From positions 10,478,001 to 10,542,000 of the forward strand of contig CM068748.1 of NCBI GenBank assembly GCA_035084275.1: 64,000 nucleotides of DNA. The letters are read 5' to 3'. Within the stretch, counting starts at the first letter, position 1; the number at the start of each line of letters is the position of its first letter. This document shows, one piece after another, positions 1 through 64,000 of this stretch. A program made the position numbers and the translations under genes. The DNA comes from Hydrolagus colliei (lineage: Eukaryota). A model generated the notes under the pieces. It saw nothing but the letters and a program-made list of their open reading frames with translations, searched no databases and was not told where the DNA came from.

Positions 1-3000
1 ACACACTTTAAACCCACTCTCAGCCCAGTCAAACTAATGTGTGGTTTAGCAACAGATCAGATTCCCTCAGAGAGGAGGAGGGAGGTGAGCGGCAACAACT
101 GTCAGATGTTTGGCTGAAAGTGTCCTCTGGGAAAGTGAAAGCGACTGACTGACTTTAGCCACTGGCAGCCACTCAATTTGTTGTGGGGGCGGGGGGTTGC
201 CCTTTAAATAAGAACCAGTTCATGCGAAGCTGTTTTAACACACACCCTCTTCAAATCTAGCAGGTTTCATTGAATTGTTTGTTACAATGATCCTGTGTTG
301 ATCACACACTGTGTGGAATAACCTTAGTTGGAGGAGATTAAGAGGTGGGAAATTAGAAACTATGGAATTCTTAGCAGCATATAAAGAAATCTCAGTTTTT
401 CCACTTAATTTATGCTTTAAAAATGCACCAACGTTACATAATAGCTAAAGCTACAATGGAAATAAGAATAGGCGCCCAATCCACGTTATATATATATATA
501 TATAAATATATTGGACAACCACATGCTAGAGAGGTGCTGCAAATCTACCGCTAAAAGATAAATTCCTATTTACATTTGACACACCACTGGATGCAGTTTA
601 ATGTTCGCGTTTAATTAACTGATCATGGCCTGGTGCCATAAATCATTTCGATCATTATGTTTTGTGCAGTAATCCGTCCGTTCATTTTTAACTAATTAAG
701 AAAAAAAATCTATGTTCCAATAAATTCCCCCCCACCCCCCCATTGACATTAAACGGGAATCTGTCTAAAACGTAAAGTGCGTGACATGAAGAATGCAAAT
801 TTAGGAAGTAAGGGAAAACACTGTATAACTGTGAAGACGTTTTTGTTTAAGGTCTGCTTAATAAGTGCATGTAACTAATCATGGGGAAAGTCTGTATTCA
901 AAACAATGTGGACCAGGCAAACACAAGCAGTAAGGAGGGTCAGGTGGATTGCCTTGCAGGTAGAAAGCCAAATCCTGGGTGAGTTCAGCTGTGAGTTTAT
1001 TCATTCTGAACTGTTCACAGTGACTTTTTATGTGTAATTGCCAACAATAAGGACAGCTTAAGTGCAAGGTAAAGCTTTGCCCTCTCTGTAGTACTGTGTG
1101 CTTTAACCTCAATCTCACAACACTCTTTACCACATCAATCAATATAACATTCCCACAGCAGCTTGTGCTGTCCACACATTAACCTTAAGAGCTTTCTACT
1201 GATGGTCCTCAAAATGATTTTTTCTTCGCACCCTTATATGTATCAAAGAGATGGATTTGGTGGATGGGTTTTGTCTGGGCTGAATTCAAACTGAGGACAT
1301 AGAGACGTAAAGATACCGTCCTAACCAACTGAAGCGTTCAACCGCTTGGTTTTATATAGAGAGGCTTGAAGAATTGATGCAGGTGAGTGCGTTACACTGG
1401 ACTTTCACAGGTATTACCAGCAGTCTTAGACGACTGCATTGAGCGGTGCAAAACTAATGGAAAACTCATCGCTGGCGTGTTACAAACTGGTGGAAGTCCT
1501 GCTGACTGAAGGTCGTGTCTAATACCCTCGGGTTAATATTTTCCACTTTCACACTCAGCTACTGGCGAGTCAATAACGTTTCAGTCGATATACGGTTTCA
1601 CTCATTCATTTGTAAAAGAGAAATAAATGTTTTTTATTACCTTGGATTAATTTATTTGGGTACACCACCAATTATTTTTTACGTAAGGAATACTAGAAAT
1701 TCAGTGCAATTTTTTAATTTGCAGGAACTGTGAAATTCACAGAAAATTAAATCAGATAAAGGATTATGGAGATCACAGGCAGCTGATGGAAATAGCTGAG
1801 AGGTTGACAGTCCATTGAAACATCAAGGTTTAAATTCCTTTCCTTTAAGGGTCAATTCACCATCTTTAGAAACCACATAAGTTCAAAATCTTTTGAAACC
1901 CGTAGGGAAACTCAGCTCAGGTGTAATCGTTAGCAATGTAAATCATTGTTGCAGTTATTTAAGGATCTTTACTAAGAATACTTCTTTCTAAACAAATAAC
2001 CATTACATTGTGATATAAAAGTTATTCAGGGTTCATTCTCTTTGCCCTTTCACTGCTTAATCACAAAAAAAAATGCAATTGTGCTTTATGATACTACAAT
2101 GAAGATGTTGTTTGGTATATCTTCAAAAAGTGTACAAATGACTTAACCCACTGATATTGAAAATCTTCTATTGAATTCCAACACAGAATGAAAATTAGGT
2201 TTCCATGTAAATAAATCGTAAGACATGCATTTTGTGATGCAAGTTAGCATAATTATTAGGAATATGTCAAGAATATTAAAATAGGTTTACAAGTATTTAA
2301 TGTTGTTTTAGAAATGTTGGCCCATGTTCTTTGTTAAGTTTAACAAAGCCTGTGGTTTGTGAGATGCCAGAAGCAGAATCACATACAGTATAGTGATTCC
2401 ATCTCGCTATTTCCCTCAATGGGAAAGCCTTTACCGAATGCCTCTGTAGATGCAACGGAAATTGAATATCAGGGATAAAAGTATGCACCCTACCACTCTA
2501 TACTCTTAAAAAAAAACAAGGATGAACGTAATCAGTGGAAATCAAAATTCCATCAAACAGCAAACAACTCAGAAATTCGAACAATAATAACATATATTGT
2601 AACCACTATGAAGGACAAGAGGTAAAATTACATATTTATCATTTGTCTCAGCCGATTTACAACCCAAATCACAGTCATCTGATGCAATGCATCTCTCAGT
2701 CTCCCACCAGGGAAAATATCTTCACTCTTTTGTTTATGCTACATTGCCACACAAGTCAAAGAAGTGAAAAGGGACAAAGTGAATATCATCTATTTTCCAG
2801 ATCAAAAATAAAACTACAAATATATCAGTTTGTTCTACATTTGCTGTCGTGACAAGTTTTAACCTCAGTCCAGCACCAAATCAGATTAAAGATTTAGGAA
2901 ATCTGCACTTAAGAGGGATGGATTGTTGTATTAAATGATTGGGATGGATTACAATTGTTAAAGTGTTATAGAGAGCAACAACAAAGGATTATTGGTATTT

Positions 3001-3525
3001 TCTGAGATGCACTTTGGCAGAGTAACTTCTGTCTGATTAATTCTACATGTGGTTATCCTTCATAATTCTTGCTGATAATTAGTTTGGGAAAATCAATAAC
3101 ACCACATCAAAGTAATTGGTTTATGGGACTTCAGGAGGTTAAAGGGCCCAGCAATCTAATTAAAATACCTTGCCTCTAAAGGAAATAATTTAGCATGTGA
3201 ATGGAGTGTGGAATATCCTTCACACATATTTTAGGTGTACCCTAATTTGCGAACTTTGAAATTCAAGGTTATGATTCAAATTTTGTCCACCCACCCATTC
3301 ATTATTCTAGATTTTATTGTTGACCTTTGCTAATTAGGGTGCCCATGAAAATTTGTATCAGATGCAGTGGTTAAAATGTATGTACTGTGGCTCATTTAAT
3401 AGTACTGCACATCATACAGATAGCCCAAGCCATGATAAATGGTACTGAATTCAATTACTTTTTCTTTCGATACTGTTTATCAATGTTGCAAAACATAATT
3501 TTGCCTTGAAGGGGACAGTAAAGAA

Positions 3526-3929
3526 TAGTGTCTAGCGATAGATCGATATATCGGTTATATCGGTGTAATTTTTCATATCGATATGCCGATATTGGAAATT
3601 CAAATATATCGATATATCGAAAAATTCGATATTTAAAAAAATCAATATATCGCAAATATTGGTATATCGTGTCCGGCGAGATATCGATATATCGGTATAA
3701 TGCAAACTTTTTCAATTTACCTTGTCGCCGGTATTGCAAACCTCCTGGGCCTAGAGCATGGAATGCGCGCACACATCAGAATGTGTGCACACACCGGAAT
3801 GCGCGCGCACCCCGAATGCGCGCATCCCTCCGAATGCGTGCACATGCACAGTACAAAAAAAATCCAGAGATATCGGTATGAGCCAACCAATATATCGATA
3901 TCGGAAAATTTTGATATCGACGGACCCTA
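3526..3929. mobile_element. Non-autonomous hAT-type DNA transposon (MITE), copy 1
   Basis: Imperfect TIRs TAGTGTCTAGCGATA / (rc) TAGGGTCCGTCGATA. 8-bp TSD gtaaagaa (3518-3525) / gtatagaa (3930-3937), 7/8 match. Dense ATCG/CGAT subterminal repeats. Right part is homologous to 20852-21691. Confidence 0.8.
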
Positions 3930-3987
3930 GTATAGAATTGTCCCCTTCATTACCCTCAGTGGTATTACTTTGAATCTCTGAATAAAA

Positions 3988-4070
3988 ATAATAACAGTCC
4001 TTGCATTTGATATCACACTTTTCACGTCTTCTCGACATCTCAAAGCGCTTCACAGAATATACTGCCAATG
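3988..4070 (-). mobile_element. SINE 3' tail fragment (same family as 6079-6381)
   Basis: Reverse complement of gtgaagcgctttgagatgtc..gtgaaaagtgtgatatcaaatgcaagga..ttattatt. Confidence 0.75.
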
Positions 4071-4764
4071 AATGGAACCCCAGTTTACTCAGTTTCTAAT
4101 CAAATTTTTCATTCCAGGTTTCAACTGCTGAACGTCCTTCAAGACCAATATATCCATCCTCCAAATTTGGTATAGTGCCTTATCCTGTTGGAAGGATATC
4201 TCAAAGCACTCCACAGGGTTAACTGTGAAATGGAGTGACAATGTATTTCTAGGTGAATGCGGCAGCACAGTTGTATACTGCTATCTTCCACAAACAGCCC
4301 AGAAATCCAAGTCCAAGAATTCAATTCTTCAGTTGATAATTGAATGCACTGTAAACTCTGGACACATTGTGAATGGAAATTAAGGGAAGAATGTAAAACA
4401 TAGGGGTATTTTTAAAAAATCGCAATTTATAAGAGTCCCATAGAAATTAAATCTATAGTCTGTTGCATAATTGCAAACCATCCTATGATTAATTGTTAAA
4501 TAGCATTACATTTAATAACAAAGAAAGATAGAGATAAATTGCCTTTAGGTAAAACCTAAGAAAAATAAAAGTAGGTCGACAATGCTCAGTGTGCTAAGTA
4601 CTAACAACAGAAAATAATAGAAGAAATGTGGCTGAATAAAACAATGTTCAATCCTTTCTCTAGCGATAACCTAAATATAATTACTCTTTCTAAATACGGT
4701 TTCTTATGGCCCTTTACAAGCTATATTAAAGTGTTGACTGAGAGAAACTTGCTTCTCTTTTTAA

Positions 4765-4990
4765 GTAGAGCTATGGGATCATTAACATCCACCTGAACAG
4801 GCAGATGGGACCTTAGTTTACTGTCTCATCAGAAGGATAGGATTTCCAGAAATGCAGCATTACCCCCAGCACTGCACTGGAACATTGGAGTATCACTAAA
4901 CCGGGAGCTGAACTCCCAACATGGTGCAGTACGTGAATCTCAACCTTCTGACTCAGAGGCAAAAGCGCTACCAACTAAGCCAGGCTGACA
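4765..4990 (-). mobile_element. tRNA-derived Deu-domain SINE (AmnSINE/SacSINE-like), old
   Basis: Minus strand reads a tRNA-like head tgtcagcctggcttagttggtagcgc..., then gatgagacagtaaactaaggtcccatctgcctgttcaggtggatgttaatgatcccatagc, which resembles the Deu domain (recognised from memory). Confidence 0.6.
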
Positions 4991-6078
4991 CATTTAGTTT
5001 ACAGTGCTGCTGCTGGTCACGCCCTTGCTTAAAGAAATAATATAATTATTATTATTGCTTAAAGAAATGACAACAGCATGTGTGAAGACAGCAGAGCAGA
5101 AAACAAGCTAAGTAGGTACAGCTGTGGTCTGCTCAAAAAAGGCAGCTCTTTATTATTCTGGTTGCATGGTGGTGATGAACTGTAATCATCAGTCGATCCT
5201 CAGCCAAATCCAGCAAAATATTTGAAGTGAAAAACACCTAGATAATCATTTGAAACCTCCAATGTATTTTTAGCTTTCTCATTGGATGTTAGAACCATAA
5301 CAAACATTCCGCGGGTGTTTCCCGGCTTTCAGCGCCTTGGGACGTCCTCCCGACGTGAAAGGCGCTCTATAAATGTAATTTGTTGTTGTTGTTATACAAT
5401 GAGGTAGTTTCCTCACTCAGATTTTCCTTGTTAATAACTGGAAAATCTTGATACCAGGTAATGTAGAAAAGCAGAGGTTCACAATGAGTAAACAAATGAT
5501 TTTGTTTGCAGGTTGAATAGAAGAACTCAATCAGCATTTTCCGTTATACAAAATATCAGATTCATTTTATAACAGAGAAGAGAGAAAGACTGATGTGGAT
5601 GAGTTAGCTGAAGATAAAATATTCACCCTATTAGGTGATAATTTATTATTACTACTGCATTGCCATTTAGATGCAATATTTTACAGATCACTGCTCGAGT
5701 CTGATAGAAATCACATTTCAAAACATCAAACTATATAGATGTATAACACCATCCAAAATGCAGAATCAGGTCAAATAATAGCCTAAGGCCAAACTTTGAA
5801 TAGAACATCTCACCAGTCAGATTTTTTTTGTCTGCGTAGATTGTTGCTGAATGTTTAAGTTGTTGTGCCACAGTGATTTCAGATTTAAAAGGGAACTTTA
5901 TATTTTTGGATTGAATACATTCATTTGCTACCTAGTTTTGTGCATTTCCATACCGCTCTTCTGAGATTTAAGTCAATTTGAATTTCTGATTTATACTGCA
6001 TTCAGTTATTTGGGTTTCATTCACAAAGGTCCAGATTTGGGGTACTGTACATTTTGTGTTGAAGGTTTGCGAGTTATC

Positions 6079-6381
6079 GGAGTCCTGTAGCTCAGTGGTT
6101 AGAGTAGTCACCTTGCAAGCGAGAGAACCAGGGTTTCATTGCAGGCAGAGTGAAACCTTGGGCAAGTTTCCCTAGTCCAATGCTTGTTAATAATCCCTCA
6201 AAAAAAATTTGGTCATTTCTATGCAAGATTCTTTGTGGGACACTGATGTGTGCAATTGGCTGCCGCGTTTTGCGCACAAATATACAGTCAATTCACTTTA
6301 TAGTGTATTCTGTGAAGCATTTTGAGATGTCTAGAAGACGTGAAAAGCATGATATCAAATGCAAGGATTGTTATTATTATT
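6079..6381 (+). mobile_element. Full-length tRNA-derived SINE with L2-like 3' tail
   Basis: A-box tagctcagtggt, degenerate B-box, ttgggcaagttt core, tail ...aaatgcaaggattgttattattat. More than 10 related copies occur in the window. Confidence 0.85.
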
Positions 6382-8422
6382 AGCTTCATATTTTGTATGC
6401 TTTTATGTAGTGCATTAGATTAAGCAGTCTTGCTGTTTTTTTTCATTACCTGTGGTGGCAGGGCAGGTAAATACATAAGTCCTCCTTACAATAGCACCTT
6501 AGATTTGCTGAGCTCCAAAGAGTATATTTTTGATGCTTCTATGCAACATATGGTAGGGGAGCATTGTTTAGTTTTATCTTAATACAGCACAAAGGATCTA
6601 AATGACCCAGTTAAGAAACACAAATTGTTATTTATTCTTGCAAAACACCACTGTTAGTGATGCGATGCTGGAGTCTTACAAGTGAATTATCTTGACACAC
6701 AAGCACAGGAAAAATAGTTTAAAAAAACGGTCAGGCCATTTAATTTGTGGCAAATATTTCTGCATTTTTCTATTGGCCCAGTTCATGGGTAAGGAGTTAT
6801 AGGCACAGCACAAAAAAAAATTGTTTGTATTTTTGGCACCCCAGGTCTAACTGCAGTAATCCACCATGAAGATTGATTTCTTTCAGATCATTAAAGCTAC
6901 TTTAAGCTTTTATTTATCTTAGTATTTTATTATTAAAAATCCACTCCGTAATAGCCCTTCACTAAAGAGCACAACTTCTAAAACTGAGGAAAAGGGAAAC
7001 TGAGGAGACTGTGATTCAATAGATAATCACTGGATGGCACTGCAGGCCTTCTTAAAACTCATTTACGCAGTGTAAATGTGGAAGTTGCCGGTCATGAAAT
7101 CAGGTATAAAAATTATATATTTTTCCCCCCCCTTGATAAAAAAGACAAGTGGTTGACTGCTAAGCTTGCTGCTGATGTCACAAATTATTGCTAGAAAATG
7201 AATTCCATCAGCCCATTCTAGTCCCTGTCCATTGTGTTTTCACTCTCTACTCCCCAATTTTGTAAGCAATGCAAAGTCAAAGTCTTGCCAAGTTAGCACA
7301 AATTAGATTATGAATCAGTTCCTGAGGATACATTAATGACTCACTGATGAGCTTTATCACTATGTTATTAAACTGATATTTTGAAGCTTGTTTTCGCTGC
7401 TAATAGATTATTCTACTTCCAGATTGTGAAAGACCATAATTGCTTTAATTTTGATACTGCAGCAAGCCCAGTGCTGTGAAAGAAAACTCGTTTTTAAGCA
7501 TATGTATGATTTATGGGACCTTGGGAATCTACCGGATTTACTCTTGTTTACGTAATAAATTAGAGCATAGAGTTTGTAAGATGCTTCAAATGACTTAATT
7601 TTGAAACAGTATCCAAAAATTTGCCAAATTATAGACCCCATAAAATGCCCCAAATATAACAGATTCAGGTGAAATTTGCCCCTTAAGGAGTAGAAACATT
7701 GCGATCTTTCTACTTCAAGATAACTGCCTCAGTTGCCTATTGTTGGTAAGACAAAGGAGTTGAGGTACAGATTAGCCATGGTCTAATAGAATGGTGGAAC
7801 AGGATTGACGAGTTAATGGCTCACGATTGTTCCTCCTTTCCTAAAATAGTAATTTAAGGCATTGAAAATACCATAGAGTATGAAGGGTGTCTATATTGGA
7901 TCAACATTTCCTAGATACAAATAATTACATCCTGGCCAACAATCCTACAGATAATTGATCATTAATATCATGGTGTTAGAAGACTTCACTTTTCAAAATG
8001 TCTGCCATATTTGCCTTACAAATGTCAGTGTCCATATAAGGCTCTATAAAATGCAAGTTTCCTCTTTCTTTGATGAAAGAACAATTATCATACTCTTTGA
8101 TTAATACTTGCAACATTAATTTGAATCTGAGATATAGAAGTACAATTGTTGATATACTGTAGAGAGAACTACACTAATGTAGGTGTATCATTGTAAACCA
8201 GTATTATCTACTAATTAGAAGCAGTGTCATGATCTTAACATTTCTTAAGTTCCTTAAGTGATGTCTAACATCTCACTTCAGTTTCTGTTTGAATGCTGAA
8301 ATATATTTTTTATTTCAGCAATTGGTGAGTAAGAGAAAATGTGAGAGATTCTATCCTTGGAATGCCAAAAGTAATAATACCCTCAGGTTTATTTTGGAAT
8401 AAATATGGAATGTGGAAGAAGT

Positions 8423-8712
8423 ATCCACTTCTCAAGAGTACAGTACATGCGGAACTCCTGACTACATTTCCCAGCCAACTTTATTAATTGTGGATAATAC
8501 GGAACTACATGTACCAGAGTACTTTGTAAAACATAGGGTGATAATACAGTATGGAGCAGAACTACATTTTCCAGCATGCAATTGGAGACATAATGTGATT
8601 ATCCAGAGGAGAACTACATATCCCAGGGCACTTTTGCAATCACATCCAGGTATAGGACACATCTTTATTCAGCACTGGGTCAGCTGATCTACTGACCTAC
8701 AATTTCCATAGG
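8423..8712 (+). promoter_or_regulatory. Cluster of ZNF143/THAP11-like (SBS, ACTACAnnTCCCA) motifs
   Basis: actacatttcccag (8461), actacatgtaccag (8504), actacattttccagcatgca (8561), actacatatcccag (8613), cctacaatttccat (8696); all in the same orientation. Confidence 0.55.
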
Positions 8713-8819
8713 TGGCCAGCTTGCTTTTGATGTACCCCCAGCTCAGCTGCTGATCTGAAAATGTTTACCAATAAAAGTTACAAGGAGAGATCTGCCACCA
8801 GAAAGCAACCTTCTCCGAC

Positions 8820-9150
8820 TCTACTCCTTTGTCCATGCCCTCCATAGCTAACACACGTCTGCTGTCCAACCCTAACCTCTTCTCACCAGCATTGGTAGCC
8901 AAGTCTTCAGCCATGATGCCATTAATCTCTGGAATTCCATGCTTCTTTATAACACTCTAGCCGAAATGAAGGCTATAATACTCTAGCCGAAATAAGTACA
9001 AATTGTTGTTTTGTTGACTCAATTTCACTGCTTCGATCTTTAATCCTTCAAGTCTGCTGCAAGACCCTCTTATGGTCCATTGAGTCACCCCAAATCCCCT
9101 CATTTCCCTTCACCCTCCCCGTCCCCAACCTGGGTCTGAAACAATGTCCA
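8820..9150 (+). mobile_element. L2 LINE 3' fragment
   Basis: Decayed G.R.FS..AP.LWNS-type ORF2 end plus 3' UTR; resembles the other L2 ends in the window. Confidence 0.55.
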
Positions 9151-9169
9151 GGGTCCTCTTGTTGTTGTT

Positions 9170-9870
9170 TAGCCTACCTGCCTTTCACATTAGGAGGATG
9201 CCCCAACATGCTAGACTGTCAGTGTTTCGGACCTGAGCTGGTGGTCGGGATCGGGGAGGGTGATCAAAGAAGTGGATCTTGAGATGGATCTTGCAGGAAC
9301 CAAGTAAGGGGCAAAGTGGAGGCACTGCCAGATGGAGTTACAGATGGTAGGGGCAGAGTGGCTAAAGGCTCAATGGTGCAGTGGGTGGGGACATGAAGTA
9401 GGCTGGAGCCTGCTGAGCAGAGTGAGTTGGGCGAGGATGGGGTGATAGTGTCGCAGAGCCTGGTGTGTAGAGGACACGACCTAAAAGTTCACTCTGCAGA
9501 GCATGCAGCCTATGCTGGGAAGAGTTGGTGAGGCCAACAAGCTTGGATATTATTAATGGATGTATGAGGGTTTTGGTAGTCTTCAGTGTGAGACAGTGGC
9601 GGAGCTGGCCAATGTTGCATAGGTGGGGGAAGGCAGAACTAGTCATGGCATGGATTTGGGGTAGATAGTTGAGGGTGAAACAAGATGCCAAGGTTCTGGA
9701 CTGGTTCGGTGAGGTGGAGTGTGCATCGTTGAATGGTGTCAGCGCCTGAAGTATGGAGGCGCTGACAGGAGACAATCCGAAATTGCTTTAGTCTTGTTGA
9801 TGTTCAACTGATAAAAGTTAGCTCTCATCACATTCCTCATCCAGAATGTCTGGCAGAATGTCTGGCAGAC
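9170..9870 (-). mobile_element. L2 LINE 3' fragment (ORF2 C-terminus)
   Basis: ORF 9362-9775 contains SAFPHLCNIGQLRHCL..TLIHPLIISKL, matching the L2 motif FFHLRNIARLR..LIHAFVTSRLDY. Confidence 0.8.
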
Positions 9871-10184
9871 ATTCTGTCAGGACAGTTCTCTTCACCACAC
9901 ACATCAAGTCATTCCCCCACACCCCCAAACCACCCACAATTGCATCCAATTACACCACTGTGTCAGCGCTCCGGAGATAATATCCTATGTTTGGAAATGA
10001 GTAACTCTTATTTCACACCACCCAACAGTATGGTCATTTTGTGTATTTGAGCAACAACAACTTGCATTTATATAGTGCCCCTTACATCCCAGAGTGGTCG
10101 ACAGTGGTCGAGCCGAGCCTGGGGGAGAGAGATGATCAAGAGCAGGAAATGAGTCAGACTCTGACCCCCAGAGTGGGGTTCCAC

Positions 10185-10710
10185 CCAAAAACCCCCCTCC
10201 CCAGCCCCCAACAACCACCACCCCACAGTGCACCCTCCCACTGCCCCTCCACCCCTCCCCACAGTTCCTCTACCCACAGCCCCGCTCACCAAGCTGCCCC
10301 TCCCCACGGCCCCCTCCTCCTCACAGCCACCCCTTCCACATCCACCCCCACTCCGACACCCCCTCCGCACAGCACCCCCCCCACCCACTCCACAGACCCT
10401 GCCCACAGCCCACCCTAGGCACAGCTCCATCCTCACTCTCCCCCCCACAACTCCACCCCCCCTCCCCCACAGCCCCACGACCCCCTCCCCCACAGCTCCA
10501 TCCTCCCTCTCCCCCCACAACTCCACCCCCCCTCCCCCACAGCCCCACGACCCCCTCCCCCACAGCTCCATCCTCCCTCTCCCCCCCACAACTCCACCCC
10601 CCCTCCCCCACAGCTCCATCCTCCCTCTCCCTTACAGAGCTCCACCCCCACCTCCCCAACACCCCCCTCCCCCACAGCTCCACCCCCCCCCCCCTCCCCC
10701 ACAGCTCCCT
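10185..10710. repeat. C-rich minisatellite / low-complexity tract abutting the WAPL promoter
   Basis: Repeated CCCCACAGCTCC / CCCCACAACTCC cores. A unit of about 70 bp (acagctccatcctccctctccccccacaactccacccccctcccccacagccccacgaccccctccccc) recurs near 10420, 10492 and, partially, 10562. Confidence 0.9.
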
Positions 10711-10714
10711 CCTG

Positions 10715-11620
10715 TGCGAACTATTGTGATTGGTGCAGCCCAGTAGCAGTTGGTGACCAATCGGCGCTGGCCTCAGGAGCAGGTGCCGCGGTGTTAGTGA
10801 ACGCGGCACGGATTGGCTGCGGGGCTGTCAGGTGACCGCGCGCGGTTTATGGCGGTGAGGTGTTTTTTTGGCTTAGGCCTGTGGAGAGTTCTGAGGCGAG
10901 TTTGTTTTAAAATTCCTTTTTTTTAAAAAGAACCATATTTATACACACACACATATATATAAGAACAAGAAGCGGCGGAGATTCCGCGGGTAACAATACC
11001 AACGATAACTCGGTGTCCGGGTATTAGAAGCTGCATTGATATCCCGCCTGGTGAAGGCAGAGCAGAGCGCGCCGTCAGCCCCCACCCCCACCACTCGAAG
11101 GGAAGGAGCCGAACGAGAGCCGGGAGGAGGAGGAGGAGGAGGCGGCGGCGGCGGCCGGCGATCGAGGGATTTCACAGAGGGTCGTGAAAGGTGGTGAGTA
11201 ACAAGACCGTGCACTGTGGGAAGAGGAGGAGGGGCTGATTGCAAAGCGACACATACATCGAGGCCTGGGCCCAGTTCCTGCTTTAGGGGAATTTCCCCCA
11301 ACTTGCAATGGGGATATACACGAGGGACCAAATCAGATAAGAGGCTGTCAATCCTGCGGGGGGGTCTTCCTGTAACGGGCGGGCCCCGACCCCCCCATCC
11401 CATACAGGGTCTTAGATGTTAAAGATTTTAAAAAACTTGCGCCCTGACAAAGTTGTTTTGAAGGTGTTGCCGTTAACGGCTCATGGCTTCGAGTTGTGAT
11501 GAAAACCATTATTGTGATGGTCGTGGGGGTGGGTGGGGGGGGGACGGGTGAGAGGGACAGCAGGACCCGGGGAACGTGACCTGGGTCAGCGAGGACACCG
11601 CGCACACAGCGATTCACCCT
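10715..11620 (+). promoter_or_regulatory. WAPL: CpG-island promoter region of WAPL
   Basis: The main CpG-rich non-repeat segment of the window. CCAAT/ATTGG boxes at 10729, 10757 and 10812, YY1-like ATGGCGG at 10849, TATA-like TATATAAG near 10956. Lies 3.2 kb upstream of the first coding exon. Confidence 0.8.
10985..11193 (+). other. WAPL: WAPL non-coding exon 1 (5' end uncertain)
   Basis: GC-rich, contains (GGA)6(GGC)5, no ATG. Ends at donor GTG|GTGAGT (11193/11194); tandem alternative AAG|GTGGTG at 11190. TSS inferred. Confidence 0.65.
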
Positions 11621-12699
11621 CTCACACAACAGGAAAACTTTCTCCAGATGTTAATGATGCCCACTTTTGCTGCCCACCGCCTGACCTGTGCCAAAGCTGT
11701 TGACATCCCATACGCAATAGAAAGGAGAAATGTGATCAAAATAAGCGATGTGTCAATCCTAGATAGGATCCCAGATGTTTTTAACCTGCTGTAGCTAGTA
11801 TTTTTTTGAAACAGAAAATGAATGAGTTTTGGAAGTTTCAAACTCTTGGGAGTTTTGTTAATAACAAATAACAAGTACAGTGTTTTCATGACTGGATCCC
11901 ATGGTATCGTGGCCTGCTCTAAAAAGGCAGATAAAGCAGACAGAGAGAGAGAGAAAAAATGCCATTGCATTTGTAGAAATCTTCCCTGCAAGATCAATTA
12001 AAATAAACTTGACAAATGTTCAGATCAGAAATTATATTATGAATATATCAAATTGATTGAGTACATTTTCCAAATTGGGAGATTATTTATCTCTTACTGT
12101 ATTGATTTGTGAGAAGACTTGTGAGAAATCTAATAATCTTCATATTGCTTCATTTTGTTTCATTTAGTTTATTTTTAATAAGTTACTCTTGGAGAACCAT
12201 AGAAACAGAATTGAAAAGATTGTTCAAGCATAAGAGTTTAATTTAAGAGCAATTAAATCACAAAAGCACCAATTCTATTGTGTGGAATTAGTTAATGAAT
12301 CCAAAGGTATTTTCTGATTGTAAGTTTGTTTAACTTCCCATGAACACAGTGAATCCCTGTTGTATTTTAATAAATTGCCTAGGAATAGTTTCTTCACTGT
12401 TTGGCGGGTGGGGTCGGGGGAGACGGATGACTACGTACAAGGGCTGGAAAATATTAGTCATGATTTCATTGAGTTATGAAATTCTGTTATGTCAATCATA
12501 TTTGAAAATGTATTGATCATCTGGCCTCCCCTCTATTTTACATTTTAAATATTTTTAGAATATTATAATTTGACAACAAAATATTAAGTATAATATAATA
12601 TTAAGTATTAAAGAATACTCTACTCTTTTGTGATGCTGCTTTAGTGTTTTATGTTTGTATAAGAATATTGTTTTATATAATAGGAAGTTTTTTTTGCAC

Positions 12700-12970
12700 A
12701 TTTTGCGTTTGATATCATGTCTGCTAGACGTCTCAAAGCACTTCACAGAATATACTGTAAAGTGAATTGACTGTACATATGTGGGTAGATCGTGGCAGCC
12801 AATTGTGCACAGTAGTGTCCCACAAACAATATCGGATTGAAAAGACCAATTTTTTTTAGGGATTATTATCAAGCATGTAGAGTAAGAAAATTTGCCCAAG
12901 GATTCTTGGCTGGAAATGAACCCAAGTCTCTCGCTTGTAAGGCGAGTGCTCTAACCGCAGTTATCAAGAC
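12700..12970 (-). mobile_element. tRNA-derived SINE (family of 6079-6381)
   Basis: Reverse complement of head (ggttagagcactcgccttacaagcgagag), core and tail. Confidence 0.8.
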
Positions 12971-14440
12971 TGTTATTGATACACTTTATACTTGATATCT
13001 TTAGTTATGTGCTTATGCCACAAAAATCAATAACTAGTACAACGAGACATTGCATTTGAACAGGATACTAAGAAGTATTGGTTTAATAAGGAATCCGGTT
13101 CTTGGAGAAACGTTAATAGTAGCTAAATTATAATTTGGTATTCAGTAGATTATCAGAGATGATTTCCTAACTGTGTTTTTACTGTAGCAAAGTAATAATG
13201 CTTTATATTATATACCTTCACAATAAATATTTTAAAAAAGCAAATGATCATTGCATTTATTTTCTGCTAACTACATCAGTATTGGAATATTGCTTTGCCA
13301 AATTATTTAGAAGTTCAATGGTTATTTTTGATACTACTACACCAGGACCTATTCTGATACTGCTACACCAGGATATTGTATGTTGATGAAATATATTGGT
13401 ATTTTAAAAAAAACTTCACTGTAATTATATGAGCATTTTATTGGGTAAATCAAAATATTGTATTAAGCAAATTTTCAGCGTAATCAGCAAAAAAAAATTC
13501 TAAATTTGAAAATTAACCTACATTGGGGCTTGGTTTACCATAAAATTCTGTATCTTAAGTTTTTTTTCCTGTTTTTAAATGGACTTTCCTGTAGCTGTGA
13601 AATGTAACACAGTCTCCTTATGTCCAGAATCAACACTCATTTGAAAAGTTGAAGCGCATCTCGCGCTTATTAATATATTACAAATTTCCTATGTATTGCC
13701 TATTGTCCTGATCAGCCTGTTTTGAGTGGTTGAAGCACTTGCTAGTCTAGAAGAATATGTATTAAATACACAGAAATTCGCAGCTACGAATTATGCAAGA
13801 TTCAGGGCAAAGGGGAATGCTAGTTATAATTTCAGCCATCCATGTAAATGAACTGCATGGCTGCAATTATATAGGTAAGACTCAGCAATGATTATATAGA
13901 GGGCCAAGATTTTAAATGTTGGTTTACTACACAAAAGGAACTGTTTCAATGAAATGAAGACTAATTGGATAGGTAGATATTCTTTTCTTGGTGGTGTACT
14001 TAAGGGTCTTTGAAGTATACCCTCATCTATAAGACAAAAAGCAAGCACAACTCAATTTACTAAAAACATCTAGACATGATTACCCATTGATTTGCACCGG
14101 TGCAAATGTTTGTGTTTTGTGTGGGAGTTTCCATTGATTTATCTGAAGTTTTATGTTACTGTTATTGCTATAGCTTCTACGTTTTCTGTGTTACACTTCA
14201 AATTTTTGAAGGAATGATGTATAACCACATCATCTTATAGCTAAAAGTATATATTGATCTGGAATATGTTCAATATATACTTTTTTGAAATACAGAACAT
14301 TTTATTTTTACTTAAGTATGCTTATCTGTCTAAGGGATTTATTACATTGGATCTCATTCTCAGTTTTTGCATGTAATTTGAATTTAAATGAAACTGAATA
14401 TCACTTGTATTTATTTATTCTTTTTATAATTACAGGGAAT

Positions 14441-14461
14441 ATGAAAGAGGTGTCAACATGA
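14441..14461 (+). other. uORF MKEVST* whose TGA overlaps the WAPL ATG
   Basis: ATG AAA GAG GTG TCA ACA TGA; the main ATG is 14458-14460. Confidence 0.7.
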
Positions 14462-14962
14462 CGTCAAGATATGGGAAAACCTACAGCAGGAAAGGAAGCA
14501 ATAGCAACTCAAAATTTGATGAGGTGTTCTCTGGTAAACGAGCTAAAATAAGCACAAAATGGGGAGAAACCACCTTCAAGGCTCAGGTGGGCCAGAAGAG
14601 GCCCAATTTGAAACCAGAACCAGTGGAGCCACCAAAGCGGCAGAAAGTTGAGGAGGAATTGTCAGAGGACCCTTTTGGGTTTGACAGTGATGATGAATCG
14701 CTACCTGTCTCATCGCGGAATATCACCCCATCAAAGGGGCAGCAATCTGTGGAGTCTTTGAAATCAACAGATGTGGATAATGTAACCACTCTGCTAGAGG
14801 CCAACAGTCGAATCAGCCAACCAAACAGTGGTGATGCTATTGCGTCTAGCAAGTCAGCATCTTTGGATGCGGCAATTCAGCAGAGGAGTACAATCAAAAA
14901 TTTTAGTGGGTTTTCTGATGATGGAGGAATAAAAGTCCCTGGCACGAAATTGAACACTATAG
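14458..14962 (+). CDS. WAPL: WAPL exon 2 (first coding exon; exon starts 14436)
   Basis: MTSRYGKTYSRKG... (YSR motif), DPFGFDSDD (FGF motif 1). Acceptor tacag| at 14435, donor AG|gtaagt, ends phase 1. Confidence 0.97.
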
Positions 14963-15219
14963 GTAAGTCTGTGTATAGTATTTTTCTTTTATAAGCAGTT
15001 AATTCCTCTTAAATTAAGTGGAATTTTCCAGCAAAGAAATGTTCTTGAATGTCCAGAAAGATTATATTTTATAGTGAAAACAAGTAGCTGGATAAAATGA
15101 TTTTAAAAAAAATGTATAGTCATTATACATTAGATAACTACTTTTGACTTCAAATTTCTGTAGTTTAAAATATATAATGGTATTAATAATGGCTACTAAT
15201 ATGAAAAGTTATAGCTATA

Positions 15220-15620
15220 GAACAAATTTCCATTGGAACAGAGGAGATTACGAGGGTACCTCAAACTTCTGAAGAGTTAAGAGGCTAGTGAAAGATTGAA
15301 ATTTTTGTAACTTGTTTGTTTGTGTGTGTATGCTGCATTGGTTTGTGCTTCAAAATATGATCACATATGATACCACTGTTTGACAAATTGGTAACATGTG
15401 GCATAAATTCAGAACTGACATTGGAACAATTGAGAAGAAAAGTTTTCACTCAGAACATTATCAAACTATTGAATGGTGTTTCACAAATGGTTATTGAGAC
15501 TAGCACCATAACATTTTTTTGTGATTGAGTGTGTGTGTTATAGTGGTTATTGTTTCAATATATGATGGCAGATGAGACAGATGGACTGGTGCAAAATTGG
15601 TTTATAGGCTGACCTGAGTT
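15220..15620 (+). mobile_element. Decayed CR1 LINE 3' fragment
   Basis: ttggaacagaggagattacgagg.., agaagaaaagttttcactcagaac.. resemble the CR1 motifs LEQRRLRG and RRNFFTQR. Confidence 0.5.
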
Positions 15621-16454
15621 CAATCTACTATTTTAATGTATCTCTCCAAATTAATTTCATTATCTAGTGTTCATCACATTTCAGCTCAACTATGGAACTC
15701 GCTGCTTGTTGTCCTTCCAAACTCTTCCCTCCATAAGCTGCAGATCATCCAGAACTCTGCAGCATGTACCCTCTCCCACACCAGGATCCGTGATTTACCT
15801 TGTGCAAATACTAAAAAAAAATATTTTACTAAATAGTATTTGGGACTTTTGAGAGAGAACACAAAAATTTAGTCAAAGTAGAAATACTGACCTCCCTCTT
15901 TCCCTTCCCAATGTGAGACATTTAAAGGGTTTAGGTTATTTTCAGGACCTAATTATCATCCTTGCTAATATTCCCTGAATTAGATCAGGAATGTTCTAGT
16001 CCTATATGGTTGCTTTAGCAACTAAATCATCAGTGGACCTTTGGGGTGAAAGCAGCCTAAATCTGTAATACTAACCTCTTGTAATTTAAAGTGTGTTTCT
16101 TTTGTACCACAAGGAATGAAAGTTCTGTATAAATATTAAATTGAACTAACCCTTATTTGTTATTTTTGGGAATAAAAGGTGGTGATGATCGTGAGCTGTT
16201 TTTACCAAATGATGCCACATTATTCTGGTGTATATATTTGGTAAATGTTTTGTTAATGAAGTATAATAGTAGTTTATGTGAAAGTTTGGTTAAAGTTGGA
16301 TAAAATATAACAGAGGGACTTTGTTCCTTTTGTGCTACCATTATTTATGTGGCATCTAGCTTACAGGCAGAGGCAATTCTGACTAGAAAGGTCCCACCAA
16401 CACTCAGCAAGATCGAAAGAATCAAAACGGGTAGCATATTTGTGAAGTGCTGTA

Positions 16455-16800
16455 TTGTCGTGGTTAGTGCATCCGCCTTGCAAACGAGGAGCTGGGTTCG
16501 ATTTTTAGGTGGGGCAAAACCTTAGGCAAGTTTTCTTACTTCACACATCTCTGTTTACTTCCCAGAAAGTAGGACTTGGTTGCTAGTTGATTTGTCGGAT
16601 CGCTTTCTGGGTGGATCAAATGTTAACAAAAGGTGATTTTTTCCCCCCCTCCCCCCCTGTCCCATAAATATTTGGTCGCTAAATCCATAATTGCTTGTAG
16701 GATACTGTTGTGAGCAATTGGTGGCTGCTTTTTGCCCACAAAATACAGTCAATCCATTTTACAATATATTATGTGAAGTGCAAATGCAAGGATTATTGTT
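16455..16800 (+). mobile_element. tRNA-derived SINE (family of 6079-6381, longer core)
   Basis: gtggttagtgcatccgccttgcaaacgagg..ggttcgatt..ggcaagtttt..; tail aaatgcaaggattattgtt. Confidence 0.75.
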
Positions 16801-19379
16801 TGATATGCCAAATGCTTGTCTGTTTTGAAAGCCATTTATTTGTCTTTTTTAGTTGTCCATTTATTTTTCTAGCTTGCCTGTAACCCATATAAGGGAAGAT
16901 CTGAGAGCAACAAAATCAAATAACTGAACTTACACAGCTTTGTGAACATGTAATTTGGGTGGTCTTCTGTTATGGGATCCACCCTGTGGTTTGAACGGCA
17001 AATTCCAGAGCAACAGGACTGCAGACCCTTGCAGACATGTTTATACTTGACACAGTTTTGTGATATGGTTGCATTATTTGAAGTGAATTCTCACTGCCTT
17101 CACATTCACCAATGGGTACCTGTTGTCCATTATTGTAACATATTTGGTCCAAAGGGTCCTCATTTAGTGAGTACTATGTACAGTTGAGTGTTCATTGTGA
17201 TGAACGTATTATAGCTTGTTGGATACTATTTCTCTTTGGAATTACAAATAGGAGTTGAATTTAGCAGGATGGTCCTAATACTTTGGGCCAACTGGCTTCT
17301 GTTTTTTGGATGAGTCTGCTGTGAACATCAATGAATGGGGTAGAAGTAACTAAACATCCCAGTGTTAATTAAATAAAAAGTGGAGTGCACAATAGGTAAA
17401 ACATCCCGATGCTAATTAAATAAGTGGTTGGAAAAATCATTGGAAAATGTGAAAATCTTGTGTGTTTTTCCAATGCCAGCGGATGTCGAAATTAATATAC
17501 AGGAAAACTTGCCTATGTCATATATTTACGATAGTCTCCTTCAATTTCCTAATTCAATCCATTTAAATTCTGAATCAGCTATGTGGCTTAATATCTGGCA
17601 ATCTTTCCTGCAGCCAGATAATGAGCAATAGGGTCAAATGAGAAAGAGGAACAAGGGGAGAGAGAGTAATATGAGGGAGAGGGGGGAGTGGTATGTGTGT
17701 GTGTGTGAGAAGGCATGAATGGGTGAGGGAAAAGGTGAGAGATGGGGTGAAGTGTTTGTGATTTTCAAACAGGGCATCTGGCCCTCTGCAACGAAAGGTT
17801 AAACCCCCCTGCTCCATGTGAAACAATGTTTGTAAGACTTGGGTAAATATACAACTTAAGCAGTTTTGAAACTTGTTTGGTTTTACAATTCAAGATACAG
17901 TGCATGTTTTCTGCACATGAGGTGCAGTACTACATGTAAATGGAAGGAATGGACTACAATAGCTTCAATATGCATGGGTTACATATGGTACTCAAACCTT
18001 GCCTTAATGTTATCAGCCAGTACAGTACTTGTGTGTGTTTTTTTTGTGTGTTAGTCATATAAATTCCAACCTCTACATAACTTTTGATACGTTTTATGAT
18101 ACAACTTGCGAAAGTTTGCTATAATTCCTACTTTGCATAAGTCATATTAATTGTTATGGTCCCAACTGATATGACTTATGTTATTTTACCAATATAATGT
18201 GAATCTGGATTATGTAAACAAACACAATATTCAGCAACAGATTTGCCATTAAAACAAGGTAGCTATTATTTTGAGGTTAGAGGATTGAACCAAAAAAATT
18301 GTTTTTTTTAATTAAAAACAAATACATGAGCAAAGTCCTGTGCACTCGTGACTATGAGAAGTCATGATAGCCTGAACCTAGTCTTTTTATATATAGTACT
18401 TGTGTTGCAGGGATCAGTAATGCAGCAAAAATATGTGTATGGTAGGGAAACTTTAAATTTGGAGGAGTGGAAGTATTTGGAAGTGGGAAAGGAGAATATT
18501 TCAATGTACCATTTTGGGGTGGGTAGGGATGCAAATTTAAATTTTAATCTAATAGCATATTCATATTGTGGGATGCTGCAGAGAAACTTGAAACGATCAA
18601 TGTGCAGCAGTTGGCCACAGAACTTCCTCCTTGTAAGATTGCTGCAGTTTTGAGCCAAGTGATCCATTGACATTTATGAGTAACCTGAGGGATTATCCTG
18701 TTTCCAGATTTAAAAAAAAATGTGGTCTACTCTCTTGAATGCATTACCCCCTGCTTCATTTACAATCCTACTGCCGGTGGCAGGGCTGAAATTAAAAGAA
18801 AAACACAAAAAAAGCTTCCCTTCTACTATCTGGCAACAGTAGCAGACATTTTGTTTCTTGGCATAGACTAGCAACATTTGGATCACTGATAGTTATTTTT
18901 GACACTACATGCCTATAACCTGACCTTGCAAATAATTGAGGGAAGATGTATATCAAGAAAACTGAAGTCAGTTGCTAACTTTTGTAAAATCGGTCTTGCA
19001 CATAAATTTCCAGAGGCTGCTTTGCAGCGTCATGGGTTGTACATCCTTGTTCTGAGTTACACCCTTAATTCTTCTAATTTTCTGGAGATTGACTGCTCCT
19101 ACATGAGAAATAGGCTTTTCTCTGTTAATCAATTAGTTCCATTTTGTTTTGGGCTTTTATCTGCCTCCCTTTTTTTCTCCCCTTTGTTTGAAGAGATACT
19201 GTATGGTTTCACTGAAGTGGTGATCACCAATAACAACTATAGGGTGTGATATAGCAATCATCCTATTACATTTCTAAACATCTCTTGGATATTTGTAAGC
19301 ATTACCCATAAACTGCCCAAATAATGTGATAGAATAATTTCTTACCATCCCAGTTTGTACCTGACCTCCCAAGACAAAT

Positions 19380-20070
19380 GCAGAGTTGCATTGCTAATCT
19401 GATTAGTGATGGATATACCATTTCTTTCACCTTTATTCTGAAGGTTTTATGTAGCAGCTGTCCCTGCTTGCCACCTGCCCTTGGCCCAAGAAACCCTGTT
19501 GAGAAATGATGTGCAAATTCTTGAAGGGTGCCTGGAAGGTCAAATTTTTATTCACTGCTTCGGGTATGAATCTGGTTCTGAGCAAGCTGGTCGCAGAACC
19601 ATTTGCACCTGTGGGTTTGTCAGATCAAGTTTCTTACACTTGAATCTGTTGTTTTGCTAGTTCATTTCAACACAAAGATTAATAAACATGTCTCATTGGT
19701 CGATCCATTGCATTCAATATTCTACACTTGCCCCAAAATACTGTAACTCCACTTTACAGTGCATCCTGTAAAGCGCTTTGAAACTTCTTCGCAATGAGTA
19801 TTGTTGTTATTATCTGAGCATTACCTTGTGTCAGTGAAAATTATCTTCTAGCTTCACTTGGACTAACACTTTCATCTGCCATGATAGTTTTATTGAAAGG
19901 AAATGTTTCTTGATGATTGTGCTCAGAGCCTAAGCTTTCTGTATAGAAGTAAAACAACTTATCCAACAATGAATTTCCAACTTAAGAAGACCACAGCATT
20001 GGAAATAGTGCCAGCTGGCAGTTGGAGCCTTCACTGGTGTGGCTTCTTCACATCATCACAATTGAACCCA
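19380..20070 (+). mobile_element. Decayed DIRS-like retrotransposon, tyrosine recombinase region
   Basis: Collinear frameshifted peptides LKV-YVAAVPACH (19438-19474), KFLKGAWKV (19515), MNLVLSKLVAEPFAPV (19566), IKFLTLESVVLL (19624), VLRA* (about 19920) and HSIG (19992) follow the DIRS YR motif order. Interrupted by a SINE tail at about 19740-19815. Confidence 0.65.
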
Positions 20071-20851
20071 GTATCGTCTTGAAATGAAACCATTGCAAAT
20101 TTAACTGAATTTCATTTTGACTTCAGCATTCCAAACCTATTTAAAATAAACTGTATTTGCTTCCTGTTTTACAGGAAAACTTATACAGAAGTAAATATAC
20201 TTTATTTCTTTGTATTCATTTATTTTCGACAAGTGGGAACAGATTTACAAATTGTTTCTTTTTAAGGTATCTGTGGAATTGTCACCTTGACAACTTGAGT
20301 GGTAGCAAAGATACAATACACAAGGTGACTCTGCTCCATCGTTCAGTTAACCATTATCAATATACGGCCATGAGGGTTATTTAATGGATTTATCAAAGGA
20401 GAGAAATTACATTTTAGTCAACATGTTTCTTGTGTGTTATTACTACTGCTATCAGATTTGTAAACAACTATATGTTAATGTTTTTAACAAACATTACTTT
20501 GACAGAATCTACAATTGCATTTCTGGTGTAATGATTATATGCAAGGAAACTTATGTGAGCAGCAGCTTAGAAAATGTTTGGACCTGATTATTGAACTCCA
20601 GTTTGAATTACAAACATATTGGACATAGTGGGGAAAGTTTATAAACAATTGTGGGGAAGTTAATGAAATGTGGATCAACAGAACAGAAGTTCATGAATCT
20701 TGGGCATAATAGATTTCTCACAGTTAAAAGTCCATTCTGCACTGATTAATGGTCAAATTGTATTGAAATATTTCTCTTATGTATAATAAGATTTTAGATT
20801 TATGACAATTAAAAAAAAATGCATGTTGTAATCTTAGTAACATGCACCTAC

Positions 20852-21691
20852 GAGGGAACGGCGATATATCGGTATATCGCTAAAACCCGATATGATTTTC
20901 ATATCGATATGCCGATATAGACATTTTAAAAATATAGATATATCGAAAAACGATATATCGAGGTAAAAAATCGGGATGCGAGCACAATCAACTACAAGAC
21001 CCAGAATGCTCATCTTTATACACAATGCACAGACCGAGGTGCAAAGCCGCCATCTTGTATTCATAGTCCTCGAATACAATATACAGGTATGCAAGGCGTG
21101 GGGGGAGAGAGACGGCTGTGGGTGAGGGGGAGAGAGACTGCTGGGGGGAGGGGGAGAGAGACGGCTGGGGGGGGAGGGAGAGAGAGACGGCGGGGGAGGG
21201 GAGGAGAGGGGGAGAGAGACGGCTGGGGGGGGGGAGGGAGAGAGAGACTGCGGGGGGGGGAGGGGAGGGAGAAAGAGACGGCTGGGGGGGGGGGGGGGGG
21301 GGGAGAGAGACGACGGGGGTGGGGGGTGCGAGAGAGGGACGGCGGGGGGGTGGGGGGGGGGGAGACACGAGGTGGATGTGATAATATACAGATAGATAGA
21401 GATGGGGGGGGATGTGAGAGAGGAGAGAGACATAGAGAGACATAGAGAGACACAGAGAGACACAGACAGAAAAACACAGAGATGGAGAGAGTGAGAGACA
21501 CAGAGAGAGAAAGATATTTACCTCCTGAGAAGATAGGCCTGGAATGCGCGCGCACCCGGAATGCGCGCGCACTCTGATGCGCGCGCGCATGCGCAGTACG
21601 AAAAAACTAAAATTATCGATATTTCGGTATATCTCGATATGAGCCAACCGATATATCCACATCCCAAAAATTCCCATATCGCCGTTCCCTA
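20852..21691. mobile_element. Non-autonomous hAT-type MITE, copy 2, with internal GA-rich minisatellite
   Basis: TIRs GAGGGAACGGCGATAT / (rc) TAGGGAACGGCGATAT. Perfect 8-bp TSD GCACCTAC (20844-20851, 21692-21699). Internal (G)nAGAGAGACGGCT repeats at about 21100-21510. Confidence 0.9.
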
Positions 21692-21725
21692 GCACCTACC
21701 ATTATAAACTTGTGAAATGATAGGA

Positions 21726-21923
21726 CAGTAAAAGCTCGTTTATCCGGCACCCTTGGGACCTGGACAATGCCGGTTAAAGCGCATGCCGGATAATCGGCCG
21801 AAAATGGAAAGAAAAGCATTTTTCCGGATAAATTCCGATTAATCGAAGGCGGACCTTTTTTTTGCGATGCCGGTTATACAGAAGTTATGGTTGATTAGGT
21901 GCTGGATGAACGGGCTTTTATTG
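21726..21923. mobile_element. Tc1/mariner (Tigger/pogo-like) MITE, short copy
   Basis: TIRs CAGTAAAAGCTCGTTTATCC / GGATGAACGGGCTTTTATTG, right flank TA. Related to the 47154 and 50408 copies. Confidence 0.8.
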
Positions 21924-22037
21924 TATTTCTGTTGCCTTAATTATGCAACTCATCTGTTACAGGCCATAAGGATTTAACTAATCATTTTATATACATGTTG
22001 TTTCATCTAAATTTGTTTGAACATTTTTATTTTACAG

Positions 22038-23099
22038 AAGGGAAGCACCAAGATCCAATAGGAGAGGAGATTGCAAAGAACAGTTTTTCTAAGAACAAGA
22101 ATATAATTGATAATGAGAAGAAATCAAATGTACCCAGTGCAGTACTGTCCGAGTTTAAAACTGATATCAAAAACACGTGTGATAGTTGGGATGAAATCAT
22201 GAAGAGCTCAGGGTCACTCTCTGATTCACCTCAGATGGAATTCAAGCCATGGGTTGGTGGATTGGGCCGTATAACGTGTATTAAAGATGATAGCTTGGAT
22301 AGTGATGAGGGCAGGATGGGAATGGCTGCCCGGATTCTTGAAGACAATGAACCAAACAAAGGAGAGATTTATGGTAAGGGCAATGATCTCAGCTTGAAGG
22401 ATGAGGATATAGAGAATGACTCTCAGCCCATTAGGTCAAACTGCAGGACATATTGTAGGTCAAATAAAGGAAAACAGTCACCAGGAAGCGCTGGAATGTC
22501 GTCTTTTGACAAACTAGTTGATGGTCCTGCAAAATCCTCACAAACTGACCCAGTATTGAGTAAAGATAGTCTAAAATCAGACACCAAAATCTCATCAGGT
22601 ACACCAGGGAAGACTTCCACATCTCGGACTGCAAGAGACACCATCACATTACCCTCATCATATCTGTCACCTTGCAACGTCACACTTCAGGACACCACAG
22701 ACCGGAGCATGGACGAGTTTACCACAAGCCCAGCAGATCTGGGAGAGGCAGGCCGGCTGAGGAAAAAAACAGAAACTGCATCAGGCAAAACTACTGTTAG
22801 GTTCCGACCAACCATGTCCAAATCTAAGAAAGATGCAAAGCTGGAGTTTTTTGGTTTTGATGAACAGGATGAGCAGGAAGGGATTGAAGGTTCATTTGGA
22901 GCCAACTATAAAATCAAGTATTTTGGCTTTGATGATCTAAGTGAAAGCTCCGATGAGGATGAGGATTCTCATTCGGAGGGTAAACCCAAGAAAAAAGCTG
23001 GAAACCGAATGGGTGAAACTCAGTCAGTCTTCTCAAGCTCTGAATCAGCTGAAGAGTCCCAAGGAAGCCAGCCTCTGTCTCAGAGCAGCTCCACTTCAG
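22038..23099 (+). CDS. WAPL: WAPL exon 3
   Basis: tttacag| acceptor, G|gtaagt donor, 1062 nt, phase 1-1. Encodes RTYCR, ADLGEAGRLRKK, LEFFGFDE and KYFGFDDL (FGF motifs 2 and 3). Confidence 0.96.
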
Positions 23100-25875
23100 G
23101 TAAGTGTTGAGTCAGCATTAATGCACTGACTGCAACAGTTTTTTAAATGATAAAAATCATCAATGTACTGTACTTTTTCTGCTTGCATGATTAAACCAAC
23201 CATGGGAAAGCTCAGGTGGACACTTCCAACCTAAACTAGATTGTAGGCTAGAAAATTGTGATTTTTCTATTCACTTAAATCCGATCTCAGCTGCTGAAAG
23301 TTTAACCAAAAAATTAAACACAGGGTCATTCAATCACATGATTGGTGAACAGCTGCAGTTTTGAAAAGATTTGAGGTATGCCAAGTAATGGGAAAAGTCC
23401 AATAATGGAAGATACATGACATCATTCTTGTTAATACAGAATTTGGTTATTTTAAAATGGTGAGTTCAGCAGTGTGAATGCTTACTCAGGTTGGCTCGTG
23501 AACTGTTTTTGACCATTAAAAAAAAAGTCCTCTCCGGAAATGTTAATGTTGTGAAATGAGTGTGTTCTGTATAATGCTGCTCTATCTGCTAGATTACCTT
23601 TATTCTGAGTACTTGATTGAAACAGCCCAGCTGAATTAGCATTAGATTTGTTTTCATTTGAAAATATACCGAACTAGAAAACGTTATTATGAATACTGAA
23701 GTATCATAGAGCCATACATTATTGTCCTGCACCTTTGGAGAAGGGAGAGTTTATACTCTCTTCAGTAGCAGTGTAATGAGCTTTTATGTTAAAAATTCAA
23801 TTTTCCTTTTTCTCTACATTTCCTTCTTATCGTTTAGTTCCAGTTTGTTGTCAAGGAGGGAGAAAAACATTTTTCTCGTATTTAATTCACACCTTTTTTT
23901 TGCTTTTTTTGTTTACAGAATGTAACAATAATATTTGTTTTGAATATATAACGTGTTTGATTTTTAGTATGGTGAGGATACAAGGAGTAGCAAATGTACT
24001 GAGTTGGTTATTTATTCATGGCTGTTTGGGGAAACTTGCTGTGGCAAATTGGATGCTGCTGTCTGCAAATATAGTCACCACATTTTGCAGAAAAATTCTG
24101 TGAAGAGCTTTGAGAGATTTTGATGTAATAAGAAGCCATGTTGAATACAAAAAAAATATGATTTATTTGTATCTTGGAGAGAATGTTAGGAGCAGTGGTT
24201 ATTAGTAATTAAGAGTTAAGGCCGAAGCATAATGGCTTTTAACAACAACAAAATTACACTTGTGTAATGCCTTTCACGTCAGGAGGATATCCTGAGGCGT
24301 TCAATGTACTACCTACCTAAAGGTAGTAAGACAAATATTAGCAGAGGAAAAATAAGACAGAATATGGTGAAAAGACAGGAAAGTGGGGTGAAACAGATGG
24401 CTCTTGTAGAGAACAGGCACAATCGATTGAATGTCTGCCTTCTGTTTTGAAAAATATGATACTAAGGAAATGCTAATTGTAACTTGTATGGTTAGTGTTG
24501 GGCATTTGTAACTAAGCATTTGGGCAGGTTATTTATTTTATAATACTGTATTGAGTTTCACAAATCACTAGGCTTTTTAACTTTTGTAAATATTCTGCTT
24601 GTCTTGGTGTGGAATGTTTGTGCCAGAAAATAGCAGACTGCCCCATTTCAGGTATCCATTATTATCATTGAGCATGCCCAAATTAAAGAAAACACAGGTG
24701 CAAGATAAAGCTCCTTCCTGCTTCAATGATTGTGTACCTCATCAATGTGATATTTATTCTATTTCTAGCACCATCTAACCTGTGGTTTCATTGCTTCTTA
24801 ATTGAGGAGGCTTTGATGCGGAGAGCCCATGCCCACAAGATGCCATGCCTGGTGCCCAGACTGAATTCATCCAAGATCTTTGCAACCATAGTATTTTATT
24901 CCATTAGTCTGGACTGGATTTTAATCTAGGCCCCACGGAGAAAGACTGATTGGCTGTTTTAAACAAAAAATGTATTCTATTTTAAGATTCCAGACCATTT
25001 CCAGACCATATCACACATTTTGTTTCAAATGTGTGATATGCAAATAGACTTTGCACATCAGTGTATGAACACAACAATTTGGGTCAGTTATAAGAATATT
25101 GAAAACGTAGGTTGATACATAAAATTAAACCGACAAATATAATGACACCAAAGTAGAAAGATGTAGAATATAAGTATACATTGAATTTGAATAGGAAGTG
25201 ACCTGGGATTAACTGAAAGACTTCAATGCAATTAACCAATTTAAAAGGCTGATAAAATGTTGTGACGTATGGCTAGAATAGGGGGTTAAAGGTCTGGAGA
25301 AGCAATGTCGATTTGCATTGATTGAAACACTTGTCTTTGATTTGGCTTGTTTTGTCATAAAATTACCAAAAAGGCACTGTGTAGTGTTTGCACTTGTCTT
25401 GTAATTTTGGGATCTGAGACATTGGACTAAGGTGGCTGAGTAATATGGGCATTGCCCTAAATATGTGTGTTTAGGGGCTTTAGTTTACTACACTGGTACA
25501 TGTTTATTCAAGCAAGCCATCAAGGCTGTGAAAAAAATGTATGCAAAATGTATGCATGCATTTTGGTTGAAAATATGATAATAATGCAGAGCAAAAGTAA
25601 AAGCCCTGTGGGACGTTCTAAGTTTGTGCAGTTCAGTTTGATTCTGCATAGTGAGTTTTTGATGGAGTTGTCGGGGAATCAGTATTTCCTTAAATGTTTT
25701 ACACTCATTGCAATGAAATGGTGAGCAGTTAAAATTCATTCTTGCTAGGATTTCCAAAAATATTCTACATTCATTAGATTGTAATTGAAACATTGTAAAA
25801 ATAGTAAATAAAAAAATTCTGTGTGATCTTGATTTTGTATTGATAGTTGTGGCGCTCACTATGTGTACTTTTCAG

Positions 25876-25994
25876 ATGCGCTGGAGTTTAGCGAAGAGTC
25901 TTTTCCTACGCTTCCTGATGTGGGTCGGAAACAAGTAAGCAAACAGGAAAAAGCCAAGGAGAATACCAGAAAAATCTTTCATGGACCGAAACGG
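25876..25994 (+). CDS. WAPL: WAPL exon 4
   Basis: ttttcag|AT GCG..; DALEFSEE...KENTRKIFHGPKR; CGG|gtaaga; phase 1-0. Absent from the ORF track because it is short. Confidence 0.93.
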
Positions 25995-26369
25995 GTAAGA
26001 ATTACAGACTGCTCCAATATGTAGATAATCCTTGTTATGAAGTCATGGCATGAGATAATTCACTTGCTTAGCCATGTTGAATTATTGAGATTCAAATTAT
26101 GAATAGACATCTAACTATAAACTGACGCTGTTGTATCTAGATACTACCAAAATTGTACAAATTGAAACTGTTGCCTATAATCTTGGAGTTCTCCTGACAC
26201 AGCAGGAAGAAATGTCACATGCCATCAGTAAGAAAATACTTTGAGAATGATCTGTTCAATTTGATCTACCACTGTGGTGTATGGAGAATACCTCAATTTG
26301 AACACTAATGGTATTTAAATTAACTAGATCTGTTTTGCACTTTGAAACTTCAATCTTTTATTTCCATTG

Positions 26370-26690
26370 AGTCTTAGAAGGAACTTGAAATAGCAGATCA
26401 GTAAGAGAATTAGACTATATCCAGTTGGGGTAGGAACATGGAAATGTTGATGGGAGATTTGAGAATACTTCTAACATTATCATATTTTAGTAGAGTAAAT
26501 CGGGAGAAATTGTTTTCACTTTAATGAGTCAGAAAGCATTGATTTAAGATAAATAGCAAAGGGGGAATATTAGGAGGAATTTGCTGCTCAGAATGTTGGG
26601 ATGCTCTTCGAAGAGCAGTGGTCAAGATGACAACCATAGTTTTTCAAGAGGTGACCATGATAGATGTCAAAAAGGAGAAATTTGCAGGGT
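26370..26690 (+). mobile_element. Decayed CR1 LINE 3' fragment
   Basis: gtaaatcgggagaaattgttttcac.., ttaggaggaatttgctgctcagaatg; the (NREKLFP, RRNFFTQR)-like region. Confidence 0.5.
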
Positions 26691-26696
26691 ATTTGT

Positions 26697-27010
26697 GGAG
26701 TTCTGTCGCTCAATGGTTAGAGCACACAAATGTTGGGCAAGTTTCCTTGCTCTACATGTCTCTGTTTACCACACAGTAAGTTGGAATTCACTTATTAGTC
26801 AATTGGCGGATTGCTTTTCTATGGGTAATAACTACTTTCAAGATATTGGTCACTTCAATCCATGACTGTTTGTAGGACGCTGTGTGCAATTGGCTGCTGG
26901 ATTTCACCCACAAATTTAGTCATTTCACTTTACAATGTATTCTGTGAAGCGATTTGAGATGTCTCAGAGTTGCGATAAGGCACTATATCAAATGCATGGA
27001 TTATTATTAT
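26697..27010 (+). mobile_element. tRNA-derived SINE
   Basis: ggagttctgtcgctcaatggttagagc..ttgggcaagtttcc..tatcaaatgcatggattattattat. Confidence 0.8.
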
Positions 27011-29299
27011 AAAAAGCAAGTAAATGAGACTAAATTGATTTATTTTTCAAATTGTTAGCACTTAAATGGTCAGCTGGATGTCTGCCTTCTGTACTATAGT
27101 GGACTACAGCTATACACCTACATTTTTTTTCCCAAGAATTGGAAAACTTTTGAAAAACTTTTATAAAGCTCTTATTTATAATCTTGATTGTTTATTGTAT
27201 ATGCAATGCGGAAATGAAAGGGACCGATGGAACATGAGGGAAACAATCAAGGAGACATGTTGTTCCATGTTCACCAAACGTTTTCCGCATCACTGATTTA
27301 TTCGCAGTATATTACCAGCGAAAATTGCTTACCTGTTCCTGCCAAGTCACAGATTTTGTATTGTGTACATTTATATACAACCTTTACTGATGGGTAAGAT
27401 ATTATAAAACAAATCAAAGAGTTATGGAGACTTAAGCCTGAATTGAAAAGGCGCTATTGATGACTGGGCCTGGTTTGCAGTAATTGTCTCCATTTAGTTG
27501 TCAGTAAACAATGTCCTTTTTAGTAAAGCTCATTACCAACTATTTGTATGATTTAAAAAAAACATTGATGTCATTTGAATTACTTATTGCCAACTTCTAT
27601 GGTGCAAATTTAAGTGTCCACTGATTGTACGTGAACTGAAAAGGATTTCTCTCTTTTATCGCGGATTAAAATGTCTTATTACTTTTGGAAGAGATCACCA
27701 AAGAATGGGCATTATGGCTAAAAGCATTTACATTTGTGAGATCTTACAGAGGCTGGAGAGATGGGTACAACATATTGAAAAATCTTTGATATGCAAAAAG
27801 CACAAATTTGAGTTTTAGCCACAGTGTAGTGAAGTAAAGTCATAAACTAGCAATGTTCTAGACATAAATGAATTGAACAAAGGAATTTGAAGTACAAATG
27901 AATGTGAAATGGAATCCCAAGGTTGTCCATGGATGGAGTGTGCTTCCATGAAGATTGATAAAAGCACAATATCAAATGCAAATATTATTTTGATGTAAGT
28001 TAAATATTTGCTACGGTTGTATTTCAGATAATACTAAACTAATAGCTGAACTGTGCAGACCAGGAAAGTTCCAGATTTAGACCCCATTTTGTACTGTAGT
28101 TTGAATAGATGTGCTGTGTTTGGCTTATTGTCCTGGGATTGGTGGGGTAAAAATCTCCAGGCTCACACAGTATCCAGTGAACTTTCATGTGAAATATGCT
28201 GTATGAATATCCAGTGAGAACAAGATTTATATTTAGTGTGATAGCTTCTGAGATCTCAAACTTCTACCTTGAACCACAAATAAAAAAAATGACCTCGTAG
28301 ATTATGTTCCTTCCACAACAGTTACTTGTTAGCAATTTGGTAAAATCCAATCTTTTGAAATTTATTGTGCAAATTTGCACATTTTATTCCTCTAACAAAA
28401 CATTTGTTTATTTGCCCTGTAAGTTTCACTTGACCTGCTACTCCCACAAATTCCATTGTATAATTATGAAATACCTATGGTGAATGAATTCAAATTTGCT
28501 GTGCTGTAAGGAATCCATTTCATCATCAGATTAATACTATATAAACAATCTCTTTATATCTAAGATTGTTTTGCCCTCCCTGCACAAATCTCAATCTGGC
28601 TTTATTTTTCTCTTTGATGCCAGAAAACATAACTGTCATGATTTGGTTGTAATCCACAATTTGTACTAAAGGTGGGAGAATATAATGTTTCTTATTTGTG
28701 ACTAAAATGGAACTGTGTATTTGATCTTGTGTGGATTGGCCTAGGGGAACACGGTGTCTTTTAAACTGTTATCAACTCCTGTTTTGTGTTGAGGTTCAGC
28801 TTGAATGCATCATTCTGGTCCACCAGCAGGCCCTAACAGCATGATAAACGGACATGTCAGTACTGAACCTTGGTTCCATGTGAAAGGGCAAAACATGCGT
28901 ATTTTTCTGTCAATTACCACTGGTGCCTTGAGAAAATATCTGACCTTGTCACAACTGATGGTGTCATCTGAAGTTTGGAAGCAAAACACGAAAGCTAGCA
29001 TGTTCTTGATCTCAGCAAGATAGCAGGTTGGTGATCAAATTTCTGAAAGGCACATTCATTCTACAGGTTCCAGGTTATGCAAAGGTGTCATTCACCATTA
29101 GGATATTGGGTCATTATATTCATGTGATGGTGTGTCACAATAGGTCCATCCACGTGTATGATGCAAGACTTGAGGTGACCAAACAAGCTGGATATTTAAA
29201 TGATATTTTATTCTGAAAATTTACAAAACTCCCCAAAACATAATGGAAACCTACGGTAAACTAAATAAACCCTCAACAACAATGAAATTTCACTTGTAC

Positions 29300-29885
29300 A
29301 GTGCGATAGAGGGCCTGTCAGAAAATATGGAGAGGCTGGAGTCTGCTGAACAGAGCGGACTGAAAGGTTGATATGGGGTCAGCAGGTCGCAGAAGTAGGA
29401 AAGGGCGAGGCTGTGGCAGACTTTCAAGGCGAGGGCGAGGATTTTGAACTCTATCCTCTGGGGGATAGGGAGACAGTGGATCGAGGATGGAGGTGATCGC
29501 TGTTGCGGGAGAGGACACAAACTGCCCAGTTCTGGATGATCAGCAGTTTGTAGAGGGAAGAGTTGCGGAGGCGACATGGTGGGAGTTGCCATAGTCGAGC
29601 CTAGATGTGATGAATGCATGATGAGGGTTCGGCAGCCTGAGGAGTGAGGCGGTGGTGTCATCTGCATACATGTGAAACTTGACCCCATATCTGTGCATGA
29701 TGTTACCAAGGGGGAGTGGATCATGTAGATACTGAAGAGGAGGACCCCCAAGGACAGAGCTCTGAGGAATGGCGCACAAGATGGTGTGGGGACTAGAACG
29801 GACACCATTTGTGGCAATAAGATGGTGTGAGAGCTTTGAATACAACAAACAAAAACAAAATTGCACTTATGTAGAGCCTTTCACA
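29300..29885 (-). mobile_element. L2 LINE fragment including RT YADD
   Basis: ORF track: IPQSSVLG..LGNIMHRYGVKFHMYADDT, HAFITSRLDYGN, QRIEFKILAL. Confidence 0.85.
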
Positions 29886-30469
29886 TCGGGAATAACTGGT
29901 CCTGAGATTCCATAAAGGCAAGTCGAAGACTGGATGGTACAGAAGATTAATGTATCCTTTGCTTGATTCCATTCAGATTGGAGATATTAATAACGTATCC
30001 TCTCTTTGTCCTCTATTACATTTGTTATGTGAAATGAGATGGGCAGTCTCAATCTAGTTTCTGTGAGGATGGGGAAATTGCCTCTAAATTGGCGATCTCA
30101 CTTACGACCTTTGGGGAGTAGAAATGTTCATATTGGTGCTTTTCTGCGATTGGGAATAAGACCTATCAAATAGAAAAAAAGCAAACTTATGGAATCTGCA
30201 CTGGGTTATTGCATACATGGCACTGCGTCTTCAAAAGTAGAGCACATTTTTTTCAATATTGACATAGCTCACCTTAATAAATGCAAATTCAACTTTTTTT
30301 TTTTTTTTTAACCTGCATTCAATGTCTGTTCCACATCTTTCTCCAACCTACCTTTTTATTCTACTGTGTTGTACAGTGATGCAGTTGACATCACAATTTT
30401 GCAGGTGCAAAATCTGTTCTCTACGTTTCTTAGAAGCTGCATCTCGTGAAAGAAGTGGGAGATCACGAG

Positions 30470-30775
30470 CTTGTGTCCCAACCAACCTGCTTACTCCCTC
30501 CGTTCAGCAGGCTCTGGTCTGCTGCATGTCTCCCACCCTACCATCGGTGCCGGGCTTTCAGCTTCTTTGCCCCCACACTCGATCCCTCTGCCTCCCTTGC
30601 CTTCTTCAAGGCCGGTCTCAAGACCCTCTTCAACTGAGCCTTTGGATGCCCTCTGCCTCTCTGCCTTCCATCATCCCTACACCACCCCTCCCCCATGCTT
30701 GGTTCATGACTCCTGACTGCACAGCGCCTTGGGTATTCCCGACGTGGAATGCGCTCTATAAATGTAATTTTGTTA
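30470..30775 (+). mobile_element. L2 LINE 3' end
   Basis: YSLRSAGSGLLHV..RAFSFFAP..FKAGLKTLF; tail gcgctctataaatgtaattttgtt. Confidence 0.8.
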
Positions 30776-30924
30776 TGTGCTTGCTGCAACAGTTCAGAAG
30801 AGTGCGTTTTTAGGAGAAACTATTATAATATGCAATGCATGATGTTTGTATTTCTGCTCCTTAGTTACACAGACCTGTTTTTCTACTGTTGAGTAGTCAG
30901 CTGACCTATTACATTTACATTACA

Positions 30925-31122
30925 TGGGCAAGTTTCCTTACTCCATATGCCTGATAATAAGCATTCACGGGAACAAAATGTGGGACACTACCATGCACAA
31001 TTGGCTGCCAAGTTTCGGCCACAAATATACAGTCAATTCACTTTACAGTATATCCTGTGAAGCGATTTGAGATGTCTAGAAGACGTGTGAAATGCGCTAT
31101 AACAAATACAAGAATTATTATT
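30925..31122 (+). mobile_element. 5'-truncated SINE
   Basis: tgggcaagtttcc..caattggctgcc..gtgaaatgcgctataacaaatacaagaattattatt. Confidence 0.75.
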
Positions 31123-34054
31123 AAATACTTTTCTAAAATACTGTCTTCTACAGACGTGCTAGTGACAGAATTGAGGTGTGTAAACACAAAAACAATCCTT
31201 CCAATTACTTTGCTAATGCAAGGAAAACAATATTGTTTAGGTAGAATAAGTGGTTCACTTAGCATGCTTGCAGTTTTGAAATCCTGACCATCAGCTGTTA
31301 ATATAGAGGAAGCTAAACATCAGATTTTGCATAGCTGAATCATCCAGGTATTTAAATTGTGGCCTAGTCTGAGACTGTGGAAAACTGAATTAGGAGATAT
31401 AGTTCTTGTAATCTAGATTCTACCTTGAATTCTTGTTGAATAATGGTGCAATTTACAAATGCTATGATGAAAGTAAGTGCATAATGTTCATTCTGATTGT
31501 AGATGAATGTTGGAGCATCTCTCTTCTAAGCACCTATTATAAAATTTATAGTCTTAATATAATCTACCTTTATATGAAATTATTGGAATGTAAATATTTA
31601 CATAGGACTCTACTATGTCAAGGCTTGTTATTTTGGTTCAGCTTTTCGCTATTGAGCAGTTTAGCTGACCGTCAGCTTTTAAGCCGCATCGGTGATCATC
31701 TTCAGATCACTTGGGGGAAATAACTGTTTTCGGTCCAAACTAATGACTTTCATCAACATTCTCCACAGGTATGCTAGGTATTCTGGCAGGGGAGAGGGAA
31801 ATTATTATACCCTCTTCATTGCTCTTGCTATTGTTTTAAAGCTTTCCTACTTTTAATGTCAGCGGTTTCTGTTATTCTGGAAAAAAACTACTGCATAAAT
31901 ATTGAACCCTTATTTTGGCTTTCTCTGTTTCTTGGGATTTATATTTTTCCACTGAATTCTGTGAAATCGTTCTCAGGTTGCATAAATAATCTCTCAAAAA
32001 AATGTTTGCAAAGTTTTTCTCAGTCAATTCTATCGCATTACATTCTTTATAGCATATAGCAGTTGTTTGATTCTGCGCTTCGTTAAGATGGAAAGATGGA
32101 AGTTTTTTTTCATCGCTGCTGTTTAAAATATTGCATGGAGTGCCCTGGGACTCTTCACAGTTTCTGATGGGCATGACTTTCAAGTTGCCTTTTCTGAATC
32201 ATGAAACAATCAGCAGTTTCATATTCATATAGATAGTTCTTTCTGGAAACTGTCCACAATATCTAAAGCATCATCAGTCTGGGAAGCTACATAAATATCA
32301 ACTTGTCTTCGCTGGACAAAAACCAACTTATGTTACTAATGTAGGGCTGAGGGAAAATTGACTTGGAGAATAAATTATCTTGACTTTCTCATGGAAATCA
32401 ATATTGTTCGCATTTTACTTGCTCCAGTACAGTTGCTCAAAGCAGAGACACAAAAGTGATTTCATTATCGTACCTTGGTCTCACAAACCACAATTTTCAG
32501 AAATCCCAGCGAATGACATGATTTTGCGATCCTTCATAAATCCTCAGATTTGGGGGTAAGTTCTTCAGTTCTTCTCTTTGACAACCTGGTGTTTGTCAGT
32601 ACTGTTGCCCCAAGGAAAGGGGTGAACTAATTGGCCCTAAAACTTCAAATGGGAGATGGTTCCATTTAAATTTCTCTTCCAAATCTAGTTAAGTAACACA
32701 TAAGTTCATGCTGCTTTTCCTTGTTTGGTTCTTGCCTTTCAAACCAATCTCTTAGACAGTGCTTTTGTTCAACATCCTTAAATCTCTTTTTCTTCCTACT
32801 TGCTACTTCTTATTAATTAACTTAGTATTTGTTAAGCTCTTTGAGATGTACATCCTACGTGGAACATGCCATACAGGTGCAAGTTTGTTTTACAATTACA
32901 GCCTTCTATGGGGTTTTCCCTTGTATTCTTGCCATCTGAGGTGCCATGTAGGAGCATCTATTAATATCCCACTTTAAAAAAGGGATCTGACAACTCAACT
33001 CACTCTCTTTCTGGCCCTGGCCTCTTTTTTTTTAAATTCACTCATCTATAGTTGAGATATTCAATTGATTCTACATAAAATTTGAACTTGTATTGCTCCC
33101 TGACAGTAGGCTTAGAGAGATCTCAGTGTTGTTAGGCAATAGCTCTATCATACGCGACATGCTGACTGGATGGTTTCCATCTGAAGTGCTTCTGTAGACT
33201 TGCATCTTGGCTACGTTTAAAGAAGGCATCACGTCCTTTATTGTTCTCCCTATTATAGCAGCAAAACTGTTGCATTGATTCTAGGAAGTGCCAAGTATAT
33301 TAAGCTGAACATGCCACACCTTTATATAGAATCTTCTCAGTTATTCAATGTCAACTGTCCCAAAGGAAATTGGGACTAAACAGCTTCATATAGGTAAATA
33401 GTAGAATGCTTTTTAACTGATAGATTAACTATTGAAATATTTTCTGTGAAAGTTTAAGCTAATTCATGTGCTGCATTTAGAACTACCTTGGTCAAGCTTC
33501 TTTGAAATATTTGTAAAGTTGGAATGTGAAGTAAGCTGCTAATTTTCATCAAACATAGTTAGATCTGGCAAAGATATCAGTTGGTATGTTTGGCACAACT
33601 AAGATCTCCACTCTGTCACTGCAATCGCTGATCTTCTCTTGTTATTTGATGTTGGTACTTGGCTGATCTCCAGCAGTGTGGATAGCTGCTGAACTAGTGG
33701 GGAGAGAGGCAGCACCTTCCCACATTATGCTCCCATCCTCTGTCTGAATTGAGTTCGTATGATTTTTCTACTTTGGGACTGTCGGAGAAAATTATTTACT
33801 GATTATTAATTAGGGTAATTCCTAAATACATGGAGCAGGAAAAATCACGTCGTGATGTCCTGGCATCACAAGATATTAAGAGGGCATCACTATGTGATTT
33901 TTGTTTTTCCCCGGCAGAATATCTACCGGTGCAGGATAATCAACGATGTGGGAAGGATATCGACACAGAAAGAACAAAGAAGATCCTACAAGGTAGTTAA
34001 TCTCTCTTTCAGGCTTGGGTGCCTCACAATCTGCATCCAAAGCTCGAAAGGGTC

Positions 34055-34162
34055 CTGATCTGCATTGCTTCCTGATACTGATCTGCATTGCTTCACAAGA
34101 CTGTTCTGCATTGCTTTCCAATACTGTTCTACATTGCTTCCCAAGACTGATCGCATTGCTTC
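34055..34162. repeat. 23-bp tandem repeat, about 4.5 copies
   Basis: ctgatctgcattgcttcctgata / ctgatctgcattgcttcacaaga / ctgttctgcattgctttccaata / ctgttctacattgcttcccaaga / ctgatcgcattgcttc. Confidence 0.85.
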
Positions 34163-34272
34163 TGTTGCTCACAGAGGTCGGAGCAGCTCTGGTTATTTTT
34201 GAAACCCAAAATGGCAGACTTGCTTGAAGGAGTATTTGGCGTAAGCTTCAAGGTGGGAATCTTCGAGTTTGT

Positions 34273-34568
34273 GGAGTCCTGTAGCTCAGTGGCACTTGCG
34301 TCATACGTGAGAGACATGGGTTCAATTCCTGGCAGGGCGAAACCTTGGACAAGTTTTCTTACTCTACACACCTGTTAATAATCCCTCGAAAAAATATATA
34401 ATGGTCAGTTTAATTCAAGACTATTTGTGGGACACTGCTGTGCACAATTGGCTGCCTCATTTTACCCACAAATATACAGTCAATTCACATTACAGTAAAT
34501 TCTGTGAAGCACTTTGAGACATCTGGAAGAAGTAAAAAAGTGCTAAATCAAATGCAAGGATTATTATT
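34273..34568 (+). mobile_element. Full-length tRNA-derived SINE
   Basis: ggagtcctgtagctcagtgg..ggttcaattcc (A and B boxes), collinear with 6079-6381. Confidence 0.85.
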
Positions 34569-36161
34569 GCAGGCGACAAAGAAAGAGAGAAGAAATGTAG
34601 GACTTAGTGTTGAAAAGCCTTTTTTCCCCAATCCAACTTTTAAAATCAGATTCAGTGGCTTGAATGGATATTGAGTGGCTTTTGTTGCATTGGAGTTTGG
34701 TTTTGTACTGTTCATATGCATATCTCACTAAAATCACAGGTACAGTCAGCTTCTCTGGGACTTTCGTTTAGCTGGAGACTAAAAGCAAAAATGTGCTATG
34801 ACATGGCTTCGATGGTCTTTATTTTAACAACACTTACATGTATCAGTCAGACATTAGACGTTAATTGTCATTATGTTTCTGATGGAAGGAGAAATTTGCC
34901 ACCATCCTTAAGAGTATCCAAACTAGGTTGGAGAAATTCCCTGTACGTGGAATGGTGTGAGACTTTTTCCCTGTATAATTAATTCAAGAAAGTGTTGGGC
35001 ATCAACTGGCAAGACTTGAGGCTTGGGAACTGCAGGGTATGTATTGGGATACTTTCCATTGGAAATACTATTTGGCAAGCTTCTCTGTTTGTCCATCTTG
35101 GGCTACTCTATCCATTAGGACTTTGGCTTGCGAGACTAACAAAAGCTAATGGGAAGAATCCATGCTACCAGTGACTGATCTATTCCTCCGAAGTTTTCAA
35201 CAACAGAGATAGGCTGGTCTGTTATAAACTGTGACTCCTAAGTACTTTGGATCCACCGACAACTGAGACCACTTCAAAGGATCAACTCTAATTCGATATT
35301 CTGTTGCTAGACACATTACCTTGGAGCTAGCTCAATCCTAAAGAAACTCTGCTTCCTTTCAGCTGATCAAATGTAGTCACTAGTTGGTCATTCAACAATT
35401 GAATAATCTAGGTTTTAGCCCTGATGAGGTGGATATAGGTTCCTGTAACTTCTTTTGAGCAACCTAACTCAGCATAAAATGTTTGCGAGCACTACCACTA
35501 TCGTTCTGCCAAAGCTCGGATACAATCCTATTAAGAATGGTTCCACCAGTTTGAAGTGTGGAATTTAGCAACAGCTGCTTATCTCTGTACACCAATCAAG
35601 GAAAATATACCAAGCCCTTGTATTACGAGCATGCTTTCAAAAATTATGTTGAATTTTGTAAAAGATACTGCATCTTCATTTGAATGATCTGATCATTAAC
35701 TTATTCAACCATAAAGATATTTACAACACAACAGCAACAAAATTACATTTAGTGCCTTTCATGTCGGGAGGATGTCCCAAGACCCTGAACTTTGTCATCT
35801 GAAGCAAATTACTGTGACGGATTTATCGACAAGAATTTTCATTTTTACTTCCCCAAATTGTCTCTTCGACAACCAAATAATTACCAATCTGATCAATATT
35901 TTTGTCAAATGATCAATTACTGCAAATCCTCAATCTTTGAAGCATTTGGTTTTAAAACCTAGATTGCAAAATATTCCTGGAAATTTTGTGTAGCAAAGCT
36001 ATCAAAGCTGCTTGCATTCAGCTATTTATCACTAAATTGGAACTCTACTGCCAATAATATGTTGTTTAATTTGACCATTTGATACAGCACTAGTACCAAT
36101 AATCCTTCCTGATTGGGATATTAACATTAACTGCCAGGAACATTAACAAGGCATCATTCTT

Positions 36162-36252
36162 TGTGTCGCATTCTCTGTCAAGAGTGCGACACATTCTGTT
36201 GAGAATGCGACATATTGTCTCTGTCGAGAATGCGACACATTCTCTATTGAGA
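36162..36252. repeat. Palindrome followed by 21-26 bp direct repeats
   Basis: tgtgtcgcattct..agagtgcgacaca, then two further gagaatgcgaca(c/t)att units. Confidence 0.75.
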
Positions 36253-37464
36253 TACCTGCAATACCAGTTTTGACACTGAGATGAGATTCCCTGATTCTCC
36301 CAAATCTATCGCCCTTTGAAGTATGTTTATGCCATTACAAGAATGTTTACAAGCAGCAGTTCAAGTGGAGAAGGAGGCAGAAAGAAAATGGATTTGATCC
36401 TGAATTCTAAGCAGGACATTTAGAAAGTAAACACTTCAAGTTCTTGAAACAATAGCTATTTACATTTAGAATATAGCTATGGTAATGGAGGACTAATCTA
36501 ATGTAACAATAAGGCTAAGAGTATGAGCTGTAAACTAACTAAACATTTCAAAATAGTAGCTGTTTGAAGCATTCAAAAATGTCATTACTGTACAGTGTAT
36601 TACTGCAGGTACCATTCTTAATTCAACAAAAATGCCTGAGAATTAGATTTCCTTCCAGCAAAAATGTCCAGCCAATTAGAAGACAGTACTAAGTAACAAA
36701 ATTGGACATTTGCCAAAGCATACTCCCTGGGGAAGGGGCAATTGAAGATGTTTCAAATTTATAGTAGACTGTAAGTCTATTGTCGATTATTGTCCTGTGT
36801 TAATGTTTGGGGGTAGTTTCTATAAGATGCACATTGATTTGAATTTCCATTATAGTAACAAAAATCCATATGCAGACTTGTACAATTGTCCTCCCATTTT
36901 TGCTCTTGATATAATTGGTTAGGTTTTATGTTCTTTTGATCATGATGCATAGTGTCTTACACTTTTGTGGTTATGAATTTGGAATTCAGTGCAATGTAAA
37001 GTCTCATTTGATTGAGTAAAAGCGGAGGGAGTATGGTCCAAATGGTGGCTATATCTACTATCAAATCTACATGTGCAAATCAAAGAATGAGGAAAAAATA
37101 CTTAAATTGTGCTTTTAAACAATCTTGGAATAGTGTCCAGGTGTATGTATGGTCTTCTCTACCATATTCAAAGCAGGTCTGCTTTAAATTTACATATCTT
37201 CATATCTTGACAGTATCAGTTGAACAACCTTTACATAGATCTTCTACTACATTTATTTATTTATTTATTCATGTAATGCTTACCTTTAATGCTAATATAA
37301 ATATATATTACCACTTTTGATATTCATTTGCATTAAAATAGTTATGTGATATATTCATTTTTCTGGAGGGTAATTTGTACAATATTGGAGTGAAGTGAAT
37401 TTCATATATAGTAATACTTGCATAAGTCTTATCTTTAGAAATTGGATAATCACCTAAGTCGATT

Positions 37465-37900
37465 AGGAACCAAACATAGGGTAGGAAGGGCAGTTGAGTA
37501 TCAAACCTGATGCCCAGGTTGCACACAAGTTCAGTATGTCTGAGGGACAGGTTAGGGAGGTTAAGGAGGTTGGAGCCAGAGGTGAAAAGACATTGAAGAG
37601 AGAAAGAAGTATGTCTTGTGTCTTGATGACATTCAGTTACAGAAAGTTGGCACGCCTTGAGACCATTCATATCTGATAAGCAAGCAATCCGAACTTCAGT
37701 AAACTTGGCGTACCAGCAGGAGGAGGAAAACCAGAATTGAGTGTCATTCACCTACATTTGGAAGTTGACGCCATGTCTGCAGATGACATCCCTGAGAGGG
37801 AGCGTGTAATTGAGAAAACGGAGGAGACCAAAGTTAGTCTCAGCCACATGTGCGGTAGAATGTTTTACAGGGACAGGGTTGCTGGTGGTGGTTGAGGAGG
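37465..37900 (-). mobile_element. Decayed L2 LINE fragment
   Basis: Minus strand gives VCNLGIRFDTQL, ACLSD, and a GVNFQM..DD-like segment. Confidence 0.7.
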
Positions 37901-37981
37901 ATGCCATGGAAAAGTGATCACGTGCAAAGAAAGCTTGTGTGATATGCCTAAAAAAGTATTTGTTTTAATTTTTTTGTGCAG

Positions 37982-38122
37982 TCTCCTACTAAAGCTGTAT
38001 ATAATGCCAGACACTGGAATCAGCCTGAACCAGAAGAGCTTCCACCAGCACCAGAGTTGTCACACACTGCACCAGAGAGTGCAATAAGTAAACAGCCACT
38101 GTCACAGTCTCGGACAGCACAG
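37982..38122 (+). CDS. WAPL: WAPL exon 5
   Basis: tgtgcag|TCT CCT; SPTKAVYNARHWNQPEPEE...SRTAQ; CAG|gtgagt; 141 nt, phase 0-0. Confidence 0.93.
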
Positions 38123-38622
38123 GTGAGTACCATAATGAATACTTATTCATTTCTTAGGCAGTATCTTTCAGTCAATAAATAAAATTGCACAAATGAGTAC
38201 AATAATCTGAGCAATAATTCAGTGAATACCAGAACTGAATTGCTGCTATTACTGTTTTCTAGTAGTGGTGAGCTTCAGAACTCAATGATATTCTTATTGC
38301 CTCTCAGTGTTCTGATAAATTGCTTACTGTTAAGTTTTCACAAATATAATGTTCAGATTTAAATTCACTAAATTTGTGTTACCAGCTTCACCTTTTATCA
38401 TGATACTTTCTACAGTAGTTTTTAAAACCATAAATTATTGCAAGTTAATATGGCACTAATGATGGATGTAGCAGCTCAATTTTGGCACAACCGTATCTTA
38501 AATCTGTACATGTAATCAAAACTGGTAGAAAATTGTAAATGCTCTTATAAATAAGTTTTTTTAATTTTAGTTTGACTTGTGTATTCTGCGGTCCTTGATT
38601 GTCTTTTCTATTGTATTAAAAG

Positions 38623-38772
38623 GCCAATGTTGCCTTAAAGGAGACGGCTCAGAAAGATGAGGATGTCTTCAAAGCTCCTCCTCCACCACGTGTAATTAAG
38701 ACAGTGACAATACCAACCCAACCATACCAGGACATTGTAACTGCACTGAAATGTAGGAAGGAGGACAAAGAG
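38623..38772 (+). CDS. WAPL: WAPL exon 6
   Basis: aaaag|GCC AAT (in-frame alternative AG at 38639-38640); ..[36 protein letters not shown]; GAG|gtatca. Confidence 0.9.
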
Positions 38773-39186
38773 GTATCAAACTTAAACTCTTTTTTTGTCA
38801 CATTTAATACTAAAAGCAGCAATCATTGTTTACTTCATGTAGATGAAAGACATTTCCATTTGAAAAATGAACTTCCTCAAAGTTAGATACATTTGATGCA
38901 TCTGCCAAAATGTGTTTTGGAAGGATGACATTGCAAGTTGGAACTAATTTAGCTGCATATTTATAAATGAAATATATGACAAACGGAAATTATTCCTTAA
39001 TAATTCTGCCCTCTTATTGTAGAGGAGTAATTTTTTACATTGATATGATTTTTATCCTCTGCTGTTTACTCCATAAAATTACCTCACCAGGTTTTGCACT
39101 TGGCATCTCTGGAATGGGACCCTATATTGCAATTTTAGTTCCTATGCATTGCTATAAGTATTTTAATTTTTGTTTTATTTCCTCAG

Positions 39187-39323
39187 TTATACACTGTGGT
39201 TCAGCATGTGAAACACTTCAATGATGTTGTGGAATTTGGAGAAAACCAAGAGTTTACAGATGATATTGAGTATTTACTCAGTGGACTGAAGAGCACTCAG
39301 CCTCTCAACACACGCTGCCTTAG
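39187..39323 (+). CDS. WAPL: WAPL exon 7
   Basis: cctcag|[45 protein letters not shown]; AG|gtacgt; phase 0-2. Confidence 0.97.
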
Positions 39324-39719
39324 GTACGTTTCCATTTGGATGTAAATCATTGCACATTTTGTGTAATATTTTGAGGTAATATACTGTGATTGTATACAAT
39401 AACCAATTTATGTCTGGATTGGGCATCATGTTCTTTAAAGATAATAATAATCGTTGCATTTGATATAGCACTTTTCACGTCTTCCTAGATTTCCTTGCAC
39501 AAGTGGTTTCTTCTATCTCCACACAGTTGGGAATACTTCCCAGCTTATGATGTGTTGAAGGACAGAAGAGACCATCGACTATAGATGCAAAAGAAAAATG
39601 CCCAAATGCCAAGAATTACAGTTTTATTTGCATAAAACATTTTATTGCAAAAAACAAATAGAAATTTTTAAATTCACCATCTATATTCTGCAAGAAGAAT
39701 TCAACAACAATTATTTATA

Positions 39720-40550
39720 TAAGCAACAATTACATTTGTATAGCACCTTTCATATTGGGAGGACGTCCCAAGGGCTGGACAGACCTGAGCTGGGGGTAGG
39801 GATCGTGGAGGGCATGGAGGAGGTTGATCGAAAGCACAGTCGAAGAAGAGGGTCTTGAAGGAGGCAGGGGATAGGGCAACATGGAGGGGTTGCGGGATGG
39901 AGTTCTAGATGGTGGGGGCAAAGTGGCTGAAAGCCTGCCCCCCATGGTTGGGTGGGCGAAACGGGGGACGTGAAGCAGGCTAGAGCTTACTGACTGCAGG
40001 AAGTTGGTAGGGGGTAGTAGATTGCAGAGGTAGAGTTTAGTGAAGTTGGAGGGCTTTATAGGTGAGGATTTCGAACTGCATCCTCTGTGTGATGAGAAGC
40101 CTGTGGGGTCGGATGAGGATGGGGGTGATATGGTGATGGAGCCTAGTGTGGGTGAGGACACAGACTGCAGGGTTCTGGATGATCTACAACCAGTGGAGTG
40201 GGGAGTTATGGAGGGTGACAAGCAAGCAATTTGCATAGTCAAGCTTAGACATTATGAAAACGTATGAGAGTGTTGGCAGCTGGTGATGTGAGATAGTGGC
40301 AGAGCCGGGCAATGTTGCGGAGGTGGAGGAAGGCAGAGAAGATGTGGGGTAGAAATGAGGGTCAAACAAGATGCCAAAGTTCCGAACTGGCTGAGTGAGA
40401 TGGAGTGTGCATCCATGATGCTGTCAGCGCCTTGGATGTGGAGGTGCTAGTGGGAGCCAATCAGGAAGGTCTTGATATTTTGTTAGCTCAGCAATGGCCC
40501 TGGAGTGAAGGGTGGAGGCAGAGGTACAGTTGTGTGTCATCTATGTACAT
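39720..40550 (-). mobile_element. L2 LINE 3' fragment
   Basis: YVFIMSKLDYANCLL.., LLHVPRFAHPTMGGR; L2 tail at about 39725. Confidence 0.8.
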
Positions 40551-40854
40551 GTATAATTTACATTTATGTAGTGTGTTTCACATCTGGAGGACATGTAACA
40601 GGTCTTATCACAAATTTAGTTGGCCCTCCTGAGCCATTTGCTAAAGACAATGCCGTGTTAGAATTGCTTTAATGGGATCACATAATGGTTTATAAATATT
40701 TAGAAGTACAGGTATTTAGTTCATGAGAACAATACAGCAAATATCCAAATCTTCTTTGAAAAACCCAGTCAAGCTTGACTTATTTGTTTTACAAATGCCT
40801 GAGAATGGGCTTTGCAAAACTTGCGATCTGAATGTGGACACACTATTGCTATAC

Positions 40855-41000
40855 AATAATAATAATCCTTGCATTTGATGTAGCGTTTTTCACATCTTCC
40901 AGATGTCTCAAAGCGCTTCACCGAATATACTGTGAAGTGAATTAACTGTATATTTGTGGGTGAAATGCGGCAGCCAATTGCGGACAGCAGTGCCCCATAA
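40855..41000 (-). mobile_element. SINE 3' half
   Basis: aataataataatccttgcatttgatgtagcg..gcggcagccaattgcg. Confidence 0.8.
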
Positions 41001-41954
41001 ATAATACTGCAACTAAATTATGCTCAGAACAGTTGCAGCTGATTTACTCTACAGAACAATCCAGCAAGCACATAAGTATTTTATTACGCTGCTCTTCAGA
41101 GAAGCGTGTAAGTGCTATAAAAACAGTTTGTGTTTTTGCTACACCCTACCGCCTATTGCTGCATTATTCATATTTAACTTGGTATCTACTGACAGTGGAC
41201 TGAGAGCCTAGCAAGAACGCATAGATGGAGAATTATTCCAACATAAATATTTCAGCACTATAAACTTGTATGATTGTGGCCTTTAAATATATAAAAATGT
41301 TTTGCAGACCCATTGCTTGCTATTTTGTTTTCAGTGCCAGCTACGCATTTTACTTGCCATCAAATACAATTGTGTTCATGCTGATATTCAATATGTCAAC
41401 TACTCTAATCAGAAACAGATGGGTTGGGAAATAGAACAATGCAGTTGAAATGCCTTAGTCACCACATTTTGCTGGAAGATTGCAAGCTATGCATGTGAAT
41501 AATCTAGCTTGTTTGATAAATTTGCTTACTTCCTCCACGAGCTGTTCTGTTGTTTTCAAACTATGATGTCATCTGATTAATACACATACAATGTAAGTAA
41601 TAAAATCTGTATATTCCAAGCTTCTAGCAACAATTTGAATGTTCATAGGATAATGTTTCGTAATGCTGAAGGACATTGGGGATCACCAAGCAAGCAGGGT
41701 AGTTTGATGCTTCAAAGAAACTACCCGTTTAAGATGGTTTTGAAGTAAAGTGTAGTGACTGCGTAGTCGCTTTGAAGAAAAAAGTGTCCCACCGACAGTG
41801 CTGATTTGAATGATTCAATTCATGAGGTATTGTAGACTAGGACGGTAGGAAATCTCATAATTCTTTTTGAATGGGACCAGGAGACCCTTAACGTTCACCT
41901 GAAAAAGCAGATAGAACTTTGATTTAATATCTGACTCGAAGCCAAAACAATAAT

Positions 41955-42125
41955 AAATTGGTCATTTCAATCCACAAATGTTTGTGGCATAAAGCTGTGT
42001 GCAATTGGCTGCCACGTTTCATCAACAAGTAAACAGTCAGTTCAGTTTACAATGTATTCTGTGAAGCGCTTTGAGATGTCTAGAAGATGTGAAAAGCGCT
42101 ATATCAAATGCAAGGATTATTATTA
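41955..42125 (+). mobile_element. SINE 3' half
   Basis: ttggtcattt..gcaattggctgcc..gtgaaaagcgctatatcaaatgcaaggattattatt. Confidence 0.8.
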
Positions 42126-42751
42126 AATGTCCTTCCAGGCTGTAATGCTTGTCAAACAAAAAATTTATATCCATTGCAGGCCATCTTAAGACGAGGGAGG
42201 ATAGATTTCAGCAGAGTTGCAACGATTAGCATTCTTTAACACAATTTGTATTGTGTCCATTATATATAGGTGTTTTCCAAGGTAGGGTATTGTCTTTAAT
42301 CACAACAACATCTTGCACTTATATAGTGCCCTCCATACGAGGTAGTGTCTCAGAGCACTTAACACTGGTGGACCCTGACTTAGAGCCTGGGGGTGGTGGT
42401 GGAGGGTTGTGGGTGGTGCGCATAAATATGGTCGAAGAGGAGGCTTTCAGGCCAGACTTGAAAAGGGGGAGAGATGGGGCAAGGCAGAGGGACTGAGGGT
42501 GCTGATTGGCTTTAGAAATGTCCGTGGATTACAGTATTTGATCGGCGGACAATGAATTTGGAATTGGTTTGCAGGCCGGATATAGCCTGCGAGCTACCAG
42601 TAGGAACATCTTGTTCTAAGCTATATGCAATTTACTGAACAGATGGAAGGTGTTGCAATGTTATATCTATTCCTAATTTGTTAAACTGATTTGGTTCCCA
42701 GGTGTTCTTTTTGCTGATTCAAATTCATGCTATTTTCATTATATCTTCTAG

Positions 42752-42863
42752 TATTATCAGCCTGGCCACCAAGTGTGCCATGCCCAGTTTCCGAATGCAC
42801 CTGAGAGCTCATGGAATGGTAGCCATGGTCTTCAAGACACTGGATGATGCACAAAGGATTCAG
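42752..42863 (+). CDS. WAPL: WAPL exon 8
   Basis: ttctag|T ATT ATC; [37 protein letters not shown]; CAG|gtacat; phase 2-0. Confidence 0.97.
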
Positions 42864-43080
42864 GTACATCTTTCATTCCATAAATGAGTATGTAGTATCA
42901 ACATTTAAAACCTGCAAGTGTTTAGATCAATCACCATTTGCAATAAAGAAACTCATGACTACATCTTGTTGAGTATCCAGTACTTTCAACATGTGGTACT
43001 GCCCCACTGGGTATCCTATTTATAGATAGAGGAAGAAAACACTATATGCACCCTTCTTTGTCATGACTGTACATACAACA

Positions 43081-43720
43081 GATTCATAGATTCATAGAAT
43101 TTTACGGCACAAAAGGAGGCCATTCGGCCCATCTAGTCTGTGCCGGCTCTTTGAAAAGAGCGATTTAATCCCACTGCCCTGCCCGCTCCCCATAGCCTAA
43201 TAGACCTGTTCTCCCTAAATAAAGATCTAATTCCCTTTTAAAAGTTGTTATCGAATCAGCCTCCACCACCTTTTCAGGCAATGCATTCCAGATTCGAACA
43301 ACTCGCTGAGTGAAAAAATTTCTCCTCAGCTCCCCTCTACTGCGCCTTGAAACTATTTTAAATCTGTGACCACGAGTCACAGATTCGCCCACGAGTGGAA
43401 ATAGTTTTTCTCTATTTGCCCTGTCGAAACCCCTCATGATTTTATAAACCTCTATTAGGTCTCCCCTCAATCTTCTCTGCTCCAGAGAGAATAACCCTAG
43501 CCTATCTAGCCTCTCCTCACAGCTGAAGTCCCTCAATCCTGGCACCATCCTAGTAAATCTTCTTTGTACCCTTTCCAATGTCTTCACATCCTTTCTGTAA
43601 TGTGGTGACCAGAATTGAACACAGTACTCCAGCTGAGGCCTCACCAAAGTCCCATAGAGGTTAGTCAGCACTTCCTGACTTTTGTACTCTATACCCCTAT
43701 TTATAAAGCCTAGTATCCCA
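43081..43720 (-). mobile_element. Young 5'-truncated CR1 LINE (ORF2 C-terminus and 3' UTR)
   Basis: Uninterrupted ORF: LVRPQLEYCVQFWSPHYRKDV..LEQRRLRGDLIEVYK..RRNFFTQRVVRIWNALP. Terminal (TCTATGAA)n microsatellite at 43081-43098. Confidence 0.93.
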
Positions 43721-44592
43721 TTGCTGAACACTAAACATTTCAATATTACTGAATCACAGTTGTGCTACATAACTCAATCATATTCTCTTGTGCATGCTGG
43801 CAACTAGATTTTGGGACAGGGGAGTGGGTGGGGGGGAAACAGGACAGTATTATTCGCTGTCACAAGTTCACTTCGGCATCCATGTTCATTAGTAGATGTG
43901 CAGAATCATGGTATTCCATTGTATTAAATGTTGCTTTCAAATGATACTCCTAATGCATAATGCTGCCATGCTCTTTGCAAGATCTTGGCTGCCTCCTCTG
44001 AAACAGTTTTTTAAAAATATATTAAAGCCTCTTGTGGATTCAGCTTTAACAGCTGTTTGTTTCTTCGACTTCCTTGAATTATGTTTTCATATTTTCCCCT
44101 TTTTTCTTGTGAGTTATTAATTTGTATCCTCGTTCTCATTATACATATTTAGAAAGTATCTTAACACTGCCTTTTGTGCGGTAATGACTACCATAAATGA
44201 CCAAGTATTCTTTATGTAAGTTCATTCTTTGATTATAAGGCCACCAATTTTTTCTATTTCTTCTGTCTTTTCTGAATATATTTAAATTTTACTTGCTTCT
44301 GTCATGCTGCAATATATTTTCCTTAGATTTATATGAATATGATTATTTAGTGGGTTGGACAAACCTATCTTTAATAACCAGGCATATAATCATAGATATC
44401 GCGCAATTGATTCCAACCAATCTGTGTCAGCAGTAAATTATGATCTTAAAAATATCTTGTATAATATGACCGTATTGAGAATTGAGCATAAATTTAATTG
44501 AAATGTGTACAATTTCATATTGAATTCTCTTTCCAATGTACACATTATGAGTCCATTCTTTTGATTTCTGCCATATATATTTATTATATCAG

Positions 44593-44817
44593 AATCTAGC
44601 GCTTTGCACAGCAGCACTAATGTATATCCTGAGTCGGGATCGACTGAACATGGATCTGGATAGAGCCAGTCTCGACTTGATGATTCGACTGTTGGAGATG
44701 GAGCAGGAACCCTGCTCACGTCAGTTGAATGAGAAGGAAATGAACAAGATCAAGGAGAAAATCCGCAAACTCTGTGAGACTGTTCACAACCGGCATCTAG
44801 ATCTGGAGAACATTACA
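44593..44817 (+). CDS. WAPL: WAPL exon 9
   Basis: atatcag|[34 protein letters not shown]...HLDLENIT; ACA|gtaaga; 225 nt. Confidence 0.97.
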
Positions 44818-46987
44818 GTAAGAGATTGATTGGCTACAATATCATTAACTGATGGTAGCCTGCTTAATATGGCAGACAGCCAAGTATTTATAATAATTAG
44901 AGATGCATGCTTTATATTCCAGAGGCTACTTCTCCAATAGTTAAGCAGTGTTTAGCTATAGATGTGAACGGCGCTATACAAATGTAATTTGTTGTTGTTT
45001 AATTTTTGTTATTGCTTAAATGAGACAGTATTTTACACTAATCTTTATAGCTTGGGGGTGGGGAAAAAATATTTTTGAATTTCTCCTCCCCACCCCATTC
45101 CTAATTTCTCCCCCTCCCAATTCTTATAAGACAGCTTGCCAATTGAAGAAATGTAAGGGTTTTCCTGTTGATAAATTTGCCAGCTTTTACAGTATGTGCC
45201 TTTAATGTTTTTTGCTTAGATTTTTCCATTATAATTGCATAGTGCCAAGCTTAGTAGATGTATCAATTCCACCTCCTTCCCACCACCCCCATGTTCACAT
45301 GATAGGAGGCATAACCAAGTAAACAGTGCTGACTGAAGGATCTTATATGACACCAAGGGAACATGTGCTAGATTGTAAACTTATACCTGTCATTATCTTA
45401 CTTCTACGCTAATGAGGTTATTCCTTAATGCTACACTAATCACGCAAGGTAAAACTTTTACTTTTCTGTAACTGAATTATTTAAAGAGGATATTTAGTAT
45501 TGTTAAAGGATATTTCCCAAACTTTCTCCTTAATTTATTTTATATAATACTTGGGATTTCAGCCCTGTATATATAATGTTTGGCAGTTATAAATTTCAGA
45601 AGATTGAGATTAGTTGTTACAGTTTTGGGGTGTTGTGAAATAAGAGTTTGGGATTGTTAATAGACTTATGACTAGTGAATTGTGTGTAAAAAAAAAAACT
45701 ATCACTATCACAGTGATAGTAAAATTGTTTAATTTTCATTGGGCAAGATTTTGTAATGGGAGAATGAATGTTATATTTTTAAGATTGAATTTGTAATGCT
45801 TTATTTTACAAAAAAAAAGGAATGTATGTTTTAACCAAGTTACAGAGGAATGGGACTTCTGTTGAGTTCAGTGGGGCTGCAATTGAGAATAAGAAATTGG
45901 CTGCCAAGGTGTCCTGGGGTAAAAAGTTATGCAATGTTAAACTTGACGCACATGGATATGGTAATGGTCATTTGCCAAATAAGTCAATTGGTTGCTAGGA
46001 GACTCTTGAACCAATCAGTTTGACTGCAGTGGTCTTTTCTGGCCCTGTCATTCCTATGTTCCAAGCTGTTGTCTGCAGTGTTATTTGCTGTTAGTAAGCA
46101 AAGGACAAAACATTTAATTACATTAAACTGTAAACCTTGAAGATAGTATATTTATTCTCATGGTGTACCAGAGTTGTAATTAGCTGTTGGTATACATCAT
46201 GAGAATATGCCCAGTTCTTTGCAATGTGCCACAAATTAAACATTAGAGTAACAGAAAATGTGCGGCTTTGTTCTGATTTGGCCAGCAGAAGGCTATTGAT
46301 AAAAGCCCCTTATATTCTCCTTATCTCAGCACACTCCCACAGTTCGGGATCACCACAGTATGTGACAATATGTATTCCAGAATTCCATGAAACAACAGTT
46401 ATTTAGTTGATTTGCAACTATTTTATATTTTCAGAAATTTTTTATTTTCCCAATCTCTGTAAATACACTATATGATGCTAGTTAACGCTACAAATTAGGT
46501 ATATTCATGGGTGTTTGTATATAATAATAATTAGCTGATATAGCCAGAACATCAGTAAGTGATTTTATTTATATCTATATACATCTATAACTATATATAT
46601 ATATAGAATATATTGTTTCAGTAACCCTGGCCAGTGCAACATGTTGAAGTGAGTAGGTTTGTCATTTGGAAAATGGACAGGTAAACTATTTACAGTAGGA
46701 ACTTGCCTTTATATAATGTCCTTCGCGCTATATAAAGAATAGTGTCTTGTGGTGCTGCATTATGATGGGGCTGGTTGCTAAGATAGAGCGAGAGGCAGGT
46801 GACCATAAGTGCAGTCGGGGAGGTAGATCTTTGGGTGGGATTTAAAAATCCATGGGGGCTGGGGGTGGCGGCGAGGCAGGGATTTCCAAAGATTGGGGCC
46901 AGTCCAAATATTTAGTGGTGGCAGTGTTAGGTTTTATCGTGGTTGTTTTTGTATCAGAATTTTAAAAACTCTATTTTGTTTTCACAG

Positions 46988-47099
46988 ATTGGGCACTTGG
47001 CTATGGAGACTCTACTTTCACTCACATCCAAGAGATCAGGGGACTGGTTTAAGGAGGAGCTGAGGCTCTTAGGAGGACTCGATCACGTTGTGGATAAAG
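46988..47099 (+). CDS. WAPL: WAPL exon 10
   Basis: ttcacag|[37 protein letters not shown]; G|gtatat; phase 0-1. Confidence 0.97.
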
Positions 47100-47153
47100 G
47101 TATATGTTGTTTCCCTACTCAGTAAATGAGTTAGGGCACCATCTAACCTATTA

Positions 47154-47861
47154 CAGTAAAAGCCCGTTTATACAACACCCGCGGGACCTGGCCAATGAAG
47201 GTTAAAGCGCCCGCCAGATATTCAGGTGGCATGCAGCCTAAAACCCACCGCAAAAATTTTTAAAAGTTATTTTAACACGCACCATACTAAATAATAACAG
47301 AATATTGTATTGGTACTTATTGTTAAAACTACTCTCTTGCGCTTCTCACCTTTACTGGTTAAGGTTTATAATCCAGTGATTCTTTTTAAAATGGAGGATG
47401 CCAAGCGGGTGAAAAAAACGGCAGCGCGATTTTAAAGTCTTACTAGCGGCAAACTGATAACCCTAGACTCTACTAGCGGCAAACCAAAATACTGTACCTG
47501 TGCAGCAATGTGGGTTATCGGCTAGGGTTATCGGCTTGTCGCTAGTAAGGCTTTCAAGTCCCACTGCCGTTTTTTTCACCCGCTTGGCGTCCTCCATTTT
47601 AAAAAGAATCGCTGGACTATAAACCTCAACCGCAGCATCGTGGCTTCAAGCGCAGCATCTACCAGTAAAGGTGAGAAGCACAAGAGAGTAGCTTTAAAAA
47701 TAAGTACCAATACAATATTCTGTTATTATCTATTATTATTTATGCATTTACAAATGCTCCACCTCTATTGTTCCGGTTTATCAAATGAGGACTTTTTTTT
47801 TGGCGTGCCAGTTATACGGAAGTGCCGGTTCATCGAGTCACGGCTAAATGGGCTTCTACTG
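47154..47861. mobile_element. Tigger/pogo-like MITE with long internal inverted repeat
   Basis: TA|CAGTAAAAGCCCGTTTA...TAAATGGGCTTCTACTG|TA. Internal arms about 47287-47466 and 47522-47729 are reverse complements. Confidence 0.9.
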
Positions 47862-47949
47862 TATTAGGTATTCTGAATTTCAACATTCGTTTTATTCTCT
47901 TTCCCCTCCCTCAGCAATTGGATAATTTTGTTGAATGTCAGATGGTATG

Positions 47950-48090
47950 TGTCATGCTGTGCACAATTGGTTGCTGTGTTTTGCCCACAAATATACAGTC
48001 AACTCACTTTACAGGGTGTTGTATGAAGCGTTCGGTGAGACAACTAGAAGGAATGAAAAACCGCTACATCAAATGCTAGGATTATCATTA
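47950..48090 (+). mobile_element. SINE 3' half
   Basis: gctgtgcacaattggttgc..cacaaatatacagtcaactcactttac..atcaaatgctaggattatcatt. Confidence 0.75.
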
Positions 48091-48636
48091 TGCCTACTGT
48101 GTGATTGTCAGCACTGCTCTGCAGCTAGCTAGGAGGAAAGAAGAGTAGCTCCTGATCTTTAGCTGTTCGAAAACACTTCAAATATATTTTTTTAAAAGAT
48201 GCGGATTCCTTACAATATTTAGGTAACAAAATAATCTGAATACAGATAATGATTTATTAATAATAATATTACTTGCATTTGATATAGCACCATATATTTT
48301 CAAAGCACTTCATAGAATATATTGTAAGGTATTTTGTGGGCCATTTTTATTTTGCTGTAAATGTAACTTTTTACACTTACTATTGTACTAGGAAAAATTA
48401 ACAATCTTGTTTGAAAGTCTTGCAAACATTTTATTTTTGTCAAAAGTGGGCAAAATCTTAAATGGTAGCAAGAGCTGTCAGCACTTAAAACAATTTTGGT
48501 CTTGATGCTGTGTTTTTAATGCCTCATCTTTGTTGTTTTTGACCTGAGTAAGGTAAAGCAAAATTCACTTTTGTCAGCAATGCATACCTTAATAATACAA
48601 GTATACTAAATAATCTATTTCATTTGGTGTGAACAG

Positions 48637-48734
48637 TGAAAGAATGTGTGGAACAATTGGATCAGCATGAAGCAGATGATAAATTGGTTGCATCATTATG
48701 GGGTGCAGAACGCTGTTTACGGGTGTTGGAGAGT
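48637..48734 (+). CDS. WAPL: WAPL exon 11
   Basis: gaacag|(V)[32 protein letters not shown]; AGT|gtaagt; phase 1-0. Confidence 0.95.
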
Positions 48735-49225
48735 GTAAGTATTATCAGAGATACCTATATGTAAGAATATAGAGGGGAGGGAGCATAATCTTGAATTTCC
48801 AACCATAGCTTTTTATTATTGGGAGTGGTACTTTGTAAGGCCAAAGCATATTCCTGAAGAGAAAGAGGAGACACCACAGAACAGTGCATCTTCTGGGCAG
48901 TCAGAATATAACATTGTAGAAAGACGAGAAGCTGGTGCAATGGGTTGAAGACCTCAGTTTAATGTCTTAGTTGTTAAGTATAGTTGTGGGGCCACAACAA
49001 TAGATGAGAATAATGTACTTCCAAAATCACTTGGCAGATTTCTTCCACCTTCTTCGTGTCTTTCAGCTCCCTTGTTATCACTTGAGCTTTCAAGTATCTT
49101 AGATAGCAATTTCTACCATTCATGAAGACTTACTTGGGACAGTTACAGTGAATGCTTAAACTATTGGGTGTGGAATCTCAAGCAAATCCATTTACCTATG
49201 CATTGATTTTCCTTTTTTCCTTCAG

Positions 49226-49302
49226 GTAACTGTTCATAATCCAGAAAACCAGGGTTATCTTATAGCATACAAAGATTCACAACTCATTATCTCTTCTGCA
49301 AG
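49226..49302 (+). CDS. WAPL: WAPL exon 12
   Basis: ccttcag|[25 protein letters not shown]; AG|gtaagt; phase 0-2. Confidence 0.96.
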
Positions 49303-49975
49303 GTAAGTCTGTAACATGGTGCAACAAAAACAATTCATATTTTTTCAGAAAAATGGAGGAAAAGTGGCATGCAATAAAATATTTGTAAAAGTGCCAATAA
49401 ATGTTTTATTGATGATACTGCTTTGCAAAGTCCGACCTAGCTTGACCCATGTGATCTTTTGTAGATTAAATTGATAGTATCATTGCAAGAGTTACCATAA
49501 TATGTAAACAAAAATGTCATTGAGTATAAAAACAACACTTTAGTAGGTGATTATTCAGCGAGTTACCTTAACTATCACTGGGCCTGGAGTTTTGGGGAGT
49601 GTTAAACAGAGTCCCTTTGAAACCAACCAAGCTACTGTGTGGCTTCAGCTAAATTAAGTTACTGTGAAACTCTTTAGATTGATAACATTTTGATTTACTC
49701 ATCATTGATCATGTAGTTGTCTGCATCTTCACTGCCTGTCATCTCGCTTAGGGCTTCCTCTCTTTGTCAATTTCCTTCTTATCAATGTCCCCTTAAGTGT
49801 TGTGAGAAACACTGACCAGAACTCAATCCTCGGAATCAAAAATAGGATAGTCACTAGAGCATTCATAGCAAGTACAGCTTGCTTGAGCGCTGCAACTCTC
49901 TTTTGCAATCAACACTGGCTTTAGGTACTTGATTGTCTGAGATGCTGTGAGTGTTTTCTTTATTTCAAACAACTA

Positions 49976-50385
49976 CCGTAAATACCCGCGTATAAGGTGC
50001 ACTCGCGTATAAGACGCACCCCCCACTTTTGACCTTTTCTTGGCGAAACAAATTGAAGCATTTTTGATGATATTGCCGGCGGAAAATGTTTTTTCTGCCA
50101 GCAATATCATCAGGAAAAAAAAATTCCACCGAAAAAACATCTATCGGCGGTGCAGCCCAGCATTACCATGAAGTAAGAATTAGCAGACATCGCAGGTGAG
50201 TAGTGCCTGGTCTGCGTTGCCGATCCTGGAGAGCGGGTAGTCGTACTGGCGGCGCAGTTTGATGATGTACCTCTGGGGGCTGGTCGTCTTTTTGTCTTTT
50301 CCTTGTATCTGCGTAGAGGGCGCACCCCCTCTTTCGAGACTTTCCGACATGAAAAAAAGTGCGCCTTATACGTGGAGATTTACGG
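49976..50385. mobile_element. Tc1/mariner-superfamily (Tc2-like, CCGTA termini) MITE, copy 1
   Basis: TA|CCGTAAATACCCGCGTATAAGG...CCTTATACGTGGAGATTTACGG|TA. Confidence 0.88.
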
Positions 50386-50407
50386 TATTAGCGAAACTAA
50401 CCTAGTA

Positions 50408-50674
50408 CAGTAGAAGCCCGTTTATCCGTGACCCGATTAACCAGATTGCTTGAGCTTTTTTACTGATTTTTTTTACTGAGTGTGCTGAAATCTTTATTGG
50501 TAAGTAGCTATACAATATTCTGCTACTATTTAGTATATTAATATAGTTTGTTTTAAAATAAGTACATTTTTTGTGTTGGGTTTTCGGCAACTTGCCGCCC
50601 GATTATCCGGCACAGTCAATTAGTCGACCTCCCCCCCCTCCCCCCGAGCGTGCCGGATAAACGGGCTTCTACTG
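50408..50674. mobile_element. Tigger/pogo-like MITE
   Basis: Perfect 21-bp TIR CAGTAGAAGCCCGTTTATCCG / CGGATAAACGGGCTTCTACTG; left flank TA. Confidence 0.88.
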
Positions 50675-52110
50675 TTAGTGCCCTGTGTGAGGATTGCTAT
50701 TATAAATGCAAGTTGTTGTGATTAAATGAGTTGGCAAGTTCATTATACTTCCAAACTTCTGGTCAGATGCCACTGAGATGTAAAATCTTAATTTCTAGGA
50801 GTTTGGGGAGAAGAAAAGAGAATCTTAGAAGAATAATTACTGTAGTAATTTAAATTAGAAGATTGCTTCAGAAAGAGAAAGTGAGAGAATAGAGAGTTTC
50901 ATTTTATTCTGTTTAGGAATGCTACACTGGTGCTTAAAGAGTCAACCAGATATTGCAATATTCATGTAGGTATATGTGTGCTTCAATAAAGAGTTAATTG
51001 TTAAGATTGTGATTGAGAGGCAGTTGTTAAGAAAACCATAGCATCCATAGATACAAGCTCATAAATCAAAAAAACAGATGTGTGAAAACTCCCAATATTC
51101 TTGAAAAACAGTCCCAAGACATTGGAGTAGATGTGAACATTACATTTGAAATTAGAGGAGATAGAAGTGAAAAATTATGGATAGTTATGAACCATGGTAA
51201 GGGATTGTGGTGGTTGGTTAGACTTCTGAGACATAGAAAAACTCTTTAAAGAAGAGAAAGAAATTTGATTTTTATTGCTCTTGAAAAAGATAGTTGATCA
51301 TTGTTCAGTTGTAGCTGTGTGGGAAGAAAAGTGGTTTGCACTGCTGATATGTTTTTGTGGCCTACATAATTTATTTATTTCACAAGGTTCAATAGATTAA
51401 TCCATGTCAGTTAAACAGTTACATAGCTAAAACTGGAGATTACAGATATTTTTCTGTTCATTTAGTTAGAAAATATATAGGTTAATGGTTGGTGTATTTT
51501 TGCAACTGTATACGTGCACTTTCTGTGAATCTGTTATCTTCGTCCCCCACTACCTCCCCCCACCCCCCACTCCATTCAACACATGTTTTTTTCCTTCCTC
51601 CTGTTTCACCAGCTTTCTATATCTTTCTGTGGCCAACAGGTGGTGCACTTTAAGCAAACTAGGTTGACTTATGTTCAGTCAATGCCACTGAGTGGCGCTC
51701 CACGCAATTGCGAAATAAAGCAAGCCGAAAATCACTGCAGGTTTCTTTGTGCACCATTTTGTGAAAACAAACCCCAGAATTGTTTTTTTTTAAAAAGTAG
51801 AAATAATACTCATATCAGTATATCGTGTATACCATCATTATCTACATTCACAGAGACGTTAGGATCTGGTCATTTCAGAAAATAACGAGCCACATTCAGT
51901 TGCATCAGAGTTCTAGCTTTTTAATTTATTTTAAATGTGTTTTTTTATATACTATTCATGAAGAGACTACTTTTTGGTAAATCTGTAATTTAGTCTGATT
52001 CTAAAATTAGCTTTGGGTAATACATTTCTTGTTTATAATCTCTTGAAGTATTGTTAATACAGTAAATGGATCCATTTGCAATGGAATTAGAATTTTGAGA
52101 CCTTCCCCAC

Positions 52111-52470
52111 AACATAAGAACATAACAAGTAAGAGCAGCAGTAGGCCATTTGGCCCGTCGAGCCTGACCTGCCATTTGATAAGATCATGTCTAATCCTCT
52201 ATCCTAATTCCATTTACCTTCCCTATCCCCATATCCCTTAATCCCTTTAGCTTTTAAAAAAAAACTGTGTTCAATGACTGAGCATCACAGCCTTCTGGGG
52301 TAGAGAATTCCATAAATTCACTACCCGCTGAGTGAAGAAATGTTTTCTCAACTCAGTCCAAAAAGACTAATCTTTAATCCTGAGACTATCACCCCTGGTT
52401 CTAGATTCTCCAACCAAGGGAAACAGTCTTACAACATCGACCCTGTCAAGGCCCTCATGAATCTTATAGG
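52111..52470 (-). mobile_element. CR1 LINE 3' fragment
   Basis: aacataagaacataac tail; similar to 43081-43720 (acccgctgagtgaagaaatgttttctc..). Confidence 0.8.
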
Positions 52471-52499
52471 TTTCTATATAAGATAGCATGAGGTGAAAG

Positions 52500-53150
52500 G
52501 GTTAGCAGAAAAAGGGGTTTAGGGATCCAATTTCCTCAAGTCATTAAAAGCCTGTTAGTGTCTGAGAAAAGGCAAACAAATGGGATCATGGAATTTGGGG
52601 ATTCATTACACAAAATTAAGAATGTAAAAAGCATAGAAGTACTACTGTAATTGTAACTGTAACAATTGCACTGAATATTAATTTAGTATTGTGTTCTGTT
52701 CAGGTAGCATTTTTATTTCTTCAGAGACCAGTTAAGAAACCAGAATGATCTGGAATGCTCTAATCTGGAAATAAACATAACTGGGGTGGATGGGCTTAAT
52801 TCTACTGAGACATTATGAATTTAGGTGTTATTCCTGGGCATTGAGGAGTTTGGGGCACCCAATTAAGGCAATGGTAGACAAATCAAGAGCAAGAGGACAT
52901 AACCCTAAAATTGAAGGTATTGTTTCATACTTAAACTTTAAAATATTTATTCACAACAAAGTGAAAAAAAATGTTTAATACATTCCATGAGGTTTGAAAT
53001 ATCAAATCAATTGAGGTGCTTGAAAGACAGCAACGATACTTGGGGAAATAAAGGGATAACATGAAGAGTGGAAAATGGATTTAAAACTAATGAAATGCCA
53101 AATGGCAGAGCAGGCTTGACAGGGCAAATTGCCCATCTTTGCTTATCTCA
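52500..53150 (+). mobile_element. Highly decayed CR1 fragment
   Basis: tattgtgttctgttc (YCVQF-like), caagagcaagaggacat (TRGH-like), 3' UTR-like ggcttgacagggcaaattgcc. Confidence 0.45.
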
Positions 53151-54904
53151 TGAATTAAGACTTTTTGCCTTTGAATTTTTTTAAAGTATTGCTGACATTT
53201 GTAGAGGCTGAAAAAGTACAAGTTGTTGCAGATTTCCCTGACTTTGGAGGTGGAAAAGAAAATAGTAATTCTGCTGTTAAACGGTGATGTTGACTTGTGG
53301 AGAAGTTTAACATGGTCTAATGAAAAATAGTTTTAAGAAGGAAGCTCCGCAGGACAGCAGAAATACTAGAGGGGAGTGAGAATCATAAAAACTTGATACA
53401 GTCTCATTATCTGCATTTTAATAAACCCCAAGGGATTGAGCAAGATCCTGGTTTGTTTTGTGTGACACACAATATGTTTTACTGTTTGTAACTGTGCTTC
53501 TGCCCTTAATTTGATTAGATGCAGAGCAGAGCTAATACAGACGCTGAAACAGATCTGACACCATGAACCCTTCCTGCACTTGGCAGTCATAATGGGAAAT
53601 GCTGGTGTCCATTTGCATTCACAAAGGGAGGGAAGTGACAGGTCAGGGAGGTAGCCAAACCCCAGTAAATTGGTTAATTCTATTAATTTTTAAATTTGCC
53701 ATGAGAAGGAATAGTTTCCAAGACTACATTGTTATGTTATCCATCTCTTTAGTGGGTATTCGTATGCTCTAATGATCTGGAAACAAGTAATTTACTCATT
53801 ACTTCTAGGTTGCAGTTGTGATCTGCAATGGGGAGGAAAAAAAGACCCAAAGAAGTCTGGAACATTTTTGCAATTTCTTCTTGCGAAACTTTCATTTACT
53901 TTTGACAAAAAGCAAGTAAAACACAGTATGTTGCCCATCGTCACAGCTTTGAATTTGTACTACTTGTTCAAGAGACCTCTAAACAAGGTCACTTACTCTG
54001 AAATTCCAGCCACGGGTATGCATAGTTTTAACCCCACATGAGATTTTTTTTTACAAACCAAGTGGCAATAGAATAGTTTGGGGCTCAGCTAGGTCAGCAA
54101 TTGGGATGTTACAACTGGTTTTATAACCTCTGGGTTAAAGTGAGGAGGAAAATAGTCAGAGTTTCTTATGTTGATGGCTATCAAGCAATCTCTGCACTGT
54201 GTAGCAGTCAGGTAGACTAAGTTTAGTTGTGATATTGCCCAAGGTTGAATTGCTGCCTTGAGCTGCTTACTGTCAATGTTCACAGAATAATGGCTAATTG
54301 GGCTCATTGGCAGTAGGTGTGTGGAATCGAAACATGTTTACCATATTCTCATTTGTTTGTTTCTTGCAGGTCAGGTTTTCTTGACCGGGGTGTTGGTGGG
54401 GTGGAGAGGCGGGGTTTGGATGGAGAGCAAGCTTCATTTAAAAAAAATGCAATTCACACTTAAACTGCAGAGCACCAGCCCATACCAAAGTTCATTTTGC
54501 AGCCTACTTCCAGACATCTGTTAGCATTCTACAACCAACAGCTGGGAAACATGAGTTTTACTTGTTTGCTTTCTCCCTCTTTTTGGGGGGGGTGGGGTCT
54601 TAAGGGTACCACTCTGTAACAAACTATATCAGATTATCTGCATTGGAATAAACTCAAGAATTCAAACATTAGGGAATCAACTATTTTCAAACAGTAGGTG
54701 ATAGATTGAAGGTTATTAATAACTTCTGTTTCAGTGAATATTTAAAGGGTTGATTGGAGTTCAACTAGTTAATTCACTGTGAATAAGCTAACAGCACAGA
54801 TCAGGACCTGGAAATGCACATGTAACTGCTAATTGTGTACAGTATCAAGCAATCTCTGCACTGTGTAGCAGTGTAACATTTCAACAAAGTCATTTTAAAA
54901 ACCT

Positions 54905-55035
54905 AATAATAATCGTGCATTTGATATAGCGCTTTTCACATCTTAATGACGTATCAAATGCAAGGATTATTATAAAGCGCTTCACAGAATATACTGTAAA
55001 ATGAATTGACTGTATATATGTGGGTGAAACACAGC
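54905..55035 (-). mobile_element. SINE tail with small internal inversion
   Basis: aataataatcgtgcatttgatatagcgcttttcac.. interrupted by sense-orientation tatcaaatgcaaggattatt. Confidence 0.65.
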
Positions 55036-55289
55036 AGATTTAAAACGCTCAATTTGTATTATTGTGGTTTTTTTTGGACAAATTATTATTAGGCATATGA
55101 GGGTGCAACTGAGAGAAACATTGCCTCAGTCAGGGTTATAACATCAGTTATACTGGGGTGAAAAACAACTTCACAATTTTGTCTTCCCCTTTAAGATACT
55201 TTAGTTTGTTGCTTCTTGATCAGTTGTGCTGAAATACTTAGGGACCATAATTGCTCTTATGATTGACATTGGTTTCATCTTGGGTTTGA

Positions 55290-55510
55290 TCCTAAACTGT
55301 GCGTCATACCCCACATCGGTTCCGTAACCCCTTACACCTTTCCCCACCTTCACAACATCGCCAAGTTCTGGCACTGTCTCACATCGCAGGCCACCAAGAC
55401 CATCATACATGCATTCATAACATCCAGACTGGATTACACAAACTCCCTGCTTGTCAGTCTCCCCAACTCCACTCTCCATGGGCTGCAGCTCATCCAGATC
55501 TCTGCAAATG
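55290..55510 (+). mobile_element. L2 LINE fragment
   Basis: HLHNIAKF..IIHAFITSRLDYTNSLL-like segment. Confidence 0.75.
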
Positions 55511-56777
55511 CAAAGATTCTCATTGCACAGAGTTGGGTATTTATTCAAGTTGTTTTTAGTACTGTTAAGGTACATAATTCAGGGCATATAGTATAATGCC
55601 CTGTGGGTAAGTCTGCCTTATCCTGTGAAGAAAATCATTTTGGAGATTGGTAGAATTCTTAGTTACTCTACTCCATCTAGATGTCCTGAAGGAATTAAAT
55701 TACAGCACCTCATGAACCACTGTGAATGCTTAGATTTCTCATTCTCCAGTGTTAAATGAAAGTAATCCCAGTTCAAAATGAAAAGTTGTACTTTGTCCAT
55801 GTGGGGGATGATGTTTTAGCCCAATCTGTTGATTTTTCTAATCTCTGTATAAATCATCGTACTAATGCTTCATTTATATTCCAGTTTATGACTTTATAAA
55901 TTGCATGTAAAGTACAACTGCAAACATCATCCAATATTATATGGCCTTCATTGCTGAATATTGTTTTAGTCTCCATTTATCTTGAATACTGCCGATTACT
56001 GTTGACTTTTCCACGTGACAAAAATATATATGGGGATTAGCTTCATTGTCTACATTGTGTAATTGACATTGTAATTGTTTTGTAATTTCATACATTAATC
56101 TTGTTGTGAGCAGTGAACAATCATTTAAGGATATTGTTTGGCTTCATGTGCCCAAGGCTCTATTGTTGAAAATGTTTCCCCTAGGTGATCTAAATGTTTC
56201 AAAAAGTGTATTCTTGCTTTAAAATTTGCAAAGAAATATATTGTTGCCATCTGCTCTCCAGCCAGCTATCACAAAGAGTTAGGCTAACATTCAGCCGATG
56301 TAGTAGTTTGGTTGCTCGTTTCCAGTTTTCAGTTATTTACAGTTCATACAGAATTCATTTGAATACATGCTGCTTACTGATTAGCTTTAAAACAGAAACC
56401 AGTTCATTTGAAGATACGGCATCTCATTTCCACTGATTTCGCTGAAAGGCAGTAGTGTGAAGCAGCCTAATTTGTTTTTAATGAAAATGTTTTGCACTTT
56501 CATTTTTTCCATTGAGACCTTTTAAAAATCGATTGCACCATCAGGTACTTCCTCCTCCCCAACCACCACATACACACACACACAGACACACATCAGTCTT
56601 CCAACCTGCGCAGGCTCACGTTTAAAAATTTGAGACATTTTCCTTTGTGAAATGCAGTATATAATTTTGAATTCAGCATGATTTGCCTTGCAGCATTTGA
56701 AAACTGCATGCAGAAAACTTCTAGAATTTTTGCTTCAGCTCCTTTCCTGATGTACATTTTATCTGTTTTCTACACAG

Positions 56778-56950
56778 AGCATTACGGCATTGTGAACAGT
56801 TGATCACAAGATATAATCGAGCAGATACCTTTTGCAAAGCAAATAGCAATTGTCTCCCAAAGATCACTGCCTCCAACCATATAGGCAAAGCAGTAGAGGA
56901 CTGCATGAGAGCAATCTTTGGGGTCTTGCTCAACTTGACTAATGACAACG
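56778..56950 (+). CDS. WAPL: WAPL exon 13
   Basis: tacacag|[42 protein letters not shown]; G|gtaagt; phase 2-1. Confidence 0.96.
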
Positions 56951-58064
56951 GTAAGTTATTGCTAGATGTTGGTCCCTACCTTCTTGGTTCAAGTAACTTG
57001 GAACAGTTAAGCAGCAATACATAATGGTCCTGTAGTTTGTAATGTAATCTGTAGTTTGCAGCCCACTGTATTACAAGCTTATGAAATATTAATGAACAAG
57101 TAAACAAGTGTGTAGAACAGTAAAGTGCAATACCTTGCAGAAAAATAGTTGTATGCTCCTGTTTGGTTTTTAGAATTTTTTTTCTACAGCATTCTTACGA
57201 GGGAGAGAAATTGTACCCGGCTTCAGAATTGTTAATATGCCGATGAGAAAGTAAATCTAAAACATAATGCCACAGTGCTGCTGTTTTTCCAGTAGTAGGT
57301 CTTCAATTATTAATGTAATTTTTAATGAAAAATCCTAGAGATGCATACTCTACTTTAGCAGGTCAACCATTCTGAAGAAAACCTTGTTAGTGGCAACTTG
57401 CATAATGGACTGAAAGATACAGATTCTCTCAGTGGTAGTAAATATCATTCATTTAGAAATAATATTTGCATTGAAATAGTATTGAATCCATCTGGTTTCG
57501 TATTTGCAGTTCATGATTAATAGACTCATCTTATCTCTCAGAATTTTTTATATATCCAAAAATATATTCCAAAGTTTGTTTTAACTCCATGGATGGTGGG
57601 GGAGGGGGGGTGGAGTGGAGAGAAGTGCAAGGCTTATTTTGTGGCTGTAAAAAAAACGTCTTGCATGTGCTGGTATTCCACTGATAATTTCACAATTTAA
57701 CTATTTCAATTATTAATAATAAAATTAGTTAAATTATGTTTTGTCTCCCAACATGATCTGTTATGGACCAGTAATCTGTTTGAATTGGCATTAGCATATT
57801 AATATTTCTGACAGTTGCTGCTTATTCTCACATATCAATGTTACAAATCTGATGTTGAATATATGGTGGTATCAGCATATATCAACCACGTTGGGTTTTT
57901 AAAAGCTCATATTGTTCTTACCTTTATATTCCTAAATACAGCAGAAAGTGCCTTATATTATCTGTTTCGCCATCCAAGGAAAATAAAGTATTTTTATCCT
58001 TGACATAAGTGCCATAGCAATGAAAGAACAGACCTATGGAGCTTATGTCAAGCAGCCTTAAAAT

Positions 58065-58560
58065 ACAGGTATCCCTCCCCAACCGCGGGGGATACGTTCC
58101 TCTAAACCTTCTAGATTGGAAATTGCCTTTTCACGGTTGGGAAATGCATGGCCCTATGCGAAACATGGGGATAGGGGGAGTAAGTTCACGTTTCGTAGAA
58201 CTAAACACAAAAACAACATACAGTTATAACATACATGGGGATAGGGGAAGTAAGTTTGGGCGCATTGGCTGCCAGGATCTGCAGTAATCTGCGAGGCTGT
58301 CTGACTGACTTACACAGAGAGAGGGAGAGAGAGACACAGAGGGTGTTGTGTGGTGGGGGTGACACGGATGGCTGTCTGACTGAATGATACAGACAGAGAG
58401 AGGGGGAGCAGGGAGGTGGGGGGAAGAGAAGGTGAAATAGAGAGGTGAGAGAGAAGCTGATAGGCGGGAAATGCGGAGCGGATGAATGTGGTCCCTTGTT
58501 TGGAAGAGTGAAATTTGAAAATTTAAACCCACGGATTTAAATTGCAGACGAGGGTTTAAC
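58065..58560. mobile_element. Probable Tigger-like MITE with GA-rich interior
   Basis: TA|CAGGTATCCCTCCCCAACCGCGGGGGATACGTTCC left end. CpG-rich; right TIR degenerate. Confidence 0.45.
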
Positions 58561-58886
58561 CAGTGAGGACTGAATACTAATAAGGGCGGTACACGGGGGT
58601 CAGTTACAATCGGGCTGCACCTTTCTTACTTGTAAACTGTTTGGCACCAGCCAACAATAAACTCCAGCCTCTCCATTTAGCAATCTCCAATAAGAAGTGG
58701 TATTGCATTGCTTCTGGTGGAGCAATTGGGGTTTGATTCATGTCAGATAATAATTTTGAATAAGTGTCTAATTTGTAATATGATCTTAATCAAGGAATAA
58801 ATTCTACTTTTTAGTGGATCATTCTGGTGGGTATACTATTGTAACTAATTGTGTTGCTGCTTGTTTCATTACCTATTTTCTTTCAG

Positions 58887-59002
58887 AATGGGGCAGCACA
58901 AAGACTGGTGAACAGGAATCTCTAATCAGTACAACAATGAACTGCGTGCTTCAAGTGCCACGATACATACCTCAGGAACAAAGATTTGATATTCGAGTGC
59001 TG
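58887..59002 (+). CDS. WAPL: WAPL exon 14
   Basis: tttcag|(E)[38 protein letters not shown]; CTG|gtaaga; phase 1-0. Confidence 0.97.
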
Positions 59003-59461
59003 GTAAGAAATCCCAAACTGTACAGGCAATGCTGAATAGTTTTTTCAAATTATGGACTTTCTGATCAGTTTTACTTTCCTCGTGACACAAAAGCTTCTAT
59101 GTAGATATAAATTTGTTGTTGCGCTGCAACCAATTCATTTTTTAAAACTTTTATAACACACTAAAGGCATTTTTTAAGTTGATTTAATTTATTCTTCATT
59201 TTATTTATTTTCCAATTCATCCCTAATGTGCCTAATTATCTATTTAAAAGTGCATTAGAAGTATTCATAAAGAATAAAGGGATTAATTCACAAAACTTAA
59301 CGAGCGAAGGACAATAGAACTTTGTCTTAACATCAACAACACAACATGGAGTACACAAAGTAGAAACGTACACTGTTCTACGAAACTGGTTTACCTCACA
59401 GCGTTGGGACAGGAATTTCCAGCATCAGTGGGGTCTTGTCAAAAGTCTTGTGTGCGTTACG

Positions 59462-59760
59462 TTAGCAAGGCTCATTTAGTTGCACTCCCATCTCTGATAG
59501 AGGGTTGTGAGTTCAACCTTCTAATTACTGAGGCAGCACTCTGTCATCAGAGGTACTGAATTTTGGATGAAACATAAAAGCTAAGACGGGACGTCCTCCT
59601 GACCTGAATTACGTTTCACAAATGTAATTTTGTTGTCATTAGATAAACATTAAAGATCCCATAATACCATTGTTTATCCTGCTATCCTGGAAAATAATTC
59701 ACTAGATTAATAAAATGTGCATGGATGTTCGTGGGACCTTGGTAGTTGAAATGGCTGTAG
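59462..59760 (+). mobile_element. Old Deu-domain SINE with nested L2 tail
   Basis: gagggttgtgagttcaacc..ttttggatgaaacataaaa..taaagatcccata; L2 tail at about 59587-59637. Confidence 0.45.
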
Positions 59761-59931
59761 TCATGCTAAATATGGAAGCGGTGGAAATTGAATTCTTTTT
59801 CCCCTATCTTTGCCCAGGCTATACGTTTGGCTAGCAAATTGGAATGCATGAGCAAGGCTGCATTTTGTATACAGGCTAAAATTCCCTGAAGGGTTTCTTA
59901 AAGACTGCTCATATTTTCCATTGTTTTGTAG

Positions 59932-60093
59932 GGTCTAGGCCTGCTGATTAATCTGGTGGAACACAGTGCTCGCAATAGGCATTGCTTGGTTAACATGGAA
60001 ACCCCTGGCTCCTTTGACTCATTTTGCGCTGTGGATGGAGATGATAGTTTGCACGTGGAAGGCGAGGTTGGTGCCATTCAAGCTTTAGTCCAG
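59932..60093 (+). CDS. WAPL: WAPL exon 15
   Basis: ttgtag|[24 protein letters not shown]...AIQALVQ; CAG|gtgagt; 162 nt. Confidence 0.97.
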
Positions 60094-60148
60094 GTGAGTG
60101 TCAATTATTATGTTAAGGCTTCAATTCCAATAGATAAGAATATACTTA

Positions 60149-61097
60149 CCGTATATCTCCGCGTATAAGGCGCACCCGCGTATAAGGCGCACCCCCCGTT
60201 TTTGACCTTTTCTTGGTGAAAAAAACCGGAAGCATTTTCAGTGATATTGCCAGCAGAAGGGAGGAGAGACAGGTAGGTAGGGAGAGAGAGAGAGGCAGGG
60301 AGGGAGAGAGGGAGAGAGGCAGGCCGGCAGCCTGGGAGAGAGAGAGGCAGGCAGGCATGCAGGCAGGGAGGGAGAGCGGCAGCCCGGGAGAGAGAGAGGG
60401 AGAGCGGCAGGGCGGCAGCCTGGGAGAGAGAGAGGGAGAGAGGCAGGCCGGCAGCGTGGGAGAGAGAGAGGGAGAGAGGCAGGCCGGCAGCCCGGGAGAG
60501 AGAGAGGGAGAGCGGCAGCCCGGGAGGGAGGGAGGGAGGAAGGGAGGGAGAGCGGCAGGTCGGCAGCCCGGGAGAGAGAGAGAGAGAGGCAGGTCGGCAG
60601 CCTGGGAGAGAGAGGGAGAGCAGGCCGGCAGCCCGGGAGGGAGAGAGGCAGGTTGGCAGCCCGGGAGAGAGAGAGGGAGAGAGGCAGGTCGGCAGCCCGG
60701 GAGAGAGAGAGGGAGAGCGGCAGGCCGGCAGCCTGGGAGAGAGAGAGGGAGAGAGGCAGGCCGGCACGCAGGCAGTGAGGGAGGGAGAGAGAGCGGCAGG
60801 GAGAGAGAGCAGCAGGGAGTGAGGCAGGCAGACTGGGTTCGGCAGAAGGTAAGCACAGCACTGAAGTCCGCTGCTGCTGCCGCTGCCCAGGCGGCCGAGG
60901 CCGAAGCCCTATCACCCGCTCCCCCCCAACCCCCGCCGGACACTGACCAAACCCCGGCTGACAGCGCGCCGGCCGCCCCTCCTGTTTACTGTATTTCCGA
61001 GGCTCAAAATTGCTTGTACCTGCGTATAGGGCGCACCCCCAACTTTTGAGATCTTCCGACCTGAAAAAAAGTGCGCCTTATACGCAGAGATATATGG
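60149..61097. mobile_element. Tc2-like MITE, copy 2, carrying a minisatellite of about 32-bp units
   Basis: TA|CCGTATATCTCCGCGTATAAGGCGCAC...GTGCGCCTTATACGCAGAGATATATGG|TA. Ends homologous to 49976-50385. Interior about 60260-60830 is ggcaggccggcagcccgggagagagagagggagaga repeats. Confidence 0.9.
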
Positions 61098-61725
61098 TAT
61101 GTAAAAATGTTAAGATTCATCAAAAACCCATAACAGGATCCAAAAGAATCTCCAATAAGAATGTAATTAATTGATGAGATTATTTCTATCAAAGTTACAA
61201 TAATTTGGACTTAATTCTTACTGTTGGAGCATCTTGGTACTAGCAGACTAGAAGTAATGTCCAAAAAAGTGACCTATCAAATGAAAAGATTGTTATTATG
61301 AAAACTTTTTTTATCTCCCAACGCACATCAGGGATTCTGAAATTGCAATTGTGCATGAAAGGTCTGGTATAGAATTTTGAAGTGGACTATTTGAGTGTAT
61401 AATTATTAGTGGAAACCAAACAGATTTCTGTTCCTCCTGCAAAATCTCCCAAGCCAAGTAACCATAACCCATATTCTTCTGGCAAATTTCAGTCTTCCAT
61501 ATTAGAGCAAAGGTGCATCAGTCATGCTTCAAGCAGCATGTGTCAGTATTTTAACATCTGAGGAAAAATTAGGTAACAAATATTGCTTCACTCTAGCATA
61601 TGAACATTCTGGCATAAATCCACCTCCTTTATGTAAGATGGGTGCATTGAGCACACTTGTGTAACTTGTATATGGTTTTCAAATGCAGTGGGGGAAAAAT
61701 TGGATTCTTCTTTTGTGTTCTTCAG

Positions 61726-61936
61726 TTGTTTCTTCAGCGGGAACGAGCAGCCCGGTTAGCGGAGACAGAGACTGATGATTTTATTAAAGACACACCGGTG
61801 CCGCCTCAGGACCAGAGTGGCCAATGGCAGGAGACCGCTGGGTCACTGGAATGGGTGCAGTCAGAAAACATCACCAAGACTGAGGGTGAAAATGAAAAGA
61901 AGGAGGAGGAGGATGAAGAGATTGATCTAAATAAAG
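61726..61936 (+). CDS. WAPL: WAPL exon 16
   Basis: cttcag|LFLQRERAARLAE...EEEDEEIDLNK; G|gtattg; phase 0-1. Confidence 0.96.
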
Positions 61937-62393
61937 GTATTGAAAGGGCACTTTGAGTGTGAGTAAAGCCATATCTTCAGTATTAATCTGTTAGCTGATC
62001 TATGGAAACTTCCGTCTCCATAGGTTAACCATTTCTTTAAGTTTACATTAACAACTACCTTTGGGAATTTTAGAAATGTTTTTTTCTCTCCTAATTTCTC
62101 CTTCACAATGAATCCCAGCCAACCACACAGAGCCCAAGGCCTCTATTGTGGGGGATGATCACTCCATTCATTATTTTTAGAAAATGGAGATGGACAGCTA
62201 TGTGTGAATTGGATTCTTAACTTACTATTTTAATATGCTAAGTGACCATCGTGAATTCTCCCTTTTGAAGATTATTTGTGTTTCTGAGAATGAGGAGAAA
62301 ACGATCCTTTTTGTTTTTATGTTTTTCATTCTTTAACTTTCACATCATGTCTAATTTTGGAAAGAATTATTCTAATTTGTAAATTCTTAACAG

Positions 62394-62482
62394 CCTTGCA
62401 GCACGCTGGGAAGCACATGGAAGACTGCATCGTGGCCTCCTACACTGCACTGCTTTTGGGCTGCCTCTGCCAAGAGAGTCCA
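62394..62482 (+). CDS. WAPL: WAPL exon 17 (gene continues beyond the window)
   Basis: ttaacag|(A)[29 protein letters not shown]; CCA|gtgagt; no stop codon reached. Confidence 0.97.
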
Positions 62483-62869
62483 GTGAGTATCTGCATGGAG
62501 GTTAGAGAGTCTGCCCTGTGATTAATAAACTGTAGAAGTGAAGTCTTATTTCTCAGAACTGGAGTTTAAATCAAAGGAAATACAGTAGAACCCTGTTATA
62601 ATGCGCTAGTTTTACATTATTAACATCCCAACCAGCCTTGTAACAAGACAAGATCAGCTGACAGTGATGTTATTGCACATTTGCAAAGAAAGCAGGCCAA
62701 TTTCCCGCATTAAAACATGGCTGACTTTCAAGTTATTAGTGGTCCGCTGACGTTGCTTCCTGCTTGCTGTACATGTGTATCTTGCTGTGCTGAATCTAGA
62801 AACAGCTGTCATCACCTCCATCCTGAAAAAAACCTTCACTGGACGCACCCCTACTCTCCAGTTACTGCT

Positions 62870-63680
62870 CCATATCCAACCTCCCATTCCTCTCTAAGGC
62901 TCTGGAATAAGTCGTTGCTTCGCTCCATTCTCACTCGCCACTCTCTCTTCGAACTCCTATAATCCAGCTTCTGTGCAGCCCATAGCATGGAGACAGCACA
63001 GGTCAAAGCCTCTAATGACATTTTAAACACTTGTGAACAACAACAACAAAATTACGTTTATAGAGCGCCTTTCACGTTGGGAGGATGTGATCAGCACTCT
63101 CTCTGCCTCCTTGACCTCTTGACCTTTGACACTATCGACCACTCCATCCTCCTACACAGCCACTCTCCCAGCTCAATCTTCACGGACCTGCCCTTGCCTG
63201 GTTCGACTCCTACCTTTCTGACCATCTCCACTTTGTTGCCACCACCAGCTTCTCTTCCAGCCACTGCATTGTCACCTGTGGCATCCCCCAGGCATCTTTG
63301 GCCCCCTATTGTTTAATATCTACCTGCTGCCCCTTGGCGACGTCATCCGCAAACATGGGGTCAACTTCCATATGTATGTGGATGACTCCCACCTTTTATC
63401 TTTCTTCTTCGACTCCAGAACCACTGCTGTCCTGACAGACTGCCTTGTTAATACATGTGTCAGCTTTTTTTTTTGGCACTCAGAAAGCCAGCCCCAGGTC
63501 CACAGGACCCCTGCATTAGAAGCAAACTCATGTCGTAACTTAGTAGTTTATCATGGCATAGCACTGTTTTGAATGATGTTCCTAGATTATTTTATCTCCC
63601 TTCAGATCAAATTCAAGCTTCATGTCCTCTGTTTCAAATCCCTCCATTTCCTTCCCAACCTACCTCTGCAATCCTACTGC
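62870..63680 (+). mobile_element. Fragmented L2 LINE (RT region) with nested insertions
   Basis: [45 protein letters not shown]. Confidence 0.8.
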
Positions 63681-63699
63681 CTCCACTCAGAAAGAGGAA

Positions 63700-64000
63700 C
63701 AGCAGCAAGTTGCATTTATATAGCGCCTTCCACGCCAGATGGCGTCTCAGAGCGCTTCACAAAAGCGGAGCGCAAGGCCGAGCCATGGGGGGAAGTGACT
63801 GTAGGCGTGGTCAAACAAAAAGGTCTTGAGGTGCGACCTGAAAATTGAAAAGGAGTGGGTGAGGCAAAGGGATTGAGGGAGGGAGTTCCAGAGTTTCGGG
63901 GCATAGTGGCTGAAGGCACGGCCGCAGATGGTGGAGCGGAGGATTCGGGGAACAAGGAGGAGGCCAGACCCAGTGGAGCAGAGGCAGCGGGTAATGCTGT
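63700..64000 (-). mobile_element. L2 LINE 3' end (runs off the window)
   Basis: agcaagttgcatttatatagcgccttccacg tail; minus strand GGRAFS..AP.LWNSLP-like. Confidence 0.8.

What the first reader, a model, noticed from the sequence alone, without database searches (positions are those of the whole stretch)
14436..14461. uORF whose stop codon overlaps the WAPL start codon (ATGA)
Seen: ATG 14441 (A at -3, context as good as the main ATG) is the first AUG of the inferred mRNA. It encodes MKEVST and ends at TGA 14459-14461, overlapping the main ATG. Known: ribosomes terminating past a start codon cannot reinitiate by forward scanning, so WAPL would depend on leaky scanning or stop-start reinitiation. 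WAPL level controls cohesin residence time and loop length (for example PAX5 repression of Wapl in pro-B cells). My unverified recollection is that human exon 2 begins similarly (GAATATGAAACTGGTGTCAAAATGAC), which would keep both the uATG and the overlap. Inference: a deeply conserved translational rheostat for cohesin release.
Basis: partly seen in the sequence, partly recalled or inferred. Interest (0 to 1): 0.7.

Follow-up and report, generated by a model that had tools for sequence, protein, structure and literature searches.

The report
Ancient decoy start codon before WAPL
A six-codon mini reading frame sits just in front of the gene for WAPL, the protein that unloads cohesin from chromosomes; its start codon is kept from chimaeras to humans and likely diverts some ribosomes to hold this dose-sensitive protein down, though that use is untested.

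Summary
Real and conserved; mechanism partly misread. ATG 14441 opens MKEVST and stops at TGA 14459-14461, overlapping the WAPL start. Spliced contigs of a close relative join 11193 to exon 2 and carry the identical uORF. A teleost record and a published human primer keep GAATATGA at the same place while the peptide changes. In 35 of 35 N-terminally extended WAPL models the residues fit A-(T/C)-G at that spot. Corrections: it is probably not the first AUG (ATG 10849; human exon 1 has two translated uORFs). The overlap comes free with Thr2. Termination leaves the P site 2 nt before the main AUG, so no back-scanning is needed. Human WAPL translation is not arsenite-resistant (Z -0.09) or DENR-dependent (log2FC 0.003). 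Best reading (0.5): a fixed leaky-scanning brake. Initiation at this AUG is not shown. I found no paper describing it; the scan earlier noted a similar overlap for SETD5, not WAPL.

The parts
14441..14461 (+). Six-codon uORF (MKEVST, stop TGA); its ATG is 17 nt before the WAPL ATG, out of frame with it
   Evidence: identical in the spliced contig of organism A
14437..14444 (+). Conserved octamer GAATATGA holding the uATG and its -3 A
   Evidence: 8 of 8 identical to teleost L002; present in the human primer; fits 35 of 35 extended protein models at the A and G of the triplet
14458..14460 (+). WAPL start codon (Met-Thr, so ATGA); the uORF stop TGA is 14459-14461
14436..14962 (+). WAPL exon 2 (22 nt of leader, then coding), AG acceptor 14434-14435, GT donor from 14963
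10843..11193 (+). Non-coding exon 1; 3' end shown by splice joints, 5' end inferred from contig and read ends
10849..10926 (+). Second upstream ORF (25 codons), ATG about 6 nt from the inferred 5' end; organism A has a 1-nt insertion after 10862
11194..14435 (+). Intron 1 (GT...AG), skipped in contigs X1, X4, X5, X6

Best explanation
A start codon conserved from chimaeras to humans sits 17 bases before the WAPL start and likely acts as a fixed brake, capturing part of the scanning ribosomes so that WAPL is probably made mainly by those that leak past it. Shown: position, frame, presence in spliced RNA of a relative, conservation of the ATG and its -3 A while the peptide changes. Inferred: ribosomes start there, translate six codons, stop on the TGA that Met-Thr supplies for free, and mostly leave, because a 2-nt move gives little time to reload initiator tRNA. 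The two AUGs have the same context class, so with recognition probability p at each the WAPL yield would be about p(1-p). That caps output and damps it against global changes in start-codon stringency (arithmetic on an assumption, not measured).
For: Nucleotide level: 4 of 4 sequences seen (window, organism A, teleost L002, human primer; three deep lineages) have [AG]GAATATGA at the start of exon 2. Window against teleost: 8 of 8 identical at exon positions +2 to +9, 5 of 13 at +10 to +22 (Fisher p 0.007, boundary chosen after looking); synonymous third positions in the first 45 codons match in only 7 of 13 two-fold and 6 of 15 three/four-fold sites. Peptides differ: MKEVST, MTQMQQ, and human MKLVS-K/R (from the primer plus the baboon model's spacing). 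Protein level: among 274 proteins held, 35 models run upstream through this stretch in frame. Position -7 is E in 35 of 35, -6 is Y34/H1, -5 is E22/D12/V1, and -4 to -1 vary. The rare H and V change letters beside the triplet and leave A-y-G intact. Named lineages include shark, coelacanth, bichir, an elopomorph, percomorphs, frog, snakes, birds, marsupials and baboon. One further unnamed model (P0272) has a one-codon insertion that keeps the frame. No stress or DENR response in human data fits a fixed brake. 17 nt is the edge of the range in which two AUGs compete (PMC9743702, passages).
Against: No initiation data: the exon-2 uORF is absent from the human uORF (6,617 rows) and overlapping-uORF (1,209 rows) sheets of PMC4739776, which list two exon-1 uORFs for WAPAL and do include 18-nt ORFs. 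It is also absent from the WAPL rows of PMC10032668 and PMC7494916. Protein models cannot tell TAT from TAC, and the T alone would be kept across two lineage comparisons about 3 times in 10 at the background rate. The conserved octamer abuts a splice acceptor, so splicing could explain it. The 35 models are related and not independent. In human the two exon-1 uORFs, one with high translation efficiency, may dominate control.
Confidence: 0.5

Rival explanations
1. A regulated switch: cell state changes how often the uAUG is skipped, or how often ribosomes restart on the overlapping AUG, and so tunes cohesin release without changing mRNA.
For: Mouse Wapl protein is 2.2-fold higher in pre-B than pro-B cells at equal mRNA, and the authors leave translation or stability open (PMC10121685, passages). 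WAPL protein falls on eIF2A knockdown in hESCs with unchanged mRNA (PMC13127588, one passage). The P-site geometry allows restart without back-scanning.
Against: Arsenite: WAPAL translation efficiency fold change 0.18, Z -0.09, against ATF4 1.3, Z 8.16 (PMC4383229 supplement). DENR knockout: log2FC 0.003, rank 6569, not a hit (PMC7494916 supplement). The 17-nt gap leaves almost no window for delayed reinitiation. No conserved UGGGA motif upstream and no fold better than shuffles. These are single cell lines and whole-gene values.
Confidence: 0.2
2. The octamer is kept for splicing (exon-start context or a purine-rich enhancer right after the acceptor); the ATG is a tolerated bystander that is seldom used.
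For: Conservation is confined to exon positions +2 to +9, next to the acceptor. E at -7 (GAR) is invariant in 35 of 35 although its G is not part of the uATG context. The ORF is absent from three human ORF tables.
Against: The first exon base itself varies (G in the window, A in organism A, teleost and human). The letters that stay fixed across substitutions are those of A-y-G and the -3 A. The frame to the main ATG is kept in all 36 extended models, including one with a 3-nt insertion, which splicing does not require.
Confidence: 0.2
3. The 22 nt are conserved as protein code: alternative first exons or non-AUG starts read through them in frame to give N-terminally extended WAPL (E-Y-E-x-x-x-x-M).
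For: 35 database models do read through in frame, some from apparent alternative first exons. The seven-codon spacing has no frameshift. The frame is open back into exon 1 in the window.
Against: Organism A has an in-frame TGA across the exon 1-exon 2 joint. The window has no in-frame AUG and no good-context near-cognate start in that frame in exon 1. Residues -4 to -1 change non-conservatively, and what lies further upstream differs between models, in many cases looking like translated intron.
Confidence: 0.1

Closest known systems
Short conserved AUG uORFs that lower main-ORF output by leaky scanning (class reviewed in PMC10275272, section 8 read)
   Same: Out-of-frame AUG in good context, short ORF, start conserved but peptide not.
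   Different: No gap at all between the uORF stop and the main start, and only 17 nt between the two AUGs; repression is not measured here.
Human SLAMF1 last uORF with overlapping UGAUG stop-start (PMC5972666, passage)
   Same: Cellular uORF whose stop overlaps the main start codon.
   Different: 29 codons and UGAUG there, with a UGGGA-related motif; 6 codons and AUGA here, with no conserved UGGGA.
TURBS-dependent termination-reinitiation of caliciviruses and influenza B (PMC5972666, PMC10275272, passages)
   Same: AUGA overlap of stop and start.
   Different: Those follow long ORFs and need a structured 18S-pairing element; none is found here.
ATF4/GCN4 delayed-reinitiation leaders
   Same: An upstream short uORF (human exon 1) followed by a second uORF that runs over the main start.
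   Different: Inhibitory AUG only 17 nt from the main AUG; human WAPL translation is not stress-resistant.
Human WAPL exon-1 uORFs (NM_015045 positions 43-87 and 54-191; c10riboseqorf68)
   Same: Same gene and leader; listed as translated in Ribo-seq tables.
   Different: Different ORFs in exon 1, 14 and 45 codons; they do not touch the main start.

Membership tests
Repressive short AUG uORF | AUG-stop frame upstream of the main start in the mature mRNA | tested here: met
   (spliced contigs of a close relative, not of the window's species)
Repressive short AUG uORF | Start codon conserved beyond neighbouring sequence | tested here: met
   4 of 4 nucleotide sequences, 35 of 35 models compatible; splice constraint not excluded
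Repressive short AUG uORF | Ribosomes initiate at the uAUG | tested here: inconclusive
   Not listed in three human ORF tables; the start-site table of PMC8287933 could not be read
Repressive short AUG uORF | Removing the uAUG raises main-ORF protein | not testable with these tools
   needs a reporter or genome edit
Conserved-peptide uORF | Peptide sequence conserved | tested here: not met
   MKEVST against MTQMQQ
ATF4-type stress switch | Main-ORF translation kept or raised under eIF2-alpha phosphorylation | tested here: not met
   human WAPAL fold change 0.18, Z -0.09 (one data set)
ATF4-type stress switch | Long stretch between inhibitory AUG and main AUG for delayed reloading (feature recalled) | tested here: not met
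   17 nt
DENR/MCTS1-dependent reinitiation uORF | Translation efficiency drops in DENR knockout | tested here: not met
   human WAPL log2FC 0.003, not a hit (one cell line)
TURBS termination-reinitiation | Overlapping stop-start (AUGA) | tested here: met
TURBS termination-reinitiation | Conserved UGGGA motif in a structured element upstream | tested here: not met
   no + strand TGGGA in 10843-11193; one arises at the splice joint in the window only, not in organism A; folds z -0.61 and +0.65

The most novel reading that the evidence does not exclude
The paired AUGs form a translational dial for cohesin release that is as old as jawed vertebrates: shifts in start-codon selection or direct stop-to-start restart change WAPL protein at constant mRNA, and this accounts for the unexplained 2.2-fold Wapl protein rise from pro-B to pre-B cells that reshapes chromatin loops.
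Probability: 0.15. Interest if true: 0.75.

Novelty: new member of a known kind. Interest (0 to 1): 0.45.

Why it matters
Loop size is very sensitive to WAPL dose: a 2.2-fold change in protein reshapes chromosome architecture in B-cell precursors, and that change is not explained by mRNA (PMC10121685, passages). Search listings also show Wapl dosage effects in mice (PMC9710879) and a preprint naming WAPL a cohesinopathy gene (PMC12970359); I saw only the start of those two abstracts. A single conserved ATG 17 nt before the start gives a one-base edit that tests whether translation sets WAPL level. It marks a 5' UTR position where human variants could matter, and, if it represses, a handle for raising WAPL. 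As a kind of element it is ordinary: short conserved uORFs are common.

Tried and rejected
No RNA holder listed by the run search; only what the lays showed is used. The laid contig runs are marked 'RNA?' by the tool; I read them as spliced RNA because they skip the intron at GT...AG. Raw reads of organism C barely covered exon 2 (depth under 1 at the uORF) and say nothing about it. Scans of genome contigs (1 locus, a 19-residue acidic match in a bacterium, rejected as chance) and viral contigs (0 of 22 candidates) gave no vertebrate DNA. The single metagenome scan gave 1 locus. Pfam found nothing significant in two N-terminal pieces; identity rests on homologs. RNA structure at the uORF and in exon 1 was no better than shuffles; a small stem over the start codon was not pursued. 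The ATGA overlap as evidence of selection was rejected because Thr2 forces it. Literature: WAPL+uORF (4 papers) and WAPL+'upstream open reading frame' (3 papers): the WAPL passages of PMC13143143 and PMC13127588 were read and do not describe it; PMC9917848 and PMC13001929 were seen as listings only. WAPAL+ribosome profiling+upstream gave 0, and one search showed no title on a WAPL leader. The supplement of the zebrafish 5' UTR preprint as held had no wapl row (23,577 characters only). The start-site tables of PMC8287933 were unreadable and a GTI-seq paper was not held; both could bear on whether the uAUG is used. One search opened an unrelated paper by a wrong id. No cyclostome sequence was identified; a snail WAPL has a different N-terminus.

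Full report
Observation. The window reads acceptor AG at 14434-14435, then 22 nt of leader and the WAPL start at 14458. ATG 14441 translates to MKEVST and ends at TGA 14459-14461. Both ATGs have A at -3 and A at +4. The coding frame begins MTSRYGKTYSRK. Residues 1-90 are 99% identical to Callorhinchus milii WAPL and 83-88% to shark and ray WAPL, so this is WAPL of a chimaera-like fish. The 1.0-Gb genome gave one match.

Transcript. Contigs of a related organism (A; 31 differences in 526 nt of exon 2) join 11193 to 14437 with one letter, A, between, in runs X1, X5 and X6. In X4 the loose end after 11193 is identical to window 14437-14464. Exon 1 therefore ends at 11193, exon 2 is 14436-14962, and the uORF is in spliced RNA of that relative. 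X4's contig starts at 10843, those of X5 and X6 at about 10844 (from bin depths), and two raw RNA reads of organism C at about 10845. Contigs cannot prove a start site. If the 5' end is there, ATG 10849 (25 codons) lies about 6 nt from the cap and 14441 is the second AUG. AUGs that close to the cap are usually skipped (established knowledge), so 14441 may still be the first efficient one. Whether organism A keeps ATG 10849 is not shown: three differences in 10843-10903 were not listed.

Chance. In 5000 dinucleotide shuffles of the 373-nt leader, some uORF ended on the ATGA in 19.8%, one starting within 22 nt in 6.1%, and with a purine at -3 in 3.8%. The stop needs no explanation of its own: Met-Thr always reads ATGA, and 266 of 266 N-termini matching my pattern have Thr2. 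Of the 274 proteins held, 8 did not match; four of those also have Met-Thr by eye, three are fragments and one is a snail protein. The whole N-terminus is conserved, so Thr2 cannot be credited to the uORF.

Conservation, nucleotides. One metagenome scan returned a single locus, L002, whose protein is 98% identical to Dicentrarchus labrax WAPL. It has the acceptor, then the same octamer, the same 22-nt leader and the uORF MTQMQQ ending on the ATGA. A genotyping primer for human WAPL in PMC11735404 (one passage read) covers the acceptor and the first 20 nt of exon 2 and has the ATG at the same place. With the baboon models' spacing and human Met-Thr, the human uORF is inferred to be six codons too. 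Window against teleost: 8 of 8 identical at exon +2 to +9, 5 of 13 at +10 to +22 (p 0.007, boundary chosen after looking). Nearby synonymous sites match in 7 of 13 (two-fold) and 6 of 15 (three/four-fold) cases.

Conservation, protein models as a window on the leader. Some database models extend in frame through the 22 nt: 15 of the 120 listed (of 580 hits), 11 of the 120 listed (of 1072) and 9 more among the 37. In these 35, position -7 is always E, -6 is Y (34) or H (1), -5 is E (22), D (12) or V (1), and -4 to -1 take three to seven residues each. Y/H and E/D/V are the changes that leave A-(T/C)-G untouched, and E supplies the -3 A. A 36th model, P0272, has a one-codon insertion and keeps the frame. 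Named sources span shark, coelacanth, bichir, an elopomorph, percomorph fishes, frog, snakes, birds, marsupials and baboon. Limits: the models are related, and proteins cannot tell TAT from TAC. At the background rate the T alone would survive two lineage comparisons about 3 times in 10. No cyclostome was identified.

How it most likely works. What is conserved is the start codon, its context and its frame, not the peptide and not an RNA fold (z -0.61 and +0.65). That is the profile of a decoy start. A scanning ribosome meets two AUGs of the same context class 17 nt apart, at the edge of the range where AUGs compete (undetectable beyond about 17 nt in yeast; PMC9743702, passages). Those that start at the first make six codons and terminate. 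The barrier is reloading Met-tRNAi with no distance in which to do it. A review notes that short distances may favour restart if factors are still bound (PMC10275272, section 8), so some restart is possible. I infer that most WAPL comes from leaky scanning and that the element is a fixed brake (0.5). Initiation and repression are not shown.

Results against a regulated switch. Human WAPAL under arsenite: translation-efficiency fold change 0.18, Z -0.09 (ATF4 1.3, Z 8.16; supplement row of PMC4383229). DENR knockout: log2FC 0.003, not a hit (supplement row of PMC7494916). There is no conserved UGGGA motif of the viral stop-start systems described in PMC5972666 (passages). Results for one: mouse Wapl protein is 2.2-fold higher in pre-B than pro-B cells at equal mRNA, with translation or stability left open (PMC10121685, passages). 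WAPL protein also falls on eIF2A knockdown without mRNA change (PMC13127588, one passage). Neither paper links this to the leader element in what I read.

Results against use of the AUG. Human Ribo-seq tables list only exon-1 uORFs for WAPL: positions 43-87 (flagged high efficiency, conserved in mouse) and 54-191 in PMC4739776 (supplement rows, files uncut), the 45-codon c10riboseqorf68 in PMC10032668, and a 14-codon uORF in PMC7494916. A six-codon ORF abutting the main start is hard for periodicity-based callers (my judgement), so this is weak, but it is the only direct evidence and it is negative. Start-site tables that could settle it were not readable.

Rivals. Splicing could hold the octamer in place (0.2), but the first exon base varies and the frame is kept. 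In-frame N-terminal extension (0.1) is contradicted by the TGA at the joint in organism A and the lack of an in-frame start in exon 1. A regulated switch keeps 0.2.

Novelty. Searches for WAPL with uORF terms showed no description of this element in what I read; subscription journals and uORF databases were not searchable, and automatic catalogues will contain it as a predicted uATG. The scan's own notes had nothing on WAPL, only a SETD5 case with the same overlap. Verdict: a real, deeply conserved, apparently uncharacterised uORF of an ordinary kind, on a gene where two-fold changes matter and where a published mRNA-protein mismatch is open. Interest 0.45.

Noticed in passing
window 10849-10926: ATG about 6 nt from the inferred 5' end, in an ATGGCGG context that resembles a YY1 site (motif recalled). 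Human WAPL has two translated uORFs near its 5' end; homology to this one was not tested.
   Followed up: partly
window 14436: First base of exon 2 is G here but A in organism A, teleost L002 and the human primer. In organism A this makes an in-frame TGA across the splice joint; in the window it gives TGG and leaves the main frame open back into exon 1.
   Followed up: yes
window 14471-14473: Out-of-frame ATG 13 nt after the main start (26 codons), made by the Tyr5 codon of cartilaginous fishes; absent where residue 5 is Phe (teleost L002, tetrapods). It is in the same frame as the uORF.
   Followed up: partly
window about 12715-12960: High-copy transcribed repeat in intron 1 with very large contig and read depth; probably a SINE-like element.
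   Followed up: no
window 13672-13935 and 14008-14194: Intron 1 segments covered by low-depth contigs of organism A (X5, X6); pre-mRNA or an alternative exon, not resolved.
   Followed up: no
L002 (minus strand, upstream of 429): The teleost uORF carries a second in-frame ATG (MTQMQQ) 8 nt before the main start.
   Followed up: partly
window 43165-43764 (-): 199-codon open frame that looks like the C-terminal part of a CR1/L2-type LINE reverse transcriptase (resemblance recalled, not searched).
   Followed up: no
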